A stretch of DNA of 64,000 nucleotides, from positions 15,337 to 79,336 of the forward strand of contig JALSLY010000069.1 of NCBI GenBank assembly GCA_026988035.1. The letters run 5' to 3'. The position numbers were made by a program, and so were the translations under genes. Numbering within the stretch: the first letter of the stretch is position 1; each line of letters opens with the position of its first letter. The notes beneath the pieces were generated by a model, which saw nothing but the letters and a program-made list of their open reading frames with translations, did no database searches and was not told the DNA's origin. Shown here piece after piece: positions 1-64,000 of the stretch. This DNA is from Thermotogota bacterium. Its GTDB lineage: Bacteria; Thermotogota; Thermotogae; Mesoaciditogales; Mesoaciditogaceae.

Positions 1-401
1 CAGATGATGACCTTACCGTTGGCTCTATGAACCCATACGAACTTTTCTTGATCTTTGTCGAGTTGAACAAGTTTTTTGATCTTTCAAAAACGCCACCAGA
101 AGTTGCGCTGGTCATTGACCAAAGCATGAACATAAAACCAAAGATAAAAGCTTTAATCCAATCTATTGAAAATCTCCAGATTACTTACTTGAAGTCTCTT
201 TTCGTTGATTTCAGTAGTTTGCAAGAGTGCCAAAAAGCAAACGATGTTATAGGAAGTGAGGAGATTTTAAAAGATGCTTTCCTCACAGATGTGAGGCCGA
301 TTTTGAAAGAATGGCGTTCCGATCTTGGGATCCCCCTTAATGCACTTGAAGCATTTGAAAAAAGCGGATACGAAGAAAAAATTGCTAAAGAGCGGGGTTG
401 A
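1..401 (+). CDS. L-rhamnose isomerase (xylose-isomerase-like TIM-barrel RhaI type), C-terminal fragment; 5' end lies outside the window
   Basis: The reading frame is open from base 3 (DDDLTVGSM...), so the ORF-track ATG at 27 is internal. The motifs IDQSMNIKPKI and ILKDAFLTDVRPILKEW, with the ending SGYEEKIAKERG, match my recollection of the C-terminus of Gram-positive/Streptomyces-type rhamnose isomerases. The neighbouring rhaB is consistent with this. Confidence 0.6.
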   Translation, partial: DDDLTVGSMNPYELFLIFVELNKFFDLSKTPPEVALVIDQSMNIKPKIKALIQSIENLQITYLKSLFVDFSSLQECQKANDVIGSEEILKDAFLTDVRPILKEWRSDLGIPLNALEAFEKSGYEEKIAKERG

Positions 402-535
402 TGATCGTTCAAAAAGGAAATAAAGAATTGATAAAAGTGCTTGTTTATAGATTTAGTTAACAGTAGGTGCTGACCAGATAAGGAAGAAGCGTTCTGGCTC
501 TTAGAATTAAATTCCCTTAAAAAAGAGGCAAAGTA

Positions 536-1867
536 ATGAGAAAATATGCTCCAAACTGGACATCTTTAAAAGAACATGACATTCCCAAATGGTATGACGA
601 CGCGAAATTTGGTATATTCATTCATTGGGGGCCTTATTCAGTTCCTGCGTGGGCACCAACTACTGGAGAACTTGGGAAAGTACCAAGAGAAGAATGGTTT
701 AAAAACAATCCTTATGCCGAATGGTATTTAAACTCTTTAAGGATAAATGGAAGCCCAACGTACAAGCATCATGTTGAAAAATATGGAGAGAATTTCGATT
801 ATTACAAATTCGTTGAAATGTGGAAAGCGGAAAAATGGGATCCCAAAGAATGGGCTGAACTCTTCAAAAAAGCAGGAGCAAAATATGTAATCCCAACCAC
901 AAAACATCACGATGGATTTTGCTTGTGGCCAAGCAAGTACACAGATTTTAGTGTGATGAACAAAGGTCCAAAAAGAGATCTGATCGGAGAACTATCAAAA
1001 GCCGTTAAGGCGGAAGGTCTGAAATTTGGAGTTTATTATTCGGGTGCACTCGATTGGAGATTCACGAAAACGCCTATAACGACTTCTGAAGATCTTGAAT
1101 TTGTGAGACCTCATACTTATGAATATTCCGATTACGTTTACAATCAATTCATGGAATTAATTGATAGCTACGATCCTGACATTTTGTGGAATGATATCGG
1201 TTGGCCCGAAAAGGGAAGAGAGGATCTTAAGTATCTTTTTGCGTATTTTTACAACAAGAACCCTAATGGATTGGTAAATGATAGATGGGATATGCCACAT
1301 TGGGATTTCAAAACCCCGGAGTATAAACAGAATTACCCAGAAGGTATCCCACATTACAAGTGGGAATTATGCAGGGGATTAGGATTTTCATTTGGTTATA
1401 ACCAAAACGAAGGTTACGAAGAAATTCTGAGTTCAGAAGAACTTATCCATCTGCTGGTAGAAGTTGTAAGTAAAGGTGGAAACCTTCTTTTAAATGTTGG
1501 CCCAAAAGCGGACGGAACTATTCCTAAAATTCAACAAGAGAGACTTCTCGCACTCGGTAAATGGCTTGAAGAGAATGGTGAAGTGATTTACGAAACACGA
1601 CCGTGGAAGGTAGATGAAGAGAAAACCCCACAAGGAAACGAGATAAGATTTACCATGGGCCAAAATGCGTTGTACATGTTTTTGTTCGATGTGGATCAAA
1701 GTGTTTTAACGATAAGATCGTTGAAGATGCCCAAAAATGCAAAAATCAGCACCTTAAAAGATGAAGGAATTGACTTCAAACAAAAGCGTGAGGGGATCGA
1801 GATTTTTTTGCCACCCAATTTAAAAGATACGATCATTGTCCTGAAGATTTCACCCATACCCCAATAA
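536..1867 (+). CDS. alpha-L-fucosidase, glycoside hydrolase family 29
   Basis: 443-aa ORF with an AAGAGG-like RBS upstream. GH29 hallmarks are present: FGIFIHWGPYSVPAW, KHHDGFCLWPS, DILWNDIGW and GGNLLLNVGPKADGTIP. Confidence 0.9.
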   Translation: MRKYAPNWTSLKEHDIPKWYDDAKFGIFIHWGPYSVPAWAPTTGELGKVPREEWFKNNPYAEWYLNSLRINGSPTYKHHVEKYGENFDYYKFVEMWKAEKWDPKEWAELFKKAGAKYVIPTTKHHDGFCLWPSKYTDFSVMNKGPKRDLIGELSKAVKAEGLKFGVYYSGALDWRFTKTPITTSEDLEFVRPHTYEYSDYVYNQFMELIDSYDPDILWNDIGWPEKGREDLKYLFAYFYNKNPNGLVNDRWDMPHWDFKTPEYKQNYPEGIPHYKWELCRGLGFSFGYNQNEGYEEILSSEELIHLLVEVVSKGGNLLLNVGPKADGTIPKIQQERLLALGKWLEENGEVIYETRPWKVDEEKTPQGNEIRFTMGQNALYMFLFDVDQSVLTIRSLKMPKNAKISTLKDEGIDFKQKREGIEIFLPPNLKDTIIVLKISPIPQ

Positions 1868-1888
1868 ATAATTGAAGGTGATAAATAA

Positions 1889-3364
1889 TTGAAAAGGTAT
1901 TTGTCTATAGATTTGGGTGCTACAAGTGGAAAATCCATTCTTGTTTCCTTTGATGGAAAGAAAATAGCGTTGGAAGAGATACACAGATTTTCAAATATGC
2001 CAGTGGAGTTAAATGGCTTTCTCTATTGGAATGTGCTGGATTTATACAATAACATCTTGGATTCAATAGAAATATCGCTGACAAAATATGGTGAACTTGC
2101 ATCTCTTGGAATAGATACGTGGGGAGTGGATTTCGGCCTTCTCGATTCAAAAGGATTTTTGCTGGCCAATCCTTTTCATTACAGAAACTCTTACAAAAGC
2201 CAAACGATGAAAAAAGTATTAAATTCTGTCGGAAAAGAATGGATATTTCAACGATGCCCCACCCAATTTCAACCGTTTAACACTTTGTACCAGTTGATAA
2301 CCCTTAAGGAAATGGATTTTGCTGCGCTTAAACTTGCTCACACGCTTTTGGGCATGCCGGCTTTGTTGACGTACTTTCTCACTGGTGAAAAATTCATAGA
2401 GTTCACATATGCCACAACTACTCAACTTTACAACCCTTACGTAAGAGATTGGGATAAAGAAATAATGGAAAAGTTTGATCTCCCAAATATCTTTCCAAAG
2501 CTCGTACGATCTTCGACGGAGATTGGCCAATTTAAAGCTCAGGAAAAGAGAAAAGAGATAAGTGTTGTAGCGGTTGCTTCTCATGACACAGCATCCGCAT
2601 TTGCCTCAACAATGGTGAGAAATGAAGAAACGATGATAATAAGCTCAGGGACATGGTTTTTGGAAGGAATCATTACCGATAAAGCTTACAAGAAACCTGA
2701 AATACTGAAATACAACTTTGCGAGCGAGGGATGTATCGATGGGAAATTCCGTTTGCTTTCTAACGTAACCGGTATGTGGCTGGTGGAGCAGCTTTTGAAA
2801 AAATGGAGAAAGAGCACTCCCACATTAAGTTATAGAGATATTACCGGAATGGCAAAAAGGACTGAAGCTTTCAAGGGATTCATAGATGTGGATTCAAAAA
2901 TTCTTCAAAACCCAACAGATATGGAGAGCGAAATTGTAAGAGAATGTAAAAACTTTTCTGGGAAACGGATTGAAAGTAGGGGAGAAATAGTTAGAACTAT
3001 TTTTGAAAGCATAGCGCTTAAAACCAGATGGGTTAAGGAAAAATTGGAGGAGATCACCGGTAAGGAGATAAAATCCATTCGGATGATAGGTGGAGTTACA
3101 AGAAACGACTTTATCTGTCAACTTATCTCAAATGCCACCTGTTTACCTCTAATGGCAGGACCAATAGAAGGGACAGCTGTTGGAAATGCAATAAGTCAGA
3201 TTATGGCAAAAGAAGGCATAGAATTGAGCGATTTGGAAGAAATCGTAAAACGTTCTTTCGAATTCAAGAATTACGTTCCTCAGGACAGGGAAAAATGGGA
3301 TAAATCTTATGAAAGATACAAAGAACTCCTTGAAGAAAGGGGAGAAAAGGATGAACAGTGTTGA
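1889..3364 (+). CDS. rhaB: rhamnulokinase (FGGY carbohydrate kinase)
   Basis: TTG start. The motifs [56 protein letters not shown] and MIGGVTRN align along the whole length with my recollection of E. coli RhaB. Confidence 0.85.
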
Positions 3365-5168
3365 AGGTATGAGAATTACCAAGCCACGAATCATTGGAAA
3401 ATTACCGAAAATAGGGATACGTCCGACTATCGATGGTCGTAAAGAAGTAAGGACTCCTCTTGAAAAGCAAACCAAGGCCATGGCAGAAGCAACCGCCAAA
3501 TTTTTAAGTGAGAATCTAAAACATTCAAACGGGATGCCAGTTGAATGTGTTGTTTCGGATACTATAAGCAACGCTGCAGAAGCTGCAAAGGCAGAAGAGA
3601 ATTTTCAAGAGAAAGGAGTAGGTGTATCAATAACGGTAACTCCCACATGGTGTTATGGTGCAGAGACAATGGATATGGAACCATTCAGACCAAAGGCTAT
3701 CTGGGGATTCAACGGCACAGAACGGCCTGGTGCGGTTTATTTGGCCGCCACGCTTGCTGCTCATAATCAAAAAGGGTTGCCAGCATTTGGAATATACGGA
3801 AAAGACGTACAGGATGCTGGGGCCACTTCAATACCTGAAGATGTCCAAGAAAAATTGTTGCGTTTTTCAAAAGCGGCTCTGGCTGTCGCTACAATGAGAG
3901 GAAAATCTTATCTTGCGATGGGTGGAGTATCAATGGGAATCGCCGGTTCCATTGTGGATCCTGATTTTCTTGAAGACTACTTGGGAATGAGATATGAAAT
4001 GGTTGATATGTCTGAATTTATACGAAGAATGGAAGAAGAGATATATGACAAAGAAGAATACGAAAAGGCATTAAGCTGGACGAGAGAAAATTGTATAGAA
4101 GGACCCGACGATAATCCACCTCAGAGACGGTTAAGCAGAGAGAAAAAGGACAAAATTTGGGAAATAGTCGTGAAGATGACTTTAATTGCTCGCGATCTCA
4201 TGATAGGAAATCCCAAGTTAGCTGAAATGAATTTTGAAGAAGAATCTATGGGACATAATGCAATTGTAGCTGGTTTTCAGGGCCAACGTCAATGGACGGA
4301 CCATTTTCCCAACGGAGACTTCTTGGAAACCTTTCTCAACACTTCATTTGATTGGAATGGCATTCGAGAGCCATTCATAATTGCCACAGAAAATGACAGT
4401 TTGAATGGAATAACGATGTTGTTTTCTCATCTTTTAACAGCGAGAGCACAAATTTTTGCTGATGTAAGAACTTATTGGAGTCCGGAAGCCGTGAAACGGG
4501 TAGCCGGTAAAAAATTAGAAGGATTGGCTGAAAATGGGATCATCCATTTAATAAATTCCGGTTCAGCCACACTTGATGGAACTGGTGAGCAGACTGACAA
4601 AAATGGCAATCCAGTTATGAAGCCATATTGGGAAATAACACCAAAAGAAGTCAAAAAAACTCTTAAGGCCACTTTATGGAGACCAGCGCTTTTGGAATCT
4701 TTCAGAGGTGGAGGATTTTCTGTCGATTTTTTAACCAAAGGTGGAATGCCAGTAACGATGGCAAGACTGAACATAATAAAAGGCATTGGTCCCGTTCTGC
4801 AAATAGCTGAGGGGTATACGGCGAGTCTTCCCAAGGAAATACATGACATACTTGACAAACGGACAAATCCAACATGGCCAACAACGTGGTTTGCACTCCG
4901 TCTGACAGGTAAGGGGTCATTCAAAGATGTTTATTCCGTAATGAACAATTGGGGAGCTAACCATGGAGCAATAAGTTATGGACATATAGGAGCGGACTTG
5001 ATAACTCTTGCCTCGATGTTGAGAATTCCTGTGGCCATGCACAATGTTTCTGAAGAAAATATATTCAGGCCAAGTGCATGGGGAGCATTTGGGACGTCTG
5101 ATTTAGAAAGTGCTGATTACAGAGCGTGCGCCAACTTTGGCCCTTTGTACGGAAAAAACAAAAGATGA
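3351..5168 (+). CDS. fucI: L-fucose isomerase
   Basis: The protein is essentially collinear with E. coli FucI ([81 protein letters not shown]). I prefer the ATG at 3351 because GGAGAAAAGG sits just upstream. The track ORF start at 3309 would add 14 residues with no counterpart in FucI. Confidence 0.95.
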
Positions 5169-5183
5169 AGAAGGAAGATAAGT

Positions 5184-5603
5184 ATGCTCAAGGGCATCGA
5201 CAGTGCGTTATCACCAGAGTTACTTAAGGTAATAGATGAAATGGGACATGGTGAAGAAATTCTTCTGGCAGATGCAAATTATCCTGTCAATTCGATGAAT
5301 CTTCCAGTTATAAGGGCGGATGGTATTGATATTCCAAGACTAATGAAGGCAATTTTAAAACTTATGCCACTTGATACGTTCGCAGAATACAACATCATCT
5401 TGATGAATTCAAACGGGGAAGAACCTGAAATATGGAAAGAATATCGCAAGATTCTTGAAAATTCCGGTGAAGAGTTCAGAATAAAAAGTGTAAGTAGATT
5501 CGACTTTTATAAGATGGGTGCAAAAGTTTCCGCCGTTGTAGCCACCGGTGAAAAGGCACTTTACGCCAACATCATATTGAAAAAAGGCGTTATAAGCGAT
5601 TAA
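5184..5603 (+). CDS. fucU: L-fucose mutarotase (RbsD/FucU family)
   Basis: 139 aa. MLKGIDSALSPELLKVIDEMGHGEEILLADANYP ... YANIILKKGV closely parallels E. coli FucU. Confidence 0.9.
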   Translation: MLKGIDSALSPELLKVIDEMGHGEEILLADANYPVNSMNLPVIRADGIDIPRLMKAILKLMPLDTFAEYNIILMNSNGEEPEIWKEYRKILENSGEEFRIKSVSRFDFYKMGAKVSAVVATGEKALYANIILKKGVISD

Positions 5604-5622
5604 AAGAAAGGAGAGATCTAAA

Positions 5623-7068
5623 ATGAAACGATATCAGCTCTTTATCAATGGAGAATTCGTTGATTCTTCTTCCAGAGAAACGTTTAAAGTCATAAACCCT
5701 GCTACTGAGGAGGAAATTTCGGAAGTGCCACAAGGAACTGTTGAAGATACGCGCGCCGCGATCAATGCCGCGTATGAAGCTCAGAAAAGTTGGGCAAAGT
5801 TGCCAGCAATCGAACGTGCAAAATATTTGAGAAAAATTGCAGATGGAATACGCAAAAATGCAGATATGTTTGTTACCACTCTTGTTGAGGAGCAAGGAAA
5901 AACAAAACCCTTGGCACGAATTGAAGTTGATTTCACCGCGGATTACATCGACTACATGGCTGAATGGGCAAGACGAATCGAAGGAGAGATAATTCAAAGT
6001 GATAGACCAAACGAGAATATACTGCTTTACAAGATGCCAATAGGGGTCGTTGCAGGAATATTACCATGGAATTTTCCATTCTTTTTGATTGCGAGAAAGA
6101 TGGCTCCTGCACTTATAACTGGAAATGCGGTTGTGATAAAACCAAGTTCTGACACACCAAACAACGCTTTTGAATTTGCAAAGATCGTGGCGGAATCCAA
6201 TCTTCCCAAAGGTGTCTTCAACTTGATTAGTGGTAAGGGTTCTGTTGTAGGAAATGAACTATCGGTTAATCCTAAAGTAGATATGGTGAGTTTCACAGGT
6301 AGTGTTGAAGCTGGAACAAAGATCATGGAAGCCGCCGCGAAGACTGTTAAAAAAATCTCGCTTGAACTTGGGGGTAAAGCTCCTGCAATCGTAATGGATG
6401 ATGCAGACATAGATTTGGCTGTTAAATCTATAAGAGATTCAAGAATACCAAACACGGGTCAAATTTGTAACTGCGCCGAGAGAGTATACGTTCACGAAAA
6501 AATAGCAGACGAGTTCATAGCCAAAATGACCGAGGCTATGAAAAGCAGCACATACGGTGATCCGATGAATGAAAATGTGGACATGGGACCACTTATAAAC
6601 TCAAATGCTTTGGAATCCGTGGATGGTATGGTTAAACGTGCAGTAAATGAAGGTGCCACCTTAGTGACCGGAGGGAGAGATAAGGAACGAGAAAGAGGTT
6701 TCTTTTACAAACCCACTGTGTTGATAAATTGCAAACAAGAAATGGAGATCATGCACAAAGAAATATTTGGTCCAGTCTTACCGATCATGAAATTCAAAGA
6801 TTTGGACGAAGCGATAGAGCTTGCGAATGATTGCGAATACGGACTTACATCTTCAATATACACACAAAATTTAGATGTGGCGATGAGAGCGGCAAATGAA
6901 ATAAAATTTGGAGAGACTTACGTTAACAGGGAAAATTTTGAAGCAATGCAAGGATTCCATGCTGGCTGGCGGAAATCGGGAATAGGTGGTGATGACGGCA
7001 AGCATGGTATAGAAGAGTTTATGAACACACATGTAGTCTATATTCAGTACGATCGAGGAAAGAAGTAA
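5623..7068 (+). CDS. aldA: NAD-dependent lactaldehyde dehydrogenase (aldehyde dehydrogenase family)
   Basis: 481 aa. Long near-identical stretches to E. coli AldA as I recall it: FTADYIDYMAEWARR.EGEIIQSDRP.ENILL, GILPWNFPFFLIARKMAPAL, ELGGKAPAIVMDDAD, QICNCAERVYV, YGLTSSIYTQNL.VAM and FGETY.NRENFEAMQGFHAGWRKSGIGG.DGKHG. Confidence 0.9.
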   Translation: MKRYQLFINGEFVDSSSRETFKVINPATEEEISEVPQGTVEDTRAAINAAYEAQKSWAKLPAIERAKYLRKIADGIRKNADMFVTTLVEEQGKTKPLARIEVDFTADYIDYMAEWARRIEGEIIQSDRPNENILLYKMPIGVVAGILPWNFPFFLIARKMAPALITGNAVVIKPSSDTPNNAFEFAKIVAESNLPKGVFNLISGKGSVVGNELSVNPKVDMVSFTGSVEAGTKIMEAAAKTVKKISLELGGKAPAIVMDDADIDLAVKSIRDSRIPNTGQICNCAERVYVHEKIADEFIAKMTEAMKSSTYGDPMNENVDMGPLINSNALESVDGMVKRAVNEGATLVTGGRDKERERGFFYKPTVLINCKQEMEIMHKEIFGPVLPIMKFKDLDEAIELANDCEYGLTSSIYTQNLDVAMRAANEIKFGETYVNRENFEAMQGFHAGWRKSGIGGDDGKHGIEEFMNTHVVYIQYDRGKK

Positions 7069-7070
7069 GA

Positions 7071-8357
7071 GTGAAAATAAAACTGAGATATGGCAAAGGC
7101 CACGAAACGATCGAAATCCCAGCAGAAAAAGTTCAAGTATTAAAAAAACGCGATGTTAGCCCTATAGAAGATATCGAAGATAAGATTCGAGGAGCGCTTT
7201 TGAATCCAATTGGGATCCCTCCTCTTTTTGAAATAGCCAAAGGCAAAAGAGATAGTTGTATACTTGTTTCTGACACCACTCGGCCAGTACCGAATGGTGT
7301 CATACTTCCTCCAATTATAAGTACATTGAAACAGGCAGGGATCAGCCCGAATAAAATAACAGTTCTAATAGCTACAGGTACTCACGATGTTGTACCAGAT
7401 GAGCTTTTAGAAGAATTACTTGGAAAAGAAGTGCTGCTAAGTGGCGTAAAGATCATCAGTCACAATGCCTATGATGATTCCACATTAGTAAATCTTGGAG
7501 TTGGTGCACATAATTGTCCTGCAATTTTAAACAAGTTGTACGTTCAGTCAGAGTTGAAAATATGTACAGGCTTGATCGAACCGCACTTTATGGCAGGATA
7601 TTCTGGTGGTAGAAAGTCAATATGCCCGGGAATAGTGGGCATTGAAACTCTAAAAGTTTTTCACGGGGTAGCTGCAATGGGTCATCCTCTTTCAAAAAGC
7701 TGCTCTTTGGAAGGTAATCCTGTACAAGAAATAGCTGAAAGTGTCGCGAAAATTGTTGGATGCGACTTTATGGTAAATGTGACGTTGAATGATAAAAGGG
7801 AGATCACGGGGATATTTGCAGGCGATATCTTCAAAGCGCACCGTGTGGGATGTGACTTCGTGGGAGAGAATTCTATAGTCGAGATAGACAGTCCAGCTGA
7901 TATAGTGGTGACATCCAATGGGGGATATCCTTTAGACCAAAATTATTACCAAACTGTAAAAGGCTTGGTTGAAGCTTCTGAAATTTTAAGGCCGAATGGT
8001 GTTATAGTAATGGCGTCTGAGTGCAAATACGGGCTTGGCAAAGATGATTTTAAGAATCTCTTGAAAGAGTTGCGAGAAAAAACGATTGAACAGTTCTTAA
8101 AAGGACACAGTACTTCAGAAGGTTTTAGAAGTGACCAATGGGAAGTTCAAAAACTCACGCAAGTACTGGAAAAAACAAGAAATATTTTTTTGCTGTCTGG
8201 GCTGAGTGATGAAGAATATTCCTTTACATTCAGCCGGAAGGTTCATTCACTTAACGAAGGTTTGAGAAAAGCAATACAAATTGTTGGAAGAAATGCGAAT
8301 ATTGTTGTTATTCCAGAAGGACCTTACATTGTTGGAAGGATCAAAACAAGTACCTGA
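7071..8357 (+). CDS. LarA-like nickel-pincer-cofactor-dependent 2-hydroxyacid (lactate) racemase/epimerase family protein
   Basis: GTG start, 428 aa. The motif EPHFMAGYSGGRKSICPGIVGIETLKVFH gives an H-x9-K-x15-H spacing. This equals the His174/Lys184/His200 spacing of Lactobacillus plantarum LarA as I recall it. An upstream ATGTH motif is also present. Confidence 0.75.
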   Translation: MKIKLRYGKGHETIEIPAEKVQVLKKRDVSPIEDIEDKIRGALLNPIGIPPLFEIAKGKRDSCILVSDTTRPVPNGVILPPIISTLKQAGISPNKITVLIATGTHDVVPDELLEELLGKEVLLSGVKIISHNAYDDSTLVNLGVGAHNCPAILNKLYVQSELKICTGLIEPHFMAGYSGGRKSICPGIVGIETLKVFHGVAAMGHPLSKSCSLEGNPVQEIAESVAKIVGCDFMVNVTLNDKREITGIFAGDIFKAHRVGCDFVGENSIVEIDSPADIVVTSNGGYPLDQNYYQTVKGLVEASEILRPNGVIVMASECKYGLGKDDFKNLLKELREKTIEQFLKGHSTSEGFRSDQWEVQKLTQVLEKTRNIFLLSGLSDEEYSFTFSRKVHSLNEGLRKAIQIVGRNANIVVIPEGPYIVGRIKTST

Positions 8358-8397
8358 TCAAAGAAGTGCCCAAATCATTTTGCTTGGGATGAGAAAT

Positions 8398-9390
8398 ATG
8401 GAAATTTACCAGTTTATGAAGAAAATTGAAGAAGTTCTTGGAGACAGAAGAATGTGCAAATATGGCCTAAGGCTTGAAGAATTTGGTGGACGTTTAGTTT
8501 TAATAGGAATGGTGGATACTTTGGAGTCTCTGAAGCGCGTGAATGATGTTGTCTCAACGATTTCTGAGAATATAGAGATCACGGTTCGCACACTTGAAGA
8601 AAAGGTTCCTAAATTAGCTAAGTGGGCTGTGTGTATTTCAACAGTTTGTGATGTCAGACGAGAGGCAAAATTCAGATCAGAAAGAGTTCACCAGTTAATT
8701 TTTGGAGAATGTGCAAAAACGTTGAGTTTTGAAAATGAGTATGTACTGATAAAAGATCTTCGCACTTCTTTTGTTGGATGGGTAAAGGCGTCTCAACTTA
8801 TCTTCACAGATGAGGCTTCTATTCGTGTATGGAAAGCATCTGGAGACGAAGTGATCGTGGATAAAAGATTCTCCAAGTCTGATCTCGACGGGAATATTTT
8901 GTACTTATCATTCGGAACCAAAATTCCAGCTGTTGAGAAAGGAAACTTTTGGGAGTCCGTTTTTCCAAATGGACGTATATTGAAAATACCAAAGCGGGAT
9001 GCTTCTTACGTTGGTGAAAAAAAATTTGAGGATTTAAAAAATATTTGGAGCGATTTTTTAGGGACTCCATATTTGTGGGGAGGAGCCAGCGCTTATGGAT
9101 ACGATTGCTCTGGTTATGTTGGTCGTCTCTACGATTACATTGGTGTAAAAATCCCAAGAGATGCAGATCTTCAAAAAGATGCCGCAATGAAAATAAAAGA
9201 AACTGAATTGAGGTTTGGAGATCTCGTTTTCTTTCCTGGACATGTGGCTTTGTATATTGGAAATGGGGAAATAGTGCATTCAAATCTCACTCAAGGTGGT
9301 GTTGGGAGATCTCGGCTTTTTTCTCCAATGAACTCCTATGAAAAATGGCTCAAAGAGCACGTGACAAAATTTGGAAGGGTGGTCAGATGA
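8398..9390 (+). CDS. NlpC/P60 (C40) cell-wall peptidase with an N-terminal SH3b-like region
   Basis: The C-terminus GTPYLWGGASAYGYDCSGYVGRLY ... GDLVFFPGHVALYIGNGEIVHS is the canonical NlpC/P60 Cys/His core. The start is uncertain: ATG at 8389 or 8398. The track start at 8281 would overlap the larA-like gene by 77 nt. The stop overlaps the etfB start (ATGA). Confidence 0.8.
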   Translation: MEIYQFMKKIEEVLGDRRMCKYGLRLEEFGGRLVLIGMVDTLESLKRVNDVVSTISENIEITVRTLEEKVPKLAKWAVCISTVCDVRREAKFRSERVHQLIFGECAKTLSFENEYVLIKDLRTSFVGWVKASQLIFTDEASIRVWKASGDEVIVDKRFSKSDLDGNILYLSFGTKIPAVEKGNFWESVFPNGRILKIPKRDASYVGEKKFEDLKNIWSDFLGTPYLWGGASAYGYDCSGYVGRLYDYIGVKIPRDADLQKDAAMKIKETELRFGDLVFFPGHVALYIGNGEIVHSNLTQGGVGRSRLFSPMNSYEKWLKEHVTKFGRVVR

Positions 9391-10178
9391 AGATAGCAGT
9401 TCTGGTAAAAGAAGTCCCGGCGACGGATAAAGTGAAAATGGATGAGAAAACCGGAACGATGATCAGAAGCGAAATGGAGTCCGAGCTGAATCCACTTGAT
9501 ATGTACGCGATCGAAGAAGCAGTCCGTGTAAAAGAGAAGATTGGAAATACGCACGTTATTGCGATCTCAATGGGTCCTCCACAGGCAATCAATTCTATAA
9601 GAGAAGCTATACCCATGGGATGTGATTATGGGTATCTCATGTCTGATAAATATTTTGCTGGGGCTGACACACTTGCTACGGCTTATACACTTTCAGCTGC
9701 AATCCGAAAACTTGGGAAGTTTGATCTCATATTCTCGGGAGAACGCGCTACAGACGGCGAAACCGGACAAGTTGGTCCTTCAGTGGCGACTCAACTTGGC
9801 ATGCCGGTTGTGACGTACGTAAGCAAAGTGGAAAAGATTAGCGATGGTATTGTTCGTGTTTGCCGTTCCGTTGAAGGTGGCAAAGAGACCGTCGAAGTAG
9901 AACTCCCGGCGCTTTTAAGTGTTGTGAAAGAGATAAACGAACCACGGATCCCAAATTTATCCGGGAAAATTGCATCCAAATCAAAAGAGATTCCCCTTCT
10001 GACTGCGAAGGATATAAAAGTATCTTCAGACAAAGTGGGACTTTCTGGTTCTCCAACGAGAGTGGTGAAAGTTTTTTATCCAAAACTCTCAAGAGATGGA
10101 AAAATTTTGAAAGTCAAAAATGTCGAATCAGCTGTAAACGAACTTATAAAATTTATGAAAGAAAGAGGAGTAATCTAA
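9387..10178 (+). CDS. etfB: electron transfer flavoprotein, beta subunit
   Basis: MKIAVLVKEVP...LNPLDMYAIEEA...ERATDGETGQVGP is typical of EtfB. I prefer the ATG at 9387, which follows GGTGG. The upstream extension in the track has no EtfB counterpart. Confidence 0.85.
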   Translation: MKIAVLVKEVPATDKVKMDEKTGTMIRSEMESELNPLDMYAIEEAVRVKEKIGNTHVIAISMGPPQAINSIREAIPMGCDYGYLMSDKYFAGADTLATAYTLSAAIRKLGKFDLIFSGERATDGETGQVGPSVATQLGMPVVTYVSKVEKISDGIVRVCRSVEGGKETVEVELPALLSVVKEINEPRIPNLSGKIASKSKEIPLLTAKDIKVSSDKVGLSGSPTRVVKVFYPKLSRDGKILKVKNVESAVNELIKFMKERGVI

Positions 10179-11192
10179 ATGTTGCCAAATGAGTGCAAAG
10201 GGATCTGGACCATTGGAGAGGTTAGAAATGGTGAAATAAATCCCGTTTCTTATGAACTTTTGGCCTGGGGAAGAAAACTCGCAGACAAGCTGGAAATTGA
10301 ATTGTCGAGCATCATACTTGGTAATGGCATTAAGGAGGAATTGACTGAACTCTTCCACTTTGGAGCAGACGTCGTTTACGCTGTTGACCATGCAAAGCTA
10401 GAACACTTCTTGCCAGATGTGCACGCAAGAATTTACGAAGCGCTTGTAAAAGAATACAAGCCAGAGATCATAATAGCATCCGCCACTACGTATGGAAGAA
10501 CGGTCATGCCAATATTGGCAGCAAAGCTTGGTACCGGTCTTACAGCAGATTGTACGGAACTTGATGTGGATGTAAGAGAACGTATCTTGCTTCAAACAAG
10601 GCCTGCAATTGGAGGAAACGTGATGGCTACAATAAAGACTCCTGCCCATAGACCTCAAATGTCAACAGTTAGGCCACGGGCTAAAAAACCTTTAACGATT
10701 GACAATTCAAGGAATGGGAAGATTATCCTGAAGAGTTATCCACCGGAGTTCTACAAATCAAAATATCGTTGGATATCTTTTGAAAAAGATGAAAGTGTAG
10801 CTTCACCTATCCAAGAATCTGACGTTATTGTTGCTGGTGGCAAGGGAATGAAAGATGGAGGAAATTTTAAGATGCTCTACGATCTTGCCAAAAAGCTAAA
10901 TGGTGCTGTTGGGGCCTCTCGAGCTGCCGTGGATATGGGATGGATTCCGTACTCACACCAAGTTGGACTTTCAGGAAAAACTTTGAGTCCAAGGTTTTAC
11001 ATGGCTGTTGGTATTTCCGGAGCAGTTCAACACATCGCTGGTATGTCATCATCGGAAGTCGTGGTGGCGATAAACAAAGATCCAGATGCAGCCATATTCA
11101 AAGTATCAGATTTCGGTATTGTTGGTGACGCATTAGAAATACTCCCTGTACTCATTAAAAAACTTTCGAATGAGGTGAATGAGAATGGCTGA
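10179..11192 (+). CDS. etfA: electron transfer flavoprotein, alpha subunit
   Basis: 337 aa. The C-terminal FAD-binding motifs VAGGKG, GASRAAVDMGW, QVGLSGKTLSP.FYMAVGISGAVQH..G and VVAINKDPDA are present. It sits immediately after etfB. Confidence 0.85.
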   Translation: MLPNECKGIWTIGEVRNGEINPVSYELLAWGRKLADKLEIELSSIILGNGIKEELTELFHFGADVVYAVDHAKLEHFLPDVHARIYEALVKEYKPEIIIASATTYGRTVMPILAAKLGTGLTADCTELDVDVRERILLQTRPAIGGNVMATIKTPAHRPQMSTVRPRAKKPLTIDNSRNGKIILKSYPPEFYKSKYRWISFEKDESVASPIQESDVIVAGGKGMKDGGNFKMLYDLAKKLNGAVGASRAAVDMGWIPYSHQVGLSGKTLSPRFYMAVGISGAVQHIAGMSSSEVVVAINKDPDAAIFKVSDFGIVGDALEILPVLIKKLSNEVNENG

Positions 11193-12600
11193 ATTTGCCA
11201 AGATCACTTCGAGAGTCATCGCAGAATTTGAGAAAATTCTCGGAAATAATGGTGTGATATTTAACGACAAGGACACTCTTGAAAACTATGCACATGACGA
11301 AACTGGTGGAGAATACTATTCGCACATGCCGGATGTTGTTTTGAAACCCGAAAATACGGAACAGATCTCCAAGATTCTAAAAATTGCGAATGCAGAATGC
11401 ATACCAATAACACCACGTGGAGCTGGAAGCGGACTTGCAGGAGCCTCTGTTCCCATCTTTGGCGGAGTTGTCATCTCATTCGAAAAAATGAACAAAATTC
11501 TCGAAGTTGACAAAACAAACCTTGTAGCAGTCGCTGAACCTGGGGTTGTGACAAACGATCTCTGCCGAAAAGTGTCTGAACTTGGACTTTATTACGCTGG
11601 ATATCCGATGAGTGTGGAAACGAGCTTTATAGGAGGAAATGTTGCGACAAATGCGGGAGGGAGCAAAGTTATAAAGTATGGCAACACGGCTCATCATGTG
11701 CTTGGAATGGAAGCTGTCCTTCCCGATGGAGAGATCGTGCAATTTGGTGGAAAGCGTAGAAAAGATTCGAGCGGGTATGATATCACGCGTTTGATGGTTG
11801 GTTCCGAAGGGACCCTTGCGGTCTTCACGAAAATCTTTCTTAACCTCATACCACTTCCCGGTAAGACCGTGGATTTGCTTGCGCCTTTTGGGGATATTTA
11901 TACAGCCATTTCAAACGTTGGTCCGTTAATTGCAGAAAGCAAAACACTCCCAAGTGCGGTAGAGTTTATAGATAACACCTCTGTGATTCTTGGCTCAAAG
12001 TACAACAACATAACCCTTCCCTTTCAAGAAAAGGCAGGCGCGTATCTTATTATCCAATACGAAGGACGCGACAAGGCGGAACTTGAGAGTATATACGAAA
12101 AAGCCGGCAAAGCTTTGATAGATGGAAAGGCTATGGATGTTTTCGTGGCAGATAACAGAACCAATTCAGAAAAGATATGGAGAATACGAAGAAATTGGCT
12201 TGAGGGGATAAAAGCATTTGAGCCCCACACGCCTACAGGAGATGTTGTTGTTCCAACGTCTGAAATACCACAAATTATGGAATGCATCTCTGAAATATCG
12301 AAAGAGTATAAGGTTCAAATCCCAGTTGCTGGCCATGCCGCTGATGGTAACCTTCATCCTGCTCCCATGAAACCAAAAAGTATGGAACTGGAAGATTGGA
12401 AGAACCTTTCGGAAGAGATTTTATCCAAAATAGCCATAAAAGCCGCACAAATGGGAGGCGCGGTGAGTGGAGAGCATGGAATAGGATTCGTAAAAAAAGA
12501 GCTTCTTAAGAAGACTAAAAGCAAACAATATGAGATCATGAAATCTTTGAAAGATGCCATAGATCCCAATGGAATCATGAATCCTGGGAAATTGTTTTGA
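11185..12600 (+). CDS. FAD-binding oxidoreductase of the GlcD / D-lactate dehydrogenase family (LctD-like)
   Basis: About 471 aa. It has the FAD_binding_4-type motifs PRGAGSGLAGASVP, VEPGVVTNDL, YPMS....IGGNVATNAGG and GTLAVFTKI, and the C-terminal GGAVSGEHGIG..K and DPNGIMNPGK. GAGGTG sits 7 nt before the ATG at 11185; the ATG at 11179 is an alternative. Confidence 0.8.
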   Translation: MAEFAKITSRVIAEFEKILGNNGVIFNDKDTLENYAHDETGGEYYSHMPDVVLKPENTEQISKILKIANAECIPITPRGAGSGLAGASVPIFGGVVISFEKMNKILEVDKTNLVAVAEPGVVTNDLCRKVSELGLYYAGYPMSVETSFIGGNVATNAGGSKVIKYGNTAHHVLGMEAVLPDGEIVQFGGKRRKDSSGYDITRLMVGSEGTLAVFTKIFLNLIPLPGKTVDLLAPFGDIYTAISNVGPLIAESKTLPSAVEFIDNTSVILGSKYNNITLPFQEKAGAYLIIQYEGRDKAELESIYEKAGKALIDGKAMDVFVADNRTNSEKIWRIRRNWLEGIKAFEPHTPTGDVVVPTSEIPQIMECISEISKEYKVQIPVAGHAADGNLHPAPMKPKSMELEDWKNLSEEILSKIAIKAAQMGGAVSGEHGIGFVKKELLKKTKSKQYEIMKSLKDAIDPNGIMNPGKLF

Positions 12601-12760
12601 AAGTTGGCTCAACTTTTATACCAAAACGCTTTCAAGATTCCAAGGATAATACTAAAATGTGTTTGTTGAACATTAGCAAAAGCGCTAAACTAATTTGTAA
12701 AAGAAACAGCTAACGATACTAATTGAATGAATTTATGATATTTGAGAAAGGGTGAATGTC

Positions 12761-13741
12761 ATGTTTGATTTTATGAATGAAAAGTTGAGTCTCGGCCGTT
12801 TCCCAACTCCCATTGAACCCATGAAATATGGTGAAAAATATGGAGTGAATTTGTTTGTAAAGCGTGATGACCTTGATGAATTTATAGGCTCTGGAAACAA
12901 AGTAAGAAAGTTAGAATATCTTTTGTACGATGCCAAGAAACTTTCTTGCGATGTTGTTTTAAGTGCTGGAGGCGTGCAGTCAAATCATTGTAGAGCCACG
13001 GCGTACTTTTCAAAAAAATTGGGTATGGATGTTGAGCTCTTTCTCTTTGGTGAAAGCGAATTGCAAGGCAACTTCTTGATAGACAAGCTTCTTGGGGCGA
13101 AAATCCACTCCATTACTTATGAAGAATACGAAAACGTTGCCGAGATTATGAACAAAAGAGCAACGGAATTAGAATCGACAGGACGCAGAGCTTACGTTAT
13201 TCCTCCTGGTGGATCTAGTGCGGTGGGATTTCTCGGATATGCAGCAGCTGTACACGAAATTTCAAATTGGGAAAAAGCGCATGGCAAATTTGATTATATT
13301 GTGTGTGCTACAGGAACGGCTGGAACGATCGCAGGGCTTGAAATAGGAAGGCTACTTTATAATGAGGAATTCAAAGTAATTGGTGTGAACGTTACAAAAA
13401 GATCACAGGAAGATTTTCATAAAATCATGTCAGAAGAATTGGTTGCCTTCAACGCGAAATACAAAACGGAGATAAAAGAACTAAATCCGATAGTGGTAGA
13501 TGGTTATGTGGGTGAGGGATACGCAATCCCCTCGCAAGAAGACTTTGAAATCATACGAGATGTAGCATCAAAAGATCAGTTGATATTCGATCCAGTATAC
13601 ACGGCAAAAGCCTTTAAAGGTATTATATCAATGATCAAGAAGAGCGAAATACCTCAAAACTCCCGAATACTTTTTATCCACACTGGTGGGACATTTGGAC
13701 TTTTCGCATTTGCAAATCAGTTGGAAAATTTCCTAATATGA
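12761..13741 (+). CDS. PLP-dependent D-cysteine desulfhydrase / ACC-deaminase family protein
   Basis: FPTPIEPM, KRDDL...GSGNKVRKLEYLL (PLP lysine motif), SAGGVQSNHCRATA and IHTGG. I prefer the ATG at 12761 (AAAGGGTGA RBS); the GTG at 12752 is an alternative. Confidence 0.8.
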   Translation: MFDFMNEKLSLGRFPTPIEPMKYGEKYGVNLFVKRDDLDEFIGSGNKVRKLEYLLYDAKKLSCDVVLSAGGVQSNHCRATAYFSKKLGMDVELFLFGESELQGNFLIDKLLGAKIHSITYEEYENVAEIMNKRATELESTGRRAYVIPPGGSSAVGFLGYAAAVHEISNWEKAHGKFDYIVCATGTAGTIAGLEIGRLLYNEEFKVIGVNVTKRSQEDFHKIMSEELVAFNAKYKTEIKELNPIVVDGYVGEGYAIPSQEDFEIIRDVASKDQLIFDPVYTAKAFKGIISMIKKSEIPQNSRILFIHTGGTFGLFAFANQLENFLI

Positions 13742-13852
13742 TCATGATAATTGTGGTTTTGTGTACTTAATTCTAAAATATCGTGTTTTTTACAAAGGCT
13801 CAGTTCCACTTTTCTTCATTTTGAAAAGTTCCACTCATTATGAATGACTCAG

Positions 13853-14515
13853 ATTGTGCAACGAACATTACAAGGCGCGAAGGCGCTGGCGGTAGCCGAG
13901 TGGGATTGTGCGGTGAGTGGAGTTGCCTGTGGCAACATCTTTTCCACTTCCCCGACCAAAGCGGCAGCTGCGACCAATGTTTTCCCACTTTCATGTCTGA
14001 GGCGGTAGCCGAGTGAGGGACCATCGAAGATAGTGGGTGGTGTGATTTGTTAAAGATTACACACCCCGGCCTTCGGCCACCCCTCTTGATAGAGGGGATT
14101 AAAAGCAAAAGTAGTCCTTCCTTGAGGAGCAGGATTGCACAGTGAGTGGAGTTGCCTGTGGCAACATCTTTTCCACTTCCGCAACCAAAGCGGTAGTTGC
14201 GACCAATGTTCTCCTGCTTTCATGTCCGAGGCGGTAGCCAAGTGGGATTGTGCGGTGCACAATGTTTTCCCACTTCCATGTCCGAGGCGGTAGCCGAATG
14301 GGGGACCGCGTAGCGGTGGAAGGTAGTCCTTCCTTGAGGAAGGTGGCGGCGAAGCCGACGGAAGGTGTTAGTATGCAGCGTGCCTCACGATGTGAACTGG
14401 AAGATGGATAAGCGAGTGAATCGGGCTTGATAAGACTTCGAAAAAAAATCCTTTATCGCTTGAAAAGCGATGTTTATTTGATAAATACTCATAGGTTGTA
14501 AAGTTGACGCACAAC
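13853..14515 (+). repeat. dispersed non-coding MITE-like element, copy A (longest; a diverged right arm may extend to about 14550)
   Basis: The left end AGATTGTGCAACGAACATTACAAGG and right end GATAAATACTCATAGGTTGTAAAGTTGACGCACAAC are shared with the loci at 31880-32010 and 50933-51369. The interior is G+C-rich with duplicated ~120-nt modules. Confidence 0.7.
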
Positions 14516-14596
14516 TTAAATAAATGAGTTTTCAGAGAACGTGAGTGCGCCTAATGTGTGATAATAAAAGGAAATTGCTGTACGGGAGGAGTATTG

Positions 14597-15226
14597 GTGC
14601 CAAGAATAGAACCTTTTGAAAATCATTTTTTGGAATATGAAAATTGGTTTGAAAAAAACAAATTTGTCTATAAATCGGAACTTTCAGCAGTAAGGTTTTT
14701 GCTACCCAAAAGTGAGGAAGGATTGGAAATCGGTGTTGGAAGCGGCCGGTTTGCTGCCCCTCTTGGGATCAAATTGGGAGTAGAACCATCTCAAAAAATG
14801 GCCAGAATAGCAATTAAAAACGGAATTAAAGTGATTAAAGGAGTGGCAGAAGAACTTCCCTTTTATGATGAACAGTTTGATTTTGCTTTGATGGTAACAA
14901 CGATCTGTTTTGTAGACGATGTTCGGAAAGCGTTCGAAGAAGCTTATAGAATATTGAAGCAACATGGTGTGATCATAGTTGGATTTGTTGACAAAGAAAG
15001 TATAGTTGGAAGAGAATACGAAGCTCATAAATCAGAGAGCATTTTCTACAAAACCGCCACATTTTACTCGACAAACAGAGTCGTTTCTATTTTAAAGGAA
15101 GTTGGATTTAAAAACTTTCACTTTGTTCAAACCGTTTTTCATTCTCTAAATGAAGTGAAAGATGTTGAAGAAATCAGGAATGGGTATGGGAAAGGTTCAT
15201 TTGTGGTGATAAGAGCAAAAAAATGA
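14597..15226 (+). CDS. class I SAM-dependent methyltransferase
   Basis: Motif I-like LEIGVGSGRFA and a post-I/II region (FDFALMVTTICFVDD, LKQHGVIIVG). The start is placed at the GTG at 14597, 5 nt after GGGAGGAG; the TTG at 14594 and the track start at 14558 are alternatives. Confidence 0.7.
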   Translation: MPRIEPFENHFLEYENWFEKNKFVYKSELSAVRFLLPKSEEGLEIGVGSGRFAAPLGIKLGVEPSQKMARIAIKNGIKVIKGVAEELPFYDEQFDFALMVTTICFVDDVRKAFEEAYRILKQHGVIIVGFVDKESIVGREYEAHKSESIFYKTATFYSTNRVVSILKEVGFKNFHFVQTVFHSLNEVKDVEEIRNGYGKGSFVVIRAKK

Positions 15227-15303
15227 ACAAATTGTGATCTTCGGAATGATTTCTCTGCTTTTTTTACCGCAAGAATTTTCGCTACGATTTACGTATATCA
15301 TTT

Positions 15304-15327
15304 AAGTATAACTAAAAGTATAACTAA
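15304..15327. repeat. perfect tandem duplication of the 12-mer AAGTATAACTAA
   Basis: Read directly: AAGTATAACTAA at 15304-15315 and again at 15316-15327, about 90 nt upstream of the predicted aroM-operon promoter. Confidence 0.8.
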
Positions 15328-15414
15328 GAATTTGTCTTGATTCTCAAATTCTTTCTTACCATTACTTTCTTGCCTTAAAAAATTTGCTTTTCAAAGCTTG
15401 ATTTCAAATTTTCC

Positions 15415-15443
15415 TTGACATTCTCTTGGAGAGAGGGTATAAT
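15415..15443 (+). promoter_or_regulatory. sigma-70-type promoter for the aroM/dpp operon
   Basis: TTGACA (15415-15420), an exact 17-nt spacer, then TATAAT (15438-15443). Both hexamers are consensus, and the site lies about 60 nt upstream of the aroM start. Confidence 0.6.
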
Positions 15444-15502
15444 TTTCAAAATGAATTATTAATTAATTTTTTTAATAGACGTTGAATAAGGGAATGAACT
15501 CT

Positions 15503-16201
15503 ATGAAATGGTGCTTGGTAACTATAGGACAATCTCCACGAGACGATTTAGTTCCAGAGTTGTTATCAATAACTGACCATGATTTCAGTTATACTGAAAT
15601 AGGGCTGCTTGACAGTCTATCATCTCTGGAAATTCAAGAGATGAAGCCAAATGAAGGTGATAGAGTACTGGTAAGCAGGTTGAGAAACGGAAACCAAGCA
15701 ATCTTAAGTCATGAAAAAGTTGAAAGAGCATTAAATGATTTGATTGATGAGAAAGTGTTTTGCGATGCGATGCTTTTGTTATGCACAAGTGAATTCAAAT
15801 CATTGATGAAAAAACGTAAAGACAAATTAGTGCTTATGCCTTCATTGATCTTGAAAAAATTTTTCGAGTCTTTCATTTCACCATTTGACTCTTTGGGAGT
15901 TGTGGTACCAGAGTTATCCCAAGTGATCGATGCAACGCAAAGATGGGAGAAAATAGCCAAAAATGTGTTTGCGGTGCATCTATCACCATATCTCAGTGAT
16001 GATGAAAACGAGTGGGGAAAAGTATCTGATTTCTTTCGAGAGAAAAAAGTAAATTACGTTGTGATGGATTGTATGGGATATTCGATTTTCCACAGTCGAA
16101 AATTGGGGGCACTGAGTAATTTACCGGTTTTTGCAGCTCGAGTGATAACTGGGAACTTCCTTCGAAATTTTATTGCTCAAGGAGATTCCAAATTAAAATA
16201 A
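15503..16201 (+). CDS. AroM family protein (function unknown)
   Basis: MKWCLVTIGQSPRDDLVPEL and the later MDCMGY motif resemble the AroM family (Asp/Glu-racemase-like fold) as I recall it. Alternative starts are at 15482 and 15494. Confidence 0.65.
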   Translation: MKWCLVTIGQSPRDDLVPELLSITDHDFSYTEIGLLDSLSSLEIQEMKPNEGDRVLVSRLRNGNQAILSHEKVERALNDLIDEKVFCDAMLLLCTSEFKSLMKKRKDKLVLMPSLILKKFFESFISPFDSLGVVVPELSQVIDATQRWEKIAKNVFAVHLSPYLSDDENEWGKVSDFFREKKVNYVVMDCMGYSIFHSRKLGALSNLPVFAARVITGNFLRNFIAQGDSKLK

Positions 16202-16215
16202 GGGGGTGTGTTTGA

Positions 16216-17757
16216 ATGAGGAAAGTCGTTTTGTTGGCAATCGCCATCTTTGCTTTGTGGACTTTGGCTATGGCAGGAGCAAACTATAACAGTAGCATAG
16301 TTGTTGGTACGGATCAGAATCCAACCACTTTGGATCCCGCGATGTATCAGGATCTCGCTTCTGCACAAGTAATGCGAAATGTCTATGAAACTTTGGTCAC
16401 TTACAATGCGAGTGTAACGAAGATAGAACCCTTGCTCGCCGTCTCGTGGAAAGTTTCCAAAGATCTTAAAACCTGGACGTTTCAACTACGAAAAGGTGTA
16501 CATTTTCAAAAGGGGAGATTCCAAGATGGCAGAGAAATGACAGCTGCAGATGTTAAATACAGCTTTGACAGGGAAATTCAGAAATCGCCTATGGTACGCT
16601 TATACATGGTGAAGAGCGTTGATGTTCTTGGTAAGTATGAAGTAAGAATCACCCTTAAATATCCCTATGCACCGTTCTTGACAGTACTCACAGATATAGG
16701 GGCAGCTATAGTACCCAAAGAAGAGGCGGAAGGATGGGGAAAGGCATTTGCTCAACATCCATGTGGTACAGGACCGTTCATCATGAAAGAATGGATAAAA
16801 GATGATCACATGACATTCATAAGAAATGACAATTATTGGGGGAAAAAGCCATATCTAAAACATATAACTTACAAATTCATTCCGGATAAATCTGTTCTTT
16901 CCATCGCCTTGATGACAGGAGAAGTGGATATAACCAGCGATATCTTGGATCAGGATATTCCAAAGGTTAAATCAACTCCAGGGGTTCACGTGGTAATGAG
17001 ACCAGGTGTTAATGTCTATGCGGCTTATATGAACTCCATGAGAGGACCTACAACCAACAAAAAAGTCAGAGAAGCTATATTTTATGGCGTTAACTGGGAT
17101 CAGCTGGTGAAGGCTATATTTCCAAATGGTTCTGGCATAAGAGCATATGGACCAATACCCCCAGGTTCATGGGCTTACAACCCTGATATCAAAAAATTGG
17201 CTTTACCTTACGATCCTCAAAAAGCTCGGCAACTGTTGAAAGAAGCTGGATATCCTAATGGTTTAACATTGCACATTTACACTCCAGGAGATCCAAACAG
17301 AAAGAAAGCAGCTGTGATAATGCAAGCTATGCTAAAAAAGGTAGGCATAAATCTCAAAATCACAAGTCTTGAATGGGGAAGTTTTGTAGATGTAACTTCA
17401 AAGGGAAATGCGGATATTTATACTATTGGATGGACATGGTATCCAGATCCGGAATATTTTATATTCTATATGTTCGATTCCTCAAGAGTTGGTACGTATG
17501 GAAATGGCGGAGGGTACAAAAATCCAATGGTTGATAAGTACATACGTCTTGGTGAATCCACTGTGGATCGTTCAAAGAGGATCATGTATTACGACAAAGC
17601 CGAAGAACTTATAATGGAAGACAGGGTCTATGCACCGCTGTACCACAAGATGGTTGTAATGGGAGTAAATGATAAGGTACACGGATTTACGGTTTCTCCA
17701 GATATGATGATTCGACTCTACGCTCCTGGTACCAATGTTTGGGTAAGTTCTAAATAA
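16216..17757 (+). CDS. ABC transporter substrate-binding protein, family 5 (peptide/nickel, DppA/OppA-like)
   Basis: 513 aa with an N-terminal signal/anchor (VVLLAIAIFALWTLAMA). Typical SBP_bac_5 blocks are present (LDPA, YETLV, GTGPF....W, NDNYWG, GW..YPDP). An AGGGGGTG RBS is present. Confidence 0.9.
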   Translation: MRKVVLLAIAIFALWTLAMAGANYNSSIVVGTDQNPTTLDPAMYQDLASAQVMRNVYETLVTYNASVTKIEPLLAVSWKVSKDLKTWTFQLRKGVHFQKGRFQDGREMTAADVKYSFDREIQKSPMVRLYMVKSVDVLGKYEVRITLKYPYAPFLTVLTDIGAAIVPKEEAEGWGKAFAQHPCGTGPFIMKEWIKDDHMTFIRNDNYWGKKPYLKHITYKFIPDKSVLSIALMTGEVDITSDILDQDIPKVKSTPGVHVVMRPGVNVYAAYMNSMRGPTTNKKVREAIFYGVNWDQLVKAIFPNGSGIRAYGPIPPGSWAYNPDIKKLALPYDPQKARQLLKEAGYPNGLTLHIYTPGDPNRKKAAVIMQAMLKKVGINLKITSLEWGSFVDVTSKGNADIYTIGWTWYPDPEYFIFYMFDSSRVGTYGNGGGYKNPMVDKYIRLGESTVDRSKRIMYYDKAEELIMEDRVYAPLYHKMVVMGVNDKVHGFTVSPDMMIRLYAPGTNVWVSSK

Positions 17758-17766
17758 TTTTTTATG

Positions 17767-17798
17767 AGCTGCCAGGTGTTTTTTAAGGCCTGGCAGCT
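17767..17798 (+). terminator. stem-loop after the binding-protein gene (terminator/attenuator or mRNA stabiliser)
   Basis: AGCTGCCAGG (17767-17776) pairs perfectly with CCTGGCAGCT (17789-17798). The loop is 12 nt and is followed by TTTCAAATATT. Confidence 0.5.
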
Positions 17799-17830
17799 TT
17801 CAAATATTGTACAATCTGGAGGCGTAGCAT

Positions 17831-18787
17831 GTGAGGAAGTACATTATACATAGGTTACTTCAGATGATTCCAACTATTTTTCTTGTTATGTTTATAGCTT
17901 TTGCATTGATGAAACTGATCCCCGGAGATCCCGCAGCCGTTATGCTTGGTCCTCAGGCGCGGGCGCAAGACATAATGAAATTGGATAAAGAGTTAGGCCT
18001 TGATCAACCAGTAATGATGCAATTTTTGATATACGTTAAACGAGCTTTTTCTGGGGATTTTGGAAGATCCATAATATATGGAGAACCGGTTTTTACGTTA
18101 CTCTTGCAAAGATTCCCACTCACAGCTCTTTTAAGCGTTATGGCACTTTCAATCGCTATCATTGTTGCTGTACCATCAGGAATATTGGCGGCTCTAAAGC
18201 AAAACAGCTTTGTGGATTACCTTATAACAGTTTTTTCTCTAGTAGGAGTTTCCACTCCTATTTTTTGGTTTGGATTGATGCTGATGATGGTGTTTTCCCT
18301 GTATCTCCACATTCTTCCATCAGTGGGGATGGGAAATGGTACATTGCTTGACACATTCCGTCACTTAATATTGCCATCAATATCTTTGGCCTTACTATCC
18401 ATGGGAACAATAGCTCGTGTGACGAGATCTAGCATGCTGGAAGTACTTAGACAAGATTATGTAAAAACCGCTTACGCAAAAGGGCTTAAGAAGAAAACGA
18501 TTATTTATCGCCACATGTTGAAAAATGCTATGGTGCCAATCATAACCGTTTCCGGTTTGCAATTGGGTAATTTGCTTGCTGGTGCCGTTCTCACCGAAAC
18601 GATTTTTGGTCTTCCTGGTATGGGACGACTCATGTACGATGCGATCTTAAGGAGAGACTTTTTAGTAGTGCAAGGTGGGATATTGTTTGTTGCCTTTATT
18701 TACATAGCGCTGAATTTTTCGGTTGATCTGTTGTACGCCGCCTTCAATCCACATATTACCAGTTCTTATAAAGGAGTGGCAAAATGA
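17831..18787 (+). CDS. ABC transporter permease (DppB/OppB-like)
   Basis: GTG start 7 nt after GGAGG. The N-terminus YIIHRLLQMIPTIF and the EAA-type loop YVKTAYAKGL.....I.RH.L.NA are present, with 6 predicted TM segments. Confidence 0.9.
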   Translation: MRKYIIHRLLQMIPTIFLVMFIAFALMKLIPGDPAAVMLGPQARAQDIMKLDKELGLDQPVMMQFLIYVKRAFSGDFGRSIIYGEPVFTLLLQRFPLTALLSVMALSIAIIVAVPSGILAALKQNSFVDYLITVFSLVGVSTPIFWFGLMLMMVFSLYLHILPSVGMGNGTLLDTFRHLILPSISLALLSMGTIARVTRSSMLEVLRQDYVKTAYAKGLKKKTIIYRHMLKNAMVPIITVSGLQLGNLLAGAVLTETIFGLPGMGRLMYDAILRRDFLVVQGGILFVAFIYIALNFSVDLLYAAFNPHITSSYKGVAK

Positions 18788-19641
18788 CCACAAATGTACG
18801 AACAATCAAATGGGAATTCGCTGCAAAATTTATCCGTAGTAAATCTGCAGTTACAGGATTAATTGTCGTTGTAGTACTTGTTTTTATGGCCATAATGGCT
18901 CCTTATATTTCTCCTTTTCCGAGTGATTCAATGGATTTTTCTTCCATGATGAGTCCTCCAGGAGTCAATGGCCATTTAATGGGAACTGATCAATACGGTA
19001 GAGATATTCTTACAAGAATACTATATGGATCCCGGATATCATTAATGGTGGGAATTGTAGCAGTGGGAATAGGTGCTGGTTTTGGAATACTTCTTGGAGT
19101 AATTGCAGGCTACTTTGGAGGTATTTTAGATGCTTTAATCATGAGAGTTGTAGATGCTATGTTATCATTTCCATATATTTTGCTTGCCATTGCGATGATG
19201 GCTATGTTAGGTCCAGGATTGTTTAATGCTATGCTTGCGATAGGAATTGTTATGACCCCAAATTTTGCTCGAATTGTAAGAGGAAATGTATTGTCTGTAA
19301 AAGAAGAGGAATTTATTGTGGCTTCCAAGATCCTCGGTGCTTCGAATTCGAGAATTATAGCAAGTCATATTCTTCCTAACATTCTTCACATAATAATAGT
19401 TTACGGTTCGTTAAATTTTGCCGGAGCAATAATAAGTGAAGCCACTTTAAGCTTCCTTGGTATAGGCATTCAGCCCCCTACACCTTCGTGGGGAAGCATG
19501 TTAAGAGATGCGCAGTCTTATCTTCAAGTAGATCCGTATATGTCCATTTTCCCAGGCACTGCTATTTTGATTTCTTCACTTGGTTTTAATTTACTTGGGG
19601 ATGGTCTTCGAGACATATTGGATCCAAGATTGAATATTTGA
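18784..19641 (+). CDS. ABC transporter permease (DppC/OppC-like)
   Basis: HLMGTDQYGRDILTRILYGSR and the EAA loop EEEFIVASKILGASNSRIIASHILPN are present. The start overlaps the upstream stop (ATGA). Confidence 0.9.
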   Translation: MTTNVRTIKWEFAAKFIRSKSAVTGLIVVVVLVFMAIMAPYISPFPSDSMDFSSMMSPPGVNGHLMGTDQYGRDILTRILYGSRISLMVGIVAVGIGAGFGILLGVIAGYFGGILDALIMRVVDAMLSFPYILLAIAMMAMLGPGLFNAMLAIGIVMTPNFARIVRGNVLSVKEEEFIVASKILGASNSRIIASHILPNILHIIIVYGSLNFAGAIISEATLSFLGIGIQPPTPSWGSMLRDAQSYLQVDPYMSIFPGTAILISSLGFNLLGDGLRDILDPRLNI

Positions 19642-19654
19642 GAGGATGATGAGA

Positions 19655-20821
19655 ATGACTTATAAACAAGCCTTACAAAAAAGCATCGATGATCTCTCTG
19701 TAGAACTTGTAAATATTGCGAAGAAGATATTTAGATACAAAGAAATTGCCTACAAAGAATACAGATCAGCCAAAGAACTGAGCGATTTTTTGGAGAGAAA
19801 AGGATTTCAGGTTTCAAAAAACGTGGCTGGTCTTGAAACTGCTTTCGTGGCCAAATACGGATCTACCCCTCCACACGTAGCGTTGCTGGCAGAATATGAT
19901 GCTCTACCAGGTCTTGGCCATGCATGCGGTCACAACCTTATAGGTACGATAAGTGTCGGAGCAGCTGTGGCATTGAAGGAAAGTGGAATACTCGAACATC
20001 GGGGCACGATATCAGTTGTGGGAAGTCCTGCAGAAGAAGCTGGCGGTGGAAAAGTTGCATTGTTAAGACATGGAGTATTTGATGATGTCGATGTTGCGAT
20101 GATGATCCATCCGGCTTCGATGACGACAGGTTTTGATATAGCATACGCTATAGACGAGTTCAAAGTTGAATACTTTGGGAAAGCAAGCCATGCAGCTTCT
20201 GCTCCTGAAAAAGGAGTTAATGCCCTTGATGCCATGATAAATGCCTTTGTGGGAATAGGATTGCTAAGGCAACAGTTACCGGAAAATGTACGTATACACG
20301 GAATAATAACAAATGGTGGACAAGCCTCCAACATAATTCCTGAGTATACCAAAGCAGAGATAGGTGTAAGAGCATTGGAACGTAAGGAATTAGACAAAGT
20401 TGTTGAGAAATTTAAAGCAGTTTTAAAGGGAGCCGCGAAATCAACAGGATGTCGACTCAAAATCACCAAGCAAACATCATTGGATAACGTAAAGGTAAAC
20501 GCTCCACTCGCACAAGCTCTTGAGTCAAATTTCAGATCAGTTGGGGAGACGGTGGTAAAGAGAACCTATGAGCAAGGTGTTGGCTCCACTGATATGGGGA
20601 ATGTGACTCAAAAGGTACCAGGGATACATGCTTATATAAATATCACGAATAGTGAAAATATACCAGCACATACGCGCAAATTTGCTATGGCGTGCAATTC
20701 GGATTATGCTTATTCGGCAATGTTGAGAGCTGCAAAAGCATTGGGAATGACCTGCTTAGATGTCATAGAAGATGGAGACCTTCTTATGAAAATAAAAACA
20801 TATTTCAAAGGGGAAAATTAG
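19655..20821 (+). CDS. M20 family metallo-amidohydrolase/peptidase (AbgB-like)
   Basis: LAEYDALPGLGHACGHNLIG, GSPAEEAGGGK and HPA motifs are typical of the M20 amidohydrolase clade. ATGs at 19646 and 19649 are alternative starts. Confidence 0.8.
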   Translation: MTYKQALQKSIDDLSVELVNIAKKIFRYKEIAYKEYRSAKELSDFLERKGFQVSKNVAGLETAFVAKYGSTPPHVALLAEYDALPGLGHACGHNLIGTISVGAAVALKESGILEHRGTISVVGSPAEEAGGGKVALLRHGVFDDVDVAMMIHPASMTTGFDIAYAIDEFKVEYFGKASHAASAPEKGVNALDAMINAFVGIGLLRQQLPENVRIHGIITNGGQASNIIPEYTKAEIGVRALERKELDKVVEKFKAVLKGAAKSTGCRLKITKQTSLDNVKVNAPLAQALESNFRSVGETVVKRTYEQGVGSTDMGNVTQKVPGIHAYINITNSENIPAHTRKFAMACNSDYAYSAMLRAAKALGMTCLDVIEDGDLLMKIKTYFKGEN

Positions 20822-20829
20822 CAAAAACG

Positions 20830-21807
20830 ATGGATAAGATACTTGAAGTTTCAAATTTAGAAGTAGAATTCCAATTGCATAGAAAAAAATTCAAAGTTGT
20901 GGAAGATATAAGTTTTAGCGTGAATATGGGAGAAACGCTAGGAGTTGTGGGTGAAAGTGGTTCTGGAAAGAGTATTACAATGCTCTCAATCATGGGACTG
21001 CTTCCTTGGACCGCAAGAGTAACTTCGGGTTCTGTAACGTTTAAAGGCATTGACCTTCTTGAAGATGAGAATATCACAAAAGTGCGGGGCAAGGACATAA
21101 CTATGGTGTTTCAAGATCCAATGTCTTCGCTCAATCCCTCGCTTAAAATTAAAACACAGCTTACAGAAGTTCTCATTGAACATGAGAAACTTTCGTTTAA
21201 TGATGCTTATAGTAGATCTCTCCAAATGTTAAATTTAGTTGGAATGGCTGATGCAAAGAGCGTAATGGAACGTTATCCATTTGAGTTGAGTGGTGGGATG
21301 CGTCAAAGGGTTATGATAGCTATGGCTATGCTTTGTAAACCATCGTTGCTTATAGCTGATGAACCTACAACCTCTCTTGACGTTACAATTCAAGCTCAAA
21401 TACTTGAGTTACTTAGAGGGTTGAAAGAGAAATTCAGAACTTCTGTGATTTTTATCTCTCATGATATGAGAATCATTTCAGAAATCGCAGATAAAGTGAT
21501 CGTCATGTATGCTGGGAAAATAATGGAGAAATCCGACCGAATTCTTTTTTTCAAACAGCCACTTCACCCTTATTCGAAAGGATTACTTATGTCTGTGCCT
21601 GATCGTAAAGCTGGTAATTCTAAGAGGTTGTATACAATAAAAGGAGATCCTCCCAACCCAACAGAATTCTCTAAAGGATGTAGGTTCGCTCCTCGTTGTC
21701 CATATGCAAGTAAAAAGTGTTTCGAAATTTCTCCACCTTTGCATCAAGTGAAAAGCTCTTTTGTTTCATGTTGGCTTTATTCCCATGAAAGGGAGAGTGT
21801 GAGATGA
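20830..21807 (+). CDS. ABC transporter ATP-binding protein (DppD/OppD-like)
   Basis: Walker A GESGSGKS, signature LSGGMRQR, Walker B LLIADEPTTSLD and the C-terminal oligopeptide-type CRFAPRCPYA motif are present. The track ORF start at 20692 lies inside the upstream gene, so I use the ATG at 20830 (MDKILEVSNL). Confidence 0.9.
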   Translation: MDKILEVSNLEVEFQLHRKKFKVVEDISFSVNMGETLGVVGESGSGKSITMLSIMGLLPWTARVTSGSVTFKGIDLLEDENITKVRGKDITMVFQDPMSSLNPSLKIKTQLTEVLIEHEKLSFNDAYSRSLQMLNLVGMADAKSVMERYPFELSGGMRQRVMIAMAMLCKPSLLIADEPTTSLDVTIQAQILELLRGLKEKFRTSVIFISHDMRIISEIADKVIVMYAGKIMEKSDRILFFKQPLHPYSKGLLMSVPDRKAGNSKRLYTIKGDPPNPTEFSKGCRFAPRCPYASKKCFEISPPLHQVKSSFVSCWLYSHERESVR

Positions 21808-22748
21808 TATTGGAGACTTACAACCTAAAAAAGTATTTTCAAGTTGGGAAAAGCATTTTTCTAAGAGCTGTGGATGATGTAAGTTTTTCTGTAAAAAAGG
21901 GAGAAACCTTTTGCATCGTTGGGGAAAGCGGAAGCGGTAAATCTACCCTTGCGAGAACATTGGTACGAATATACTTTCCAACTTCTGGACGTGTACTTTT
22001 CAACTCCAAAGATATTTTTTCCATGTCAAAATCTGATTTGCGAGCTTTTAGGAGAGAAGTACAAATGGTATTTCAAGATCCTGCTTCTTCAATAGATCCA
22101 AGAAAAAAAGTTAAAGCTGTCATCGAGGAAGGACTTAAAATACAGAAAATAGGCTCAAAAAAGGAAAGAATGAGGATTATTTTAGATACCATAAATAAGG
22201 TTAAATTAGATGAAGAACATCTTAGCAGATATCCTCATGAACTTAGCGGAGGGCAAAAGCAGCGTGTTGGGATTGCGCGTGCATTAGCTCTCAAACCCTC
22301 GTTGCTAATACTTGACGAGCCAACTTCCTCATTAGATGTTTCTGTACAGGCAAAGATTCTGAATCTGCTGTTAGATCTTCAAAACGAATTTGGGCTTACT
22401 TATCTGTTCATAACTCACGACTTGGATATTGTCCGTCATATTGCTACCCAAGTTATGGTGGTTTATCTTGGAAAGATAATGGAAATGGGATCTGCTGAGG
22501 AAGTGTTGTTGAACCCCTTACATCCATATACCGTTTCACTATTAAGCTCGTCGCCGCACATAACTTTGGAGAAAAACGTGAAGCGAAAAGTGTTGGAAGG
22601 AGAAATACCAAGCCCGATAAATCCACCACAAGGGTGTCCTTTCAAAACCAGGTGTCCACTGGCAGTCGACAAGTGTGATAAATCTCCAGAACTTAAATTT
22701 GTCCAAGGCAGATGGATCGCTTGTAGTATGTATTGTAATGACAAATAA
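21804..22748 (+). CDS. ABC transporter ATP-binding protein (DppF/OppF-like)
   Basis: Walker A GESGSGKST, signature LSGGQKQR, Walker B LLILDEPTSSLD and the C-terminal GCPFKTRCP are present. The start overlaps the upstream stop. Confidence 0.9.
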   Translation: MILETYNLKKYFQVGKSIFLRAVDDVSFSVKKGETFCIVGESGSGKSTLARTLVRIYFPTSGRVLFNSKDIFSMSKSDLRAFRREVQMVFQDPASSIDPRKKVKAVIEEGLKIQKIGSKKERMRIILDTINKVKLDEEHLSRYPHELSGGQKQRVGIARALALKPSLLILDEPTSSLDVSVQAKILNLLLDLQNEFGLTYLFITHDLDIVRHIATQVMVVYLGKIMEMGSAEEVLLNPLHPYTVSLLSSSPHITLEKNVKRKVLEGEIPSPINPPQGCPFKTRCPLAVDKCDKSPELKFVQGRWIACSMYCNDK

Positions 22749-22771
22749 AGTGTGGAAGGATGTGTCAGTGA

Positions 22772-23692
22772 ATGCTCAACCAAGTCATGTTGATTCATGA
22801 TCTCCTTGATGGAGCAGATGTGGATGGTTTCAAGGTTCTAAAATTTTTCACTCCCTTTTTGAGTGATGATGATAAAATGACAGTTGAAAGAATTGAGAAG
22901 AACGGTAAGAATGTGGATTTTTTGAAGATTCAAATACGTGGATTCAATTCTAAAGCGCCAACACTGGGGATCGTAGGTCAATTAGGTGGAATTGGGGCCA
23001 GACCTGACGTTACAGGTATGGTCTCAGACGCAGATGGAGCTATAGTTGCTCTTGCCAGTGCTTTGAAATTGTTGGAAATGAAAAATCATAGGAATGATAA
23101 GATTCAGGGTAATGTAGTCATAACTACTCATATATGTCCAAATTCACCAACAATACCTCACGAACCTGTACCATTCATGGGATCGCCCATTGATATACAT
23201 TCTGCTTTAAGGCATTTGGTAATCCCTGAGATGAATGCAATACTTTCCATCGATGCCACAAAAGGTAATAGAATTATCAATATGAAAGGGTTTGCTTTCA
23301 CTCCCACTGTAAAAGAAGGCTATATTTTAAAGGTGTCAGAAGATCTAATAACGATTTATGAACGAGTCACCGGCAAAAAAGCGGTGATTCTTCCAATAAC
23401 AACTCAAGACATCACACCATACGAGAATGGCATTTTTCATATAAACAGTATTATGCAACCAGCAGTATGGACAAATGCGCCCGTTGTGGGAGTAGCCACA
23501 ACATCTGAAACCACGACCCCTGGATGTTCCACAGGTGCCAATTCGGAAATGGATCTCGAGGCCGCTGGAAGATTTTGTGTAGAAGTTGCTAAAGATTATG
23601 CAAGAGGTAAGTGTACTTTTTTTGATGAAACAGAGTTCCAAAAACTGATAAACTTGTATGGTTCTATGAAAAAAATTTCTAAAATTCAATAG
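22772..23692 (+). CDS. conserved hypothetical protein (possibly DUF1177 family)
   Basis: 306-aa ORF in the operon with no motif I can assign to an enzyme class. The DUF1177 guess rests only on my recollection that this ~300-aa family co-occurs with AroM and peptide ABC transporters. Confidence 0.5.
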   Translation: MLNQVMLIHDLLDGADVDGFKVLKFFTPFLSDDDKMTVERIEKNGKNVDFLKIQIRGFNSKAPTLGIVGQLGGIGARPDVTGMVSDADGAIVALASALKLLEMKNHRNDKIQGNVVITTHICPNSPTIPHEPVPFMGSPIDIHSALRHLVIPEMNAILSIDATKGNRIINMKGFAFTPTVKEGYILKVSEDLITIYERVTGKKAVILPITTQDITPYENGIFHINSIMQPAVWTNAPVVGVATTSETTTPGCSTGANSEMDLEAAGRFCVEVAKDYARGKCTFFDETEFQKLINLYGSMKKISKIQ

Positions 23693-23710
23693 AAAGGAAG
23701 AGAAATAAAA

Positions 23711-24271
23711 GTGGAAAGTCAAAATGATGGTGTGAACGATATCGGAGAGAGGATAAGAGAAGGCAGAAAATCAAAAGGATTAACGTTAAAAGAGTTGTCC
23801 GAAAGTGTAGGGGTAACTCCAAGTTTTCTAAGCCAATTGGAAAACGGAAAAGTCGCTCCTTCACTGAGTACATTAAGAAAAATCTTGAGTGTACTTGGTG
23901 AAAGGATGGTCACCGTTTTGCAAGATGAAACTGATGAAAAAAAATTTGTTGTCAAAGCCAACGAACGCAAAAAATTGATCGTATCAGACAAACTTTGGTA
24001 TGAAATTCTATCAACTAAAAATTCATCCATTGCTATGTTCCTGATGTATTTGGAACCAGGATATGGAAGCGGAATTGATTTCTATTCGCATGAAGGTGTA
24101 GAAACTGGTTTAATGCTTCAGGGAAAAGTTAAGATATTTGTGGGAGATAAGGAATTCGTATTAAATGAAGGGGATAGCATAACTTATAACTCAACAACAC
24201 CACACAGATGGGAGAATATAGGGGAAAAGAGAGCTATAGGAATTTGGAGTATAACTCCACCGTCGTTTTAG
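23711..24271 (+). CDS. XRE-family HTH transcriptional regulator with a C-terminal cupin domain
   Basis: The N-terminus IGERIREGRKSKGLTLKELSESVGVTPSFLSQLENGK is a classic HTH_3. The C-terminus has G..EF.L.EGDSITY....PHRWEN cupin strands. GTG start after AAGGAAGAG. Confidence 0.85.
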   Translation: MESQNDGVNDIGERIREGRKSKGLTLKELSESVGVTPSFLSQLENGKVAPSLSTLRKILSVLGERMVTVLQDETDEKKFVVKANERKKLIVSDKLWYEILSTKNSSIAMFLMYLEPGYGSGIDFYSHEGVETGLMLQGKVKIFVGDKEFVLNEGDSITYNSTTPHRWENIGEKRAIGIWSITPPSF

Positions 24272-24403
24272 ATGTATATTTAGCTTTCGGAGTCGGAAAT
24301 GAATTATTAGGAGCTTTTCAAAGATATCGTAAGAAATTCAGCGATAACGAAACCTGAATATGGTTATTTAAGAATTTTCGTGATATTTCGTTAGTAAACA
24401 GAT

Positions 24404-24432
24404 TTGATCATCAAGGGAAATAATGGTAGAAT
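24404..24432 (+). promoter_or_regulatory. sigma-70-type promoter upstream of the ROK regulator / xylose cluster
   Basis: TTGATC (24404-24409), a 17-nt spacer, then TAGAAT (24427-24432). Confidence 0.5.
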
Positions 24433-24434
24433 TG

Positions 24435-24461
24435 TTTTGTTTCTCCTTGGGAGAAACAAAA
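24435..24461. promoter_or_regulatory. perfect 11-bp inverted repeat (candidate operator or leader hairpin)
   Basis: TTTTGTTTCTC (24435-24445), the loop CTTGG, then GAGAAACAAAA (24451-24461). It begins 3 nt after the -10 element and ends just before the AAGGAGG RBS of the ROK gene. Confidence 0.55.
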
Positions 24462-24475
24462 TAAGGAGGTAAAAT

Positions 24476-25633
24476 ATGTTTTTAGTAAAAGGCACTATAG
24501 TATCCTCTACAAATCAAAAAAATGTGAATCGTACCCTGATACTAAATACCATCCTGAAATCTCAACCGATATCTCAAGTTCAATTGACTAAAGTTTTAAA
24601 GATCAGCAAAAGTACCGTTAGTAGGATAACATTCGATCTTATGCAATCCGGAATGCTTAAAAGCATTGGGACTACCAAATCTTCTAAAAATGGAAGGAAT
24701 CCTTCTCTTATTGCCCTAAATCCTGACTACAGAAAGAGCCTCGTGGTCAAGATAGGAGTTAATTATTCCATAATCGCAATTGCAAATTTTTCCATGACTT
24801 TTGAAAGAGTAAAAATATTTAAAACCAAGAAAGATCCCGAAAGATTTGTTGGCTACATCACTGAGTTCGTAAAGAAGAACATATCAGAAAGAGTACATTC
24901 CCTTTCTCTCAGTATACCTGGAATAGTAGATAAAGATTTTCAAAAAATTATAATTGCACCAAATTTGGATTGGAAAAATCTTCTGCTTGCTGAAATGCTC
25001 AAGGAAAAACTCGATCCTCTATTTGATAATTCATTAAAAATATCCATGGATAACGAGGCGAATTTTGCCGTGATTGCCGAGATGATGTTTGGAAAGAAGA
25101 TAAATGAAGATGATCGAAACGTAATTTTTATCTTGTTTGGAGAAGGAATAGGCACAGGCCTCGTGATCAACGGGCAATTGTACAGAGGAAGGTGGAACAC
25201 AGCGGGCGAATTTGGACACATGATCGTGGAGATGGGTGGAAAAAAATGCCATTGTGGAAACAGTGGTTGTTGGGAAAGATATGCGTCAATAAGTCAGATC
25301 ACCCGCGAAAAAATTTCGATCTCAGGCTCTAAATTTTTAAATACGCAACTAAAATCATCTACTCTTAAAACGTACTCTACAGCAGTTGCGACTGGAATAG
25401 CCAACATAGTCAACGGAATCAGCCCTGACGTTGTAATCGTTGGTGGCACTATTTCTAAAATATGGGATGAAATTTCTCAGGATGTTGTCAGAAAAGTGAA
25501 AGAGATGAGCATAACACCTGATGCTGCAAATGTAAGAATAGAATTGTCTTCCTTTTCTGAATATCCTGCGGAACTCTGCGGTGCAGCTTTGTGGTCCTTT
25601 TGGGATGTATTTGAAGGCCCGGTGCTCGTTTGA
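24476..25633 (+). CDS. ROK family transcriptional regulator (XylR-like)
   Basis: An N-terminal winged-helix region (ISQVQLTKVLKISKSTVSRI) is followed by a ROK sugar-kinase-like fold with GEFGHM and the zinc motif C.CG..GC.E (KCHCGNSGCWE). Confidence 0.85.
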   Translation: MFLVKGTIVSSTNQKNVNRTLILNTILKSQPISQVQLTKVLKISKSTVSRITFDLMQSGMLKSIGTTKSSKNGRNPSLIALNPDYRKSLVVKIGVNYSIIAIANFSMTFERVKIFKTKKDPERFVGYITEFVKKNISERVHSLSLSIPGIVDKDFQKIIIAPNLDWKNLLLAEMLKEKLDPLFDNSLKISMDNEANFAVIAEMMFGKKINEDDRNVIFILFGEGIGTGLVINGQLYRGRWNTAGEFGHMIVEMGGKKCHCGNSGCWERYASISQITREKISISGSKFLNTQLKSSTLKTYSTAVATGIANIVNGISPDVVIVGGTISKIWDEISQDVVRKVKEMSITPDAANVRIELSSFSEYPAELCGAALWSFWDVFEGPVLV

Positions 25634-25684
25634 AGTTCTAAAATAAAAGGGAAAAGCGTTGCTATTTTACAAGGAGAAAAGCGA

Positions 25685-26695
25685 ATGGGTAAAAATACCA
25701 TTATTGTGGAAGAAAACGTTGGTGCTAAGAGTCGAAAAACTACTGTAGGAATAACCAAATTCGTTGGAAGCGGCGATTTTGGTATTCTGACTGCTTTAAT
25801 TGCTTTAATCGTTTTTACCGGTTTAATGAATCCCAGATTTTTTTCGATCTACAATTTACAAACAGTAGGTCAGCAGTGGGCAGTTTTTGGAATACTTGCA
25901 GTTGGTGAGACTTTTGTTATAGTTATTGGCGGCGGAGCAATTGATCTTTCGTTGGGTTCTATAACGGCATTAAGTGGCGTATTAGTTGCTTTGTTCATGG
26001 TGAATTATCATATTCCTATGATCCTATCTATAATTCTTGTTTTACTTATTACTTCAGGGATAGGGCTGTGGCATGGTTTGGCAATGACAAAATTGGATAT
26101 ACCTCCATTTGTTACCACACTCGGAACTTTAGCAATTGCAAGAGGAGCAGCTTCAGTAATAACCCATGGATGGCCAATTATTAACCTTCCAAACAGTTTT
26201 TTGTTTTTAGGACAAGGTATGATCTTAGGTATGCCTGTTCCTGTTATCCTGCTTTTGACAATTGCAGCAGTAGCTGTTTTCTTTTTTTATTACACAAAGT
26301 ATGGAAGTTATTTCAGAGCGATTGGTGAGAATGTCAAAGCCGCGGAAAAGGTAGGAATAGCTGTAGTGAAACTGAGAACGATAACCTTTGTTCTTTCAGA
26401 TTTTCTTGGTGGACTTGTTGGAATAATCGTAGCTGCCCGTCTCTCGCAGGGCCAACCTGCTGTTGGTACCATGTATGAGTTATATGCTATAGCTGCTAGC
26501 GTTATAGGCGGAACAGCTTTAACAGGTGGAGTGGCAAGTATCTTTGGAGCTTTAATGGGTGCTGCCATTATTACTGTCATATGGAATGCATTAGTCTTGC
26601 TGGGAATATCTGCATTTTGGCAAGATATTGCTTTGGGCACCGTAATAGTCGTGGCTGTTACATTTGATGTTCTCAGAAGGAGAAAAAATGCGTAG
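25685..26695 (+). CDS. sugar ABC transporter permease (CUT2, RbsC/XylH-like)
   Basis: 336 aa and multi-TM. BPD_transp_2-type blocks are present: IDLS.GS, PPFVTTLGT..I.RG, Y..AIG.N..AA...GI and GG....GG. Confidence 0.85.
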   Translation: MGKNTIIVEENVGAKSRKTTVGITKFVGSGDFGILTALIALIVFTGLMNPRFFSIYNLQTVGQQWAVFGILAVGETFVIVIGGGAIDLSLGSITALSGVLVALFMVNYHIPMILSIILVLLITSGIGLWHGLAMTKLDIPPFVTTLGTLAIARGAASVITHGWPIINLPNSFLFLGQGMILGMPVPVILLLTIAAVAVFFFYYTKYGSYFRAIGENVKAAEKVGIAVVKLRTITFVLSDFLGGLVGIIVAARLSQGQPAVGTMYELYAIAASVIGGTALTGGVASIFGALMGAAIITVIWNALVLLGISAFWQDIALGTVIVVAVTFDVLRRRKNA

Positions 26696-26799
26696 GAGGC
26701 GATGAGCATGATAATTATTCACAGATTTGGTGCGACGTATCCTTAGTTGGGTGTTGGTATTTCCTGAAATGAAGTTTTTAGCAAGAAGGAGGGAGTAGT

Positions 26800-27768
26800 A
26801 TGAAAAAGTTTTTGGTTATTTTCATGATTCTTACTTTTTTAGTATCAATAGGGGTATTTGCCACTACTATAAGAATAGGAGTAATTGGCAAAGCGGCAGA
26901 GGCTTATTGGTATCAAGTGAATCAGGGGGCGCAAGCTGCTGCAAAAGCATTAGGCATCAAAGTAGATTTTTTTGCTCCTCAAACAGAAAACATCCCAATG
27001 CAAATTTCTACCTTTCAGACTTATGTAGCTGAAGGATTCTCCGGAATTGCCATAGCTCCATCAGCCCCAGGGGCTATTGTTCCCTACATACATAAAGCAA
27101 TTTCTATGGGGATCCCTGTTGTAACAATAGATACCGACAGTGCTAGTAGCGACAGATATATCTATATTGGAACTGATAACTATGCAGCAGGATATATTGG
27201 CGGAAAGGAAATGGTGAAGTTACTTAACGGAAAGGGGAATGTAGTAATAATAACTGGTTCGCTTGTAGCATCAAATTCTTTGGAAAGAATAAAAGGATTT
27301 GAAGATGCGTTAAAAGGAACAAATGTTAAAGTCTTAACCCTTTTAAACGATAAAGAGGATGTCGCAAAAGCATTTTCGCTTGCTCAGTCAGCAATAGTAA
27401 CTTACGGTAAAAAGCTTAACGCATTCTATGGTGTTTACTATGAAGATGGCCCCGCTGAGGCTCTTGCCTTGAAATCTGCAGGGATGAAACCCGGCCAAGT
27501 AAAAGTAGTTTGTTTTGATATGGGACCAGATACTTTGAAATATACACGTGAAGGTTATATACAAGCTTCAACTGTTCAGAAACCATTTTTTATGGGTTAC
27601 TTAGGAGTTGTGACATTGTATAATATGGCAAAAATTTCTCCTACTTATACTATGATGATGCTTCCTAAAGATCATCATATAGATACAGGAATAACGTTAG
27701 TAACATCTAAAAATGTAAACCAGTATCTCGAAAATATGAAGAAACTTGGGGTCCCTCCAACATATTAG
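26800..27768 (+). CDS. sugar ABC transporter substrate-binding protein (periplasmic binding protein type I, RbsB/XylF-like)
   Basis: A signal/anchor peptide (MKKFLVIFMILTFLVSIGVFA) is followed by Peripla_BP-like blocks (GIAIAP, VVTIDTD, GTDNY.AG and a LERIKGF-type segment). Confidence 0.85.
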   Translation: MKKFLVIFMILTFLVSIGVFATTIRIGVIGKAAEAYWYQVNQGAQAAAKALGIKVDFFAPQTENIPMQISTFQTYVAEGFSGIAIAPSAPGAIVPYIHKAISMGIPVVTIDTDSASSDRYIYIGTDNYAAGYIGGKEMVKLLNGKGNVVIITGSLVASNSLERIKGFEDALKGTNVKVLTLLNDKEDVAKAFSLAQSAIVTYGKKLNAFYGVYYEDGPAEALALKSAGMKPGQVKVVCFDMGPDTLKYTREGYIQASTVQKPFFMGYLGVVTLYNMAKISPTYTMMMLPKDHHIDTGITLVTSKNVNQYLENMKKLGVPPTY

Positions 27769-27777
27769 TGAATTCTG

Positions 27778-27802
27778 AGGGCTTCTTTAGACAAGAAGCC
27801 CT
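27778..27802 (+). terminator. intra-operon stem-loop after the binding-protein gene
   Basis: AGGGCTTCTT (27778-27787) pairs perfectly with AAGAAGCCCT (27793-27802). The loop is 5 nt and is followed by TCTCTAAGCATTATTATT. Confidence 0.55.
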
Positions 27803-27941
27803 TCTCTAAGCATTATTATTAATATGCGAATAAACCTGACAAAGTAATGAAAAAAGAGCTATAAAAATGGAAATCTTTTAATTTTTTCTTCGGTTTGGAA
27901 AATTCAAAACATCGATCAAATATAAGAGAGGATGTTTAAAG

Positions 27942-28703
27942 TTGGAGTCTGAATATTTTTTTGAAGCAAGTCATATTACCAAAAAATTTGGTGCTGTAGT
28001 GGCAAATGATGATATAAGCTTTGGAATAAGAAAAGCTGAAATAGTGGGTTTAGTTGGAGATAACGGAGCTGGAAAGACTACCCTTGTGAAGCAGATTATG
28101 GGTGTTGAGCGCCCAACAAAAGGCGATTTTTATCTTGATGGCAAGAAAGTTGAAATTTCTTCTCCTACGGTAGCTAAGAGTTTAGGTATTAATGCAGTAT
28201 ATCAAGAATTGGCTCTTTTTCCGAGTTTGAGTATTGTTGAAAATATTTTTGCTGGTTCGCAGTTGACAGGCCCATTAGGTATTTCAAAGTGGAAAATCAT
28301 GAAGGAAAAAGCATACGAAAAATTGAGAGTTTTAATGAAAGACGAAGTACCACGAGTTGATACACCAGTTAAGGAATTATCAGGTGGCCAGAGGCAGGAA
28401 GTAGCTATAGCTCGTGCTTTACTATTCAACGTAAGATTGTTAATATTAGATGAGCCCACATCAGCTCTCTCTGTTAGGGAAAGGGAAAAAATTGGGGAAC
28501 TAGTTACTGCCTTAAAAGATCAAGGAATATCAATCATATATATTGGGCATAATATAGAGGAAGTGTTCAATTTGGTTGATAGGTTCATTATTTTGAGCAG
28601 AGGAAAGAAGATTGCTGATATAGAGAAAAAGAATACTTCTTTAGAAGAAGTTGTGGCTTTGATAGTTAGTGGTGGAGCGATCGGAAGATCCCACCTTAAA
28701 TAG
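27942..28703 (+). CDS. ABC transporter ATP-binding protein, single nucleotide-binding domain
   Basis: TTG start. Walker A GDNGAGKTT, Q-loop YQE, signature LSGGQRQ, Walker B LLILDEPTSAL and an H-loop (IGHN) are present. It is only 253 aa. Confidence 0.85.
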   Translation: MESEYFFEASHITKKFGAVVANDDISFGIRKAEIVGLVGDNGAGKTTLVKQIMGVERPTKGDFYLDGKKVEISSPTVAKSLGINAVYQELALFPSLSIVENIFAGSQLTGPLGISKWKIMKEKAYEKLRVLMKDEVPRVDTPVKELSGGQRQEVAIARALLFNVRLLILDEPTSALSVREREKIGELVTALKDQGISIIYIGHNIEEVFNLVDRFIILSRGKKIADIEKKNTSLEEVVALIVSGGAIGRSHLK

Positions 28704-28867
28704 ATTATTTACTTGCACAGCTATCCATTAAAAGTAGAGCTTTTTCACACTATATTATAAAGACTCACTTGGAAGTTATCCTATCAGCGAAGAACTTTAA
28801 AATGAGATTTAAAGAATATTAGCCGGATTGGGTGTTAGTTTTGAGATTGGATAAAGGAGGCACTTCC

Positions 28868-30193
28868 ATGAATAAAAGCTTTTTCGAAACTTCTAAGATA
28901 TCTTACGAAGGCCCAAAGTCAAAAAGCCCTTTGGCATTTAAGTACTATAACCCAGAGGAGATTGTTGATGGAAAGAAAATGTCAGAACATCTAAGGTTCT
29001 CTGTGGCATTTTGGCATACTTTCAATTACGGTGGTTCTGATCCATTTGGAACTGATACAATGATGCGACCCTGGTCGAAGGTATCAAATCCCATGGATTT
29101 AGCCTTAGCTAAGATCGATGCGCTCTTTGAATTTTGTGAAAAACTGAATGTCGAATATTTTTGCTTTCATGATAGAGACATTGCACCAGAGGAAAGCACA
29201 TTGAGAGAAACGAACAAGAATTTGGACATTGTTGTCGATCACATCAAAGACCATATGAAAACCAGTAGGGTCAAAGTTCTTTGGGTAACCGCTAATATGT
29301 TCTCCAATCCAAGATACGTTCATGGAGCAGCTACTTCTCCAAATGCCGATGTTTTTGCATATGCGGCTGCACAAGTTAAGAAAGCCCTTGAAATCGCGAG
29401 AGAAGTTGGAGCCCAAAACTATGTTTTTTGGGGAGGGCGAGAGGGTTATGACACCTTATTGAATACCGATATGGAATTTGAACTCGAGAACATGGCAAGA
29501 TTTTTGCACATGGCCGTAGATTATGCTAAAGAAATTGGTTTTGATGGGCAATTTCTCTTAGAGCCCAAGCCTAAGGAACCAACAAAGCACCAATACGATT
29601 TTGATGCCGCAAGTGCTATTGCTTTTTTACAAAGGTATGATCTTTCAGATCATTTCAAACTGAACATAGAAGCAAACCATGCCACTCTTGCAGGACATAC
29701 ATTTCAACATGAGCTTATGTATGCACGCATCAACGATAAGCTTGGGAGTATAGATGCAAATCAAGGTGATCTCTTGCTTGGATGGGATGTTGACAGGTTT
29801 CCAACCAATCTTTATGAAGCAACTTTAGCGATGCACGAAGTTATAAAAAACGGTGGTCTGCACAAAGGTGGTCTTAACTTTGATGCCAAAGTCAGACGGG
29901 CATCTTTCAAAACAGAAGATCTCTTCGTTGTGCATGTAGCCGGTATGGATACGTTTGCCGCAGGTTGGAAAATAGCTCATAAAATCATTAAAGATGGCTT
30001 GGTCGACAAAATTGTATCTGACAGATACGCAAGTTATCAATATGGAATAGGAAAAGAAATTGTTTCAGGAAAAGCAAGTTTCAAAACTTTGGAAGAGTAT
30101 ATAATTGATAAATCAGAAATATTAAACGACTCTGGAATGCAAGAGTACCTGGAATCTTTAATAAATCAATACTTGCTAAATTACGATGATTGA
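28868..30193 (+). CDS. xylA: xylose isomerase
   Basis: The ATG at 28868 follows AAGGAGG. The class II XylA motifs [58 protein letters not shown]...GWD.D.FP and GGLNFDAK are present. Confidence 0.95.
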
Positions 30194-30215
30194 ATCTTAA
30201 CATGTGGAGGTAGAC

Positions 30216-31742
30216 ATGCTTTTAGGAATAGATCTTGGTACAACGGGAGTAAAACTTGTGGCCATTTCTGAGGAAGGTAATATTTTGTTTAAGCATTTTG
30301 AAAGCTACAAACTTTACACACCAAAATCTGGATGGATGGAAGAAAAGCCTGAAGAATGGTGGAAAGCAATTTTGAAAGCGTTGAAAATGGCAACGAATGC
30401 TTTAGACCCAAATGCGAAAAAAATAACTTCAATGGCTTTAAGCGGTCAAATGCATGGTTCAGTTTTTTTGAGTGAAAAGGGAGAAGTTATAAGACCTGCT
30501 ATACTGTGGAACGACACACGTAGCTTTGCTCAAAGGAAGGAGATCGAGAATCGTGTTGGAAAAAAAGTTTTGCTTGAAAAAGTTCAGAATCTTCCCCTTG
30601 AAGGCTTTACAGCTCCAAAGATATTGTGGTTGAAAGAAAACGAGCCTGAAAACTACTCCAAAGTTTGGAAGATCTTGTTACCAAAGGATTATATAAACTA
30701 CAAACTAACAGGAAAAGTTGTCACTGAGTATACAGATGCTTCTGGAACGGCACTTTTTAACGTTGTCCATCGAAAGTGGTCAGAAGAAGTGATTGAGAAA
30801 GCGGGATTGAATTTTGAGCACTTTCCCGAAGTTGTGGGCTCGACAGCGATAATTGGAAAGATCTCAAAGGATGTTGCACGCAAAACAGGTATAAACCCAA
30901 ACTGTGTTGTTGTGGCAGGTGGTGCAGATAACGCTTGCGGTGCAACAGGAGCTGGGGTTGTGAAAGATGGACAAGCGCTTGTAAGCGTAGGATCATCCGG
31001 AGTTGTCTTGATCCCAACAGGCGATCCGAATAAGCGAGATCCAGCTGGAAGACTTCATTTTTTCAACCACACAACAGGTAAATGGTACAACATGGCTGTT
31101 ACCCTCTCAGCTGGACTATCTTTAAGGTGGTTCAAAGATAATTTTTGCCAAGAAGAAATTAAAAACAATAAAAATAAAGACATCTACGATTTATTGGTTG
31201 AAAAAGCTGAAACCGTTCCAGCAGCAAGTGAGGGTCTTTTATTCTTGCCATATCTCAATGGAGAAAGGACACCACACATGAATGCGAAGATAAGAGGATT
31301 GTTCACCAACATTTCTATTCGTCACACAAAAGCTCATTTTATTCGAAGCATTCTTGAAGGTGTCGCTTATTCACTCAGAGATTGCCTCGAAGTAATGAGA
31401 AAGCAAGAAATGAGAGTAGAGAAAGTGAGAATTGTAGGTGGGGGTGCCAAAAGTAAATTTTGGCTTCAGATCATGTCTGATATTTTAAATGTTGAGATAG
31501 AAACTTTGAAGACAAACGAAGGTCCGGCCTTTGGCGCAGCTTTAATCGCAGGGGTGGGTTGTGGTCTGTATAAAAATATTAGCGATGCGGTAAAAATAGC
31601 TGTCAAGACATCTAAGTCTATATTCCCCACCGAAAATGCTCAAAAATACGATCAAACATATAGACTTTATAAAGAATTTTACGAATCTACACATGTACTT
31701 ATGGAAAAATCATTTGATATAGAAACAAAGTGGAAGCATTAA
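30216..31742 (+). CDS. xylB: xylulokinase (FGGY family)
   Basis: The ATG at 30216 follows GGAGGT. MLLGIDLGTTGVK, LSGQMHG, ILWND.R, GGADNACGA.GAG, PYL.GERTPH and GGGAKS..W.QI..D are present, and the gene is adjacent to xylA. Confidence 0.9.
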   Translation: MLLGIDLGTTGVKLVAISEEGNILFKHFESYKLYTPKSGWMEEKPEEWWKAILKALKMATNALDPNAKKITSMALSGQMHGSVFLSEKGEVIRPAILWNDTRSFAQRKEIENRVGKKVLLEKVQNLPLEGFTAPKILWLKENEPENYSKVWKILLPKDYINYKLTGKVVTEYTDASGTALFNVVHRKWSEEVIEKAGLNFEHFPEVVGSTAIIGKISKDVARKTGINPNCVVVAGGADNACGATGAGVVKDGQALVSVGSSGVVLIPTGDPNKRDPAGRLHFFNHTTGKWYNMAVTLSAGLSLRWFKDNFCQEEIKNNKNKDIYDLLVEKAETVPAASEGLLFLPYLNGERTPHMNAKIRGLFTNISIRHTKAHFIRSILEGVAYSLRDCLEVMRKQEMRVEKVRIVGGGAKSKFWLQIMSDILNVEIETLKTNEGPAFGAALIAGVGCGLYKNISDAVKIAVKTSKSIFPTENAQKYDQTYRLYKEFYESTHVLMEKSFDIETKWKH

Positions 31743-31879
31743 CTCACTGGTTCATCGGTGTTTCCATTTTGTTTGGCTACTTTGAGAGCTTCTATGTAAC
31801 ACCTTCCACCGCTACGCGGTCTTCCTCTCAACTGTCGCTTGCTCCTATGGTAAAAGCATTTTTGACTCAGTATTACTCT

Positions 31880-32010
31880 ACTCAGATTGTGCACGAACAT
31901 TACAAGGCGATTGAAAACTATAAAAAAAGAGGTTTTTCACATCTATCGCTTGAAAAGCGATGTTTACTTGATAAATACTCATAGGTTGTAAAGTTGACGC
32001 ACAACGTGAG
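31880..32010 (+). repeat. dispersed non-coding MITE-like element, copy B (minimal, about 131 nt)
   Basis: It begins ACTCAGATTGTGCACGAACATTACAAGG and ends TTGTAAAGTTGACGCACAACGTGAG. The two ends are imperfect inverted repeats. TTACTCT occurs directly on both flanks (31873-31879 and 32011-32017). Confidence 0.7.
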
Positions 32011-32133
32011 TTACTCTATTCTTTTTGAATATGATGATGCATACGACTTTTTGTAGTAAAATGATATAAGGATATGAATGGTTGTGAATGGATAGCTGTA
32101 AATTCAATTTTCTCATTGTTAGGAGGCTAAAAA

Positions 32134-33072
32134 ATGGCTCAAAAGACGAAAGTAATCGTTACAGGTGGTGCTGGATTTATAGGATCCAACTTAGTTGATG
32201 CATTGTTGGAGCGAGGGATGACACCAATTGTAGTTGATGATCTTTCAACAGGAGAACGAAAAAATGTGGATCAAAGTGCTGTTATGTATCGACAAGATAT
32301 CCGAGATATTGTGGGATTAGAAGAAATCTTTAAGGCTTACAGGCCAACTTACGTGTTCCATTTAGCCGCTCAGATATCGGTTTCAAGATCTGTTAGAGAA
32401 CCTGTCTATGATGAGGAAGTAAACATCAAGGGAATTTTGAACGTTTTGGAGTTGTCAGTCAAATATGGAGTGAAAAAGTTCATCTTTTCATCTTCTGGTG
32501 GCGTTATGTATGGTGAAAATCCTGAAGTTTTTCCAACTCCAGAAACGACTTGCCCGGATCCGGTTTCTCCTTATGGAATTGCGAAACTAAGTGGAGAGAA
32601 ATATTTGAATTTCTACGGTAAAGAAAAAGGTTTGAGATACACCGTTTTAAGATATGGAAATGTGTACGGACCGCGTCAAAGTCCTGATGGAGAGGCTGGC
32701 GTTATAGCGATCTTTGCCAAAAAGATGCTCAAGGGAGCACCTGTTACGATAAATGGCGATGGGGAATACATACGAGATTATATTTATGTAAGAGATGTAG
32801 TTGAAGCGAATTTGCTTGCTCTTGAAAAAGGTGATGGTGAAATCTTCAACATCGGAACTGGTATTGGAAAGAGTGTGAATGATGTCTTTAATGCTTTAAG
32901 AGAACATATCAGTTATGATTCTGATCCGATTTATGGGCCACCACGTCCAGGTGATCTGAGAAAAAGTGTGCTTGATATTTCTCACGCGCAGAAAATTCTT
33001 GGATGGAAACCTGTCTACTCTTTCGAAAACGGCTTAGGCGAAACAGTAGATTTTTTCAGGAAAAACGTGTAA
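32134..33072 (+). CDS. NAD-dependent epimerase/dehydratase (UDP-glucose 4-epimerase-like)
   Basis: Rossmann motif VTGGAGFIGSNL, the SS triad serine region and YGIAKLSGEKY (YxxxK). The 312-aa short-chain GalE-type length fits. Confidence 0.8.
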   Translation: MAQKTKVIVTGGAGFIGSNLVDALLERGMTPIVVDDLSTGERKNVDQSAVMYRQDIRDIVGLEEIFKAYRPTYVFHLAAQISVSRSVREPVYDEEVNIKGILNVLELSVKYGVKKFIFSSSGGVMYGENPEVFPTPETTCPDPVSPYGIAKLSGEKYLNFYGKEKGLRYTVLRYGNVYGPRQSPDGEAGVIAIFAKKMLKGAPVTINGDGEYIRDYIYVRDVVEANLLALEKGDGEIFNIGTGIGKSVNDVFNALREHISYDSDPIYGPPRPGDLRKSVLDISHAQKILGWKPVYSFENGLGETVDFFRKNV

Positions 33073-33094
33073 ACGGCTTAGAAGGTGAGAGCTT

Positions 33095-34384
33095 TTGCAA
33101 AAAAGCCTTTGGAATGAAGAACCTTTAGCTTCGAGGGTAAGGCCAAAAGATTTCAATGAATTCGTAGGTCAAGATCATCTACTTTCAAAAGGTATGCCCT
33201 TAAGGGTTGCAATTGAGAGCGATAAACTTTACAGTTGTATTCTTTATGGTCCACCAGGGTGTGGAAAGACTTCGCTTGCAGAAATAATAAAAAACCGCAC
33301 GAAAAATGACTTTAAGCATTTTAGTGCCGCAACTCAAGGTGTTGGTATCCTTAAACCTATGATGAAAGAAGCAAAAGAAGTATTTTCGAGAACAGGGCGT
33401 CCGACAGTGATCTTTGTTGATGAAATTCATAGGTTCAGCAAATCTCAACAAGATACAATGCTTCCTTATGTTGAAGATGGCTCTGTGATACTCATAGGTG
33501 CTACGACTGAAAATCCAAGCTTCGAAATAATTCCAGCGCTTCTCTCGCGATGTCGTGTTTTTACATTCAATCCTCTTTCAAAAGAAGATGTGATATTCAT
33601 ACTTAAAAAAGCACTCAAAACAGAAGGAATTACATTTGAGGATTCGGAACTTGATATTATTGCAGAAATGTCTGGAGGAGATGCACGCACAGCTTTAAAT
33701 TCGCTTGAAGAAGCGATGGAGTTAGCAAGACAAAGTGGACTCTCTAAAGTAACAAATGTGGAGAAGCTGATTCAAAAGTCACTTCCACGGTACAGAAAAC
33801 ATGCTGATGAGCACTATGATTTCATATCGGCACTTCACAAATCTATGCGTGGCAGCGATCCTGACGCAGCTGTTTATTATCTTGCATCAATGTTAGAGTC
33901 AGGCGAAGATCCTCTCTATATTGCCAGAAGAGTTGTCAGATTTGCATCAGAGGATATTGGTTTGGCAGATCCAAGAGCGTTAAACATTGCAATCGATGCC
34001 TACCAAGCTGCGCATTTCATCGGAATGCCCGAATGCACAACAGCTCTTGCTCAAGCCGTGATATACTGTGCTGTAGCACCGAAAAGCAACGCTGTGTATC
34101 GTGCTTATGTAAAGGCTTCGGAAGATGTGAAAGCTCATCCTTATGAGAAGGCGCCAATGATGCTTCGAAATGCTCCAACGAAGTTGATGAAGGACATGGG
34201 TTATGGGAAGGGTTACATTTATCAGCATGATGTAAAGGGTGCCTTTTTGGTGCGAAATTATCTACCGGCAAGATTGAAAGGAAAAGTGTTTTACCAACCA
34301 ACGAATAGAGGGCTTGAGAGCAAGATAAAAGAAAAACTGGAAAAACTTTGGAAGGATTTTAAAAAATGGGAGGACACCCAATGA
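33095..34384 (+). CDS. rarA: replication-associated recombination protein A (AAA+ ATPase MgsA/RarA)
   Basis: PLA.RVRPK.F.EFVGQ.HLL, Walker [12 protein letters not shown], Walker [18 protein letters not shown]...LIGATTENP and the C-terminal MgsA_C blocks ([21 protein letters not shown]) are present. Confidence 0.9.
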
Positions 34385-35271
34385 AGAAAATCGTGTTTTG
34401 GTCTATAGTCGCAGCTGTAAGTGTGGCTTTATTCTTCTTTCTACGTGAAGTTTTTGCAGGAAACATCATACTCGATCCTTACGCTGTTAATCTTCCGTTC
34501 TTACACATCAAATGGTACGGCGTGATTATAGGAAGTTCTGTGGTTGTTGCTTACCTTATCGCACGTAATCAACTTTTGAAAGAAGGGGTAAAGGAAGACG
34601 AGTTCCTGATGGCGATGGTTGTAGCAATATTTTTTGCGGTTGTTGGAGGGCGATTGTACTATGTGGCATTCACATGGAATGAGTATTTTTCAAAACATCT
34701 CTGGCAGATACCACAACCGTGGACTGGAGGAATGGCAATCCATGGAGTACTTTTCGGAACTTTTTTTGCAGGATGGTTGTTTGTAAAATTAAAAAAGAAT
34801 TGTTCTTTTACTTATTTGCAATCCATGGATGCCTTTACAATGGTTGCACCTTTTGCTCAGGCAATGGGAAGATGGGGAAATTTTTTCAATTACGAAGCTT
34901 ATGGGGCTCCAACAAACCTTCCTTGGAAGATGTTTGTTCCACTTCAATATAGAATGCCACAGTATGCAAATTACAGTTATTTTTATCCTACCTTTCTCTT
35001 TGAATCCATAGCAAATCTTTTTGTTTTTTACATTCTTTACACTTATACAAAGAAAAGACGCAAGAAATATGGGCAGACGTTTTCGTTGTACCTTATACTT
35101 TATTCTACCTTCAGATTTTTTAATGAGGCATTTAGAACTGACAGTTTGTGGTTTTACAATCTCAGAATTGCACAGGTAGTTTCGGTTATTCTAATAATAA
35201 TAGGAGCCATAACATTTGCGTACGTTTCTAAAAAAGGCAAGGAAGTTCAAACGGAGGTGGTGAGATCTTGA
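34381..35271 (+). CDS. lgt: prolipoprotein diacylglyceryl transferase
   Basis: IKWYGV, GGRLYYV, GGMAIHG and the signature GRWGNFFN.EA.G are present. The ATG at 34381 overlaps the rarA stop (ATGA). Confidence 0.9.
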   Translation: MKKIVFWSIVAAVSVALFFFLREVFAGNIILDPYAVNLPFLHIKWYGVIIGSSVVVAYLIARNQLLKEGVKEDEFLMAMVVAIFFAVVGGRLYYVAFTWNEYFSKHLWQIPQPWTGGMAIHGVLFGTFFAGWLFVKLKKNCSFTYLQSMDAFTMVAPFAQAMGRWGNFFNYEAYGAPTNLPWKMFVPLQYRMPQYANYSYFYPTFLFESIANLFVFYILYTYTKKRRKKYGQTFSLYLILYSTFRFFNEAFRTDSLWFYNLRIAQVVSVILIIIGAITFAYVSKKGKEVQTEVVRS

Positions 35272-37913
35272 ACTTGTATATATTCGATGGAACTGCTTTG
35301 GTTTATAGGGCATTTTACGCATTACCATCGATGACCACTTCTGACGGAAAACCGACAAATGCGGTTTTTGGACTCACGAAAATGCTTGTAAAATTCGTAC
35401 ACGAACATTTGAAGCCTGATGATTATGTGGTGTTCGTTTTAGATACAAAAGAAAAAACCTTTCGTCATACTCTTTTTGAAGATTACAAAGCTAACAGAGC
35501 TGGGGCACCAGATGATATGATAATTCAACTTCCTTACGTCGAAAAACTTGTAAAAGCTTTAGGAATATCAGTTGTGAAGCAAACAGGATTTGAAGCTGAT
35601 GACGTGATTGCAACTTTGGCGAAAAAATACTCTAAAGACTTTGAGTGGGTTTACGTTATCACAGGAGACAAGGATCTCTTACAACTTGTCGGGAAAAACA
35701 TTCGAGTCTTGAGATTTGCATCTATGGGGGTCACGGATTTAGTTGAGTATGACGAAAACAAAGTGGTCAAAAGATATGGTGTGATGCCTTCACAAATGGG
35801 AGACTTTCTTTCGCTTGTTGGCGATAGTTCTGACAATATTCCTGGGGTAAAGGGAATAGGAGAGAAAAGTGCGGTTAATCTTCTGAAGGAGTATGGCACT
35901 CTGGATGCCGTATACGAGCATCTTGACGAAATACAAACGAGGTACAAAAAACTCTTGAGCGCCGGGAAGGACAATGCCTTTCTTTCAAAGAAGTTGGTAG
36001 AGCTTTCTGATAACATTCATATATCAATTTCCTTTAAACCCTACAAAGGACCAAATAAGGCTGAACTGGCAAAGCTCTTTGATGAGCTTGAATTTTCAAA
36101 CCTCAAAAAAGAGTTTGGTCTATATGAGGATGCAAAAACAAGATCTTCTCGTTATTTTAGAATAAAGTCGCTTGAAGAATTGGACAAAGAGCTTGATAAA
36201 GTGGGAAAAAGTGGAAGAATGGCGTTTGATACAGAAACTACGTCGCTGAGTCCTGTTGATGCTAAACTTGTTGGCATTTCATTTTCATCTGGCGAGTGCA
36301 GTTATTACGTTCCTGTGGGCCATTCTCAAAGCTTAAATCTTCCACTTAAAGAAGTTATATTGAGGTTCAAAAAGTTACTTGAAGATGAACACATGAAAAT
36401 TATAGGTCAAAACATCAAATATGATATAGCTGTAATGAAGAAATATGGAGTCAACGTAAAACCATACTTTGATACGATGATAGCGGCTTATCTTCTGAAT
36501 CCCAATGGGCGTAGGTTTTCTCTGGATCAGCTTGCGATGAAATATCTTGGGTACAAAACCGTTTCTTATGGAGAAGTGACTGGGAAATCAGGAGATTTTT
36601 CCAGTGTGCCAGTTGATATCGCTGCAAGGTATTCTGCTGAAGACTCAGATGTGACATATAGATTGTATGAGACTCTTAACAAAAAGATGTACGAATCCGA
36701 TCTTACAGATGTCTTTTATAAAGTAGAGATGCCGCTTGTTGAAGTACTTGCTACCATGGAGCTAAATGGAGTTTATATTGATACTTCATATTTAAAAGAG
36801 ATATCAAACAGATATTCGAAAATACTTTCTAATATAGAAAAGAATATTTACGAGCTTGCTGGTGGTATGCCATTCAATATAAATTCACCCAAGCAGGTGT
36901 CCGATGTGCTTTTCAAGAGGCTTAATCTTAAACCACGCCATCGCACAAAAACACGTGCCTTTTCTACCAACGCAAGCGTACTCGAAGAGATGAAAGATGA
37001 ACATCCCATAATTCCTCTACTATTGGAGTATAGAAAGTATTTCAAGCTCAAATCCACATACTTAGATGCCATGCCCAAAATGGTTAATCCAAAAACCTCA
37101 AGAGTGCACAGTTCTTTTAATCAAACGGGGACATCTACCGGAAGACTTTCCAGCAGTGATCCCAATTTGCAAAATATTCCAGCTCGAAATGAAGAAGGAC
37201 GTGAGATAAGAAAAGCGATAAGAGCCCAAAAAGAAGGATGGGTGATAATGAGTTCAGACTATTCTCAAATTGAACTTCGCGTTTTAGCACATGTAAGTGA
37301 AGACCCCGCCCTTATTAAGGCTTTTGAAGAAGGAGTTGATATTCATACAGCCACAGCCGCGAGAGTGTATGGAGTAAGCGAGGATTCTGTAACAGATCAA
37401 ATGAGGCGAGTGGGAAAGATGGTCAACTTTGCTGTGACTTATGGTGTTAGTGCTTATGGACTTGCTAAGCGTCTTGGAATAGAAAGGGCTGACGCTGAAC
37501 GAGTGATCACGAATTATTTTCAAAGTTATCCAAAAGTCAGAGAATACCTCGAAAATACTGTCACATTCGCAAAAGAAAAGGGTTATGTAAAGACAATACT
37601 TGGCAGAAGAAGAGATGTGCTTTCCATTAGAAGTAATAATCACAACATTTCCGAAGAAGGAAAACGTATGGCGATCAATGCCCCCATCCAGGGCAGCGCG
37701 GCTGATATAATAAAGCTTGCCATGATAAAAGTTCATGAACTTTTGAAAAAATACAGAGCCATGATGATATTGCAAGTTCACGATGAATTGGTGTTTGAGT
37801 TGCCAATTGAGGAAATCGAAGAAGTAAAAAAACTTGTCAAGAATTCGATGGAAGGTATAATAAAATTGAAAGTTCCCCTTGTGGTAGATGTAGAAGTTGG
37901 CTCTACTTGGTGA
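35268..37913 (+). CDS. polA: DNA polymerase I (5'-3' exonuclease, 3'-5' exonuclease-like and polymerase domains)
   Basis: 881 aa. The 5' nuclease block is DGTALVYRAFYA...GFEADDVIATLA...GDKDLLQL...DNIPGVKGIGEK. The Pol A motifs are DYSQIELRVLAH (A), RR..K..NF...YG (B) and QVHDELVFE (C). TTG start after GGAGGTGGTGAG. Confidence 0.95.
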   Translation: MNLYIFDGTALVYRAFYALPSMTTSDGKPTNAVFGLTKMLVKFVHEHLKPDDYVVFVLDTKEKTFRHTLFEDYKANRAGAPDDMIIQLPYVEKLVKALGISVVKQTGFEADDVIATLAKKYSKDFEWVYVITGDKDLLQLVGKNIRVLRFASMGVTDLVEYDENKVVKRYGVMPSQMGDFLSLVGDSSDNIPGVKGIGEKSAVNLLKEYGTLDAVYEHLDEIQTRYKKLLSAGKDNAFLSKKLVELSDNIHISISFKPYKGPNKAELAKLFDELEFSNLKKEFGLYEDAKTRSSRYFRIKSLEELDKELDKVGKSGRMAFDTETTSLSPVDAKLVGISFSSGECSYYVPVGHSQSLNLPLKEVILRFKKLLEDEHMKIIGQNIKYDIAVMKKYGVNVKPYFDTMIAAYLLNPNGRRFSLDQLAMKYLGYKTVSYGEVTGKSGDFSSVPVDIAARYSAEDSDVTYRLYETLNKKMYESDLTDVFYKVEMPLVEVLATMELNGVYIDTSYLKEISNRYSKILSNIEKNIYELAGGMPFNINSPKQVSDVLFKRLNLKPRHRTKTRAFSTNASVLEEMKDEHPIIPLLLEYRKYFKLKSTYLDAMPKMVNPKTSRVHSSFNQTGTSTGRLSSSDPNLQNIPARNEEGREIRKAIRAQKEGWVIMSSDYSQIELRVLAHVSEDPALIKAFEEGVDIHTATAARVYGVSEDSVTDQMRRVGKMVNFAVTYGVSAYGLAKRLGIERADAERVITNYFQSYPKVREYLENTVTFAKEKGYVKTILGRRRDVLSIRSNNHNISEEGKRMAINAPIQGSAADIIKLAMIKVHELLKKYRAMMILQVHDELVFELPIEEIEEVKKLVKNSMEGIIKLKVPLVVDVEVGSTW

Positions 37914-37917
37914 AGGA

Positions 37918-38433
37918 ATGATGAATTTGTATAAGAAGATTCTCATAGCTGTTGATGGTTCAGAAATGTCCGAAAATGTCTTCAATAAAGGAATGGAGCT
38001 TGCGAAGCTTCTCAATGCTAAAACATGTGTTACGGCAGTAGTTGATACAACAACTACTTACAACTTTCCCACCAGTATGGAAGAAACAGGGACCATATTT
38101 GTGGGAACAGAGATGGAATTAATGAAAGCTCAGGAAAAAATGCTGAGGGATTTTATTAAAAGGATGTTGAAGGAGCACTACGAACCAGAAATTGAGATAC
38201 GTTATGGTATACCGCATAAAGAAATATATGCGTGTGCTGAGGAGTGGGAGGCGGATCTCTTGATAATTGGAAGTCATGGAAAAGGAGGCTGGATATCAGA
38301 TTTGCTCTTTGGCTCGACTGCTGAAAAACTCTTGAAGATGTCAAAATGTGATGTCATGATCGTTAAATCAAGAAAAGCCAAGAGTGTTGATGAAACCCAC
38401 TCCTCCAGCGTCCAGGGAGGTTCAAAATCGTGA
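37918..38433 (+). CDS. universal stress protein (UspA family)
   Basis: YKKILIAVDGSE ... DLLIIGSHGKGG......GSTAEK.L....CDV.IV. The ATG at 37918 lies just after the polA stop. Confidence 0.85.
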   Translation: MMNLYKKILIAVDGSEMSENVFNKGMELAKLLNAKTCVTAVVDTTTTYNFPTSMEETGTIFVGTEMELMKAQEKMLRDFIKRMLKEHYEPEIEIRYGIPHKEIYACAEEWEADLLIIGSHGKGGWISDLLFGSTAEKLLKMSKCDVMIVKSRKAKSVDETHSSSVQGGSKS

Positions 38434-39749
38434 AAGTTTTCTTCAAAACCTATGGATGCCAAATGAACATTCGTGACTCTGAGATCATGGAAGAACTTCT
38501 CGTAAGGTCCGGACACGAAATTGTTAGGAATTTGTCAAGCGCGGATGTGGTTGTGATAAACACCTGTGCTGTGCGAGGTAAGTCTGAGAACAAAGCTTAC
38601 AGCCTTATAGGAAGGCTAAAAAAACGTGGATTAAGAGTTGGAGTAACAGGATGCGTGGCTGAAATTGCATTAAAGGATCTGAAAAGGCGTGGAGCAGACT
38701 TTGTTTTAGGTACTCGCGCTTTGACGTCAATAGTCGATGCAATTGAAGGCAAAGTGGATTTTGATATGTCTGATCATCTTTCAGATATAAAAGAAATAGT
38801 TACTGCATCAAATATATCTGGTACATATGAATCGGTCACGATGAGAACATCTAAGCGTCATGCTTGGGTTAATATCATAGCAGGTTGCAATAAATTTTGT
38901 ACTTATTGTGTTGTTCCATATACCAGGGGCAGAGAAGTTTCAAGACCGATGGCCAATGTGATTGAAGAAGTGAAGCTACTCGCAGATTCAGGATACAATC
39001 AAGTAACTTTTTTGGGCCAAAATGTTGATTCTTACGGAAAGGATCTGAAAGACGAAACTTCTTTGGCAGAACTGCTTCGTCGCGTTTATAAATTCGAAAA
39101 TATAGAAAGATTCTGGTTTTTAACATCGTATCCTTCAGACATAACGGATGAACTCATAGAAGTAGTCGCTGAGCGACCACGAATATCGCGTAACTTTCAT
39201 CTTCCCGCTCAGTCTGGAAGCAACACCATTTTGAATCGCATGAATAGACAATACACACGTGAAGAGTACATAGAGTTGATTCGCAAAATAAGATCTAAAG
39301 TAGAAGGAGCAACAATAGGCGGGGATATTATAGTAGGTTTTCCCGGGGAAAGCGATGAGGATTTCGAACAAACTCTTTCATTGGTGAAAGAAGTCAAATA
39401 CGTACGGCTCAACATTGCTCCATACTCTCCAAGACAAAGAACTGTAGCGTCGAGGCTTTATTCTGATGATGTTCCAACCGCTGTGAAGAAAAAGAGAATG
39501 GCAACATTGTCCAAAGTCCAGCACGCAATTCTGCTGGAGATGAATGAAAAGCTCATTGGAAAAAGTGTGAACATAATTGTTGAAGGGAAAAAGGATGGAA
39601 AATCTTACGGTCGGACCATTGATAATAGGATGGTCTTCTTCGAAGGAGATGTTCCAGAAGGAGAAAATGTTAAAGTTAAAATTCAACATGCCACTGCCGG
39701 ACCAATTTACGGTGAATTGCTCGGGAGGGTGTTGAAATTTGTCAAATGA
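38430..39749 (+). CDS. miaB: tRNA-i6A37 methylthiotransferase (radical SAM MTTase, MiaB family)
   Basis: It has a UPF0004 N-domain (TYGCQMN..DSE, INTCAVR), a radical SAM CxxxCxxC (CNKFCTYCVVPYTRGRE) and a C-terminal TRAM domain. GTG start after CAGGGAGG. Confidence 0.85.
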   Translation: MKVFFKTYGCQMNIRDSEIMEELLVRSGHEIVRNLSSADVVVINTCAVRGKSENKAYSLIGRLKKRGLRVGVTGCVAEIALKDLKRRGADFVLGTRALTSIVDAIEGKVDFDMSDHLSDIKEIVTASNISGTYESVTMRTSKRHAWVNIIAGCNKFCTYCVVPYTRGREVSRPMANVIEEVKLLADSGYNQVTFLGQNVDSYGKDLKDETSLAELLRRVYKFENIERFWFLTSYPSDITDELIEVVAERPRISRNFHLPAQSGSNTILNRMNRQYTREEYIELIRKIRSKVEGATIGGDIIVGFPGESDEDFEQTLSLVKEVKYVRLNIAPYSPRQRTVASRLYSDDVPTAVKKKRMATLSKVQHAILLEMNEKLIGKSVNIIVEGKKDGKSYGRTIDNRMVFFEGDVPEGENVKVKIQHATAGPIYGELLGRVLKFVK

Positions 39750-39750
39750 T

Positions 39751-42153
39751 ATGACTCCGATGATGATCCAATATTCAAAGCTTAAGGCACAGTATAAAGA
39801 TTGTGTGCTTCTCTTTCGAGTCGGAGACTTCTATGAAGCCTTTAATGAAGATGCCAAGTATATCTCCAAGGCTCTTAGTCTTGTTTTAACTCACCGTGGT
39901 GATAACCCAATGGCAGGAATTCCACACCATGCTTTAGATGTATACTTGAAGAAATTGGTGGAACAAGGGAACAAAGTTGCGATATGCGATCAACTTGAAG
40001 ATCCAAAATTCGCTCGTGGACTTGTAAAAAGGGACGTAACGCGTGTGGTAACACCAGGAACTTTGATCACGGATAACGTTTTGACGTCTGAAAACAATTA
40101 CATCGCAGCTGTTTACAAGAATGTCGTTGCCATGGTTGACATATCTACGGGAGATTTCATCGTTGAACCTTCTCTTGATGCAATTGAAAGATATACGCCC
40201 AAACACATCATCTACACCGGAGACTCATCTTTAGCCTACGTTGAAGGGGCTTTCAAAGAAAAAGTGGAAGATTGGTATTTTGATCCAAAAAATTCAGCCC
40301 AAACTCTCAAGACTCACTTTGGGATCACAGACGTATCCTTCTTAGAATTGTCTCGTGAAGAGATAGTGGCGTGTGCAGCTGTATTAAAATATTTACAGAT
40401 AACACAAAAGAGAGTTCTTGGAAATTTACGAACTCCTGTGAAGTTCAGAAATGAATCGAGAATGTTTCTCGATTCTGACACGCTTTCCAACTTGGATATA
40501 ATTAATTCCAGGAGTGGTGATTCGCTTTATTCTCACATAAACAAAACAGTTACTCGCATGGGAAGAAGAATGCTTAGAAGAGAGATCGTGACTCCACTTC
40601 GAAGAGCTGTTGAGATAAAACGTAGGCATGATCTTGTGGAAGCACTTGTTCATCGTCAAAGGGAATTAGACTCACTAAGAGGGATACTCTCGGGTATTCA
40701 CGATGTCGAGCGCATAATCGCCCGTGTTGCATATCCGGCCGCCACGCCATCAGATATAGTTGCGCTGCGCGAGAGTCTTTCAAGGTTTGAAATGGTAAAT
40801 GGTTGGATCGAATCAACAGGTATCTTCAATGATATGTATCTTGAAGAAGTCTCTGATTTGAGGAATCTTTTGGAACGTGCTGTTATGTCCGACCCAACTG
40901 GTGAAGTTGGAAACGGGAAAGTTATTGCAAAAGGATTTTCTCAAGAATTAGATGAGGCTCGTTCGATGATCTCAGATGTTGATGAATACATTAGAAGGTA
41001 TCAAGAAGAAATACGTGCGAAACTCGGAACAAAAGTGAAGGTTGGATACAGCAATGTCTTTGGATATTATATTGAAATTTCAAAAGCTTATAAAGGTAAA
41101 GTACCACCAGAATACACAAGAAAGCAAACGTTAGTGAATTCAGAAAGATACATAACGCCAGAACTTTCAGAAATAGAGGAAAAAGTCCTTCATGCCAGCG
41201 AGCAGGTTAAGTTTTTAGAAACAAAGATATTCGATGATATCTGTAAGAGCATTATGAGCGAGAAAGAAAAATTGCTTAAAAATGCCTATAAGATTGCTTT
41301 CATCGATATGTTATCAACTTTTGCGCGTTTGGCAATAGATGAAGACTATGTTCGACCAGTTTTTAAAAATTTCGTGAGGCTTATCAGAAGTCGTCACCCA
41401 ATAGTGGAAAAACGCGTTTCAGAATTTATTCCAAACGATATCGAGATGAACGATCACAAGCGTTTTGTGATTCTAACTGGCCCGAACATGTCTGGAAAAT
41501 CGACATTCATACGTCAAATAGCACTCATTTCAATAATGGCTCAAATAGGTTCTTTCGTACCCGCAAAAGAAGCAACTCTCAAGATATTTGATCGCATCTT
41601 CACACGTATTGGAGCACGTGATGATCTTTCATCCAACAGAAGTACGTTCTTGGTAGAGATGTCAGAAGTTGCGACTATCTTACACTCTGCGACAAAAGAT
41701 TCTCTGATAATCTTAGATGAAGTGGGAAGAGGAACAAGCACATTTGATGGATTGAGTATCGCTTGGGCAGTTTCTGAGCATATTTCTCAGAATTTGAAAG
41801 CTTTTACAATTTTTGCAACCCATTACAACGAATTGTCGGAGCTTGAGAAACTCTATTCAGGTATAATCAATCTTACGATAAAAGTTGTGGAAAGCAACGA
41901 TAAGGTGCTCTTTTTACACAAGGTTATTCCTGGAAGCGCGGACAAGAGCTATGGTATAGAAGTAGCTCGAATAGCGGGAGTACCACAAGAGGTGGTGAAA
42001 AGAGCATATCAGGTTGCGGATGCTCTCATTTCCACCAGTCAAATAAAAAAAGGCGTTCGCTTTCTCACATCTGGAGAAGTGGAAGCAATTAAGCGTAAAC
42101 TCAAAAAATTTGGAAAAGATCAGATGACTTTTTTCCAAGAGAAAAAGGGGTGA
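39751..42153 (+). CDS. mutS: DNA mismatch repair protein MutS
   Basis: TPMMIQY...LLFRVGDFYE.F..DA (mismatch-binding domain), Walker A TGPNMSGKST, DE.GRGTST.DG and FATHY.EL are present. The ATG at 39751 lies directly after the miaB stop. Confidence 0.95.
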   Translation: MTPMMIQYSKLKAQYKDCVLLFRVGDFYEAFNEDAKYISKALSLVLTHRGDNPMAGIPHHALDVYLKKLVEQGNKVAICDQLEDPKFARGLVKRDVTRVVTPGTLITDNVLTSENNYIAAVYKNVVAMVDISTGDFIVEPSLDAIERYTPKHIIYTGDSSLAYVEGAFKEKVEDWYFDPKNSAQTLKTHFGITDVSFLELSREEIVACAAVLKYLQITQKRVLGNLRTPVKFRNESRMFLDSDTLSNLDIINSRSGDSLYSHINKTVTRMGRRMLRREIVTPLRRAVEIKRRHDLVEALVHRQRELDSLRGILSGIHDVERIIARVAYPAATPSDIVALRESLSRFEMVNGWIESTGIFNDMYLEEVSDLRNLLERAVMSDPTGEVGNGKVIAKGFSQELDEARSMISDVDEYIRRYQEEIRAKLGTKVKVGYSNVFGYYIEISKAYKGKVPPEYTRKQTLVNSERYITPELSEIEEKVLHASEQVKFLETKIFDDICKSIMSEKEKLLKNAYKIAFIDMLSTFARLAIDEDYVRPVFKNFVRLIRSRHPIVEKRVSEFIPNDIEMNDHKRFVILTGPNMSGKSTFIRQIALISIMAQIGSFVPAKEATLKIFDRIFTRIGARDDLSSNRSTFLVEMSEVATILHSATKDSLIILDEVGRGTSTFDGLSIAWAVSEHISQNLKAFTIFATHYNELSELEKLYSGIINLTIKVVESNDKVLFLHKVIPGSADKSYGIEVARIAGVPQEVVKRAYQVADALISTSQIKKGVRFLTSGEVEAIKRKLKKFGKDQMTFFQEKKG

Positions 42154-42159
42154 AGAAAC

Positions 42160-43119
42160 TTGAAAAAAATAGCAGTTATGACAAGCGGAGGCGACGCTCC
42201 GGGAATGAACGCTGCCATAAGGGCTGTTGTCAGATATGCAGTGTCTAAAGGTGTAGAAGTGTATGGAATAATGAGAGGATACACCGGGCTTATCGAAAAT
42301 GATTTCGTACAGTTAAAATTTTCAGATGTTGGCGGAATTATGGAGCGTGGTGGGACTATTCTGAGAACTGCGAGGTGCGAAGAATTCAAGGTTGATCGTG
42401 GAAGGAAAGATGCCTATAAAATTTTGAAAGAACATCAAATAGACGGGCTTGTAGTCATAGGTGGAGATGGGAGTTTAACAGGTGCCACTTTGATTGCCAA
42501 TGAAAGTGATGTTAAGGTAGTTGGTGTTCCCGCAAGCATCGATAATGACATTCATGGCACTGACATGTGTATAGGTGTTGATACTTGCTTAAATACTGTG
42601 GTTGAAAACATACAAAAACTCAAAGATACCGCTTCTTCACATGAAAGAGCATTTATTGTGGAGACGATGGGGAGAAATTGTGGCTACATTGCACTTGTTT
42701 CAGGCATAACCACCGGAGCAGAAGCAATCGTAATACCCGAGGTAAAGGTAGATTTTCAGGCTTTGGCTGATAAGTTATTAGCTGGCAAAAAGAGAGGGAA
42801 GATAAACAGCATAGTTGTTGTTGCAGAAGGTGCTGCAAGTGCTTATACGGTTGCAAGGCATCTTGAAAATCGTACTGGTTATGAAACTCGTGTCACCATT
42901 CTTGGGCACATTCAACGTGGAGGATCCCCAAGTGCTTTTGATAGACTTTTGGCATGTCGATTGGGCTCCAGCGCAACTGAGGCTCTCCTTAACGGTCAAA
43001 ACGGCGTCATGATGGGTCTCCAATCTGATGGAATCGTATCTGTTGATCTAAGTGAAGCTCTTCAGACAAAAAAAGAACTCGATCTTGAATTGTACAAACT
43101 TGCCAACATACTTTCATGA
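42160..43119 (+). CDS. pfkA: ATP-dependent 6-phosphofructokinase
   Basis: [48 protein letters not shown] and LGH.QRGG are present; the protein is 319 aa. TTG start after AAGGGGTGAAG. Confidence 0.95.
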
Positions 43120-43129
43120 GGCGAAAGAT

Positions 43130-44560
43130 ATGAGAGAAAGAAAAACTAAGATAGTTTGCACTTTAGGACCAGCTACTACTGAAAGACATATGTTAGAGGC
43201 TCTCGTAAGGGCAGGTATGAACGTTGCTCGGTTGAACATGTCTCACGGTACTCATGAGGAAAAAGCTGCTATTATAGAAGAGCTTCGTGAGATAAGAAAA
43301 AGGCTTGGTATTCCTCTTGCCATAATGATCGATGTCGAAGGCCCAAAGATAAGAACTGGTAGATTAAAACACGAACATATTGTAATAAAGAAAGGATCTG
43401 TTCTCACGTTAACAACTGAAGAAATACTTGGGGACGAAAACAAAATATCCATTGACTATCCAGGATTACCAAACGATGTTAAATCGGGTGACAAAATTTT
43501 AATGAACGACGGCTTAATTGCATTAAGAGTGATATCTTCCACCAATAAAGATATAAAGTGTGAGGTCTTAAACACTGGAACTATAACGCATCACAGAGGA
43601 TTAAATCTTCCGGGAGTTGATCTAAAAATACCACCTTTTACTCCCAAAGACATGAAAGATCTCAAATTTGCTGCGGAGGTTAAACCCGAATACGTTGCAC
43701 AATCATTTGTTAGAAAAGCTGATGATGTTTTTAGAGCGCGTGAAATTCTGAAAAAGAATGGTATGGAAGATGTCAAAATAATTTCCAAAATCGAAACAAA
43801 GCAGGCCTTGGAAAATCTCTCAAAAATTTTGGATGCGTCAGACGGTGCCATGGTTGCGCGCGGAGATCTGGGAGTTGAAACTGATCCTGAAGATCTTCCA
43901 GTTGCTCAGAAAAGAATAATAAGCATGTGCAACCAACGTGCCATCCCGGTTATAACCGCTACACAAATGTTGGAATCTATGGTTAACAACCCACGTCCTA
44001 CTCGTGCTGAGATTACCGATGTAGCAAATGCGGTGCTGGATGGAACGGATGCTGTGATGCTCTCGGAAGAAACAGCTGTCGGGAATTATCCAATTGAGGC
44101 TGTAGAATTTATGGACAGAATCGCGAGAAAAGCCGAGAAATATATGGATATTTCTGAAAAAATGCGCATTTTTAGCGCAAAAAAATGTAAGGATGTAAGT
44201 GATGCGATTTCTCTATCTGCATGGCAGTTAAGTGTTGAACTGAAAAGTGAGGTAATAGTTGCTTCGACAAGTTCCGGATTGACCGCAAGGCACGTGTCAC
44301 GCTTCAGGCCTTCGGCGATGATCCTTTCTCCCACTCCAAGTAAATCAACTTACCACGCTCTTGCACTTGTATGGGGTGTGTTGCCAGTTATCGTGGATAA
44401 AGTTGAATCAACAGATGAGATGATAAATTTAGCTACTGAAAAGTTGCTCGCATTTGGTCTTGCAAACCCAGGAGATAAATTTGTGCTTACAGCCGGAATT
44501 CCATGGGGAATTTCTGGTACTACCAACATGATAAAAGTTCAAGAAGTTCCGAAAGTTTGA
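43130..44560 (+). CDS. pyk: pyruvate kinase
   Basis: The ATG at 43130 gives MRERKTKIVCTLGP. ARLNMSHG, KIISKIE, MVARGDLGVE, TQMLESM and ANAVLDGTDAVMLS.ETA.G.YP are present. The track ORF start at 43052 lies inside pfkA. Confidence 0.95.
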   Translation: MRERKTKIVCTLGPATTERHMLEALVRAGMNVARLNMSHGTHEEKAAIIEELREIRKRLGIPLAIMIDVEGPKIRTGRLKHEHIVIKKGSVLTLTTEEILGDENKISIDYPGLPNDVKSGDKILMNDGLIALRVISSTNKDIKCEVLNTGTITHHRGLNLPGVDLKIPPFTPKDMKDLKFAAEVKPEYVAQSFVRKADDVFRAREILKKNGMEDVKIISKIETKQALENLSKILDASDGAMVARGDLGVETDPEDLPVAQKRIISMCNQRAIPVITATQMLESMVNNPRPTRAEITDVANAVLDGTDAVMLSEETAVGNYPIEAVEFMDRIARKAEKYMDISEKMRIFSAKKCKDVSDAISLSAWQLSVELKSEVIVASTSSGLTARHVSRFRPSAMILSPTPSKSTYHALALVWGVLPVIVDKVESTDEMINLATEKLLAFGLANPGDKFVLTAGIPWGISGTTNMIKVQEVPKV

Positions 44561-44605
44561 TTTTTTGCAATATGCGTAAATTTAATTCTTGGGGGTGATG
44601 ATTTT

Positions 44606-47600
44606 ATGAAATCAAATCGTTTCCTGTTCTTTTTAGCAGTCTTAATTGCGATGGCAATGATTCTATCTGGATGCTTTTTATTCCCAAAGATCGGAGTACT
44701 TGTGAAACCAACTTTAATTTCACCACCTAATAAAGCAACTGGGATTTCAACAAATGTTGTCCTTTTATGGAAAGAAAAGGGTTCGTTTAAAAATCTTAAT
44801 TACCGTCTTTTTTTCGGTACTTCAAACCCTCCCGCTTATCAAAAAACAGTTGATACTACTCAAACAATTGAAAACAATCTCAAGTATTCCACAACATACT
44901 TTTGGCGAGTAGCCGCTGTCAACAAATCAGGAAAGGTTGCAACAAGTGACATTTGGCATTTTACAACGATGGCGTTGCCAACACCATCGACTCCGATTTT
45001 AAGCGTCACTTCAGTCTCAACAGATTCTGTTTCCTTACAATGGACCAAATCAGCAAATGCCGCCTCAATAACTTTGTATTCTGTGACATCAAATCAATTC
45101 AGCCAGGTGGTTACACTTTCTGGAACTACAACATCTTATACTTTGACGAATCTCGAACCAGCAACTGTTTATAAATTCTTTGTTGTGGCTTCAAACACAT
45201 CTGGAAAAGCGACATCGAATACAGTTACTGCAACTACTCAATCCATTCCAGCTCCTCCAAAACCGCCTCTTCCATCTACACCTGTTTTGAAAGTCACATC
45301 AATTTCAACTGATTCTGTTTCTTTGGGGTGGAGCAAATCGACAAACGCCTCAGCGATAGATGTTTATTCAGCGACATCAAATAAATTTAGTCAAATTGCA
45401 TCACTTTCTCCGAATGCGACGTCTTATATGGCAAATAATCTAAAGCCATCAACAACGTACAAGTTCTTCGTCGTTGCGACCAACCCATCAGGTAAAGCCA
45501 CATCAAACACGGTGACCGCGACAACTCAAAGCCTTCCCCCTTCAACACCGATTTTAAGTGTTGGATCAGTTTCAACAAACACAATAACTTTGAAATGGAC
45601 ACAGTCCAAAAATTCAAACTTGATAACGATTTATCAGGCAACCTCTGTTAACTTTTCTTCCATTGCAACGCTAACTGGCATAGCAACATCTTACAAAGTA
45701 AATGATTTGAAAGCGTTCACCACTTACAAATTCTTTGTAGTCGCATCAAATGAAACTGGACGTGCAACTTCAAACACAGTTGTCGCGACAACACTAAAAA
45801 TTGTTATTAAACCAAATCCACCAAAGATTTTCGTAAATTCACCAAACACTTATTCAACCCTTTTAACGTGGTCTGAAAGTTCAACAAATGTCGTAGGATT
45901 TCACATATGGAGACGTTCAAATTCAAATGAAGCCTATACACTTATAGCTTCTGTGAGTGAAAACAAGAACTCTTACACGGATATTGTTAATCCAGGTCAT
46001 ACTTATTCCTATATGGTGAGCGCGTACAATTCTGCTGGTCAATCTTTTTCGAAATCTGTATCTATCTTTGTTGGCCAGAACTATTTCCCCATGAAGACAA
46101 CGAGCTCACTTGTTACTGTAAATGCACAGCCTAGCGTTCAGCCTCAATCAACAAAAGTGCTTGGAAGCAATTCTTATTCGCTTTTGAACTTTATAAAAAC
46201 CTTTAAAGCAGCCGCTTCATCAGTTCAACTGATTCCGACAAATGAGGTTATAACCTATCAAAAATTGACGTCAAACGGGACCACAACCTACACGGTGAAC
46301 ATATCTTACGCGTTCGCTGGACAGCCCAACGTTGAACTCCATCTTTCCTTTTTGGTTGGGGATGAAAAAGTATATCTTCAAAATTTTGCATCTTACCCAA
46401 TTCTACTTCTCAACAGTATCTATGGCAACAAGCCATTATCTAAAACTCATGTGCTTTCGAATTCTTATTCGAGAAATGTGACTTACATATCTCAAATGAC
46501 TTTTGGAAACCACACATATAACAACGTTCTCAAAGTTACTTTGACAGGCCCTACCATGACACTCGTTTTTTATCTTGCTCCCAACGAAGGTTTAATGAGA
46601 GTTGACGTGCTGATTGATAGTTCCACAGCATTCTCTTATACTGTAACATCCACATCCACAACGATACCACCTGTTTATCCACAAACACCGGTTATAGTGA
46701 GTCCGGCCGCTAATTCAACCGTACCTTCAACGTTCACACTTAAATTTAGCGGAGATTCAAGCACTTACACCATTTATTTGAACTCACAAACGCTGATCTC
46801 AACATCATCGACAATTGTGGAAATTGGACCACTAAGCGATGGAACTTACACCTTATCTATAAAAGCCGCTAATTCTTATGACCTCGAAACTCTAAGTCAA
46901 GCTGTAAATTTCACAGTCCAAGGTGGATGGACGGCTACTCCAACATATGTCGTTGGAGATTTCACGAATTGGGCGACGAATTCAAACTATGAGATGAGCT
47001 ACGATCCTGTGAATAAAACTTATTCACTCACCACGAGTGTCCCGGCCCCAGCTTCCACATTGACTTACGGCATAAATCGCTACTTGATAGAACAAGTGTA
47101 CAAAGGTGAAATTGTAAAATATGGCTACCAGCCAATTCCCATAACAAGTGAAAATGTAACATTTTACTTCAATCAGTCTATGGCGAAGCCTTTCACATCT
47201 GATGGTATAGGAGATACGTCGAAGGAAAATCGAAGTTGGTACTTTGCCTCAGACATAAATGGTTGGACCTTTTCACAAATGCAAGCATCGGGCACGACAT
47301 TTGTCGCAACTGTGGCAACAAACGGTGCTTTTGAGCCGGGAACGTACGGATTCAAAATAACTCCACAAGCCGCTTTTTCAACTACCCCTGCGAGCTTGAT
47401 ATCTTATTACTTCAACGGATCTTACGGGGCGTATTACTTGCCGAATGGAAGTTTCTCGATTGCTACACCATCAAACGAAATCGTTGTGAAGTTCAACATT
47501 TTGAATTCAAAAATCACCTTCGAAGCGACAAATGTAACTTCGGTTTATCTAAGGAGCAGTTTTAGCAGCTGGTCGGCTAATATGCCAGACTATAAATTCA

Positions 47601-50600
47601 AATACGATCCGTTCACCGGTATCTATTCTTTGACCACAGAAGTACCATCCACAACTGGTCAGCAAGAATATAAAGTAGTTTACAACGGCGCATGGTATGG
47701 AGGTAACAACATACCAGTTAAATCTGGTACCGTAACGTTCTACTTTGATCCATCAATTGCTACAGATCCAAGCAAAGCTGTTGGTATAGGTGACACTTCA
47801 AAAGAATCGATGACGTGGTATTACGCAGGAGATTTAGGTGAAACGTGGAGCAAACCTCAGCAAATGCAATATATAGGTAACGGCACTTTCGTTGCTACAG
47901 AAACTGGTAATTTTAGTGTCGGCAATTACTACTTTAAAATTACACCCAACGTCAGTTGGGCATCTTCGCCATACTATTACAATGGAAGCATTTGGGGAAA
48001 CTTCAGTAGTAGTAGCAATGCGGGCTCTCTTCATCTTTCAACTGCGGCATCAAAAGTGGTGGTTGAATTCAACGTCCTGAAAAGCCTTGTGACACTTCAT
48101 CCTGTGATTTCTCCAACATATTACGTTGCCGGAAATTTCGACGGTTGGCAAAACGTTGTTGGCAATTCTAATTACAAAATGTCGCCTAATTCTTCCGGCA
48201 TTTACACGCTTAGCATGACATTACCCTCCACGACTGGTCAATACCAGTACAAGATAGTGGAATGGACGGGAACTCAAACCGTATGGTATGGAGGACCTGG
48301 TTCTAATGCGAATTATGGAAACATACCGGTTAAATCGGGAAACGTCACATTTTATTTTGATCCATCTATTGCAAGTGGTTCTCCATCTGGAGGAAACTCA
48401 GATGTAGGCATCGGCGATACGACAAAAGAGACTATGAAGTGGTACTTCGCTGGTGACATAAACAACTGGAGATTTGCAACGATGACATATGTTGGCAACG
48501 GCACTTTCGCCGCAACTATAACAAGGCCCGCGACGGATGATTCTGCCGGTGCTTATGGATTCAAAATAACACCTCAATCTACATGGAGCACACAACCTGC
48601 GAGTTTGACGCAGTATTACTTCAACGGTGGCTACGGTGGCTACTCTTCTCCCAATAACGGTACTGTAGTAGTTCCTCAGGCAACTACTGTTGTCGTTGAT
48701 TTCAACGTTTTAAACAGCTCAGTTAGTGCTAAAGCCGCCAAAATTCAGACGCTTCATCAGGTCATAATGGCGTATTTGGATTCGATGGATGAAATTCACG
48801 CAACACTTAACTCTACTGTTAATACTTCAAATCTTTCGCAGTTCAAATTTAGCGTTAACGGACACAACACTCCCATTTCTTCTGTTGTCGATGCAAATAC
48901 TGGATTGTCCGGAATCTCGAATTACATCACGATAAATCTTTCTACGCCTTTGAACCTATCTGATGTGGCAAGTTCTATGGTTCTAACTATAAATAACTTT
49001 AGCCCGGCTACAGTTTACGCCAGATACGCTCTTAACAATTCTGCTTTTCATTACGATGGCCAGCTTGGCGCGATTTACTCGCCTTACCAAACGACGTTTA
49101 AAGTGTGGTCACCTGTATCAGATCAAGTCGATCTTTTGCTTTTTAAAAACGCAAATGACACAACACCATACGCGACATACGCCATGACAAGAAATTCTCA
49201 AGGCGTATGGTCGACAAGCGTGATGGGAGATTTGAACGGAGTGTACTATGAATATTCTTATCACAGATATGGCGAATGGATAAGTGCGCCTGACATATAT
49301 TCCAAAGCCGCGAACGCCGATAACACTAAATCCATGGTGATCGATCTTTCGCAAACAGATCCATCTGGATGGAATGTTGATACAGCTCCATTCCCGAATA
49401 ACATGGTTGATGCGATCATATATGAATTGCACGTCCAGGACTTCACGGACAATCCCAACTCTGGAGTTTCACCTCAGTATCAAGGCACTTACATGGGATT
49501 CACGCAAACAGGCACAACTTACGATGGAATGCCAACGGGAGTAGATCATCTTGCTCAACTTGGAGTTAACTACGTGCAGCTTCTGCCGATAGAAGATTAT
49601 GAGGATCCACAAAATCCAGGATATAACTGGGGATACGTTCCCTACCTTTACATGGTGCCGGAGTCCAAATATTCCACAACTCCAAACGATCCGGCAAATA
49701 CAATTAATGAAGTCAAACAGATGATCGAGTCGCTTCATTCAAAAGGAATAGGTGTGATTTTAGACATATCTTTCAGCCACACATCGTACGTGACAACTCC
49801 ATACACAGCCGCAGTTCCATACTATTACTACAATTACAACGAGTATGGACAGAAAACGAATTACTCTGGAGTTGGAAATGATTTGGCAACCGGAAATTAC
49901 ATGGTTGAGAAGCTGATCGTCGACACGTTGAAATATTGGATGACGCAGTACCATATTTCAGGATTCAGATTTGACCAAATGTATCTGTACGATCCACAAA
50001 CCATCCAAGATATAGTACAAACACTTCGTGCATTGGATCCCGGTGTACTTCTCTATGGAGAGCCATGGAAAGCGAGTGGATACAAATTTACGTATTACGA
50101 TCAACGTGGAATGGATCTTGGTGTCTTTAACGGCTATTTCAGAGACGCGATGATAGGAACAGCTGACAATCCGACAGCAATGGGTTTTGTAAACGGCAAC
50201 GCTACAAGTACAAGTGTTCAAAGTGATATAAAGTCTGGAATTGTGGGAAGCGTTCCTTTTGAGACTCTTCCAAATACATTCGCTGCTGAACCTGATGAAA
50301 GTATAAATTATTCCACATGTCATGATAACTACACACTTTGGGACAAAATAACAATGGCTCAGCCAACTTGGAGCGCATCTGAAGACATCGCAGCTCAAAA
50401 ACTTGCAGGAGCAATTGTGATGCTCTCACAAGGAGTCGCCTTTATGCAAGGTGGAGCGGAATTTGCACGAACGAAAGATGGAAATGGAAATTCCTATAAT
50501 GTCCAGAGTCCGAACGAATTCGATTGGTCAAGACTCACACAATTTGCAACTGTTGATAGCTACTACCAAGGGCTGATAGCTATAAGAAAGGCTCATCCAG

Positions 50601-50884
50601 CTTTCAGGATGACATCATCTCAAGATATAGATGATAATTTGATTTTTCTTTCTGGGCTTGCCAATGGCGTGATTGGATATGAAATAAACGGAGGCTCTGT
50701 TGGTGATTCATGGTCTGACATCGTGGTTTACTTTAACGCTAATACAACAGCAAAAACTGTAACCTTACCAACTGGGACATGGAATATAGCTGTGAATGGA
50801 GCGATGGCGTCAACGAGCTCAATTGGCACAGCTTCAGGAACGATTCAAATTGTCCCATTGAGTGCCTACGTGTTCTATAAGTGA
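44606..50884 (+). CDS. giant cell-surface lipoprotein pullulanase (GH13 type I pullulanase catalytic core with FN3 and carbohydrate-binding-like modules)
   Basis: There is a signal peptide with the lipobox LSGC (Cys23). About five FN3-like modules follow, then three ~200-aa repeated modules (YVVGDFTNW / YVAGNFDGW). A CBM48-like segment (LGAIYSPYQTTFKVWSP) follows. The GH13 regions are YNWGYVPYLYM, GIGVILDISFSHT, GFRFDQM, YGEPW and YSTCHDN. Confidence 0.85.
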   Translation: MKSNRFLFFLAVLIAMAMILSGCFLFPKIGVLVKPTLISPPNKATGISTNVVLLWKEKGSFKNLNYRLFFGTSNPPAYQKTVDTTQTIENNLKYSTTYFWRVAAVNKSGKVATSDIWHFTTMALPTPSTPILSVTSVSTDSVSLQWTKSANAASITLYSVTSNQFSQVVTLSGTTTSYTLTNLEPATVYKFFVVASNTSGKATSNTVTATTQSIPAPPKPPLPSTPVLKVTSISTDSVSLGWSKSTNASAIDVYSATSNKFSQIASLSPNATSYMANNLKPSTTYKFFVVATNPSGKATSNTVTATTQSLPPSTPILSVGSVSTNTITLKWTQSKNSNLITIYQATSVNFSSIATLTGIATSYKVNDLKAFTTYKFFVVASNETGRATSNTVVATTLKIVIKPNPPKIFVNSPNTYSTLLTWSESSTNVVGFHIWRRSNSNEAYTLIASVSENKNSYTDIVNPGHTYSYMVSAYNSAGQSFSKSVSIFVGQNYFPMKTTSSLVTVNAQPSVQPQSTKVLGSNSYSLLNFIKTFKAAASSVQLIPTNEVITYQKLTSNGTTTYTVNISYAFAGQPNVELHLSFLVGDEKVYLQNFASYPILLLNSIYGNKPLSKTHVLSNSYSRNVTYISQMTFGNHTYNNVLKVTLTGPTMTLVFYLAPNEGLMRVDVLIDSSTAFSYTVTSTSTTIPPVYPQTPVIVSPAANSTVPSTFTLKFSGDSSTYTIYLNSQTLISTSSTIVEIGPLSDGTYTLSIKAANSYDLETLSQAVNFTVQGGWTATPTYVVGDFTNWATNSNYEMSYDPVNKTYSLTTSVPAPASTLTYGINRYLIEQVYKGEIVKYGYQPIPITSENVTFYFNQSMAKPFTSDGIGDTSKENRSWYFASDINGWTFSQMQASGTTFVATVATNGAFEPGTYGFKITPQAAFSTTPASLISYYFNGSYGAYYLPNGSFSIATPSNEIVVKFNILNSKITFEATNVTSVYLRSSFSSWSANMPDYKFKYDPFTGIYSLTTEVPSTTGQQEYKVVYNGAWYGGNNIPVKSGTVTFYFDPSIATDPSKAVGIGDTSKESMTWYYAGDLGETWSKPQQMQYIGNGTFVATETGNFSVGNYYFKITPNVSWASSPYYYNGSIWGNFSSSSNAGSLHLSTAASKVVVEFNVLKSLVTLHPVISPTYYVAGNFDGWQNVVGNSNYKMSPNSSGIYTLSMTLPSTTGQYQYKIVEWTGTQTVWYGGPGSNANYGNIPVKSGNVTFYFDPSIASGSPSGGNSDVGIGDTTKETMKWYFAGDINNWRFATMTYVGNGTFAATITRPATDDSAGAYGFKITPQSTWSTQPASLTQYYFNGGYGGYSSPNNGTVVVPQATTVVVDFNVLNSSVSAKAAKIQTLHQVIMAYLDSMDEIHATLNSTVNTSNLSQFKFSVNGHNTPISSVVDANTGLSGISNYITINLSTPLNLSDVASSMVLTINNFSPATVYARYALNNSAFHYDGQLGAIYSPYQTTFKVWSPVSDQVDLLLFKNANDTTPYATYAMTRNSQGVWSTSVMGDLNGVYYEYSYHRYGEWISAPDIYSKAANADNTKSMVIDLSQTDPSGWNVDTAPFPNNMVDAIIYELHVQDFTDNPNSGVSPQYQGTYMGFTQTGTTYDGMPTGVDHLAQLGVNYVQLLPIEDYEDPQNPGYNWGYVPYLYMVPESKYSTTPNDPANTINEVKQMIESLHSKGIGVILDISFSHTSYVTTPYTAAVPYYYYNYNEYGQKTNYSGVGNDLATGNYMVEKLIVDTLKYWMTQYHISGFRFDQMYLYDPQTIQDIVQTLRALDPGVLLYGEPWKASGYKFTYYDQRGMDLGVFNGYFRDAMIGTADNPTAMGFVNGNATSTSVQSDIKSGIVGSVPFETLPNTFAAEPDESINYSTCHDNYTLWDKITMAQPTWSASEDIAAQKLAGAIVMLSQGVAFMQGGAEFARTKDGNGNSYNVQSPNEFDWSRLTQFATVDSYYQGLIAIRKAHPAFRMTSSQDIDDNLIFLSGLANGVIGYEINGGSVGDSWSDIVVYFNANTTAKTVTLPTGTWNIAVNGAMASTSSIGTASGTIQIVPLSAYVFYK
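44984..45793 (+). repeat. three tandem paralogous FN3-module repeats inside the pullulanase gene
   Basis: The protein repeats STP(I/V)L.V.S(V/I)ST(D/N).(V/I)(S/T)L.W..S.N......Y.ATS..FS..A.L......Y....L...T.YKFFVVA.N..G.ATSNTV.ATT occur three times (about aa 127-212, 224-309 and 313-396). Confidence 0.8.
46921..48735 (+). repeat. three tandem ~600-nt modules (each a pair of carbohydrate-binding-like beta-domains) inside the pullulanase gene
   Basis: Three protein patterns recur three times: Y(V/L)..(D/S)F..W...(S/P)(N/D)Y.(M/F).YD/P....YSLT...PS; VTFYF(N/D)(Q/P)S.A...S..(V/I)GIGDT(S/T)KE...WY(F/Y)A(S/G)D; and Y.FKITP(Q/N)..(F/W)(S/A)(T/S).P. Confidence 0.6.
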
Positions 50885-50888
50885 ATTA

Positions 50889-50922
50889 AGTGCCCTTCAT
50901 TTGAGGGGCACTTGTTGTTTTT
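50889..50922 (+). terminator. rho-independent terminator of the pullulanase gene
   Basis: AGTGCCC (50889-50895) pairs with GGGCACT (50906-50912). The following tract TGTTGTTTTT begins 5 nt after the stop codon region. Confidence 0.7.
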
Positions 50923-50932
50923 ACTCGCTCAA

Positions 50933-51369
50933 ATTGTGCACAAACATTACAAAACGATCCAAACTATAAAGAAAGAGATTTTTCACATTCCCTCGAAGTT
51001 TTCATCAAGACATATGAGCTCGCCATCTGAAAGCTCACAAGATGTAATGTCTTTCCCACTTCCATGACCGTTCTACTGTATTTTGTAAGGAGAGGAAATG
51101 CCAGAGCGGGATTGCGTAGTACGCAATATCTTTCCCGCTTTTCTGACCGAAACGAAGTTGAGAGCATCATCACTTCCTCTTTGTGTCTGAGGTGGCAACC
51201 GAGTAGTAGGCACAAGTGGTAGCCAAGAAGGGGACCGCGTAGCGGTGGAAGGTGTTAGATATGCAGCGTGCTTTACACAGAATCTTTGACCATAACGTCA
51301 TTCCGGACTACAGTTGGTTCTGGATGTTTATTCGATAAATACTCATGGGTTATAAAGTTGACGCACGAC
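50933..51369 (+). repeat. dispersed non-coding MITE-like element, copy C (about 437 nt, more diverged)
   Basis: The left end is ATTGTGCACAAACATTACAAAACGATCCAAACTATAAAGAAAGAGATTTTTCACAT (collinear with copy B). The interior shares GGGGACCGCGTAGCGGTGGAAGGTGTTAGATATGCAGCGTGC with copy A. The right end is GATAAATACTCATGGGTTATAAAGTTGACGCACGAC. Confidence 0.65.
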
Positions 51370-51388
51370 GTGGGATGAAAGATAGGAA

Positions 51389-52081
51389 TTAACGTGTTAG
51401 TTTGTTGTAAAGTAGTTGAAAGGCGTGAACAGCCACTCTTTCTATTTCAGCAACCGTTAGCTTCAACGGCTCGATCATCATTAAAGGCATAATGATGATT
51501 AGATTAAAAAGTGCTTGTATTGAAAAACCGTAAACAACAAAAACCGCAAGCGAATTCAACGCTATGATCACTGCAAAAAATTCAAATCCTGCACTGTTAG
51601 AACGCGGGCGAAAGTCGAAAACCTTTAAAGTCAGATAGGCAATTTTTGAAAATACTGCGATAACAAAGGCACAAAACAGGAAAACCAAGAGCACCCACCA
51701 ATCACGAAACAGCGGTGGTATTTCAAATCCCACAATCCATCCAAGTTTGTAAAGAATCAAAACCAGCGACCAAAAGAGTGGCCCTTCAGCTAAAAAGATC
51801 GACAATCCATTTATCTTCATCATGATCGAGATCGACATTGGAACGATAAAGAGAATGAAAAACAGTGATCCACCTAAATCATTAAATGCAAAGATTATCA
51901 CGGAAGCCACCACAACGATTCTTAACCATTCAGAACGTGATTGATTCATGGCATACACAAGTGGAAACACAGCTAAGTAACTTATGGCCGTTCCAATCCC
52001 GTAGATCATTTGAAATGTATAGATAAGAGCAGTTAAAGCCCCCAAAATGGCACTTTCAGCATTTTGCCGTGCTTTAGTCAT
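51389..52081 (-). CDS. hypothetical integral membrane protein (about 6 TM segments)
   Basis: 230-aa ORF, strongly hydrophobic throughout. I recognise no catalytic motif. Confidence 0.65.
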   Translation of the reverse strand: MTKARQNAESAILGALTALIYTFQMIYGIGTAISYLAVFPLVYAMNQSRSEWLRIVVVASVIIFAFNDLGGSLFFILFIVPMSISIMMKINGLSIFLAEGPLFWSLVLILYKLGWIVGFEIPPLFRDWWVLLVFLFCAFVIAVFSKIAYLTLKVFDFRPRSNSAGFEFFAVIIALNSLAVFVVYGFSIQALFNLIIIMPLMMIEPLKLTVAEIERVAVHAFQLLYNKLTR

Positions 52082-52130
52082 CGAAGGTCGCCACCTTCCC
52101 CGCTCATAACATCAATACAAAGCTCTGCAC

Positions 52131-52394
52131 TTAACCATTCAATTCTTTTCTAAGCCCCTTTTGTGATGTGAAACCTGTTTTTTTCTGGATATTCTTGTGT
52201 TTTACTGCGGAACTTCTTTTCTCGATTGGACTCACAGCGAGTTTTAAAATATCTTCTGGAACTTTTGAAAGATTTTCCAAGTACATTTCAAGGGCTTTGC
52301 GCATAAGATAACTTTTGGGCCTGTCAAGTTTCTGGGCATATTTTTCAAGTTTCCTCTCAAGTTTTTCTGGCAATCTAAGAGATATCAATTTCAT
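52131..52394 (-). CDS. ribbon-helix-helix (CopG/MetJ-type) DNA-binding protein
   Basis: MKLISLRLPEKLERKLEKYAQKLDRPKSYLMRKALEMYLE is a textbook RHH strand-helix-helix N-terminus, followed by a basic tail. Confidence 0.75.
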   Translation of the reverse strand: MKLISLRLPEKLERKLEKYAQKLDRPKSYLMRKALEMYLENLSKVPEDILKLAVSPIEKRSSAVKHKNIQKKTGFTSQKGLRKELNG

Positions 52395-52509
52395 AGTATC
52401 ACCTCGTATTACATTATATCACAAAGCAAAAATTCATCTGCAAACAAAAAACGTTTAACGTTCCATTAACTTCCCACCCGTATAATTTTGTACAAACAAC
52501 AAATAATGG

Positions 52510-52524
52510 TGGTGGAGTCCACCA
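52510..52524. promoter_or_regulatory. 7-1-7 palindrome in the divergent intergenic region (candidate operator)
   Basis: TGGTGGA-G-TCCACCA read directly. It lies about 50 nt upstream of the first gene of the membrane complex and about 115 nt upstream of the divergent RHH gene. Confidence 0.35.
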
Positions 52525-52576
52525 GAAAGCTTTTTAGCCAATGACTCCTACCCATCCCACGGATAGGAGGTTTTTT

Positions 52577-53530
52577 ATGCTGTTAATTTTTCTAAGCATT
52601 TTGCAGTTGTTCTATGTGCTACTGCTTTCACCGTTAATCTTCGGAATCTTTTCAAAATTCGAAGAGAGAATCGAATCTAAAAAAGGACCAAGTATTTTTC
52701 AACCTTACTACGATCTTTTCAAACTTTTTAGAAAACAAGTCGTCGTCCCTGAGGTGTCGTCTCCGTTTTTTCATGTGGTGCCTTACGTAGAATTTGCATT
52801 GTACTCGCTTTTGACGTTAGTCCTACCAATAATAACGGCCTTTCCACTTGAATTTGGGCCAACGGTGGATTTCATCGGTGGAGGTTTGATCTTTGGAGCA
52901 GCAGCGCTGTTGAAGAAAATAGCATCTTTGGACAGTCGAAGCAATTATTCGCATCTTGGAGTTTCTCGAGCAGCAAGCATGGGAGCATTGGCAGAACCAA
53001 TAACGGTTTTAATATTCATTATGTTAGGCGTTATCTCAAAGACAAATAACCCTTACATCATAAACAACGTACTTCAAACATCATCAAGTTGGTATCTTTC
53101 GTTGACACACTGGTTTGTTGCCGCTGCATTTTTCATGATCTTGCTTGTTGAAACCGGAAAACTTCCAATAGAACATCATTCCACAGCTGAGCTTGGTATG
53201 ATTGATCAGGCAATGGATCTGGAGTACTCAGGAATGGACCTCGCCTTCTACAAATGGGGAGGATATATAAAGAAATTTTTGCTCATGAGTGTGTTTGTGA
53301 ACGTGTATACGGTGCCGTTTTTCGTACCTATGAAGTATAATCTGTCTTCGATTGCCATATATACAGGAATTCACTTTTTAAAGCTTCTCGGTCTTGTGAT
53401 TAGTATGGGGCTATTAGAGGAAAGTATTTCAAAATTCAGACTCTTCAAAAATTTCGATTACATGGCTATCTCCTTCTCTTTGGCCTTTCTGAGTTTCTTG
53501 GCGTTTTACACAACGAATGGAGGTTTCTAA
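52577..53530 (+). CDS. NuoH / HycD / HyfC-like membrane subunit
   Basis: A polytopic membrane protein of about 317 aa. The ATG at 52577 lies 7 nt after GGAGG. The charged loop motifs (PIEHHSTAELGMIDQAMDLEYSG) are typical of the NuoH/HycD quinone-chamber subunit family. Confidence 0.75.
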   Translation: MLLIFLSILQLFYVLLLSPLIFGIFSKFEERIESKKGPSIFQPYYDLFKLFRKQVVVPEVSSPFFHVVPYVEFALYSLLTLVLPIITAFPLEFGPTVDFIGGGLIFGAAALLKKIASLDSRSNYSHLGVSRAASMGALAEPITVLIFIMLGVISKTNNPYIINNVLQTSSSWYLSLTHWFVAAAFFMILLVETGKLPIEHHSTAELGMIDQAMDLEYSGMDLAFYKWGGYIKKFLLMSVFVNVYTVPFFVPMKYNLSSIAIYTGIHFLKLLGLVISMGLLEESISKFRLFKNFDYMAISFSLAFLSFLAFYTTNGGF

Positions 53531-53531
53531 G

Positions 53532-54167
53532 ATGGAGAAGTTTTTCGCACTTATTGGCTTTTTTGAGATACTGCTGGTTCTCTTTATGCAATGGGAAGTG
53601 TATACCAAGAAAATCATCACAACCTTTTCCATAGCGTCTTACACGATCGCCGTCTTTTTGTTTTATCTTGGAATCATGGAAAACAAGTATCTGGTCGTTA
53701 TCCTGGCAGTTCTCACGGCTGGGGTAAGAGGATTTTTTATACCATGGTTTATGAAAAAAAGAATAGTCAGGGATCCATGGAGAGAAAGGGAAATAAAACC
53801 AACGATAAGCACGGCTTTATCGATATTAATATCACTTTCTGTGGTAATCTTCGCTTACGTGCTGTACAGGATCACATTTTACGATTCGGTTCACCTTTCG
53901 GATGGTTCCATACCAATAGCACTGATTCTCCAGGGAGTTTTCTTAATGATTTCAAGAAGAAATGCCTTCATTCAGCTTATAGGCTACATGATGATGGAAA
54001 ACGCCATCTTTTTATTCGAGGGCTATCTTTTTCCAGCGCTCCCATTTATTGTTGAGGCGGGAGTTATTCTTGATCTGATAGGTATCATCGCGATAGCGGG
54101 AATTGTGGTTAAGATGATGAAAAACTCCACGACAGATTCAAATGAATTCGACGAGTTGAAAGGATGA
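53532..54167 (+). CDS. HyfE-like small membrane subunit (hydrogenase-4 component E family)
   Basis: About 211 aa with 6-7 TM segments. The size and position between HyfC-like and HyfF-like genes match hyf-type operon order. The ATG at 53532 follows GGAGG. Confidence 0.65.
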   Translation: MEKFFALIGFFEILLVLFMQWEVYTKKIITTFSIASYTIAVFLFYLGIMENKYLVVILAVLTAGVRGFFIPWFMKKRIVRDPWREREIKPTISTALSILISLSVVIFAYVLYRITFYDSVHLSDGSIPIALILQGVFLMISRRNAFIQLIGYMMMENAIFLFEGYLFPALPFIVEAGVILDLIGIIAIAGIVVKMMKNSTTDSNEFDELKG

Positions 54168-54173
54168 ATTGAG

Positions 54174-55553
54174 ATGGGATACATTTACTCACTTCCAATG
54201 ATTTTTACCGCTATAGGTGCCGTGCTGTGTTTGAGTAGGAGCATGTATTTTGAAGAATTTGTTTCCGTGATATCTGCCCTCGCCACAGTTGTTGTGACAG
54301 GCACTGTTGTTTTTCTTCCCGATTTTTCAAATGGCTTTCTCTATATAGATGGTCTTTCAAAAATCATGCTCATTATGATATCTGCCATATACACATCAAC
54401 AGTCATTTTCTCAACAACGTACATGAAGTATATAGAGAATCCTCTCTTTGAGAAGAATTTTTACTACTTTTTGATGAATCTCTTTGCGTTCACGATGTTC
54501 TTCACGGTTTCTGTTAACAATTTTGGGTTGATGTGGGTAGGAGTGGAAGCTACAACGGTCACAAGTGCACTCCTGGTAGCGACTGAAAACAACGAGTCAT
54601 CCATGGAAGCAACATGGAGGTACATAATAATCGTGTCGTCTGGTTTGATAATCTCACTGCTTTCGAACGTATTCATATACAGTGCCACACACACACTTTC
54701 ACTCTCGATGCTCATGTCTATGAAGGTCACAAATGCTGGTAAGATTTTAACGCTCGGCTCAATGATGGCCATTGTTGGATACGGAACAAAAGCCGGGATC
54801 TTTCCAATGCACACCTGGCTTCCGGACGTTCATGGCAAGGCACCAGCACCTGTTAGTGCCATATTTTCTGGTGTGCTCTTACCTGTGGCACTTTATGTCA
54901 TGGCTCGAATACTTCAAATTGTACCTGTTGAGAGTGTTAGAATATTCTCATTTGCACTTGGATTCTTGACAGTCTTAATTGCCGCAGTATTAATGGTGGC
55001 TCAAGGACATTACAAACGCCTTTTTGCATACTCAACAATGGAGAACATGGGAATGGCTCTGATCGGTTTATCACTTGGGAAATACGCTTTCATTGGGGCA
55101 ATAATTTTGTTAATATCGCATGCCTTTGCCAAGTCATCGGCATTTTTTCTTACCGGAAATGTGCTTGCGAAATACAAATCTCATAAAATGACTGATGTAA
55201 AAGGGATATCAAAGCGTATGCCTTTTACTGCCTATACACTCATGTTCTCTTCAATGGCTGTTACCGGCACGCCTCCTTTCGGCACATTCATAGGAGAGTT
55301 TATGATAATCTATGGCATGCTCTTGAACTTTCCACTCTTTTACACTTTAACACTTGTGGGATTCCTTGCACTGGCCTTCATAGCTGTAAATTTCAAGATC
55401 GGAAAGATGATCTTCTCAGAGTCCGATGGTGAAATGATGGAGAGAAAGAGAGTTGGAAGGATTGTACCCATGGTGAATACGTCCCTCGCCTTCCTTGTCG
55501 TCTTCTTAATACCGCAAATCCAGGAGATTCTTTCCAAGGGGATGATAAGATGA
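54174..55553 (+). CDS. Mrp/NuoM/N/HyfF-like antiporter-type membrane subunit
   Basis: Proton_antipo_M signature region: GYGTKAGIFPMHTWLPDVHGKAPAPVSAIFSGVLLPVALY ... AYSTMENMG. 459 aa. Confidence 0.85.
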   Translation: MGYIYSLPMIFTAIGAVLCLSRSMYFEEFVSVISALATVVVTGTVVFLPDFSNGFLYIDGLSKIMLIMISAIYTSTVIFSTTYMKYIENPLFEKNFYYFLMNLFAFTMFFTVSVNNFGLMWVGVEATTVTSALLVATENNESSMEATWRYIIIVSSGLIISLLSNVFIYSATHTLSLSMLMSMKVTNAGKILTLGSMMAIVGYGTKAGIFPMHTWLPDVHGKAPAPVSAIFSGVLLPVALYVMARILQIVPVESVRIFSFALGFLTVLIAAVLMVAQGHYKRLFAYSTMENMGMALIGLSLGKYAFIGAIILLISHAFAKSSAFFLTGNVLAKYKSHKMTDVKGISKRMPFTAYTLMFSSMAVTGTPPFGTFIGEFMIIYGMLLNFPLFYTLTLVGFLALAFIAVNFKIGKMIFSESDGEMMERKRVGRIVPMVNTSLAFLVVFLIPQIQEILSKGMIR

Positions 55554-56785
55554 AGAAACTTCTAGGTGCTTACATACAAGATGGTAGGAAGTATATCATC
55601 CTTCAAGAGAATGGAAAAGTTGTTGCGTTAGAAGGAAATGCAAGTGAGTTTAAGAATTCAGAGCTCCTGAAAAACAGAAATGAGTATGTAAAAAATGTGT
55701 TAGAAAAAGAAGAGATCTATGGCGATGACGTCTTCGATTTCAGATACGGTCCTGTCACAAGCGGAGTCGGAGAAGCTGGAGTTTACCATCTTTACACATA
55801 TGGCGAAAGAATTTTATCGGTAAAAATCGATACTTCTTATAAAAGGCGAGCCCTGGACGATAAAATGATAAGCTCTGATATTAACGATGCACTGAAACTC
55901 TCAGAAGAGATATGCGGTAACTTTGCCATTTCGCATTCCATAGCATTTTCAAGAGCCGTTGAGAACGCTCTGAAGATAGAAGTAAGTAGGGATATCAAAG
56001 CTTTGAAGGCGATTGCCATAGAACTCGAGAGAATTTACAACCACCTTTATGTGATATCCAGACTTGCCGGAGCCGCGGCTCAACAAGTCCTCGCCTCGCA
56101 TCTTATGGGCCTTTTTGAAGATTCGCTCGTTGTCAACAAAATCTTCTCTGGTTCCAGATACCTGATCAGATTCAACTCGATAGGCAGCGTGCTCAGATTT
56201 CCATCGCATGAAGAATTAAAAGATGTGACAGATAAGGTTAAAAAAATCAAAAGCGCCTTTTCGGAATTGTACAAGAATTCAATGTCGAGCGGGAATTACA
56301 TCGACAGGTTGCACCTCACCGCCACTTTAAGCGCAAAAGACGCGGAACTCATAGGGCTGACCGGTCCGAGCTTAAGAGCCTGTGGAGTGAAAGAAGACTT
56401 AAGGACTCATGATGAGATCTATCGCGGAATAAAAATAGTATCAGATGAAGAGGGGGATGCGCTTTCAAGAATGGAAGTGCGAGCCGGAGAGATTCTTGAA
56501 AGCTTGAAATTCATCCAGAAAACAGTTGATAATTTAAGCTTGGATAAAGCGATGCCTTTCATTTCAACTGAAAGTGGTGAAGGAATTGGATGGAGTGAAT
56601 CCCCCAGTGGAACGATCATCTACCATGTTGAGATAGAGAACTTTAGAATCAAGAGCGTTTATGTGTCAACGCCTTCCGTTTTCGGGATGTCTGCTATAGC
56701 ACATTCAATGGTTGGCAATATATTCACAGATTTTCCATTTGCTGTGGAGTCTTTTGGCGTCAATTTCTCAGACGCGGCGAGATGA
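55550..56785 (+). CDS. NuoD / HycE-large-subunit-like protein lacking the NiFe-binding cysteines
   Basis: 411 aa. The family blocks LSEEICGNFAISHS (position of RxCGxCxxxH), ELERIYNHL and GLTGPSLRACGVKEDLR are present. The C-terminus is ESFGVNFSDAAR (position of DPCxxCxxR). The start overlaps the upstream stop (ATGA). Confidence 0.8.
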   Translation: MKKLLGAYIQDGRKYIILQENGKVVALEGNASEFKNSELLKNRNEYVKNVLEKEEIYGDDVFDFRYGPVTSGVGEAGVYHLYTYGERILSVKIDTSYKRRALDDKMISSDINDALKLSEEICGNFAISHSIAFSRAVENALKIEVSRDIKALKAIAIELERIYNHLYVISRLAGAAAQQVLASHLMGLFEDSLVVNKIFSGSRYLIRFNSIGSVLRFPSHEELKDVTDKVKKIKSAFSELYKNSMSSGNYIDRLHLTATLSAKDAELIGLTGPSLRACGVKEDLRTHDEIYRGIKIVSDEEGDALSRMEVRAGEILESLKFIQKTVDNLSLDKAMPFISTESGEGIGWSESPSGTIIYHVEIENFRIKSVYVSTPSVFGMSAIAHSMVGNIFTDFPFAVESFGVNFSDAAR

Positions 56786-56797
56786 GGGGTGGTATTG

Positions 56798-57256
56798 ATG
56801 AAATGGTGGCCAATGGTTGGAATATCAAAGATGCTAACCGAGGATAAAAAGTACGAATCTAAAGCGCGTGTGAAAAAAATGGGGATTTTCAGAAGATCTT
56901 TTCACATCTATACGATAGACGTTGGAAATTCCAACATTCTCAATTTTGAAATGCGAGCACTTCAAACTCCAAAATACAACGTCCACAGATTCGGTATATA
57001 TTTTGCCGCTTCTCCACGACATGCAGATTTGTTGATCGTTTTGGGAAGGCCGACAAAAAAGATGGTCGCCCCCCTTTTGGAAACTATCAATCAAATTCCA
57101 GAACCTTTCGGTGTCATACTTCTAAAAGGCTGCGGGAGTAGCGGAATTGATCTTGACGAATTAAAACTTCCAAACGTTGTGGCAAGCGTGAATGGGTGTC
57201 CAGAGCCTTCGGAGATCCTCGCCATTCTTTTAAAAATATCTGGAAGGGTTGATTAA
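56798..57256 (+). CDS. NuoB / HycG-small-subunit-like protein with an incomplete Fe-S cysteine set
   Basis: SFHIYTIDVGNSNILNFE, YNVHRFGIYFAASPRHADLLIVLG, PEPFGVILLKGCGSSG and VNGCPEPSEIL are collinear with the NuoB/HycG blocks. The GTG at 56789 is an alternative start. Confidence 0.75.
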   Translation: MKWWPMVGISKMLTEDKKYESKARVKKMGIFRRSFHIYTIDVGNSNILNFEMRALQTPKYNVHRFGIYFAASPRHADLLIVLGRPTKKMVAPLLETINQIPEPFGVILLKGCGSSGIDLDELKLPNVVASVNGCPEPSEILAILLKISGRVD

Positions 57257-57257
57257 G

Positions 57258-59129
57258 ATGATTTGCATATACTTTTCTTTCCTGTTTTTTGCACTTGGAG
57301 CATTGACCACGTTTTCAAAGAGATTGAGCTACAGTATGGCAACGATCGCATCCGCTCTTGCATTCGTAACGGCGCTCTTGGGTATGCACACCACTTTCGC
57401 TTCCGGCACGTACCTACTCCTCAACGGGTTCAGCCTGAGCATAGGAATGGATCATACAAGCGCGATCTTTTTGCTTATCGCATCGATATCGTGGTTTGCC
57501 ATTTCACTGTACTCTATAGATTATGGCATGAATTATTCCAAAAAGATGCCGATTTTCTTCAACGCTGCACTTTTCGGAATGTTTCTCGTTTTGATAGCCA
57601 GAGATGCATTAACATTTATAGGTGGATGGGAGATAGCTACGATTTTCTCTTATCTTTTGATAATGGAACACAAACACTCTTTCAAAGAAGCGTTCGAATT
57701 TCTCGCGTTTGGTGAAATTTCAACCGTCTCATTACTCGTCGCCTTTGCATCCCTTTATCTCAAGAATCATTCGCTCGCAATCATTGGAGCACACGGAACC
57801 TGGATTTTTTTGCTCATGGCTACGATAGCATTCATGACAAAAATGGGTACCTATCCGTTGCACACATGGCTTATAGGTGCACATTCCAGAGCTCCTTCGA
57901 ACGTTTCCGCGTTTTTGAGTGCACCATTGACTTTGATGGGTGTTTACGGTCTGGTAAGGGCGTTATCCATAGCTGGTCAACCCGAATGGTGGGGCGTGGC
58001 GGCAATGATCTTTGGTGGATTTTCCGCGTTCTGGGGCGCTTTGCAAGCCGCAGCAGCCAAAGGGCTCAAAATATTACCGGCGTATTCAACTGTTGAAAAC
58101 AACGGGATGATTCTCGCGACGTTGGGATTGTCTGTAACTGCGTACAGTGCACATTTGGCAGTGTTATCTTCTTTTGCCATGATCACATCGCTGATCTTGC
58201 TTTTTGCACACAACACGACAAAATCACTTTTGTTCATGGCGGTAGGCCATGCAAAAGAAGCGCTTGATGAAGACACGATCGACAACGTCAGAGGTATATG
58301 GACATCAGTTGGCAAGATCCCGGCAATATCCATATTGATCTCGGGACTTTCTTTCAGTGCTTTTCCACCACTAATTGGATTTCTTGGCGAATGGATGACG
58401 CTGGAAGCGCTCTTTCAATCGTACAAATTTCCATCCATGTTAGATAGACTAAGCGCCGCATTTGTGGGAATACTAATAGCCCTTGCAATGGGAATGGCAG
58501 CGTTTTCAATGGTGAAACTCACAGGATACACGGCGCTTGGATATGATCACGGCAAAAAGGCAAGAAATATCTCATCATTCACCATGAAGCTTTCTGAAAT
58601 GCTCCTTTCTCTTACCGTTCTGTTGGCAGGACTCTTTTCTCCATACATATTGAAGTATTTTGGGTACGGGACTTTTCTATCCGGTCTCTTTGGAGTTCCA
58701 AAACCGTTTCTTATCGTTTCTTCTCACCCTGTCTTCGGTGTGGTTTCACCTACATTTCTGGCAGTCGTTATCGGAACTCTGTTTCTGTTTCCTCTGATAT
58801 TTTACTTGGCAAAATCGGGAAAAGTCAAAAGGGTTAGCGCCTGGAACGGTGGTATAGCTCTAAAAGAGGAAGAATACTTTACGGCACCGGCTTACTCGTT
58901 TACCCTTGAGTACATAATGAGAAAAGTGTACTCTATGAAAGAGATCAAGCATGGAAACAAAAGATACGTCTCAGTCAAAGATATTACAACATCATTTTAC
59001 AACGGCTTGAAACATGCAGTGGAAATCATGGCCAAATCCTTATCACTCACTTTGATGAACGGACACGTATATTCGTACGTACTGTACACGATGATCATGT
59101 TTGTTCTCCTCTTTTTTATGGTTAAGTAA
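57258..59129 (+). CDS. NuoL / HyfB / HycC-like antiporter-type membrane subunit
   Basis: About 623 aa. Proton_antipo_M region: KMGTYPLHTWLIGAHSRAPSNVSAFLSAPLTLMGVYGL ... AYSTVENNG. The TTG at 57249 is an alternative start. Confidence 0.85.
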   Translation: MICIYFSFLFFALGALTTFSKRLSYSMATIASALAFVTALLGMHTTFASGTYLLLNGFSLSIGMDHTSAIFLLIASISWFAISLYSIDYGMNYSKKMPIFFNAALFGMFLVLIARDALTFIGGWEIATIFSYLLIMEHKHSFKEAFEFLAFGEISTVSLLVAFASLYLKNHSLAIIGAHGTWIFLLMATIAFMTKMGTYPLHTWLIGAHSRAPSNVSAFLSAPLTLMGVYGLVRALSIAGQPEWWGVAAMIFGGFSAFWGALQAAAAKGLKILPAYSTVENNGMILATLGLSVTAYSAHLAVLSSFAMITSLILLFAHNTTKSLLFMAVGHAKEALDEDTIDNVRGIWTSVGKIPAISILISGLSFSAFPPLIGFLGEWMTLEALFQSYKFPSMLDRLSAAFVGILIALAMGMAAFSMVKLTGYTALGYDHGKKARNISSFTMKLSEMLLSLTVLLAGLFSPYILKYFGYGTFLSGLFGVPKPFLIVSSHPVFGVVSPTFLAVVIGTLFLFPLIFYLAKSGKVKRVSAWNGGIALKEEEYFTAPAYSFTLEYIMRKVYSMKEIKHGNKRYVSVKDITTSFYNGLKHAVEIMAKSLSLTLMNGHVYSYVLYTMIMFVLLFFMVK

Positions 59130-59384
59130 TGGAAAGTCAATGGATCTAAGTTCAATTTCAATGAGAACATATCGTTAACAGAAGGCCAGAAATCAAAATG
59201 CTATAATCCATTTAAGTAATGCTACCTTCCAAGATTTTAACAAGGGGTGATTTAGATAATAAGATGTTTTTAGTCAACCAAAGATCCTCTTTACATCTTA
59301 TAATGTGTTTCATATATCATGAGGTCATTGACAGTTACAGAATGCTTGATAAATGCAAAAAGATATTAAAGAAGGTGAGCTAAT

Positions 59385-60203
59385 ATGAAGAAAATTCAAC
59401 TTGGAAACACATCTGAATTTCTTCCCGCAATAGGCATTGGTACCTGGGGTATGGGTGGTAAATTCGAGGCTGATTATTCAAAAGATCAAGAAGCCATTGA
59501 AGCACTTGTGAAAGCTGTTGATCTTGGAATGACGCACATTGATACGGCCGAGTATTATGGTGCAGGTCACACAGAAGAAATTGTAGGAAAAGCTCTTAAG
59601 AAAATAGAAGTGAAAAAAGTTTTCATCACTTCCAAGATCTGGCCGGATCATCTAAGACTAAAAGATGCTATCAACTCTATAGAAGCCACTTTAAAAAGAC
59701 TTGGAACCGATCACGTGGATCTTTACCTTGTGCACTGGCCTTCGAGTGAACTCACAATTGAAGAAACTATGGAAACGATGAATGAACTCTTAAAAAGAGG
59801 CTACACAAGGTACATAGGCGTGAGTAATTTTTCTGTAAATCAGCTCAAAGAAGCCATTCGATTTTCGAAAGCCCCAGTCGTTTGCAACCAAGTTAGGTTT
59901 AACATCCAAGATAGAGCAGCAGAAGAAAGTGGTTTGCTTGATTTTTGTGTAGAGAATCATGTGACGCTTACCGCTTATTCCCCCTTAAACAGGATGGACT
60001 TTGATAGCCCAACGAGAAGAAAACTCGAGGAAGTTGCAAGGCATAAAAACGCAACGTGGACACAAATTGCTCTCGCATGGGTGGTTAAAAAGGGAGCCTT
60101 GACAATACCAAAAGCGACAAGTAGAGAGCACTTGGAAGAAAACGCAAAAGCAGGTGATTTAGAGCTTAGTAACGAAGATATGGAATATTTAGAATCCAAG
60201 TAA
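59385..60203 (+). CDS. aldo/keto reductase
   Basis: IGIGTWGMGG, HIDTAEYYG, DLYLVHWP, IGVSNF and NQV.FN. 272 aa. Confidence 0.9.
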   Translation: MKKIQLGNTSEFLPAIGIGTWGMGGKFEADYSKDQEAIEALVKAVDLGMTHIDTAEYYGAGHTEEIVGKALKKIEVKKVFITSKIWPDHLRLKDAINSIEATLKRLGTDHVDLYLVHWPSSELTIEETMETMNELLKRGYTRYIGVSNFSVNQLKEAIRFSKAPVVCNQVRFNIQDRAAEESGLLDFCVENHVTLTAYSPLNRMDFDSPTRRKLEEVARHKNATWTQIALAWVVKKGALTIPKATSREHLEENAKAGDLELSNEDMEYLESK

Positions 60204-60325
60204 TCGAAAATGTACCTTTAGATACTGTTGCAGAAATCTTGAGTGCAGATCAATTTTCAAAGTCAAAATTACAAATTGGATTTTGCTGTCAGACTCAAAA
60301 TTTCTTGGAAGGCGAGAAATGTGAG

Positions 60326-61081
60326 TTACTGCCTATTGACCGTTTTTTGAATAAGAGACAGGATCTCGTCTTTGACTCTTTCGGGATTTTTTACGCCATA
60401 TATAATATAAGCGGGATCATTTATTGCAACATTCTGTGAGCGTGCGCTTCCAACAATTCCACCGATTCCTGCTTTTGTCTGAGCTTCTAAGCCGCCAAAG
60501 ACCATATTGGCACCTCCACCCATACCGGATGAAGTGATCGGAATAACGTTTCCTATGCCCCAAAACCTCTGAAAAAATCCCTTATCAACTTCTATATCGG
60601 TTATATGAGCACTTATGATCGTTCTATCTTTTCTGGAAAATATGCCAGATTTTAACGAAATGCCGTTTTCATTTATTTCATAAGAAAAGGTAAGTCTGTA
60701 AAGTTGGGAGATAGCTATACCTATAAGAGAAACGATTATAAAAATCTTTACCTCCGAAAACCCCTGAAACCACCCAAGAATTGCACGATAAACCTCGTTT
60801 GATGAAAGGGCTTCTATTTTGGAATAGAGAGAATTTATTTTTGGGAGGAAAGCTATAAGATCCAGAAGACCGATCCAAAAAAACCATCCAAATCTAACCC
60901 TTTTAAAGGTATGGAACAAAGCAGGTAGAAGGGTCATCAAAATCCAAATGAACAAATACCATCCAAAGCTAATTTCATCTTTGATTGCCAAAGAAAAAAG
61001 CGCCCAAAGAAAAAAGTAAGTGAATATGGAATACCTCATGAAAAAAGAAGTTGCCGTTGGCTTGAGTTTCACTTTATTCAC
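60326..61081 (-). CDS. membrane protein with a bacterial PH (bPH_2, YdbS/YdbT-like) domain and a Gly-rich C-terminal region
   Basis: N-terminal TM segments are followed by ISLKSGIFSRKDRTIISAHITDIEVDKGFFQRFWGIGNVIPITS (bPH_2-like pattern). After that comes GMGGGANMVFGGLEAQTKAGIGGIVG. Confidence 0.6.
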   Translation of the reverse strand: MNKVKLKPTATSFFMRYSIFTYFFLWALFSLAIKDEISFGWYLFIWILMTLLPALFHTFKRVRFGWFFWIGLLDLIAFLPKINSLYSKIEALSSNEVYRAILGWFQGFSEVKIFIIVSLIGIAISQLYRLTFSYEINENGISLKSGIFSRKDRTIISAHITDIEVDKGFFQRFWGIGNVIPITSSGMGGGANMVFGGLEAQTKAGIGGIVGSARSQNVAINDPAYIIYGVKNPERVKDEILSLIQKTVNRQ

Positions 61082-61159
61082 CTCCTTTTCTCCACATAAA
61101 ATTTTACCACTTTCTCATATATTTTGAGCATTCGCGAAAGGAATATTTTTTTGATTCTA

Positions 61160-61609
61160 TTATGTGCCAAGCATTGTAAAAAAAGTAACGATCGAAGCCG
61201 ATATAGCTATTCCACCTGCAATGGCAAAAATCGATTTCCCGCGGGGCATCTCAAAGAGCACGCTCAACAGAGAACCTGTCCAAGCCCCAGTGAGCGGAAA
61301 GGGGATAGCAACAAATACCATTATCGCCCATATTCCATATTTCTCTATTTTTTCTCGATGTTTTTCCTGACGAGTTTGCGAAAATTTTTCCACAAATTTT
61401 CCCACAGATGGAATTCTTCGTTTAACCCATGGCATCATTGCCGTAAAAAACAATATTACAGCAATAGCTGGAACCATATTGAAGATCATCGATATGCTAA
61501 CCACAACTAAGGGATTAAGGTGATAAACCAATATTCCAAGTGGAATTGCACCTCTCAGTTCGGATATGGGTGCCATTGCCAAAAACGCTATTTCTATTAA
61601 TCCTTTCAT
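61160..61609 (-). CDS. small membrane protein of the putative small multidrug export family (COG2426-like)
   Basis: 149 aa with 4 TM segments. The N-terminal motif [13 protein letters not shown] is the family hallmark as I recall it. Confidence 0.6.
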
Positions 61610-62445
61610 GGTTCAACGATCTCGTTATCTATCAACCTTGCTTTTCCAACAAAAGCAGCTGTTGCGATTAAAATTCTTGAGGTAATCTTACTTACAGGCT
61701 GAAGTGTTTTCTCATCAACGATCTCGAAGTATTGAATGCGAACGTGTGGATATTTCCTCATCAGGTTGATCGCTTCAAGACGAATTTTGTAAGCATCACG
61801 CCGCCCAGATCTGATCGCTTCAGCTGCATATTCCAAAGCCTTGTGAAGTGCTATGGCATCTTTTCTTTCCTCAAAAGAAAGGTAAATGTTTCTGGAACTT
61901 AACGCCAAGCCATCTTTTTCGCGAACAATCGGCATTTCCACGAGTTCAACATCTATGTTCAAATCTTCCACCATGCGTTTCAAAATTCTAAACTGCTGAG
62001 CATCTTTTTGCCCAAAATAAGCGCGAGTGGGATTAACTATGTTGAAAAGTTTGTTCACCACCAGCACAACACCATCAAAATGCCCTGGCCTGTAATAACC
62101 ACAAAGCTGATCACCAAGACGAGAAACGTGAATAGAGGTGGAAAAGTCTTTAGGATACATATCTGATATTTTCGGTATGAACAAATAATCAACTTCTTCA
62201 TTTTCAAGCAACTTTGAATCTCTTTCCAGATCTCGTGGATAAGTGTCAAGATCCTCACCAGGTCCAAATTGTGTTGGATTCACAAAAATGCTGACCACTA
62301 CTATGTCATTATCTCTTCGGGCTTTTTTGACAAGAGAGAGGTGCCCTTCGTGAAGAAATCCCATGGTTGGCACAAATCCCACTGTTTTTTCTTTATATCC
62401 TCTGGATATTTCTTTCATTTCGCCGACGCTATTAACGATCTGCAA
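61606..62445 (-). CDS. panC: pantoate--beta-alanine ligase
   Basis: [29 protein letters not shown]...YPR, RPGHF.GV..VV.KLFNIV.P..AYFG.KD.QQ are present. 279 aa. Confidence 0.95.
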
Positions 62446-63493
62446 TGTTTTCTCCTCCTTCTAAACGTTTTTTAACCATTTCCTTCAATGTACTTGCAAT
62501 TTTTTTCCTTTCAACCACTCCTGTCTTGATTCCATTCTCGTAGATAACTCCACCGGATTTTGTACCAAAAACGGCAATATCAGCGTCCCTTGCTTCCCCA
62601 ATTCCATTAACAAAGCAGCCCATAACGGCAACTTTTAAGTTTGTCTTTATGCCTCTTAGCTCATTTTTCACCTCTTTGGCTAATTCTTCGACATTTATTT
62701 CTGATCTTGCACATGTAGGACATGCAACAATTTCGATTCCTTCTATCGCTTGGACAGCTCTGAGTATGGAATATGCGACGAAAACCTCTCGCACTGGATC
62801 ACCGGCGATCGATATCCTTATGGTATCTCCTATTTTCTCATGAATAAGATGGCCGATTGCAAATGCCGATTTTACAACGGCATCTTCATAAATGCCTGCT
62901 TCAGTAACACCTAAATGGATTGGATGATCTGTAAGTTTTGCTATCCTTTCATTAGCCAGTATAGTTTCTACAGCGTTAGATGATTTTACGGCAACCACTA
63001 TATTATCGAAAGCCACAGATTCTAACATTTCAACTTCATCCATAGCACTTGTAACCAAAGCGTCAATCCTGTCACCAAATTTTTCAAAGTAGTGTTTATC
63101 GATCGAACCCATGTTCGCACCTACTCTTATTGCTACACCATGATCAGAAGCCGCTTTAGCAACTTCCTTAACTTTCCACCTTGCCCCTATATTCCCGGGA
63201 TTTATTCTAACTTTGTCAATTCCCACTTCTATGGACTTTATCGCTAACTTGTAATCGAAATGAATGTCTGCAACAAGTGGTAGCCGTGTTTTCCTTTTTA
63301 TTTCTCTCAACGCCTCGACACATTCCTCATCATACACACTCAGTCTAACGATTTTGCATCCAGCATTTTCAAGCGCCTTTATTTGTTCAAGGGTTCTTTC
63401 AACATTTTTTGTATCTGTATTTGTCATAGATTGAACTGCAATTGGCATGCCCCCACCAATTTCCACATTCCCAATTTTCACAATTTTAGACAT
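62432..63493 (-). CDS. ispG: 4-hydroxy-3-methylbut-2-en-1-yl diphosphate synthase (flavodoxin)
   Basis: V.IG..PI.VQSMTNT.T......[42 protein letters not shown] and VAVMGC.VNG.GEA..ADI are present. Confidence 0.95.
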
Positions 63494-63495
63494 TT

Positions 63496-64000
63496 TTACC
63501 TCCGAGTAGTTCTCTTTTCAACTTTGAAGACCAATTTGTACTGCCTCCAGAAAAACCATACTATGAAAATTCCAATGGCAACAATTCCGATTATTGGCCA
63601 TTCAAGAACCAGAAAGGAATAAAGATACACAGAAATCATTTCCATAAAAGCGTTTGATTCACCAAAACCAAGGCTCTTTAACTCTATCAAAATATCATGT
63701 GGTTTCACTTTTACGTTCAAATAATTTTCTTTTCCAACAAGAGCATAAGGAATCGGAGTTTTCGAAGTAGTTGCATGAACTCCGGTCGATAGGAGCAGAT
63801 CAACGTTATAAGTTTTCAAAATTTTTTTCAATCGTTTAGATGTCTCAGCACTAAGAACTTTGCCCTTTGTTTTTGCCCAAAAAGGAGGGATGTTCATTGC
63901 AACGATGCGATGTGAGTATGTTGAAGCAATTGACAGTTCATGTGATAACCAGTTTAACTGCTGAACAGACAGTTTGCCATTCGCGTCGTTGAGCATGACA
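63496..64000 (-). CDS. C-terminal part of a metallophosphoesterase-like protein with a C-terminal TM anchor; 5' end lies outside the window
   Basis: The frame stays open through base 64000. LSVQQLNWLSHEL....RIVAMNIPP and LLLSTGVHA loosely resemble calcineurin-like phosphoesterase C-terminal blocks. The hydrophobic segment WPIIGIVAIGIFIVWFFW lies near the end. The functional call is weak. Confidence 0.4.
   Translation of the reverse strand, partial: VMLNDANGKLSVQQLNWLSHELSIASTYSHRIVAMNIPPFWAKTKGKVLSAETSKRLKKILKTYNVDLLLSTGVHATTSKTPIPYALVGKENYLNVKVKPHDILIELKSLGFGESNAFMEMISVYLYSFLVLEWPIIGIVAIGIFIVWFFWRQYKLVFKVEKRTTRR

Follow-up and report, generated by a model that had tools for sequence, protein, structure and literature searches.

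Predicted oxidation of L-lactaldehyde to pyruvate through a LarA-type racemase and an Etf-coupled D-lactate dehydrogenase encoded in a deoxy-hexose operon of Thermotogota

What does a strict anaerobe do with the L-lactaldehyde that is released when rhamnose or fucose is broken down? In E. coli the AldA branch runs aerobically and propanediol is formed anaerobically (PMC3870299). The question is raised anew by a locus of a thermophilic Thermotogota fermenter, in which genes for deoxy-hexose catabolism run into aldA, a larA homologue, etfB, etfA and a gene for an LctD-like FAD dehydrogenase. A sequence-only reading of this DNA had proposed that the string encodes a ‘hard-wired’ anaerobic route from L-lactaldehyde via lactate to pyruvate. 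Here we report a computational analysis of the locus, centred on a window of 64,000 nucleotides (contig JALSLY010000069.1, positions 15,337 to 79,336). Its relevant features, in window coordinates, are as follows.

1..401, + strand: 3' end of rhaA, an L-rhamnose isomerase-like TIM-barrel protein (AP_endonuc_2); the gene starts at contig position C69:14577
536..1867, + strand: GH29 alpha-L-fucosidase (PF01120, 371 bits)
1889..3364, + strand: FGGY sugar kinase, rhamnulokinase-like (TIGR02627, 369 bits, below the cut-off of 528)
3369..5168, + strand: fucI, L-fucose isomerase (NF008220, 1068 bits, above the cut-off of 775); the open frame begins at 3309 and the ATG at 3369 is the likely start
5184..5603, + strand: fucU, RbsD/FucU-family mutarotase (PF05025; NF011949, 124 bits, below the cut-off of 141)
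5623..7068, + strand: aldA, NAD-dependent lactaldehyde/glycolaldehyde dehydrogenase (AldA equivalog NF007497, 831 bits, above the cut-off of 500)
7071..8357, + strand: larA, predicted lactate racemase; NPN-dependent 2-hydroxyacid racemase of the LarA family, LarAH2/SAR type (Lar_N + LarA_C)
8398..9390, + strand: NlpC/P60 peptidase gene (330 aa), inserted between larA and etfB
9387..10178, + strand: etfB, small Etf subunit, bifurcating type (b-FAD motif DGETGQVGP, NAD site KYFAG, SPT)
10179..11192, + strand: etfA, large Etf subunit, bifurcating type, without a ferredoxin domain (alignments of R141 and D124)
11179..12600, + strand: lctD-like, FAD-dependent GlcD/VAO-family predicted D-lactate dehydrogenase (FAD_binding_4 + FAD-oxidase_C)

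All seven genes from fucI to lctD that the earlier reading had named are present, co-directional on the + strand and tightly packed, but its list left out the NlpC/P60 gene, which is missing from all orthologous clusters and falls outside the conserved module. Gaps of 15, 19 and 2 nt separate fucI from fucU, fucU from aldA and aldA from larA; the etfB start overlaps the stop of the NlpC/P60 gene by 4 nt (ATGA), etfA begins right after etfB, and the first 14 nt of lctD lie within etfA. These genes form the tail of a rhamnose operon of about 19 kb, which begins roughly 6.5 kb ahead of the window. At its head lies a divergent DeoR-type gene, the sole regulator at the locus, followed by a class II aldolase gene, an ASRT-family gene, an ABC transporter, rhaA, the GH29 fucosidase gene and the rhaB-like kinase gene (the only kinase gene in the cluster), and then by fucI, fucU, aldA, larA, nlpC/P60, etfB, etfA and lctD. 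We take the region to be the downstream portion of a single long deoxy-hexose operon whose genes are presumably co-transcribed; promoter and terminator scans of the locus gave a signal no better than in shuffled sequence.

The racemase candidate is the sole LarA homologue of the genome, and Lar_N and LarA_C together span its full length (PF09861, 181 bits; PF21113, 114 bits). It scores below the cut-off of the LarA equivalog NF033504 (396 versus 460 bits), and its best solved relative is LarA_Ip/LarAH2 (9EID; 328 bits over the full length, compared with 222 bits for L. plantarum LarA). The H-x9-K-x15-H spacing on which the sequence-only reading had relied maps to H172, K182 and H198. H172 and H105 are the two catalytic histidines and R71 is the carboxylate-binding arginine, while K182, which tethers the nickel-pincer nucleotide (NPN), and the Ni-ligating H198 correspond to K183 and H199 of LarA_Ip and are kept in all 16 aligned orthologues; the Tyr-Gln-x-x-Lys motif is likewise present as Y293, Q294 and K297. 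All substrate, NPN and Ni contacts of LarA_Ip are shared with the window protein except one, the pocket residue L174, which is replaced by Phe (HFM versus HLM). This Phe resembles the HFF of lactate-specific LarAs in the alignment with 2YJG, and the substrate range of the window enzyme may be narrower as judged from the residue. LarA_Ip acts on 14 different 2-hydroxyacids, with L-lactate as its best substrate (Km 0.15 mM; PMC11851776); taken together with the gene context, these kinetics suggest that the window LarA racemises lactate. In the papers on LarA_Ip that we consulted we found no description of its physiological role or of a sugar-operon context. Genes for synthesis of the cofactor lie elsewhere in the genome: the window holds no larB, larC or larE, as had been remarked, and the genome search recovered larE-larB-larC side by side at C31:51861-54544, all above their family cut-offs. 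The three genes were not found in seven near-complete relatives that retain the rhamnose-linked LarA.

The Etf pair carries sequence motifs of bifurcating Etfs. EtfB residues 123-131 read DGETGQVGP, matching the b-FAD motif (reference DGDTAQVGP) that is absent from non-bifurcating Etfs (motifs from PMC9232219); of the 15 orthologues aligned, nearly all keep it, one having a terminal S for P. The SPT anchor is found at 222-224, and the RxFxG of the NAD(H) site reads KYFAG, with K for an R that most orthologues possess. In EtfA, R141 aligns with LctC R205, the arginine that contacts N5 of b-FAD, and D124 with D189. Five bifurcating Etfs match EtfA with 216-296 bits, whereas non-bifurcating Etfs reach no more than 163; the corresponding values for EtfB are 175-215 and no more than 97. 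Both the motifs and the nearest solved relatives, all of them bifurcating Etfs, place the pair in the bifurcating type, in keeping with the Etf-coupled dehydrogenase originally proposed. At 337 aa, EtfA has no N-terminal ferredoxin-like domain, an absence already noticed from the letters, and Bcd-type bifurcating Etfs likewise do without one. In A. woodii, deletion of the ferredoxin domain abolishes confurcation (PMC9232219).

The gene for the dehydrogenase directly follows etfB-etfA, a trio kept in every sampled locus. Its product has A. woodii LctD (7QH2_C) as best solved relative, with 330 bits over the full length, and the solved relatives are D-2-hydroxyacid enzymes. The carboxylate-binding arginine (R337), the metal ligands (H386, H393 and E432) and the catalytic histidine (H433) are conserved, and two pocket positions differ from A. 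woodii LctD (E344 to T and Y386 to A). The top NCBIfam match is TIGR00387 (glcD), far below its cut-off.

Together these genes allow a complete route to be proposed. Rhamnose or fucose would be isomerised, phosphorylated and split into DHAP and L-lactaldehyde, which AldA would oxidise to L-lactate with formation of NADH. The NPN-dependent LarAH2-type racemase would convert L-lactate to D-lactate, and the LctD-EtfAB complex would oxidise the latter to pyruvate. By analogy with A. woodii LctBCD, co-oxidation of reduced ferredoxin would drive this last step (lactate + 2 NAD+ + 2 Fd(red) -> pyruvate + 2 NADH + 2 Fd(ox)); reduced ferredoxin would be restored by pyruvate:ferredoxin oxidoreductase, and one extra ATP would come from making acetate. 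The substrates, the stereochemistry, confurcation and the direction of flux are written here as predicted. The prediction is supported by the presence of larEBC, the bifurcating-type Etf and the nearest relative LctD, and strongly by conserved synteny, and we regard the reading as a whole as probable. Three of the four conditions under which the sequence-only reading would fall were examined, through the cofactor genes, the Etf type and the dehydrogenase, and none of them spoke against it. It predicts that in a heat-loving anaerobe the three-carbon half of rhamnose or fucose is burnt to pyruvate instead of being excreted as propanediol. ‘Hard-wired’ is nevertheless too strong a term; the oxidative branch is not the sole option because the genome also encodes, elsewhere, a FucO-like Fe-ADH (TIGR02638, 487 bits, below the cut-off of 523) and an NAD-dependent L-LDH.

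The comparison across the phylum bears on whether larA-etfBA-lctD belongs to sugar breakdown at all. Sixteen Thermotogota loci encode a LarA of this type (42-75% identity) and offer 8 kb of context or more; in every one of them rhaA, rhaB or the aldolase gene is found no farther than 10 kb from larA, and in 15 larA is accompanied by etfB-etfA-lctD. The rhamnose-linked LarA occurs in four gene orders and at least five families; in one family (f7) larA sits between rhaA/GH78 and rhaB. Orthologues of rhaA flank the larA/etfBA/lctD module in relatives, those of the FGGY kinase gene adjoin larA or lctD, and those of AldA (76-90% identity) adjoin larA. Most of these loci also encode an aldehyde-oxidising enzyme within the cluster; in one of the gene orders, as seen in G133 and G054, AldA gives way to an aldehyde:ferredoxin oxidoreductase (AOR), a case of non-orthologous displacement in lactaldehyde oxidation. 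The link of rhamnose genes to larA-etfBA-lctD is conserved across the phylum, and we found no paper describing it. The adjacency of fucI and fucU to the module, noted in the earlier reading, holds in the window, but it is the rhamnose cluster that accompanies the module across relatives; fucI/fucU are seldom added and occur in 9 of 151 Thermotogota genomes.

This pattern makes it unlikely that the module serves general utilisation of lactate or D/L-2-hydroxyacids and merely stands next to sugar genes, its lactate being taken up from outside or supplied by the cell’s own L-LDH. EtfB-EtfA-LctD trios do occur in 89 of 151 Thermotogota genomes, many of them solitary, the genome’s NAD-dependent L-LDH makes L-lactate, and A. 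woodii grows on lactate with the same gene set (PMC5861303). Yet the LarA type is found beside rhamnose genes, or embedded among them, wherever there is enough context and irrespective of gene order, mostly with AldA or AOR in the same cluster; the DeoR gene at the head is the cluster’s only regulator, and an LctP-family lactate permease (PF02652) found no match anywhere in the 97.6%-complete genome. Other trios stand without LarA. At 11 such loci there are no rhamnose genes nearby, and two of these trios, from two families, adjoin murQ/nagZ. MurQ releases D-lactate. The racemase thus appears only at loci whose lactate source would be L-lactate.

For a fermenter, the energetics of the predicted route from L-lactaldehyde to pyruvate are awkward: each lactaldehyde would give 3 NADH but no net gain of reduced ferredoxin. 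The surplus NADH must exit as H2, so that the route should be worthwhile when H2 is low or when electrons can pass to an external sink; the genome encodes [FeFe]-hydrogenases and Rnf (RnfC). The same surplus and the hydrogenases could speak for a complex that operates in reverse, by bifurcation (2 NADH + pyruvate + Fd(ox) -> D-lactate + 2 NAD+ + Fd(red)), disposing of NADH from AldA and glycolysis and feeding hydrogenase with reduced ferredoxin, while LarA merely equilibrates the lactate pool. The A. woodii enzyme is indeed reversible in vitro, its NADH:pyruvate:ferredoxin activity having been measured (PMC9232219). We consider this direction improbable: it leaves without reason both the strict pairing of the racemase with a step that produces L-lactate and the AOR variant, which itself yields reduced ferredoxin, the murQ-linked trios indicate consumption of D-lactate, and lactate formation is already served by the NAD-dependent L-LDH.

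Counted against the route are the missing ferredoxin domain of EtfA, the K in RxFxG of EtfB, the pocket changes of LctD, the sub-cut-off score of LarA, the broad spectrum of its closest characterised relative and the seven relatives that keep LarA without larB, larC or larE. Although several of these points, together with the glcD match and the fact that E. coli AldA also oxidises glycolaldehyde, might suggest that racemase and dehydrogenase use another 2-hydroxyacid (2-hydroxybutyrate, glycerate or 2,4-dihydroxybutyrate) or AldA-derived glycolate, we give this little credence, as glycolate is achiral and needs no racemase, L-lactaldehyde is the only aldehyde made by the encoded rhamnose/fucose pathway, LarA_Ip prefers L-lactate, the Phe at the L174 position resembles the residue of lactate-specific LarAs, and neither glcE nor glcF adjoins the LctD-like gene.

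How, then, does the predicted lactaldehyde-to-pyruvate route compare with known systems? FucI, FucU, the class II aldolase and AldA are homologous to those of the E. coli fuc/rha pathway; here, in contrast, aldA lies in the operon of a strict anaerobe beside genes for oxidising its product. A close precedent for the latter is A. woodii, in which LctBCD is the confurcating lactate dehydrogenase-EtfAB complex and LctF the racemase, and whose lct operon also includes a lactate permease (LctE) and the GntR-type regulator LctA. The match to this gene set, put forward in the sequence-only reading, is borne out: EtfB, EtfA, a GlcD/VAO-family FAD lactate dehydrogenase and a LarA-family racemase are all encoded, and the b-FAD motif, the NAD-site motif, the SPT anchor and the arginine on b-FAD are conserved. 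The window EtfA differs in having no [4Fe-4S] ferredoxin domain, the racemase is of the LarAH2 type, and the cluster contains neither permease nor GntR regulator but only a DeoR-type one. Moreover, the organism is a thermophilic fermenter and not an acetogen, and its sugar operon would be fed by internal L-lactate from AldA, not by external lactate. In metabolic logic the locus resembles the rhamnose regulons of Actinomycetales and Rhodobacterales, which are extended by RhaEW and LldD/LldEFG (Rodionova et al. 2013, PMC3870299) and likewise lead from rhamnose via L-lactaldehyde and L-lactate to pyruvate with the lactate-oxidising genes inside the regulon. Whereas those aerobes employ respiratory L-lactate dehydrogenases without racemase or Etf, the solution predicted here is anaerobic and combines an NPN-dependent racemase with an Etf-coupled D-lactate dehydrogenase.

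The protein relatives of the encoded enzymes, the larEBC genes of the genome and the conserved synteny together support, as a prediction, the route proposed by the sequence-only reading, which runs from L-lactaldehyde to pyruvate via AldA, LarA and an Etf-linked lactate dehydrogenase. We regard the conversion of lactaldehyde to L-lactate, D-lactate and finally pyruvate as a well-founded prediction that is probably correct.

The genes concerned form the tail of a co-directional string of about 19 kb on contig C69 of the source genome (2.04 Mb, 97.6% complete, 86 contigs). The operon is headed by a divergent gene for a DeoR-family regulator. Next on the + strand come a class II aldolase of the FucA/RhaD superfamily, an ASRT-family gene for which an NCBIfam search gave no match, the components of a sugar ABC transporter (ATPase, two permeases and binding protein) and rhaA. 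The features are listed below, with L140 denoting a fetched stretch that reaches upstream of the window and all other positions being those of the window.

L140:8800-9522, +, class II aldolase, upstream of the window
L140:9578-9931, +, ASRT (Anabaena-sensory-rhodopsin-transducer) family gene, 117 aa, between aldolase and ABC transporter
1-401, +, 3' end of rhaA
536-1867, +, GH29 alpha-L-fucosidase
1889-3364, +, FGGY kinase, closest to rhamnulokinase
3369-5168, +, fucI
5184-5603, +, fucU
5623-7068, +, aldA, matching the AldA equivalog model
7071-8357, +, LarA homologue with both Lar domains
8398-9390, +, NlpC/P60 peptidase gene, its stop overlapping the etfB start
9387-10178, +, etfB
10179-11192, +, etfA
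11179-12600, +, GlcD-family FAD dehydrogenase (lctD-like)
12752-13741, PLP-dependent gene of the D-cysteine desulfhydrase/ACC deaminase family, 151 nt after lctD

All genes named in the sequence-only reading were found, but it had passed over the NlpC/P60 gene that separates larA from etfB. From fucI onwards the intergenic distances are 15, 19, 2 and about 40 nt, after which successive genes overlap by 4 nt, abut directly and overlap by 14 nt. A scan of positions 1-14600 for consensus promoters and terminators returned sites no more numerous than in shuffled sequence and is uninformative on operon structure. The PLP-dependent gene adjoins the module, i.e. larA and etfB-etfA-lctD with aldA, in no relative. 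The NlpC/P60 gene is rejected as a member of the conserved module, being missing from every orthologous cluster.

The string is predicted to code for every step of a phosphorylative deoxy-hexose pathway, using a single kinase and a single aldolase, and is in essence a rhamnose operon. The fucosidase, fucI and fucU (536-5603) sit inside this operon with its single RhaB-like kinase and single class II aldolase. In the phylum fucI is rare (9 of 151 Thermotogota genomes), and the orthologous clusters retrieved from relatives have neither fucI nor fucU. This marks the fucose genes as an add-on in the source genus, the sole kinase and aldolase presumably serving rhamnose and fucose alike.

AldA passes the AldA equivalog model with 831 bits against a cut-off of 500. 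The LarA homologue, the only one in the source genome, scores 396 bits, below the NCBI lactate-racemase cut-off of 460. Its nearest solved structure is that of LarA_Ip, the LarAH2/SAR enzyme of Isosphaera pallida (328 bits); matches to the lactate racemases from Thermoanaerobacterium (246) and L. plantarum (222) and to the malate racemase Mar2 (212) are weaker. A malate racemase identity can be dismissed, as LarAH5 and LarAH6 models give lower scores that fall far short of their cut-offs. LarA_Ip is a broad-spectrum enzyme with its highest kcat/Km for L-lactate (Km 0.15 mM), and the contacts to D-lactate, nickel and the nickel-pincer cofactor (NPN) listed for it (PMC11851776) are kept in the window's LarA and 16 aligned Thermotogota homologues. 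These comprise the Arg, two catalytic His, the Lys tether, the His ligand and Tyr-Gln-x-x-Lys; the exception is L174, a Phe in the window's LarA. The H-x9-K-x15-H spacing claimed from the sequence is indeed present (H172, K182, H198). Planctomycetota and Armatimonadota LarAH2 homologues (about 40% identity) share almost no neighbours with the window's proteins by tblastn.

The best solved relative of the GlcD-family dehydrogenase over its full length is LctD of the Acetobacterium woodii lactate dehydrogenase-EtfAB complex (330 bits), followed by glycolate oxidase (250). A GlcDEF-type glycolate oxidase is ruled out by the lack of adjacent glcE and glcF, the Etf linkage of the gene and the better match to LctD. 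The functional residues described for LctD, namely Arg328, the metal ligands His377, His384 and Glu422 and the catalytic His423 (PMC9232219), are all conserved in the window's dehydrogenase; Glu344 and Tyr386 are changed. The five best solved relatives of EtfA and EtfB are all bifurcating (CarDE, Acidaminococcus Etf, T. maritima EtfAB, C. difficile Etf and A. woodii LctBC), non-bifurcating Etfs scoring about half as high. EtfB carries DGETGQVGP for the b-FAD motif DGDTAQVGP, KYFAG for the NAD-site motif RxFxG and the SPT anchor, while R141 of EtfA is the Arg on N5 of b-FAD (motifs and elements per PMC9232219). Both motifs and nearest solved relatives thus place the Etf in the bifurcating type. 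It is not the general Etf of the genome, as a second locus on contig C55 encodes a FixABCX/EtfABCX-type set, EtfB-EtfA-FixC-FixX (L141:6837-10310, L141 being the stretch fetched there), but the dedicated partner of LctD. The C55 set lies directly after a CcsB-like c-type cytochrome biogenesis gene. EtfA is without a ferredoxin domain, as had been noticed from the sequence, and with two altered LctD pocket residues both confurcation and the dehydrogenase substrate remain predictions.

Comparative genomics provides the strongest line of evidence. Stretches of up to 20 kb were fetched around LarA homologues and the window's proteins placed on them by tblastn. A LarA homologue of some kind occurs in 57 of 151 Thermotogota species genomes; 17 of them carry an orthologue of 59-75% identity and another five a relative of 42-46%. 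As related genomes are not independent samples, these counts and those that follow illustrate a pattern and carry no statistical test. Sixteen loci had 8 kb or more of context, and in all of them larA has rhaA, the kinase or the aldolase within 10 kb; 15 also contain etfB-etfA-lctD, which in genome G032 was located on a further stretch of the larA contig. Four gene orders were observed. Genus g2 of family f1 has rhaA-kinase-larA-aldA-etfB-etfA-lctD; a second order is that of the window; and family f7 has a DeoR gene next to aldolase-rhaA-GH78 rhamnosidase-larA-etfB-etfA-lctD-kinase, with aldA before larA or absent. In the fourth (genomes G133 and G054), etfB-etfA-lctD is followed by an aldehyde:ferredoxin oxidoreductase (AOR)-aldolase-larA and then an aldolase, rhaA or a transporter. 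The AOR (PF01314 and PF02730) takes the place of AldA in these two distant lineages, and the tungsten-type genes lie inside the rhamnose/larA/etf/lctD cluster:

L136:6493-8292, tungsten-type AOR
L135:7473-9287, tungsten-type AOR

The exchange is a non-orthologous displacement at exactly the lactaldehyde to lactate step. The AOR reaction would yield reduced ferredoxin, the need of a confurcating lactate dehydrogenase; if our reading is true, lactaldehyde oxidation provides precisely the reduced ferredoxin consumed in lactate oxidation. Conservation through both rearrangement and enzyme replacement is hard to explain unless the genes serve one shared pathway.

LctD homologues are far commoner (89 of 151 genomes) than this LarA type, and in 11 sampled loci without it the etfB-etfA-lctD trio has no rhamnose genes nearby. 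In G092 and G010, genomes of two unrelated families, murQ adjoins the trio, with nagZ too in G092, and both MurQ proteins score above equivalog cut-offs. MurQ is the MurNAc-6-phosphate etherase that frees D-lactate from the cell-wall sugar, and its position beside the trio therefore supports D-lactate as the dehydrogenase substrate. Genome G067 has an SH3b-NlpC/P60 gene (25% identical to the window's over the catalytic part) and lysA downstream of etfB-etfA-lctD, and G033 a lysA-like gene after lctD. The occurrence of NlpC/P60, lysA, murQ and nagZ near the trio suggests that the Etf-linked dehydrogenase is tied to peptidoglycan recycling, a source of D-lactate from MurNAc. The pattern supports a putative rule whereby the trio by itself handles D-lactate, with a racemase joining it where the source is L-lactate from L-lactaldehyde.

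NPN is made by LarB, LarC and LarE, and a genome search located larE, larB and larC together on contig C31, all above family cut-offs; with a single LarA present, the cofactor pathway therefore exists for the window's enzyme. Across the 151 Thermotogota genomes larB, larC and larE co-occur in 22-23, against 57 with LarA homologues. Seven near-complete genomes (G032, G064, G080, G081, G082, G084 and G085) have a rhamnose-linked LarA without larB, larC and larE, yet that LarA keeps all NPN, Ni and catalytic residues (loci among L121 and L129-L136). The three genes are also missing from the AOR-variant genomes G054, G132 and G133, and an AldA orthologue from G080, G081 and G082. The published discussion consulted treats larBCE without larA, not the reverse. 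The source lineage has larBCE complete, so its pathway stands despite these relatives.

Lactaldehyde could instead be reduced. The source genome encodes an NAD-dependent L-LDH and a FucO-like Fe-ADH (C24:9234-10385) that reaches 487 bits on the lactaldehyde reductase model, just below the cut-off of 523, and adjoins [FeFe]-hydrogenase-like genes (C24:4331-5041 and 8002-8688). The Fe-ADH is a candidate for this reductive fate. [FeFe]-hydrogenase genes and RnfC are encoded in the genome; a search of it for an LctP-family lactate permease gave no match.

For the oxidative route we infer the following steps and energetics. AldA would convert L-lactaldehyde and NAD+ to L-lactate and NADH, LarA with NPN would interconvert L- and D-lactate, and the Etf-linked dehydrogenase would catalyse D-lactate + 2 NAD+ + 2 Fd(red) -> pyruvate + 2 NADH + 2 Fd(ox); D-lactate confurcation is reaction 22, near +6 kJ/mol, of PMC5861303. 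Pyruvate:ferredoxin oxidoreductase would give back reduced ferredoxin and acetate kinase would yield one ATP, for a net of acetate, CO2, 3 NADH and 1 ATP per lactaldehyde. Both enzymes are assumed for the source, as for Thermotogota in general. The propanediol alternative would yield no ATP and consume one NADH. Since surplus NADH would have to exit as H2 or to an external acceptor, the oxidative branch should be favoured at low H2, and the FucO-like enzyme may take over when H2 is not low.

In textbook anaerobic rhamnose and fucose fermentation the C3 half is lost as 1,2-propanediol. With a route to pyruvate, each sugar would yield one additional ATP, the predicted products would shift from propanediol towards acetate, CO2 and H2, and sugar fermentation would be linked to nickel supply and to H2 removal by partner organisms. 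If true, the route would provide the first physiological role for LarAH2-type racemases, account for the racemase travelling with sugar genes and the Etf-linked dehydrogenase on its own serving D-lactate from cell-wall recycling, and extend the known uses of Etf-coupled lactate dehydrogenases past butyrate producers and acetogens growing on lactate. Cultured Thermotogota with this cluster would allow a direct test of the prediction.

The A. woodii LctBCD system with its racemase and LarAH2/SAR as an enzyme are already known. On balance it seems likely that this known lactate-oxidising module was recruited, with a LarAH2-type racemase, into the deoxy-sugar operons of anaerobes. Whether it constitutes an undescribed oxidative deoxy-hexose branch in Thermotogota, and perhaps in other anaerobic phyla, made up of AldA or AOR, an NPN racemase and a confurcating D-lactate dehydrogenase, we judge to be evenly poised. 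Within the searchable literature, which includes few subscription journals, papers on the LarA superfamily are silent on contexts with rhamnose, fucose, aldehyde dehydrogenase or flavoproteins, and no paper treats lactate racemase together with lactaldehyde dehydrogenase, or with both rhamnose and lactaldehyde. For T. maritima, the regulon paper lists rhaMADBC but not the larA-etfBA-lctD genes. A parallel comes from aerobes, in which rhamnose regulons can likewise lead from rhamnose to pyruvate; theirs are extended to it by respiratory L-lactate dehydrogenases (PMC3870299), in place of the racemase and Etf-linked D-lactate dehydrogenase predicted here.

Follow-up and report, generated by a model that had tools for sequence, protein, structure and literature searches.

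A probable MITE-like family of non-coding repeats with imperfect terminal inverted repeats in uncultured Mesoaciditogaceae (Thermotogota)

The window analysed here, a stretch of 64,000 nt from contig JALSLY010000069.1 (positions 15,337 to 79,336; assembly GCA_026988035.1), belongs to an uncultured, heat-loving member of the Mesoaciditogaceae (Thermotogota) with a genome of 40% GC. Its MgsA is 71–76% identical to that of Mesoaciditoga and Athalassotoga MAGs, with which the epimerase-MgsA-Lgt-PolA-...-MutS operon is syntenic. Three intergenic regions of the window carry copies (A, B, and C) of one element, all on the + strand and with common termini. Copy A is flanked by a PLP-dependent enzyme gene on one side and a methyltransferase gene on the other. 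Copy B occupies the spacer that separates an FGGY sugar kinase gene from the epimerase-MgsA-Lgt-PolA operon, with the operon’s conserved TGATATAAG promoter block ~50 nt downstream of it, and copy C directly follows the terminator of a 2092-aa pullulanase-like gene, with a convergent membrane-protein gene next. These neighbours are ordinary housekeeping and transport genes, functionally unrelated to each other. The sole Rfam match in the window is a fluoride riboswitch at 52499–52557. The parts of the three copies are as follows; D and E denote copies outside the window that are described below.

13847–14546 (or 14529), + strand: copy A, long and partly degraded, 683–700 nt, recognised in the sequence by left and right modules in common with B, C, D, and E
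13847–13879, + strand: copy A, left terminal inverted repeat (TIR) and truncated left module, from alignment and BLAST
13880–14425, + strand: copy A, GC-rich interior with an array of hairpin units, 50–58% GC against 33–40% around it
14426–14517, + strand: copy A, right module, 94.6–98.4% identical to those of B, D, and E in alignment
14516–14546, + strand: copy A, disrupted right tip, TTAAATAAATGAGTTTTCAGAGA followed by ACGTGAGT at 14539–14546, from alignment
31874–31879, no strand: copy B, left target duplication (TSD), TACTCT, read from the sequence
31880–32011, + strand: copy B, intact 132-nt short form, delimited by sequence, TIR, and TSD, and absent from relatives L099, L094, and L100
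31880–31905, + strand: copy B, left TIR arm, 26 nt, 77% complementary to 31986–32011 (20/27 by position)
31944–31962, + strand: copy B, conserved internal hairpin TATCGCTTGAAAAGCGATG, followed by a T-rich run
31986–32011, + strand: copy B, right TIR arm with an outward-facing TTGACG, from an inverted-repeat search
32012–32017, no strand: copy B, right TSD, TACTCT, read from the sequence
50927–51375, + strand: copy C, 449-nt long form with degraded tips, from sequence and module identity

The original prediction of three intergenic copies in the same orientation, sharing their termini, was borne out by direct reading and by a repeat search, which returned a 62-nt family at 14454–14515, 31944–32005, and 51308–51369. 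A 33-nt string, GATAAATACTCATAGGTTGTAAAGTTGACGCAC, occurs at 14480–14512 and 31970–32002 (no mismatches) and at 51334–51366 (two mismatches), each time on the + strand; no occurrence is expected in shuffled sequence. Direct reading places the left ends at 13847 (ACTCAGATTGTGCAACGAACATTACAAGG), 31880 (ACTCAGATTGTGCACGAACATTACAAGG), and 50927 (GCTCAAATTGTGCACAAACATTACAAAA), so the left-end sequences first proposed were correct, while the proposed starts of A and C, 13853 and 50933, were about 6 nt off. Alignment of the left ends begins at (A/G)CTCA(G/A)ATTGTGCAC, and directly before this point the flanks no longer agree. Measured from tip to tip, the lengths first given as about 131, 437, and 663 nt become 132 (B), 449 (C), and 683–700 nt (A).

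The right modules of A, B, D, and E share 95–98% mutual identity, and the left modules of B, C, and D 85–92% over 62–94 nt. In copy C, the left module (50927–51018) is 91.5% identical to that of D and the right module (51323–51372) 90–95% identical to those of the other copies. Copy A retains its left module over only 31 nt, at 96.8% identity to B by BLAST; it has a 1-nt insertion there (GCAACG versus GCACG), and its likeness to the other copies ends after ACAAGGCG. Its interior includes a duplication spaced by 229 nt and blocks in common with C and D, and its right module contains a terminator-like hairpin, TATCGCTTGAAAAGCGATG, at 14454–14472 and the right TIR at ~14490–14515. Hairpins of the TATCGCTTGAAAAGCGATG type occur in A, B, D, E, and the variant copy of relative L093, and the hairpin is missing from C. 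At the right tip of A, the location of ACGTGAGT at 14539–14546 was correctly predicted; it may have been displaced by a 23-nt insertion, as proposed, or the tip may have been otherwise rearranged.

The family extends beyond the window, which favours its first description as a dispersed TIR family. A metagenome scan located two further copies, D and E, on other contigs of the same samples. Copy D (528 nt, both ends present) lies between divergent YitT-like and ABC-F genes, while copy E, of which only the right module remains and the left end is missing, lies antisense to both of its neighbours, a cold-shock gene and a gene of 560 aa. The ABC-F protein adjoining D is also encoded, without any difference in sequence, on contigs from the ENA and Logan samples in which the window is found, which assigns D and E to the same genome or population. 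In total, five copies, each at a locus unrelated to the others, were located in ~117 kb of this genome, and a relative has a diverged copy. The flanks of the window (20 kb) and the surroundings of D (22 kb) yielded no further copy. A JGI assembly of apparently the same sample contained only 2 pattern matches; the copy number may therefore be modest and fall short of the tens to hundreds that successful MITEs typically reach. Logan contigs of the host organism terminate within A, B, and D, as expected where genomic repeats break short-read assembly, and the element thereby explains why assemblies of this lineage are interrupted at these spots. Chance and assembly artefact were ruled out as origins of the family by the statistics and by three independent assemblies.

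The TIRs are imperfect and 26–27 nt long, with the left arm beginning ACTCAGATTGTGCAC... and the right arm ending ...GCGCACAAC(G/T)TGAGT; the terminal signature reads ACTCAGATTGTGC... on the left and ...GCACAAC(G/T)TGAGT on the right. A count by position reproduced the 20 of 27 complementary positions previously reported for copy B, and an inverted-repeat search gave 26 nt at 77% (31880–31905 versus 31986–32011). The arms of D, which are exactly terminal, also match at 20/27 (21/32); in the inverted-repeat search they reach 34 nt at 79% because a palindromic target extends the match. In a shuffle test that also searched offsets, with 2000 shuffles per copy, the value of B was reached by one shuffle in 2000 and that of D by none, and the arm complementarity is therefore better than chance (at most 1/2000). 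The arms of C (16/27) are degraded and were not significant in the same test, and the right tip of A failed it under both candidate ends. The arms of a copy lie 80–476 nt apart.

An observation absent from the original prediction is that B and D are flanked by target duplications, TACTCT on both sides of B (6 bp) and TTAAA on both sides of D (5 bp). The probability of a chance match at a fixed junction in 40% GC sequence is ~3e-4 for a 6-mer and ~1e-3 for a 5-mer. The duplication at D is less clean, its target being itself palindromic (TATTTAAAATA). No TSD was found for A or C under any plausible boundary, so that two of the four copies with both ends have one, of differing length (6 versus 5 bp).

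The orthologous position of copy B is empty in relatives, the outcome looked for when the family was first described. The closest relative found, L099 (Logan SRR18012667), has an epimerase 91% identical in amino acid sequence and 86% in nucleotide sequence and keeps the FGGY-epimerase gene order. Its FGGY-epimerase spacer measures 247 nt, as opposed to 391 nt in the window. Subtraction of the 132-nt B and one TACTCT leaves a window spacer of 253 nt, which is collinear from end to end with that of L099 at 69% identity, and in a three-way alignment the gap coincides exactly with the element. The L099 target region, TCATTCTACTCT, has diverged, and the orthologue of the duplicated hexamer is CATTCT or TACTCT. 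Two other relatives, L094 (88%) and L100 (85%), have other upstream genes and are also without copy B; the promoter block downstream of the B site, CTTTTTGTAGTAAAATGATATAAGG, is conserved in all three relatives. In the more distantly related Mesoaciditoga and Athalassotoga MAGs, the spacer at the same operon is short, contains a TGGTATAAT promoter, and is free of the element. In this comparison, which is one between species, the absence of B and one TSD from the relatives identifies B as a lineage-specific insertion with target duplication. Precise deletion of B from the relatives may formally have occurred, and would need three events or one in a common ancestor. At the D site, either the gene order (L093) or the spacer sequence (L092) of the relatives has diverged.

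The family is older than this insertion. Contig L093, from a relative in ENA sample ERZ27248471 (ABC-F 77% and epimerase 88% identical), begins within a diverged short-form copy (~20–112) with the same hairpin (TATCGCTTGCAAAGCGAT) and the same tip (GTTGACACAACCCTTGAGT), which indicates that the family predates the split of these species. The tip and the hairpin are the most conserved parts of the family, in keeping with constraint on its ends. A second stretch of the same contig, 1024–1106, is a fragment with internal modules only. A module containing CCGGATCAGG resembled the sequence beside an element fragment in L093; that neighbouring sequence is a genuine TPP riboswitch with no relation to the element, and a link between the two was rejected.

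Taken together, these findings make it probable that the copies represent a lineage-specific, non-autonomous TIR DNA transposon of MITE-like character in uncultured Mesoaciditogaceae. This reading draws on the TIRs, the 5–6-bp TSDs of the intact copies, the decay of the older ones, the lack of coding capacity, the unrelated intergenic sites, the empty orthologous site, and the confinement to one lineage. Compared with the definition of prokaryotic MITEs used here (PMC10969869, PMC3733652), B (132 nt), C (449 nt), and D (528 nt) are non-coding and of MITE size (~70–500 bp), and A, at 683–700 nt, is above the usual range. TIRs within the MITE range of ~4–30 bp are present in B and D, degraded in C, and disrupted at the right tip of A. 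Flanking repeats, expected at least of young copies, accompany B and D and are missing from A and C. The five copies are dispersed over ~117 kb, and filled and empty orthologous sites are both represented at copy B. Classical MITEs are AT-rich (PMC10969869), a typical but not required feature that the long copies, with interiors of 50–58% GC, do not share.

Mobilisation would depend on a DDE-type transposase encoded elsewhere that binds both TIRs. Such an enzyme would make cuts staggered by 5–6 bp at AT-rich intergenic targets, where the element would be inserted, and repair of the gaps would produce the target duplication. The ~117 kb inspected in this genome and the ~80 kb inspected in close relatives yielded no autonomous partner, which would be an IS that combines these TIRs with a transposase gene. 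Transposase genes were likewise absent from the window and the sequence flanking it, from the loci of D and E, and from those examined in the relatives. The copies themselves have no transposase ORF between their TIRs and thus do not qualify as autonomous ISs. As had been predicted, they contain no genuine coding sequence: their ORFs are at most 102 aa long and have no homologue among 5.8 billion proteins, and the concatenated six-frame translations of the five copies (1645 aa) gave 0 matches in the same collection.

The relationship between the long and short forms bears on how the family arose. A backbone of ~450–530 nt runs collinearly through copies C and D, and several of its blocks recur in A without a change of order. 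In B, the left module, at ...TTTTTCACATC, is joined directly to the right-module hairpin TATCGCTTGAAAAGCGATG. The collinearity of C and D and the direct junction in B suggest that the long form is ancestral and that B derives from it by internal deletion. The interiors first described as variable do vary, yet not arbitrarily, being collinear remnants of a longer, GC-rich form built of hairpins. Accordingly arranged, the history of the family would begin with a non-coding form of ~450–530 nt that resembled D and C and had a GC-rich hairpin interior. The 132-nt B and the similar short copy of the relative would be internal-deletion derivatives that kept both ends, A and C older copies in which tips and duplications have decayed, and E a copy that lost its left end. 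It is very improbable that the copies are instead in-situ remnants of full-length ISs, each of which lost its transposase by local internal deletion, with no transposition of the short forms as such. B and D have kept both ends and the TSD, length variation could stem from different internal deletions, and the copy number so far is low, as such remnants would lead one to expect; however, the backbone that C and D share is non-coding and shows no remnant of a transposase ORF, which means that a non-coding form predates the divergence of these copies. Moreover, a B-like short form exists in another species, and the right modules of four copies (A, B, D, and E) are 95–98% identical, as would fit a non-coding master copy that was amplified recently.

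No match to the right-end pattern, AAATACTCATNGGTTNTAAAGTTGACGCA, was obtained in 185,579 GTDB species genomes, which confines the family to a lineage without a representative genome there, and neither viral contigs nor a plasmid collection contained a family match. Profiles of the left and right modules, run with nhmmer against 80 MgsA loci (1.3 Mb, mostly from other phyla), the window ±10 kb, and the relatives’ loci, matched the known copies and the L093 variant only. In keeping with the prediction that no Rfam family is involved, the copies matched none, no gathering threshold being reached and copy A giving no match even at an E-value of 10; at the D and E loci Rfam returned tRNAs only. 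No tRNA was found within the copies, and a tRNA-derived, SINE-like origin was rejected, as was a tandem array, no tandem repeat having been found. The open-access literature searched contained no description of a MITE in Thermotogota. The family, which corresponds to no known IS or MITE as judged by Rfam, the GTDB-wide pattern scan, the plasmid collection, and the literature search, is new but of a well-known kind, a common sort of genomic parasite that is novel only as a family. The family is evidence of recent transposon activity in a Thermotogota lineage that branched early, and it supplies a marker by which strains and species of uncultured Mesoaciditogaceae can be typed.

Several described groups of repeats invite comparison. 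Tn3-derived TIMEs have a TIR of ~38 bp that starts with GGGG and a TSD of 5 bp. The present family differs from them, with a TIR of 26–27 nt that starts with ACTCAG and a TSD of 5–6 bp. ERIC/IRU elements of enterobacteria and BOX elements of Streptococcus pneumoniae are non-coding and intergenic and possess conserved, partly complementary end modules. The size classes of ERIC differ by internal blocks and those of BOX by the number of internal units (boxA, repeated boxB, boxC). The end modules, size classes, and intergenic, non-coding nature of the present family are similar. Clear target duplications are not known to be a defining feature of ERIC or BOX. In contrast, the family described here has a TSD and a demonstrated empty site, and it bears no sequence likeness to ERIC or BOX (Rfam and BLAST negative; for the end modules and intergenic nature of those repeats, see also PMC10969869). 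Correia elements (CREE/NEMIS) of Neisseria are non-coding, ~100–155 bp in length, and bounded by imperfect TIRs of ~26 bp; they are intergenic, often located just upstream of genes, carry outward promoter elements, and give transcripts that fold into long hairpins (PMC10969869). Copy B, with its 132 nt, TIR of 26–27 nt, and outward TTGACG in the right arm, has a similar layout. However, Correia elements duplicate TA, whereas the TSDs here are TACTCT and TTAAA; there is no sequence likeness, the phylum is another one, the long forms contain a GC-rich hairpin array, and a promoter role for the family is predicted from sequence.

The features underlying that prediction lie at the ends of the element. 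The last base of TTGACG in the right TIR is 12 nt from the tip, and the motif is followed by TATTCT at B (TTGACG-17-TATTCT, spanning the junction of element and flank) and by AATAAT at D (TTGACG-16-AATAAT). The outward TTGACG could form hybrid promoters with such flanking -10-like boxes, and the conserved hairpin with its T-run could act as a weak terminator. Insertion B, located ~50 nt upstream of the epimerase-MgsA-Lgt-PolA promoter, points a -35-like box toward the operon.

The interiors of the long copies are distinguished from the end modules and copy B, which are AT-rich, by their composition and structure. One interior unit forms a bipartite stem of ~15 bp in which 5–6 pairs are changed on both sides among three copies; another block, GGCC/GGCC versus GCCT/AGGC, has 2 more compensatory pairs. 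The bipartite pattern can be written GAGYRGGATTGYGY-loop-RCRCAAT...TCCYRCTT, and a GGCGGTAGCC motif is found near the interior hairpin units. From these compensatory substitutions, selection appears to maintain the interior hairpins. A structured noncoding RNA gene or cis-regulatory leader, the ends of which would be a closing stem and the GC-rich interior the functional RNA, would account for these changes, for an interior of 50–58% GC in the 40% GC genome of a thermophile, for folds of the copies that beat those of shuffled sequences (z -2.7 to -4.2), and for the location of A, B, and D upstream of co-oriented genes. This explanation is nevertheless decidedly improbable. The best-preserved copy, B, is without the whole GC-rich interior, three relatives do not have B in the corresponding operon leader, the arm changes in C break predicted pairs with no compensation, and Rfam was negative even at an E-value of 10. 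No consistent promoter was found for the copies, C and E have no downstream co-oriented gene, and the genes that do lie downstream of copies are unrelated and have their own TGnTATAAT promoters outside the element. A reading of the element itself as a promoter or leader was rejected on similar grounds: the extended -10 promoters are outside it, the relatives are element-free, and C and E face convergent genes. The three intergenic regions of the window should not be annotated as genes or regulatory RNAs.

The modular make-up of the family raises a further alternative, in which the copies would be REP/BIME-like mosaics of palindromic modules, with the left and right modules merely two of several independent ones, spread by an HUH tyrosine transposase (RAYT/TIRYT) or by recombination rather than by a DDE enzyme. 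Copy E consists of the right module only, the L093 fragment at 1024–1106 of internal modules only, and small modules are found alone at 31797–31821 in the window, at 2950–2991 in L085, and at 1913–1956 in L099. The interior hairpins with their compensatory changes and the GGCGGTAGCC motif nearby would also suit such a mosaic, and TIR families linked to tyrosine transposases have been described (PMC3733652). We consider it improbable, since HUH transposition does not duplicate the target, whereas the targets of B and D are duplicated, and the insertion missing from the relatives is the whole TIR-to-TIR unit plus one TSD. The arms, at 80–476 nt from each other, do not form the 20–40-nt palindrome of REP/BIME elements, which bear a GTAG or CGTC tag and are associated with RAYT; no RAYT gene was seen in any locus inspected.

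It is the interior hairpin units, rather than the TIR element, that resemble REPs. Within the MITE-like interpretation, it is tentatively conceivable, if on balance unlikely, that the long form is a mobile carrier of a selection-maintained array of GC-rich bipartite hairpins, single units of which are independently mobile, to the point of entering a conserved ABC-F ATPase gene of a sister species in-frame, the whole constituting a two-tier repeat system in a thermophile of deep-branching descent. Tier one would then be the TIR transposon and tier two a REP- or RPE-like structured module that functions at the RNA or DNA level; candidate roles would be the stabilisation or termination of transcripts at high temperature, or service as a protein-binding site. 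The hairpin units and the in-frame copy described below are the part of the family most worth follow-up.

The RPE of Rickettsia is a small palindromic repeat that occurs both between genes and in-frame within protein genes (PMC10969869, PMC3733652). The interior hairpin unit, as distinct from the TIR element, is similarly found between genes and in-frame in a conserved gene, that for the ABC-F protein of L092. It differs from RPE in the single in-frame case seen, its unit size of ~45–70 nt, its high GC content, and its phylum. The in-frame unit in L092, a relative represented here by one short Logan contig, is an insertion of 66 nt, and this insertion is missing from the orthologues in the window genome and L093.

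The long copies of the element (A and C in the window, and a further copy, D, elsewhere in the genome) have GC-rich interiors composed of hairpin arrays, which lie at the following positions:

window 13880-14425, array of copy A
window 51040-51310, array of copy C
L090 (a contig of the window genome) 9460-9800, array of copy D

The array unit is a bipartite hairpin of ~15 bp, then ...GAGGCGGTAGCCGAGTGGG. Comparison of three copies revealed 5-6 base pairs altered on both sides, which indicates that, as judged from sequence, the hairpin structure of these interiors is maintained. Within the ~117 kb of the window genome seen, hairpin units are nearly confined to elements with terminal inverted repeats (TIRs).

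The same unit also occurs inside a protein gene. In a sister species, a conserved gene for an ABC-F ATPase carries an in-frame 66-nt insertion, represented by a single short contig:

L092 ~1337-1402 (Logan SRR18012667 contig), ABC-F insertion, amino acids 391-412 of protein P0002

The insertion consists of the GC-rich hairpin unit GAGTGGGATTCCC-TGAT-GGGGAAT..TTCCACTT, the unit that also makes up the interiors of the long copies A, C, and D. The ABC-F orthologues of the window genome (L090) and of another related species (L093) are without it. The in-frame position of the unit in this gene, seen on one short contig, resembles that of the Rickettsia palindromic elements, which are found between genes and in-frame within protein genes. 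In L093, a TPP riboswitch (1209-1316, + strand) lies 5' of an ABC-transporter binding-protein gene and directly adjoins an internal-module fragment of the element (1024-1106).

Small GC-rich modules, one of them an inverted GGGACCGCGTAGCGGTGGAAGGTGTTA, also stand alone, outside any TIR element:

window 31797-31821, - strand, solo module just upstream of copy B
L099 (closest relative) 1913-1956, solo module
L085 (another contig) 2950-2991, solo module

At the position orthologous to window 31797-31821, L099 carries a different module combination, which matches copy A (14327-14370) in inverted orientation with 100% identity over 44 nt. The form present in the window resembles the product of a deletion between two ACCTTCC repeats.

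Copy C is flanked by a gene for a 2092-aa multidomain pullulanase-like protein (44606-50884, + strand; fn3, X25, CBM48, alpha-amylase, and pullulanase C-terminal domains). An ENA assembly break within its 5' part, at about 45187-45227, suggests internal repeats. Converging on copy C is the gene of a 230-aa multi-pass membrane protein (51389-52394, - strand), which has no Pfam family and whose exact sequence is absent from the gene-position index; an 87-aa ribbon-helix-helix (CopG-like) protein is encoded upstream. Beyond these lies a fluoride riboswitch (RF01734; 52499-52557, + strand; score 37 bits, threshold 34), which overlaps the longest ORF (52541-53530) at the 5' end of the latter. This gene is not crcB-type but NADH-dehydrogenase-subunit-like, the first of a Complex-I/antiporter-like cluster.

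Follow-up and report, generated by a model that had tools for sequence, protein, structure and literature searches.

What kind of feature is the G+C-rich island that stands out in a 64-kb stretch of Thermotogota DNA (the window)? The core of the island, at 13876-14376, has a G+C content of 55.5%, compared with 40% for the 64-kb window (mean 39.9%, standard deviation 4.8%, measured in 120-nt windows), and it is the longest run above 54% G+C in the window. The original prediction took it for a candidate structured RNA gene, on the premise that such islands mark RNA genes in AT-rich thermophile genomes. Phylogenetically, the host belongs with the Mesoaciditoga-like Thermotogota. These are moderate thermophiles, while a proxy based on proteome composition places growth at about 33 °C, so the premise is only loosely valid. 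A discrete structured RNA gene was not supported by our analysis: the island makes up the variable interior of a repeat element that is present in several copies and has inverted repeats and target duplications, there is no single global architecture across the copies, and one copy has no modules at all. We consider it likely that the island is the hairpin apex of a miniature transposon that was enlarged by duplication and nesting.

The G+C-rich, self-complementary island itself is real, and it is hairpin-dense and noncoding as had been proposed. Recounting the segment at 14281-14340 gave exactly the predicted 38 G+C of 60, and the arm at 14461-14520 was G+C-poor as claimed, with 18 rather than 19 G+C of 60. 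The module of about 120 nt was indeed doubled (13898-14015 and 14127-14244, 118 nt each, 88% identical), and the repeated unit of about 45 nt proved to be a 48-nt unit present three times, at 13975, 14204, and 14260; the degenerate units announced for a distant copy of the element, copy C, were found at 51046-51070 and 51094-51151. The sequence GGCGGTAGCCGAGTGGG occurs four times, against an expectation of 0.02, and a hairpin unit of about 56 nt is recurrent in the core. All of the individual hairpins named in advance are present, two of them displaced by one base: GTTGCC-TGT-GGCAAC (13922-13936 and 14151-14165), GGCC-TTC-GGCC (14068-14078), CCCCTCT-TGAT-AGAGGGG (14080-14097), and CCTTCC-TTGA-GGAAGG (14328-14343). 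The tetranucleotide GTAG is found eight times on the plus strand of the core and never on the minus strand (2.9 and 1.5 expected), each time 1 to 4 nt upstream of a stem and in three different sequence contexts. Separately, a sub-unit repeat links 14108-14128 and 14320-14340 (95% identical).

The island is the interior of an element of 681 bp on the plus strand, copy A (13848-14528), and the window holds three copies and a remnant of this element, with the right arm present three times in the 64 kb. The elements range from 130 to 681 bp, have terminal inverted repeats of 26 to 28 nt, and end in CTCAGATTGTGCA...GCACAACKTGAG. Copy B (31881-32010, plus strand), a minimal element of 130 bp, lacks the G+C-rich core; its ends pair over 26 nt with 77% complementarity, and a perfect target-site duplication of 8 bp, TTACTCTA, stands on either side (31873-31880 and 32011-32018). 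Adjoining it on the minus strand is an inverted solo remnant of the 3' end of the core that includes a 20-mer motif (31793-31847). Copy C (50928-51374, plus strand, 447 bp) has the 5' arm of the basal stem (50989-51029); it also contains a single complete unit (51094-51151) besides fragments of units, and its 20-mer motif lies at 51233-51252. Hairpin units number 0, about 2, or about 5 per copy, and the number and order of the modules differ in every copy, with none in copy B. The units are confined to the elements, as determined with a unit covariance model over 141 kb of searched sequence. The three copies have the same orientation and are codirectional with the flanking genes. A Logan assembly of short reads from the same organism is interrupted within the right arm of copy A.

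Outside the window, the same ends occur in a copy at a metagenome locus (L060), and related ends are present in elements of Mesoaciditoga lauensis. Perfect direct repeats abut both ends of the L060 copy (TTTAAAA, 7 bp) and of M. lauensis element E1 (TAGTAA, 6 bp). Target-site duplications thus accompany three of the five complete copies, with lengths that vary (6, 7, and 8 bp), and none was seen at copies A and C; the sample of the window subfamily comprises five or six copies. Close relatives were found via PFK, and in those with 82 to 94% identical PFK the element is absent upstream of the epimerase gene while the gene order is conserved, so that the orthologous sites are empty of the element. 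Terminal inverted repeats, abutting target-site duplications, small size, noncoding sequence, multiple copies, and insertion polymorphism are the features of a MITE. Neither the window nor any of the additional loci examined yielded an autonomous partner or transposase, and the transposition mechanism is therefore only inferred. In the closest relative, the site that corresponds to copy C has a possible diverged remnant of borderline quality, which scored 34, where shuffled sequences had a mean of 22.8, a standard deviation of 3.3, and a maximum of 35.

Within copy A, all of the parts lie on the plus strand. The left terminal inverted repeat (CTCAGATTGTGCAACGAACATTACAAGG, 13848-13875) has an end that recurs at 31881, at 50928, and in L060. 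It is followed by the core (13876-14376), which the G+C content, the GTAG counts, and the internal repeats mark as a mosaic of GTAG-headed stem-loop units that are duplicated and nested. In module 1 (13888-14000), an outer bulged hairpin formed by AGTGGGATTG (13899-13908) and CAATGTTTTCCCACT (13975-13989) encloses a nested unit (hairpin 13916-13948) that scores 58 bits with the covariance model. Module X (14014-14131) contains the hairpins GGTGTG..CACACC, GGCC-TTC-GGCC, CCCCTCT-TGAT-AGAGGGG, and TCC-TTGA-GGA, and is 77% identical to the L060 copy over 135 aligned nt, with the hairpins surviving both substitutions and indels. Module 2 (14127-14229), with its nested unit at 14145-14177, repeats module 1 at 88% identity, and its outer stem, AGCAGGA/TCCTGCT, is compensated. 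Next comes a simple 56-nt unit (14230-14285) with the layout GGCGGTAGCC-A-AGTGGG-ATTGTGC-GGT-GCACAAT-GTTTT-CCCACT-TCCATGTCCGA and a covariance model score of 63 bits, and then the 3' motif GGGGGACCGCGTAGCGGTGGAAGG (14286-14324), which includes the 20-mer (14304-14323) and is common to copies B' and C and L060 as well as to Clostridia, Negativicutes, and Alphaproteobacteria. By sequence comparison, the last part of the core holds a 42-nt insertion (14325-14366) consisting of a GTAG-type hairpin, CCTTCC-TTGA-GGAAGG, and CGGC-GAA-GCCG; it has the direct repeat GGAAGGT on both sides and is missing from copy C and L060.

The right part of copy A begins with the 3' arm of the element's ancestral long basal stem (14377-14450). 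This arm aligns with M. lauensis L068 17684-17777 at 76.6% identity over 94 nt (E = 2e-13), where its counterpart pairs with a 5' arm, and both basal-stem arms are homologous to M. lauensis elements, with E = 2e-13 and 2e-4. Copy A has lost the 5' arm and copy C is without the 3' arm; the homologous elements have both. Inside the right arm, a hairpin of terminator type, ATCGCTT-GAAA-AGCGAT, precedes a T-rich run (14454-14482); it is kept in copy B, L060, L061, and M. lauensis and is degenerate in copy C. The element closes with the right terminal inverted repeat (TTGTAAAGTTGACGCACAAC..TGAG, with a 7-nt insertion, 14496-14528). The stretch from the upstream stop codon (13741) to copy A yielded no terminator-like site, and the left arm, upstream of the core, no convincing promoter. 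Transcripts probably include copy A as a structured 3' untranslated region.

The pairing of the stems is maintained through the substitutions between copies. In a hand-built alignment of seven units around the structure, all 13 stem pairs are Watson-Crick and 83 of 83 pair cells are standard with no G-U, while both sides have changed in 7 of the 13 pairs and no change is one-sided or breaks a pair; these covariation statistics come from few, nonindependent paralogous sequences, and they support single hairpins only. Whether the substitutions between the two 118-nt modules are compensatory had been raised beforehand, and in the outer stem they are, with AGTGGGA/TCCCACT replaced by AGCAGGA/TCCTGCT through two compensated pairs. 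When the island was folded, both strands beat dinucleotide shuffles (z = -2.6 for the plus strand and -4.2 for the minus strand), so the self-complementarity goes beyond chance and is not specific to one strand. Given this and the lack of G-U pairs, the folding shows no sign that one RNA strand in particular is under selection. The asymmetric bulge GTTTT/ATCTTT, which is conserved among the units, the one-strand bias of GTAG, and the shared orientation of the copies nonetheless hint at a strand-specific constraint that pure "junk" expansion leaves unexplained.

Searches for known relatives bear on whether the island could be the decayed remains of a known RNA or gene (an rRNA, a tRNA, an intron, or a protein-coding gene). 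By eye, GGCGGTAGCCGAGTGGGA has a superficial likeness to a class II tRNA in its acceptor and D-arm; however, ARAGORN found no tRNA, and Rfam 15, used at gathering and permissive thresholds, returned no family at the gathering score or at E <= 10 for 13700-14600 and 50850-51450, a check that had been proposed beforehand. The same Rfam searches of the window, the 18+5 cross-phylum loci, and the relatives gave nothing overlapping the core. The longest ORF, which is 102 aa long and runs through the core, had no homologue in a set of 5.8 billion proteins, which removes a protein-coding remnant from consideration, and BLASTN against plasmids and phages gave no match. We therefore give a decayed fragment virtually no weight, since these tests effectively refute it. 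Other origins were also rejected: two viral-contig scans gave no match; integron attC sites, CRISPR, group II introns, and hammerhead or twister ribozymes were dismissed for having no conserved core motifs by eye; and an omega-RNA of IS200/605 elements, likewise judged by eye, does not fit the inverted repeats and target duplications. Pfam scans of ten neighboring ORFs revealed no transposase and ordinary metabolic genes. In the literature, we found no paper with the 14-nt core sequences and none on MITEs in Thermotogae besides Di Nocera 2013.

The GTAG tags raise the alternative that the core is a REP/BIME-type cluster, in which GTAG-tagged palindromes would have been spread by a RAYT (REP-associated tyrosine transposase) into a pre-existing MITE. 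The eight one-strand motifs head G+C-rich stems just as the tag stands beside the palindrome in REPs (Di Nocera et al. 2013, PMC3733652), which likewise form subfamilies with complementary stem changes (PMC3733652). Furthermore, the clustered mosaic arrangement is BIME-like, the position downstream of genes points to a role as terminator or stabilizer, and in other phyla the 20-mer GTAG motif forms the 5' arm of longer hairpins. REPs, however, are dispersed as singletons or dimers, whereas the units described here lie in one host element and never outside element copies, so that dispersed extragenic units are lacking, and their length of 39 to 56 nt exceeds the 20-40 bp of classical REPs. Moreover, no RAYT was identified: tblastn with an IS200 TnpA query, a weak test, found no IS200/RAYT-like gene in the window or the loci. 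On this balance, we regard a REP/BIME cluster as quite improbable.

It is also unlikely that the core represents a functional RNA, structured and multicopy, that would be a lineage-specific extension of the TwoAYGGAY type and ride on the mobile element by chance. Such an RNA could act as a protein sponge or scaffold, with the units as putative protein-binding modules whose number would tune valency. TwoAYGGAY RNAs are reportedly multicopy with lineage-specific extensions and extra hairpins, adjoin tandem REP arrays and look mobile, and their loops have been proposed as sites where Csr/Rsm binds (bioRxiv 10.64898/2026.09.22.753630). The M. lauensis elements contain two full-length matches to this family, of 29.0 and 27.3 bits (E = 0.26 and 0.64), both under its gathering score of 43 bits, and the ACGGAU and AUGGAC loops both fall on the loops of the model. 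In M. lauensis E2 and E3, two sequential AYGGAY-loop hairpins stand on a common basal stem. The likeness to the orphan TwoAYGGAY motif (RF01731; Weinberg et al. 2010; Li et al. 2026 preprint) includes the apex of two AYGGAY hairpins in M. lauensis, the long basal stem, and a multicopy, clustered occurrence with varying copy number, lineage-specific extensions, and tandem REP-like arrays. The perfect covariation of the unit stems, the conserved one-sided bulge, the codirectional copies, and the terminator-like hairpin at the end would also suit an RNA function. In contrast, copies A, B, and C and L060 have no AYGGAY-loop hairpins, having lost or replaced them, and the only AYGGAY in these copies lies in the basal-stem arm of copy A. 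The window copies do not match TwoAYGGAY at E <= 10, copy B is coreless, and copies A and C each miss one basal-stem arm, so the family-defining fold cannot form there. The absence of G-U pairs, the good folding of both strands, and the left arm without a convincing promoter also speak against a functional RNA, and TwoAYGGAY has been reported neither in Thermotogota nor with boundaries of inverted repeats and target duplications. A bolder version, in which the island is a TwoAYGGAY-type RNA extension on a transposon that swapped its AYGGAY (CsrA-type) hairpins for GTAG units and gained a two-hairpin motif, we consider a long shot. If true, the island would be transcribed and would serve some other, widely distributed nucleic-acid-binding protein as a mobile, multivalent decoy or scaffold. 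Should the weak Rfam link hold, the element would offer a concrete route of spread for TwoAYGGAY RNAs, which have recently been noted to act in the manner of mobile elements.

We therefore return to a miniature transposon with an enlarged hairpin apex as the reading that probably accounts for the locus. The observed repeat ends, target duplication, varied module content, Watson-Crick compensation, and arm homology to M. lauensis are its foundation. From the outside in, the ancestral layout, visible in M. lauensis and a metagenome relative, would have consisted of terminal inverted repeats of about 27 nt, a long imperfect basal stem, and a small apical hairpin domain, with a hairpin plus T-run near the right end. 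The apex in the window is built of bulged stem-loop units of 39 to 56 nt, each GTAG-headed, and the motif GGGGG-ACCGC-GTA-GCGGT-GGAAGG. We propose that the units multiplied by tandem duplication and by nesting in the loop of another unit, to reach 0 to about 5 per copy, and that the short direct repeats GGCGGTAGCC and GGAAGGT let the core grow through slippage or recombination between them. Selection, or correction templated by the palindromes, may have kept the stems perfect. The element would be moved in trans by a transposase that is encoded elsewhere and recognizes the inverted repeats. Transcription of copy A would occur by read-through from the upstream plus-strand gene and stop at the element's own hairpin and T-run; the resulting highly structured 3' untranslated region could serve, REP/BIME-like, as a terminator or exonuclease barrier.

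Established MITEs are among the closest comparisons: like Correia/NEMIS, ERIC, RUP, and Nezha, the element is small and noncoding, has inverted repeats and a target-site duplication, occurs in many copies between genes, folds into a long hairpin, and has size variants produced by interior insertions. Unlike them, its interior is an expanding array of nested, G+C-rich, bulged hairpin units, and it has neither a known partner insertion sequence nor sequence similarity to described families. The pneumococcal BOX element (boxA-boxB(n)-boxC) is alike in its end modules with complementary termini, its zero to several internal units of about 45 to 56 nt, and its very stable RNA or DNA structure, but its sequence is unrelated, and only in the present element do the units nest in loops and a clear target-site duplication mark the ends. 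The striking G+C island is thus explained without a new RNA gene, and such islands in low-G+C genomes can be amplified hairpin interiors of mobile repeats. The copies with 0 to about 5 units form a natural series of apical hairpin domain remodeling.

One part of the core reaches beyond this lineage. The two-hairpin motif (CCUCC..GGAGG)-GG-(GACCGC-GUA-GCGGU)-GGAAGG is found base-for-base in Clostridia, Negativicutes, and Alphaproteobacteria. A wider homology to the clostridial, Selenomonas, and alphaproteobacterial elements was considered and rejected, as the similarity spans only about 26 to 39 nt around the 20-mer. The 26-nt two-hairpin motif, common to three phyla, may mark an undescribed protein-binding site. 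As a minor observation on the surroundings, the methyltransferase encoded downstream has best homologues that are at most 68% identical and mostly archaeal.

The G+C-rich island at 13876-14376 lies within an 855-bp intergenic gap, flanked by genes for a PLP-dependent enzyme (12752-13741, + strand) and a methyltransferase (14597-15226, + strand), the latter directly downstream of element copy A (13848-14528), whose core the island forms. Its G+C content was 55.5% versus a window average of 39.9% (sd 4.8%, 120-nt windows), and it is the longest stretch above 54% G+C in the window. The original prediction of a non-coding, G+C-rich, self-complementary island was confirmed as an observation. The predicted 38 G+C of 60 at 14281-14340 was exact; the element arm at 14461-14520 was indeed low in G+C, at 18 of 60 on recount rather than 19. 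An internal duplication of about 120 nt had also been described, and we found it as two 118-nt modules (13898-14015 and 14127-14244) that are 88% identical, together with the shorter recurring unit, 48 nt long and present three times in copy A; GGCGGTAGCCGAGTGGG occurs four times (0.02 expected). All of the hairpins named beforehand were present, two of them off by one base. Dinucleotide shuffles folded less well than either strand (z = -2.6 for the + strand and -4.2 for the - strand). Rfam 15 gave no match to the core at the gathering score, nor with the cutoff relaxed to E <= 10. A tRNA was rejected (ARAGORN found none), as were a protein-coding remnant (the longest ORF was without a homologue) and a plasmid, phage, or viral-contig origin (no similarity to any of the three).

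The sequences flanking the island were found again in the window at 31.9 kb and 51.3 kb. The element begins with CTCAGATTGTGCA(C)GAACATTACAAGG and ends with GGTTGTAAAGTTGACGCACAAC(G/T)TGAG, and the two ends are complementary at 77% over 26 nt. Copy B (31881-32010, 130 bp), which is without the G+C-rich core, has the perfect 8-bp direct repeat TTACTCTA on both sides, and a 526-bp copy in a metagenome relative (locus L060) has TTTAAAA on both flanks; no target duplication was seen at copy A or copy C (50928-51374). A solo fragment of the core 3' end lies inverted beside copy B (31793-31847), and the right arm is a break point in a short-read assembly of the same organism. Together, these features are those that define a MITE. 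Neither a transposase nor an IS200-like gene was found nearby by tblastn of the window and loci with an approximate IS200 TnpA query or by Pfam searches of ten neighbouring ORFs. The known kinds of which the element is a variant are MITEs, BOX/BIME-like mosaics, and possibly TwoAYGGAY.

BLAST dissection of copy A delimited module 1 (13888-14013), module X (14014-14131), module 2 (14132-14244), a simple unit (14230-14285), a 3' motif (14286-14324), and a 42-nt insertion (14325-14366) between GGAAGGT direct repeats. The L060 copy contains module X, one unit, and the 3' motif, plus other hairpins absent from copy A; copy C contains a 5' stem arm, one complete unit with unit fragments, and the 3' motif; and copy B has no module, unit, stem arm, or 3' motif. 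Across copies, the core is a mosaic rather than a single architecture. The unit, about 56 nt long, reads GGCGGTAGCC-R-AGYRGG-ATTGYGC-GGT-GCRCAAT-(GTTTT)-CCYRCT-TYCATGTCYGA and folds as a 13-bp stem with a 3-nt loop and a conserved bulge on the 3' side. Modules 1 and 2 each hold a diverged unit (AGTGGA-GTTGCC-TGT-GGCAAC-ATCTTT-TCCACT) nested in the apical loop of another unit. In a covariance model search of 141 kb (the window and related loci), unit matches were confined to elements. Two features of the core are strand-specific: the bulge occupies the 3' side in every case, and GTAG lies entirely on the + strand (eight versus 2.9 expected, with a stem 1-4 nt downstream of each; none versus 1.5 expected on the - strand).

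Two side observations concern the element copies. A short ORF beginning MQRA, at 14373-14411, at 51261-51338, and from 2841 downward on the - strand of L060, is preceded by the Shine-Dalgarno-like GGAAGGTG of the 3' motif; copy C and L060 differ in it by five bases in the first ~16 codons (two synonymous, three conservative), the copy A version is diverged after four codons, and the ORF is probably fortuitous. The copies at L060 and at a second metagenome locus, L061, carry extra hairpins (L060 2690-2810 and L061 5620-5760, - strand), TCCCGGA-TCAGG-TCCGGGA followed by (C/T)GAC, that the window lacks. The extra hairpins are similar to CGTC-tagged REPs reported for Kosmotoga and Mesotoga (PMC3733652), and their stem agrees with the stem consensus for hairpin 1 of TwoAYGGAY (ccCgga..uccGgg).

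The original prediction had asked whether substitutions between modules and copies are compensatory, and pairing proved to be preserved. In a hand alignment of seven units around the stem, few and paralogous sequences aligned to fit the structure, standard pairs filled 83 of 83 cells, with changes on both sides in 7 of 13 pairs, no one-sided changes and hence no G-U, and no broken pairs; shuffle and slide controls gave far lower counts. The 118-nt modules differ at 14 positions, four of which make up two compensated pairs (AGTGGGA/TCCCACT to AGCAGGA/TCCTGCT), and four others, unpaired in module 1, give a perfect 6-bp hairpin, CGCAAC/GTTGCG, in module 2 (paired by eye). Since changes were compensated and no pair was broken, the hairpin potential of the core appears to be actively kept. 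The strictly Watson-Crick, strand-symmetric pairing has the look of DNA palindromes under selection or templated correction, and, as judged from sequence, gives no evidence of selection on one RNA strand. The predicted structured-RNA gene was borne out in part: the hairpins are real and maintained, but a discrete RNA gene was not supported, the core being the mosaic interior of a MITE.

The inverted repeats and target duplications are consistent with a MITE mobilised in trans by a transposase, and the mosaic, nested structure suggests that the apical domain would have been enlarged by nesting and by duplication events between short repeats in direct orientation (GGCGGTAGCC and GGAAGGT). At copy A, no terminator-like site was found from the upstream stop codon to the element, and a hairpin followed by a T-run lies within the element at 14454-14482, so transcription probably runs through the core, yielding a structured 3' untranslated region that may act like a REP or BIME, as a terminator or 3'-exonuclease barrier. 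We hold this combined account to be likely, with moderate confidence. The main rival, in which the units serve as functional modules of a multicopy RNA akin to TwoAYGGAY, we consider unlikely; the two readings are not mutually exclusive.

The rival draws on a Mesoaciditoga lauensis contig (L068, JQJI01000022) that carries at least three clusters of related elements (12430-13000, 17576-17940, and 19270-19730, - strand), which are rod-shaped with inverted repeats and target duplications. The copy A 3' arm (14377-14469) aligned with 17684-17777 of this contig at 76.6% over 94 nt (E = 2e-13), and the copy C 5' arm (50990-51029) also matched it (E = 2e-4). The element at 17576-17940 is bounded by related inverted repeats and flanked by a TAGTAA duplication, and its predicted fold is a rod with a long basal stem, closed by the inverted repeats, and a two-hairpin apex. 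A permissive Rfam scan gave two full-length, sub-threshold TwoAYGGAY (RF01731) matches on the elements of this contig (29.0 and 27.3 bits, the gathering score being 43; E = 0.26 and 0.64), with ACGGAU and AUGGAC loops exactly on the two AYGGAY loops of the model. TwoAYGGAY RNAs are reported to be multicopy, up to ~200 per Pseudomonas genome, with lineage-specific extra hairpins and structural extensions, and to have repeats on their flanks as well as tandem arrays of REPs whose position is fixed; their loops are proposed Csr/Rsm binding sites (preprint, 24 September 2026, 10.64898/2026.09.22.753630). In the window copies, by contrast, AYGGAY hairpins are absent and G+C-rich units take the apex position. 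Because copy A has lost the 5' arm of the basal stem and copy C the 3' arm, the ancestral rod is predicted to be unable to form in either. The M. lauensis clusters may be the first TwoAYGGAY-like RNAs from Thermotogota and the first for which transposon boundaries are defined.

The 3' motif extends beyond these genomes. Its 20-mer GACCGCGTAGCGGTGGAAGG occurs at 14304-14323 in copy A, at 31802-31821 (- strand) in the remnant beside copy B, at 51233-51252 in copy C, and in the L060 copy, and the exact 20-mer was found in 58 loci of a species-representative genome set. Hosts include Clostridia metagenome-assembled genomes (gut, rumen), Selenomonas and other Negativicutes, and the alphaproteobacteria Brevundimonas, Sphingomonas, and Phenylobacterium; the 20-mer often lies at contig ends or within palindromic repeat elements, and four matches in coding-like, high-G+C contexts look like chance. 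Of 48 distinct contexts, 36 have a perfect CCTCC...GGAGG hairpin ending 2 nt upstream (spacer GG), and its apical stem variants are compensated (e.g., CCTCCCTC/GAGGGAGG, CCTTCCTC/GAGGAAGG, and CCTCCCCAT/ATGGGGAGG). GGAAGG forms a hairpin with a complement 30-170 nt downstream in most loci, and the L060 equivalent of this second hairpin, CCCCCTCG...CGAGGGGG, encloses ~230 nt of G+C-rich modules. Likeness of the cross-phylum loci to the window is limited to ~26-39 nt, and the motif matched no Rfam family and nothing in a literature search.

The PFK protein encoded at 42160-43119 has Mesoaciditoga lauensis, Mesoaciditoga sp., and Athalassotoga as its best named relatives (81-82% identity), with other relatives reaching 93-94%, and the gene order epimerase to MutS, PFK, and PK is kept among relatives; these relationships place the host in the Mesoaciditogales (Thermotogota). 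Members of this order are moderate thermophiles, but the IVYWREL fraction of 0.393 (39 ORFs, including one 2092-aa secreted protein) predicts a growth optimum of only ~33 °C, below expectation for a relative of Mesoaciditoga, so the thermophile premise of the original prediction is loose. In the closest relative (PFK 94% identical; loci L062 and L063), no element lies upstream of the epimerase gene, and 21 kb contained neither an arm nor a unit; in more distant relatives another gene directly precedes the epimerase gene, and Mesoaciditoga sp. retains a solo remnant of the left end. At L062 ~20040-20370, downstream of a pullulanase-like gene and at the same site as copy C, a stretch weakly resembles the inner portion of the element's left side (GAAAACAGTACAAACAAGTTGTTTTTACACAT), borderline at ~3.4 sd above shuffles. 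Unlike in the window, where the PK and pullulanase-like genes adjoin, L062/L063 hold between them (12640-13920) a 224-aa ORF without a Pfam match and a duplicated pyruvate-kinase C-terminal fragment. The closest homologues of the methyltransferase (14597-15226) are at most 68% identical and the named ones archaeal (Methanosarcinales, Syntrophoarchaeum, and Thermococcus), which suggests horizontal acquisition. A fluoride riboswitch (RF01734; 52499-52557, + strand), scoring 37 bits and above its gathering score, immediately precedes an operon whose first ORF (52541-53530) is not crcB or eriC but resembles an NADH-dehydrogenase subunit (PF00146).
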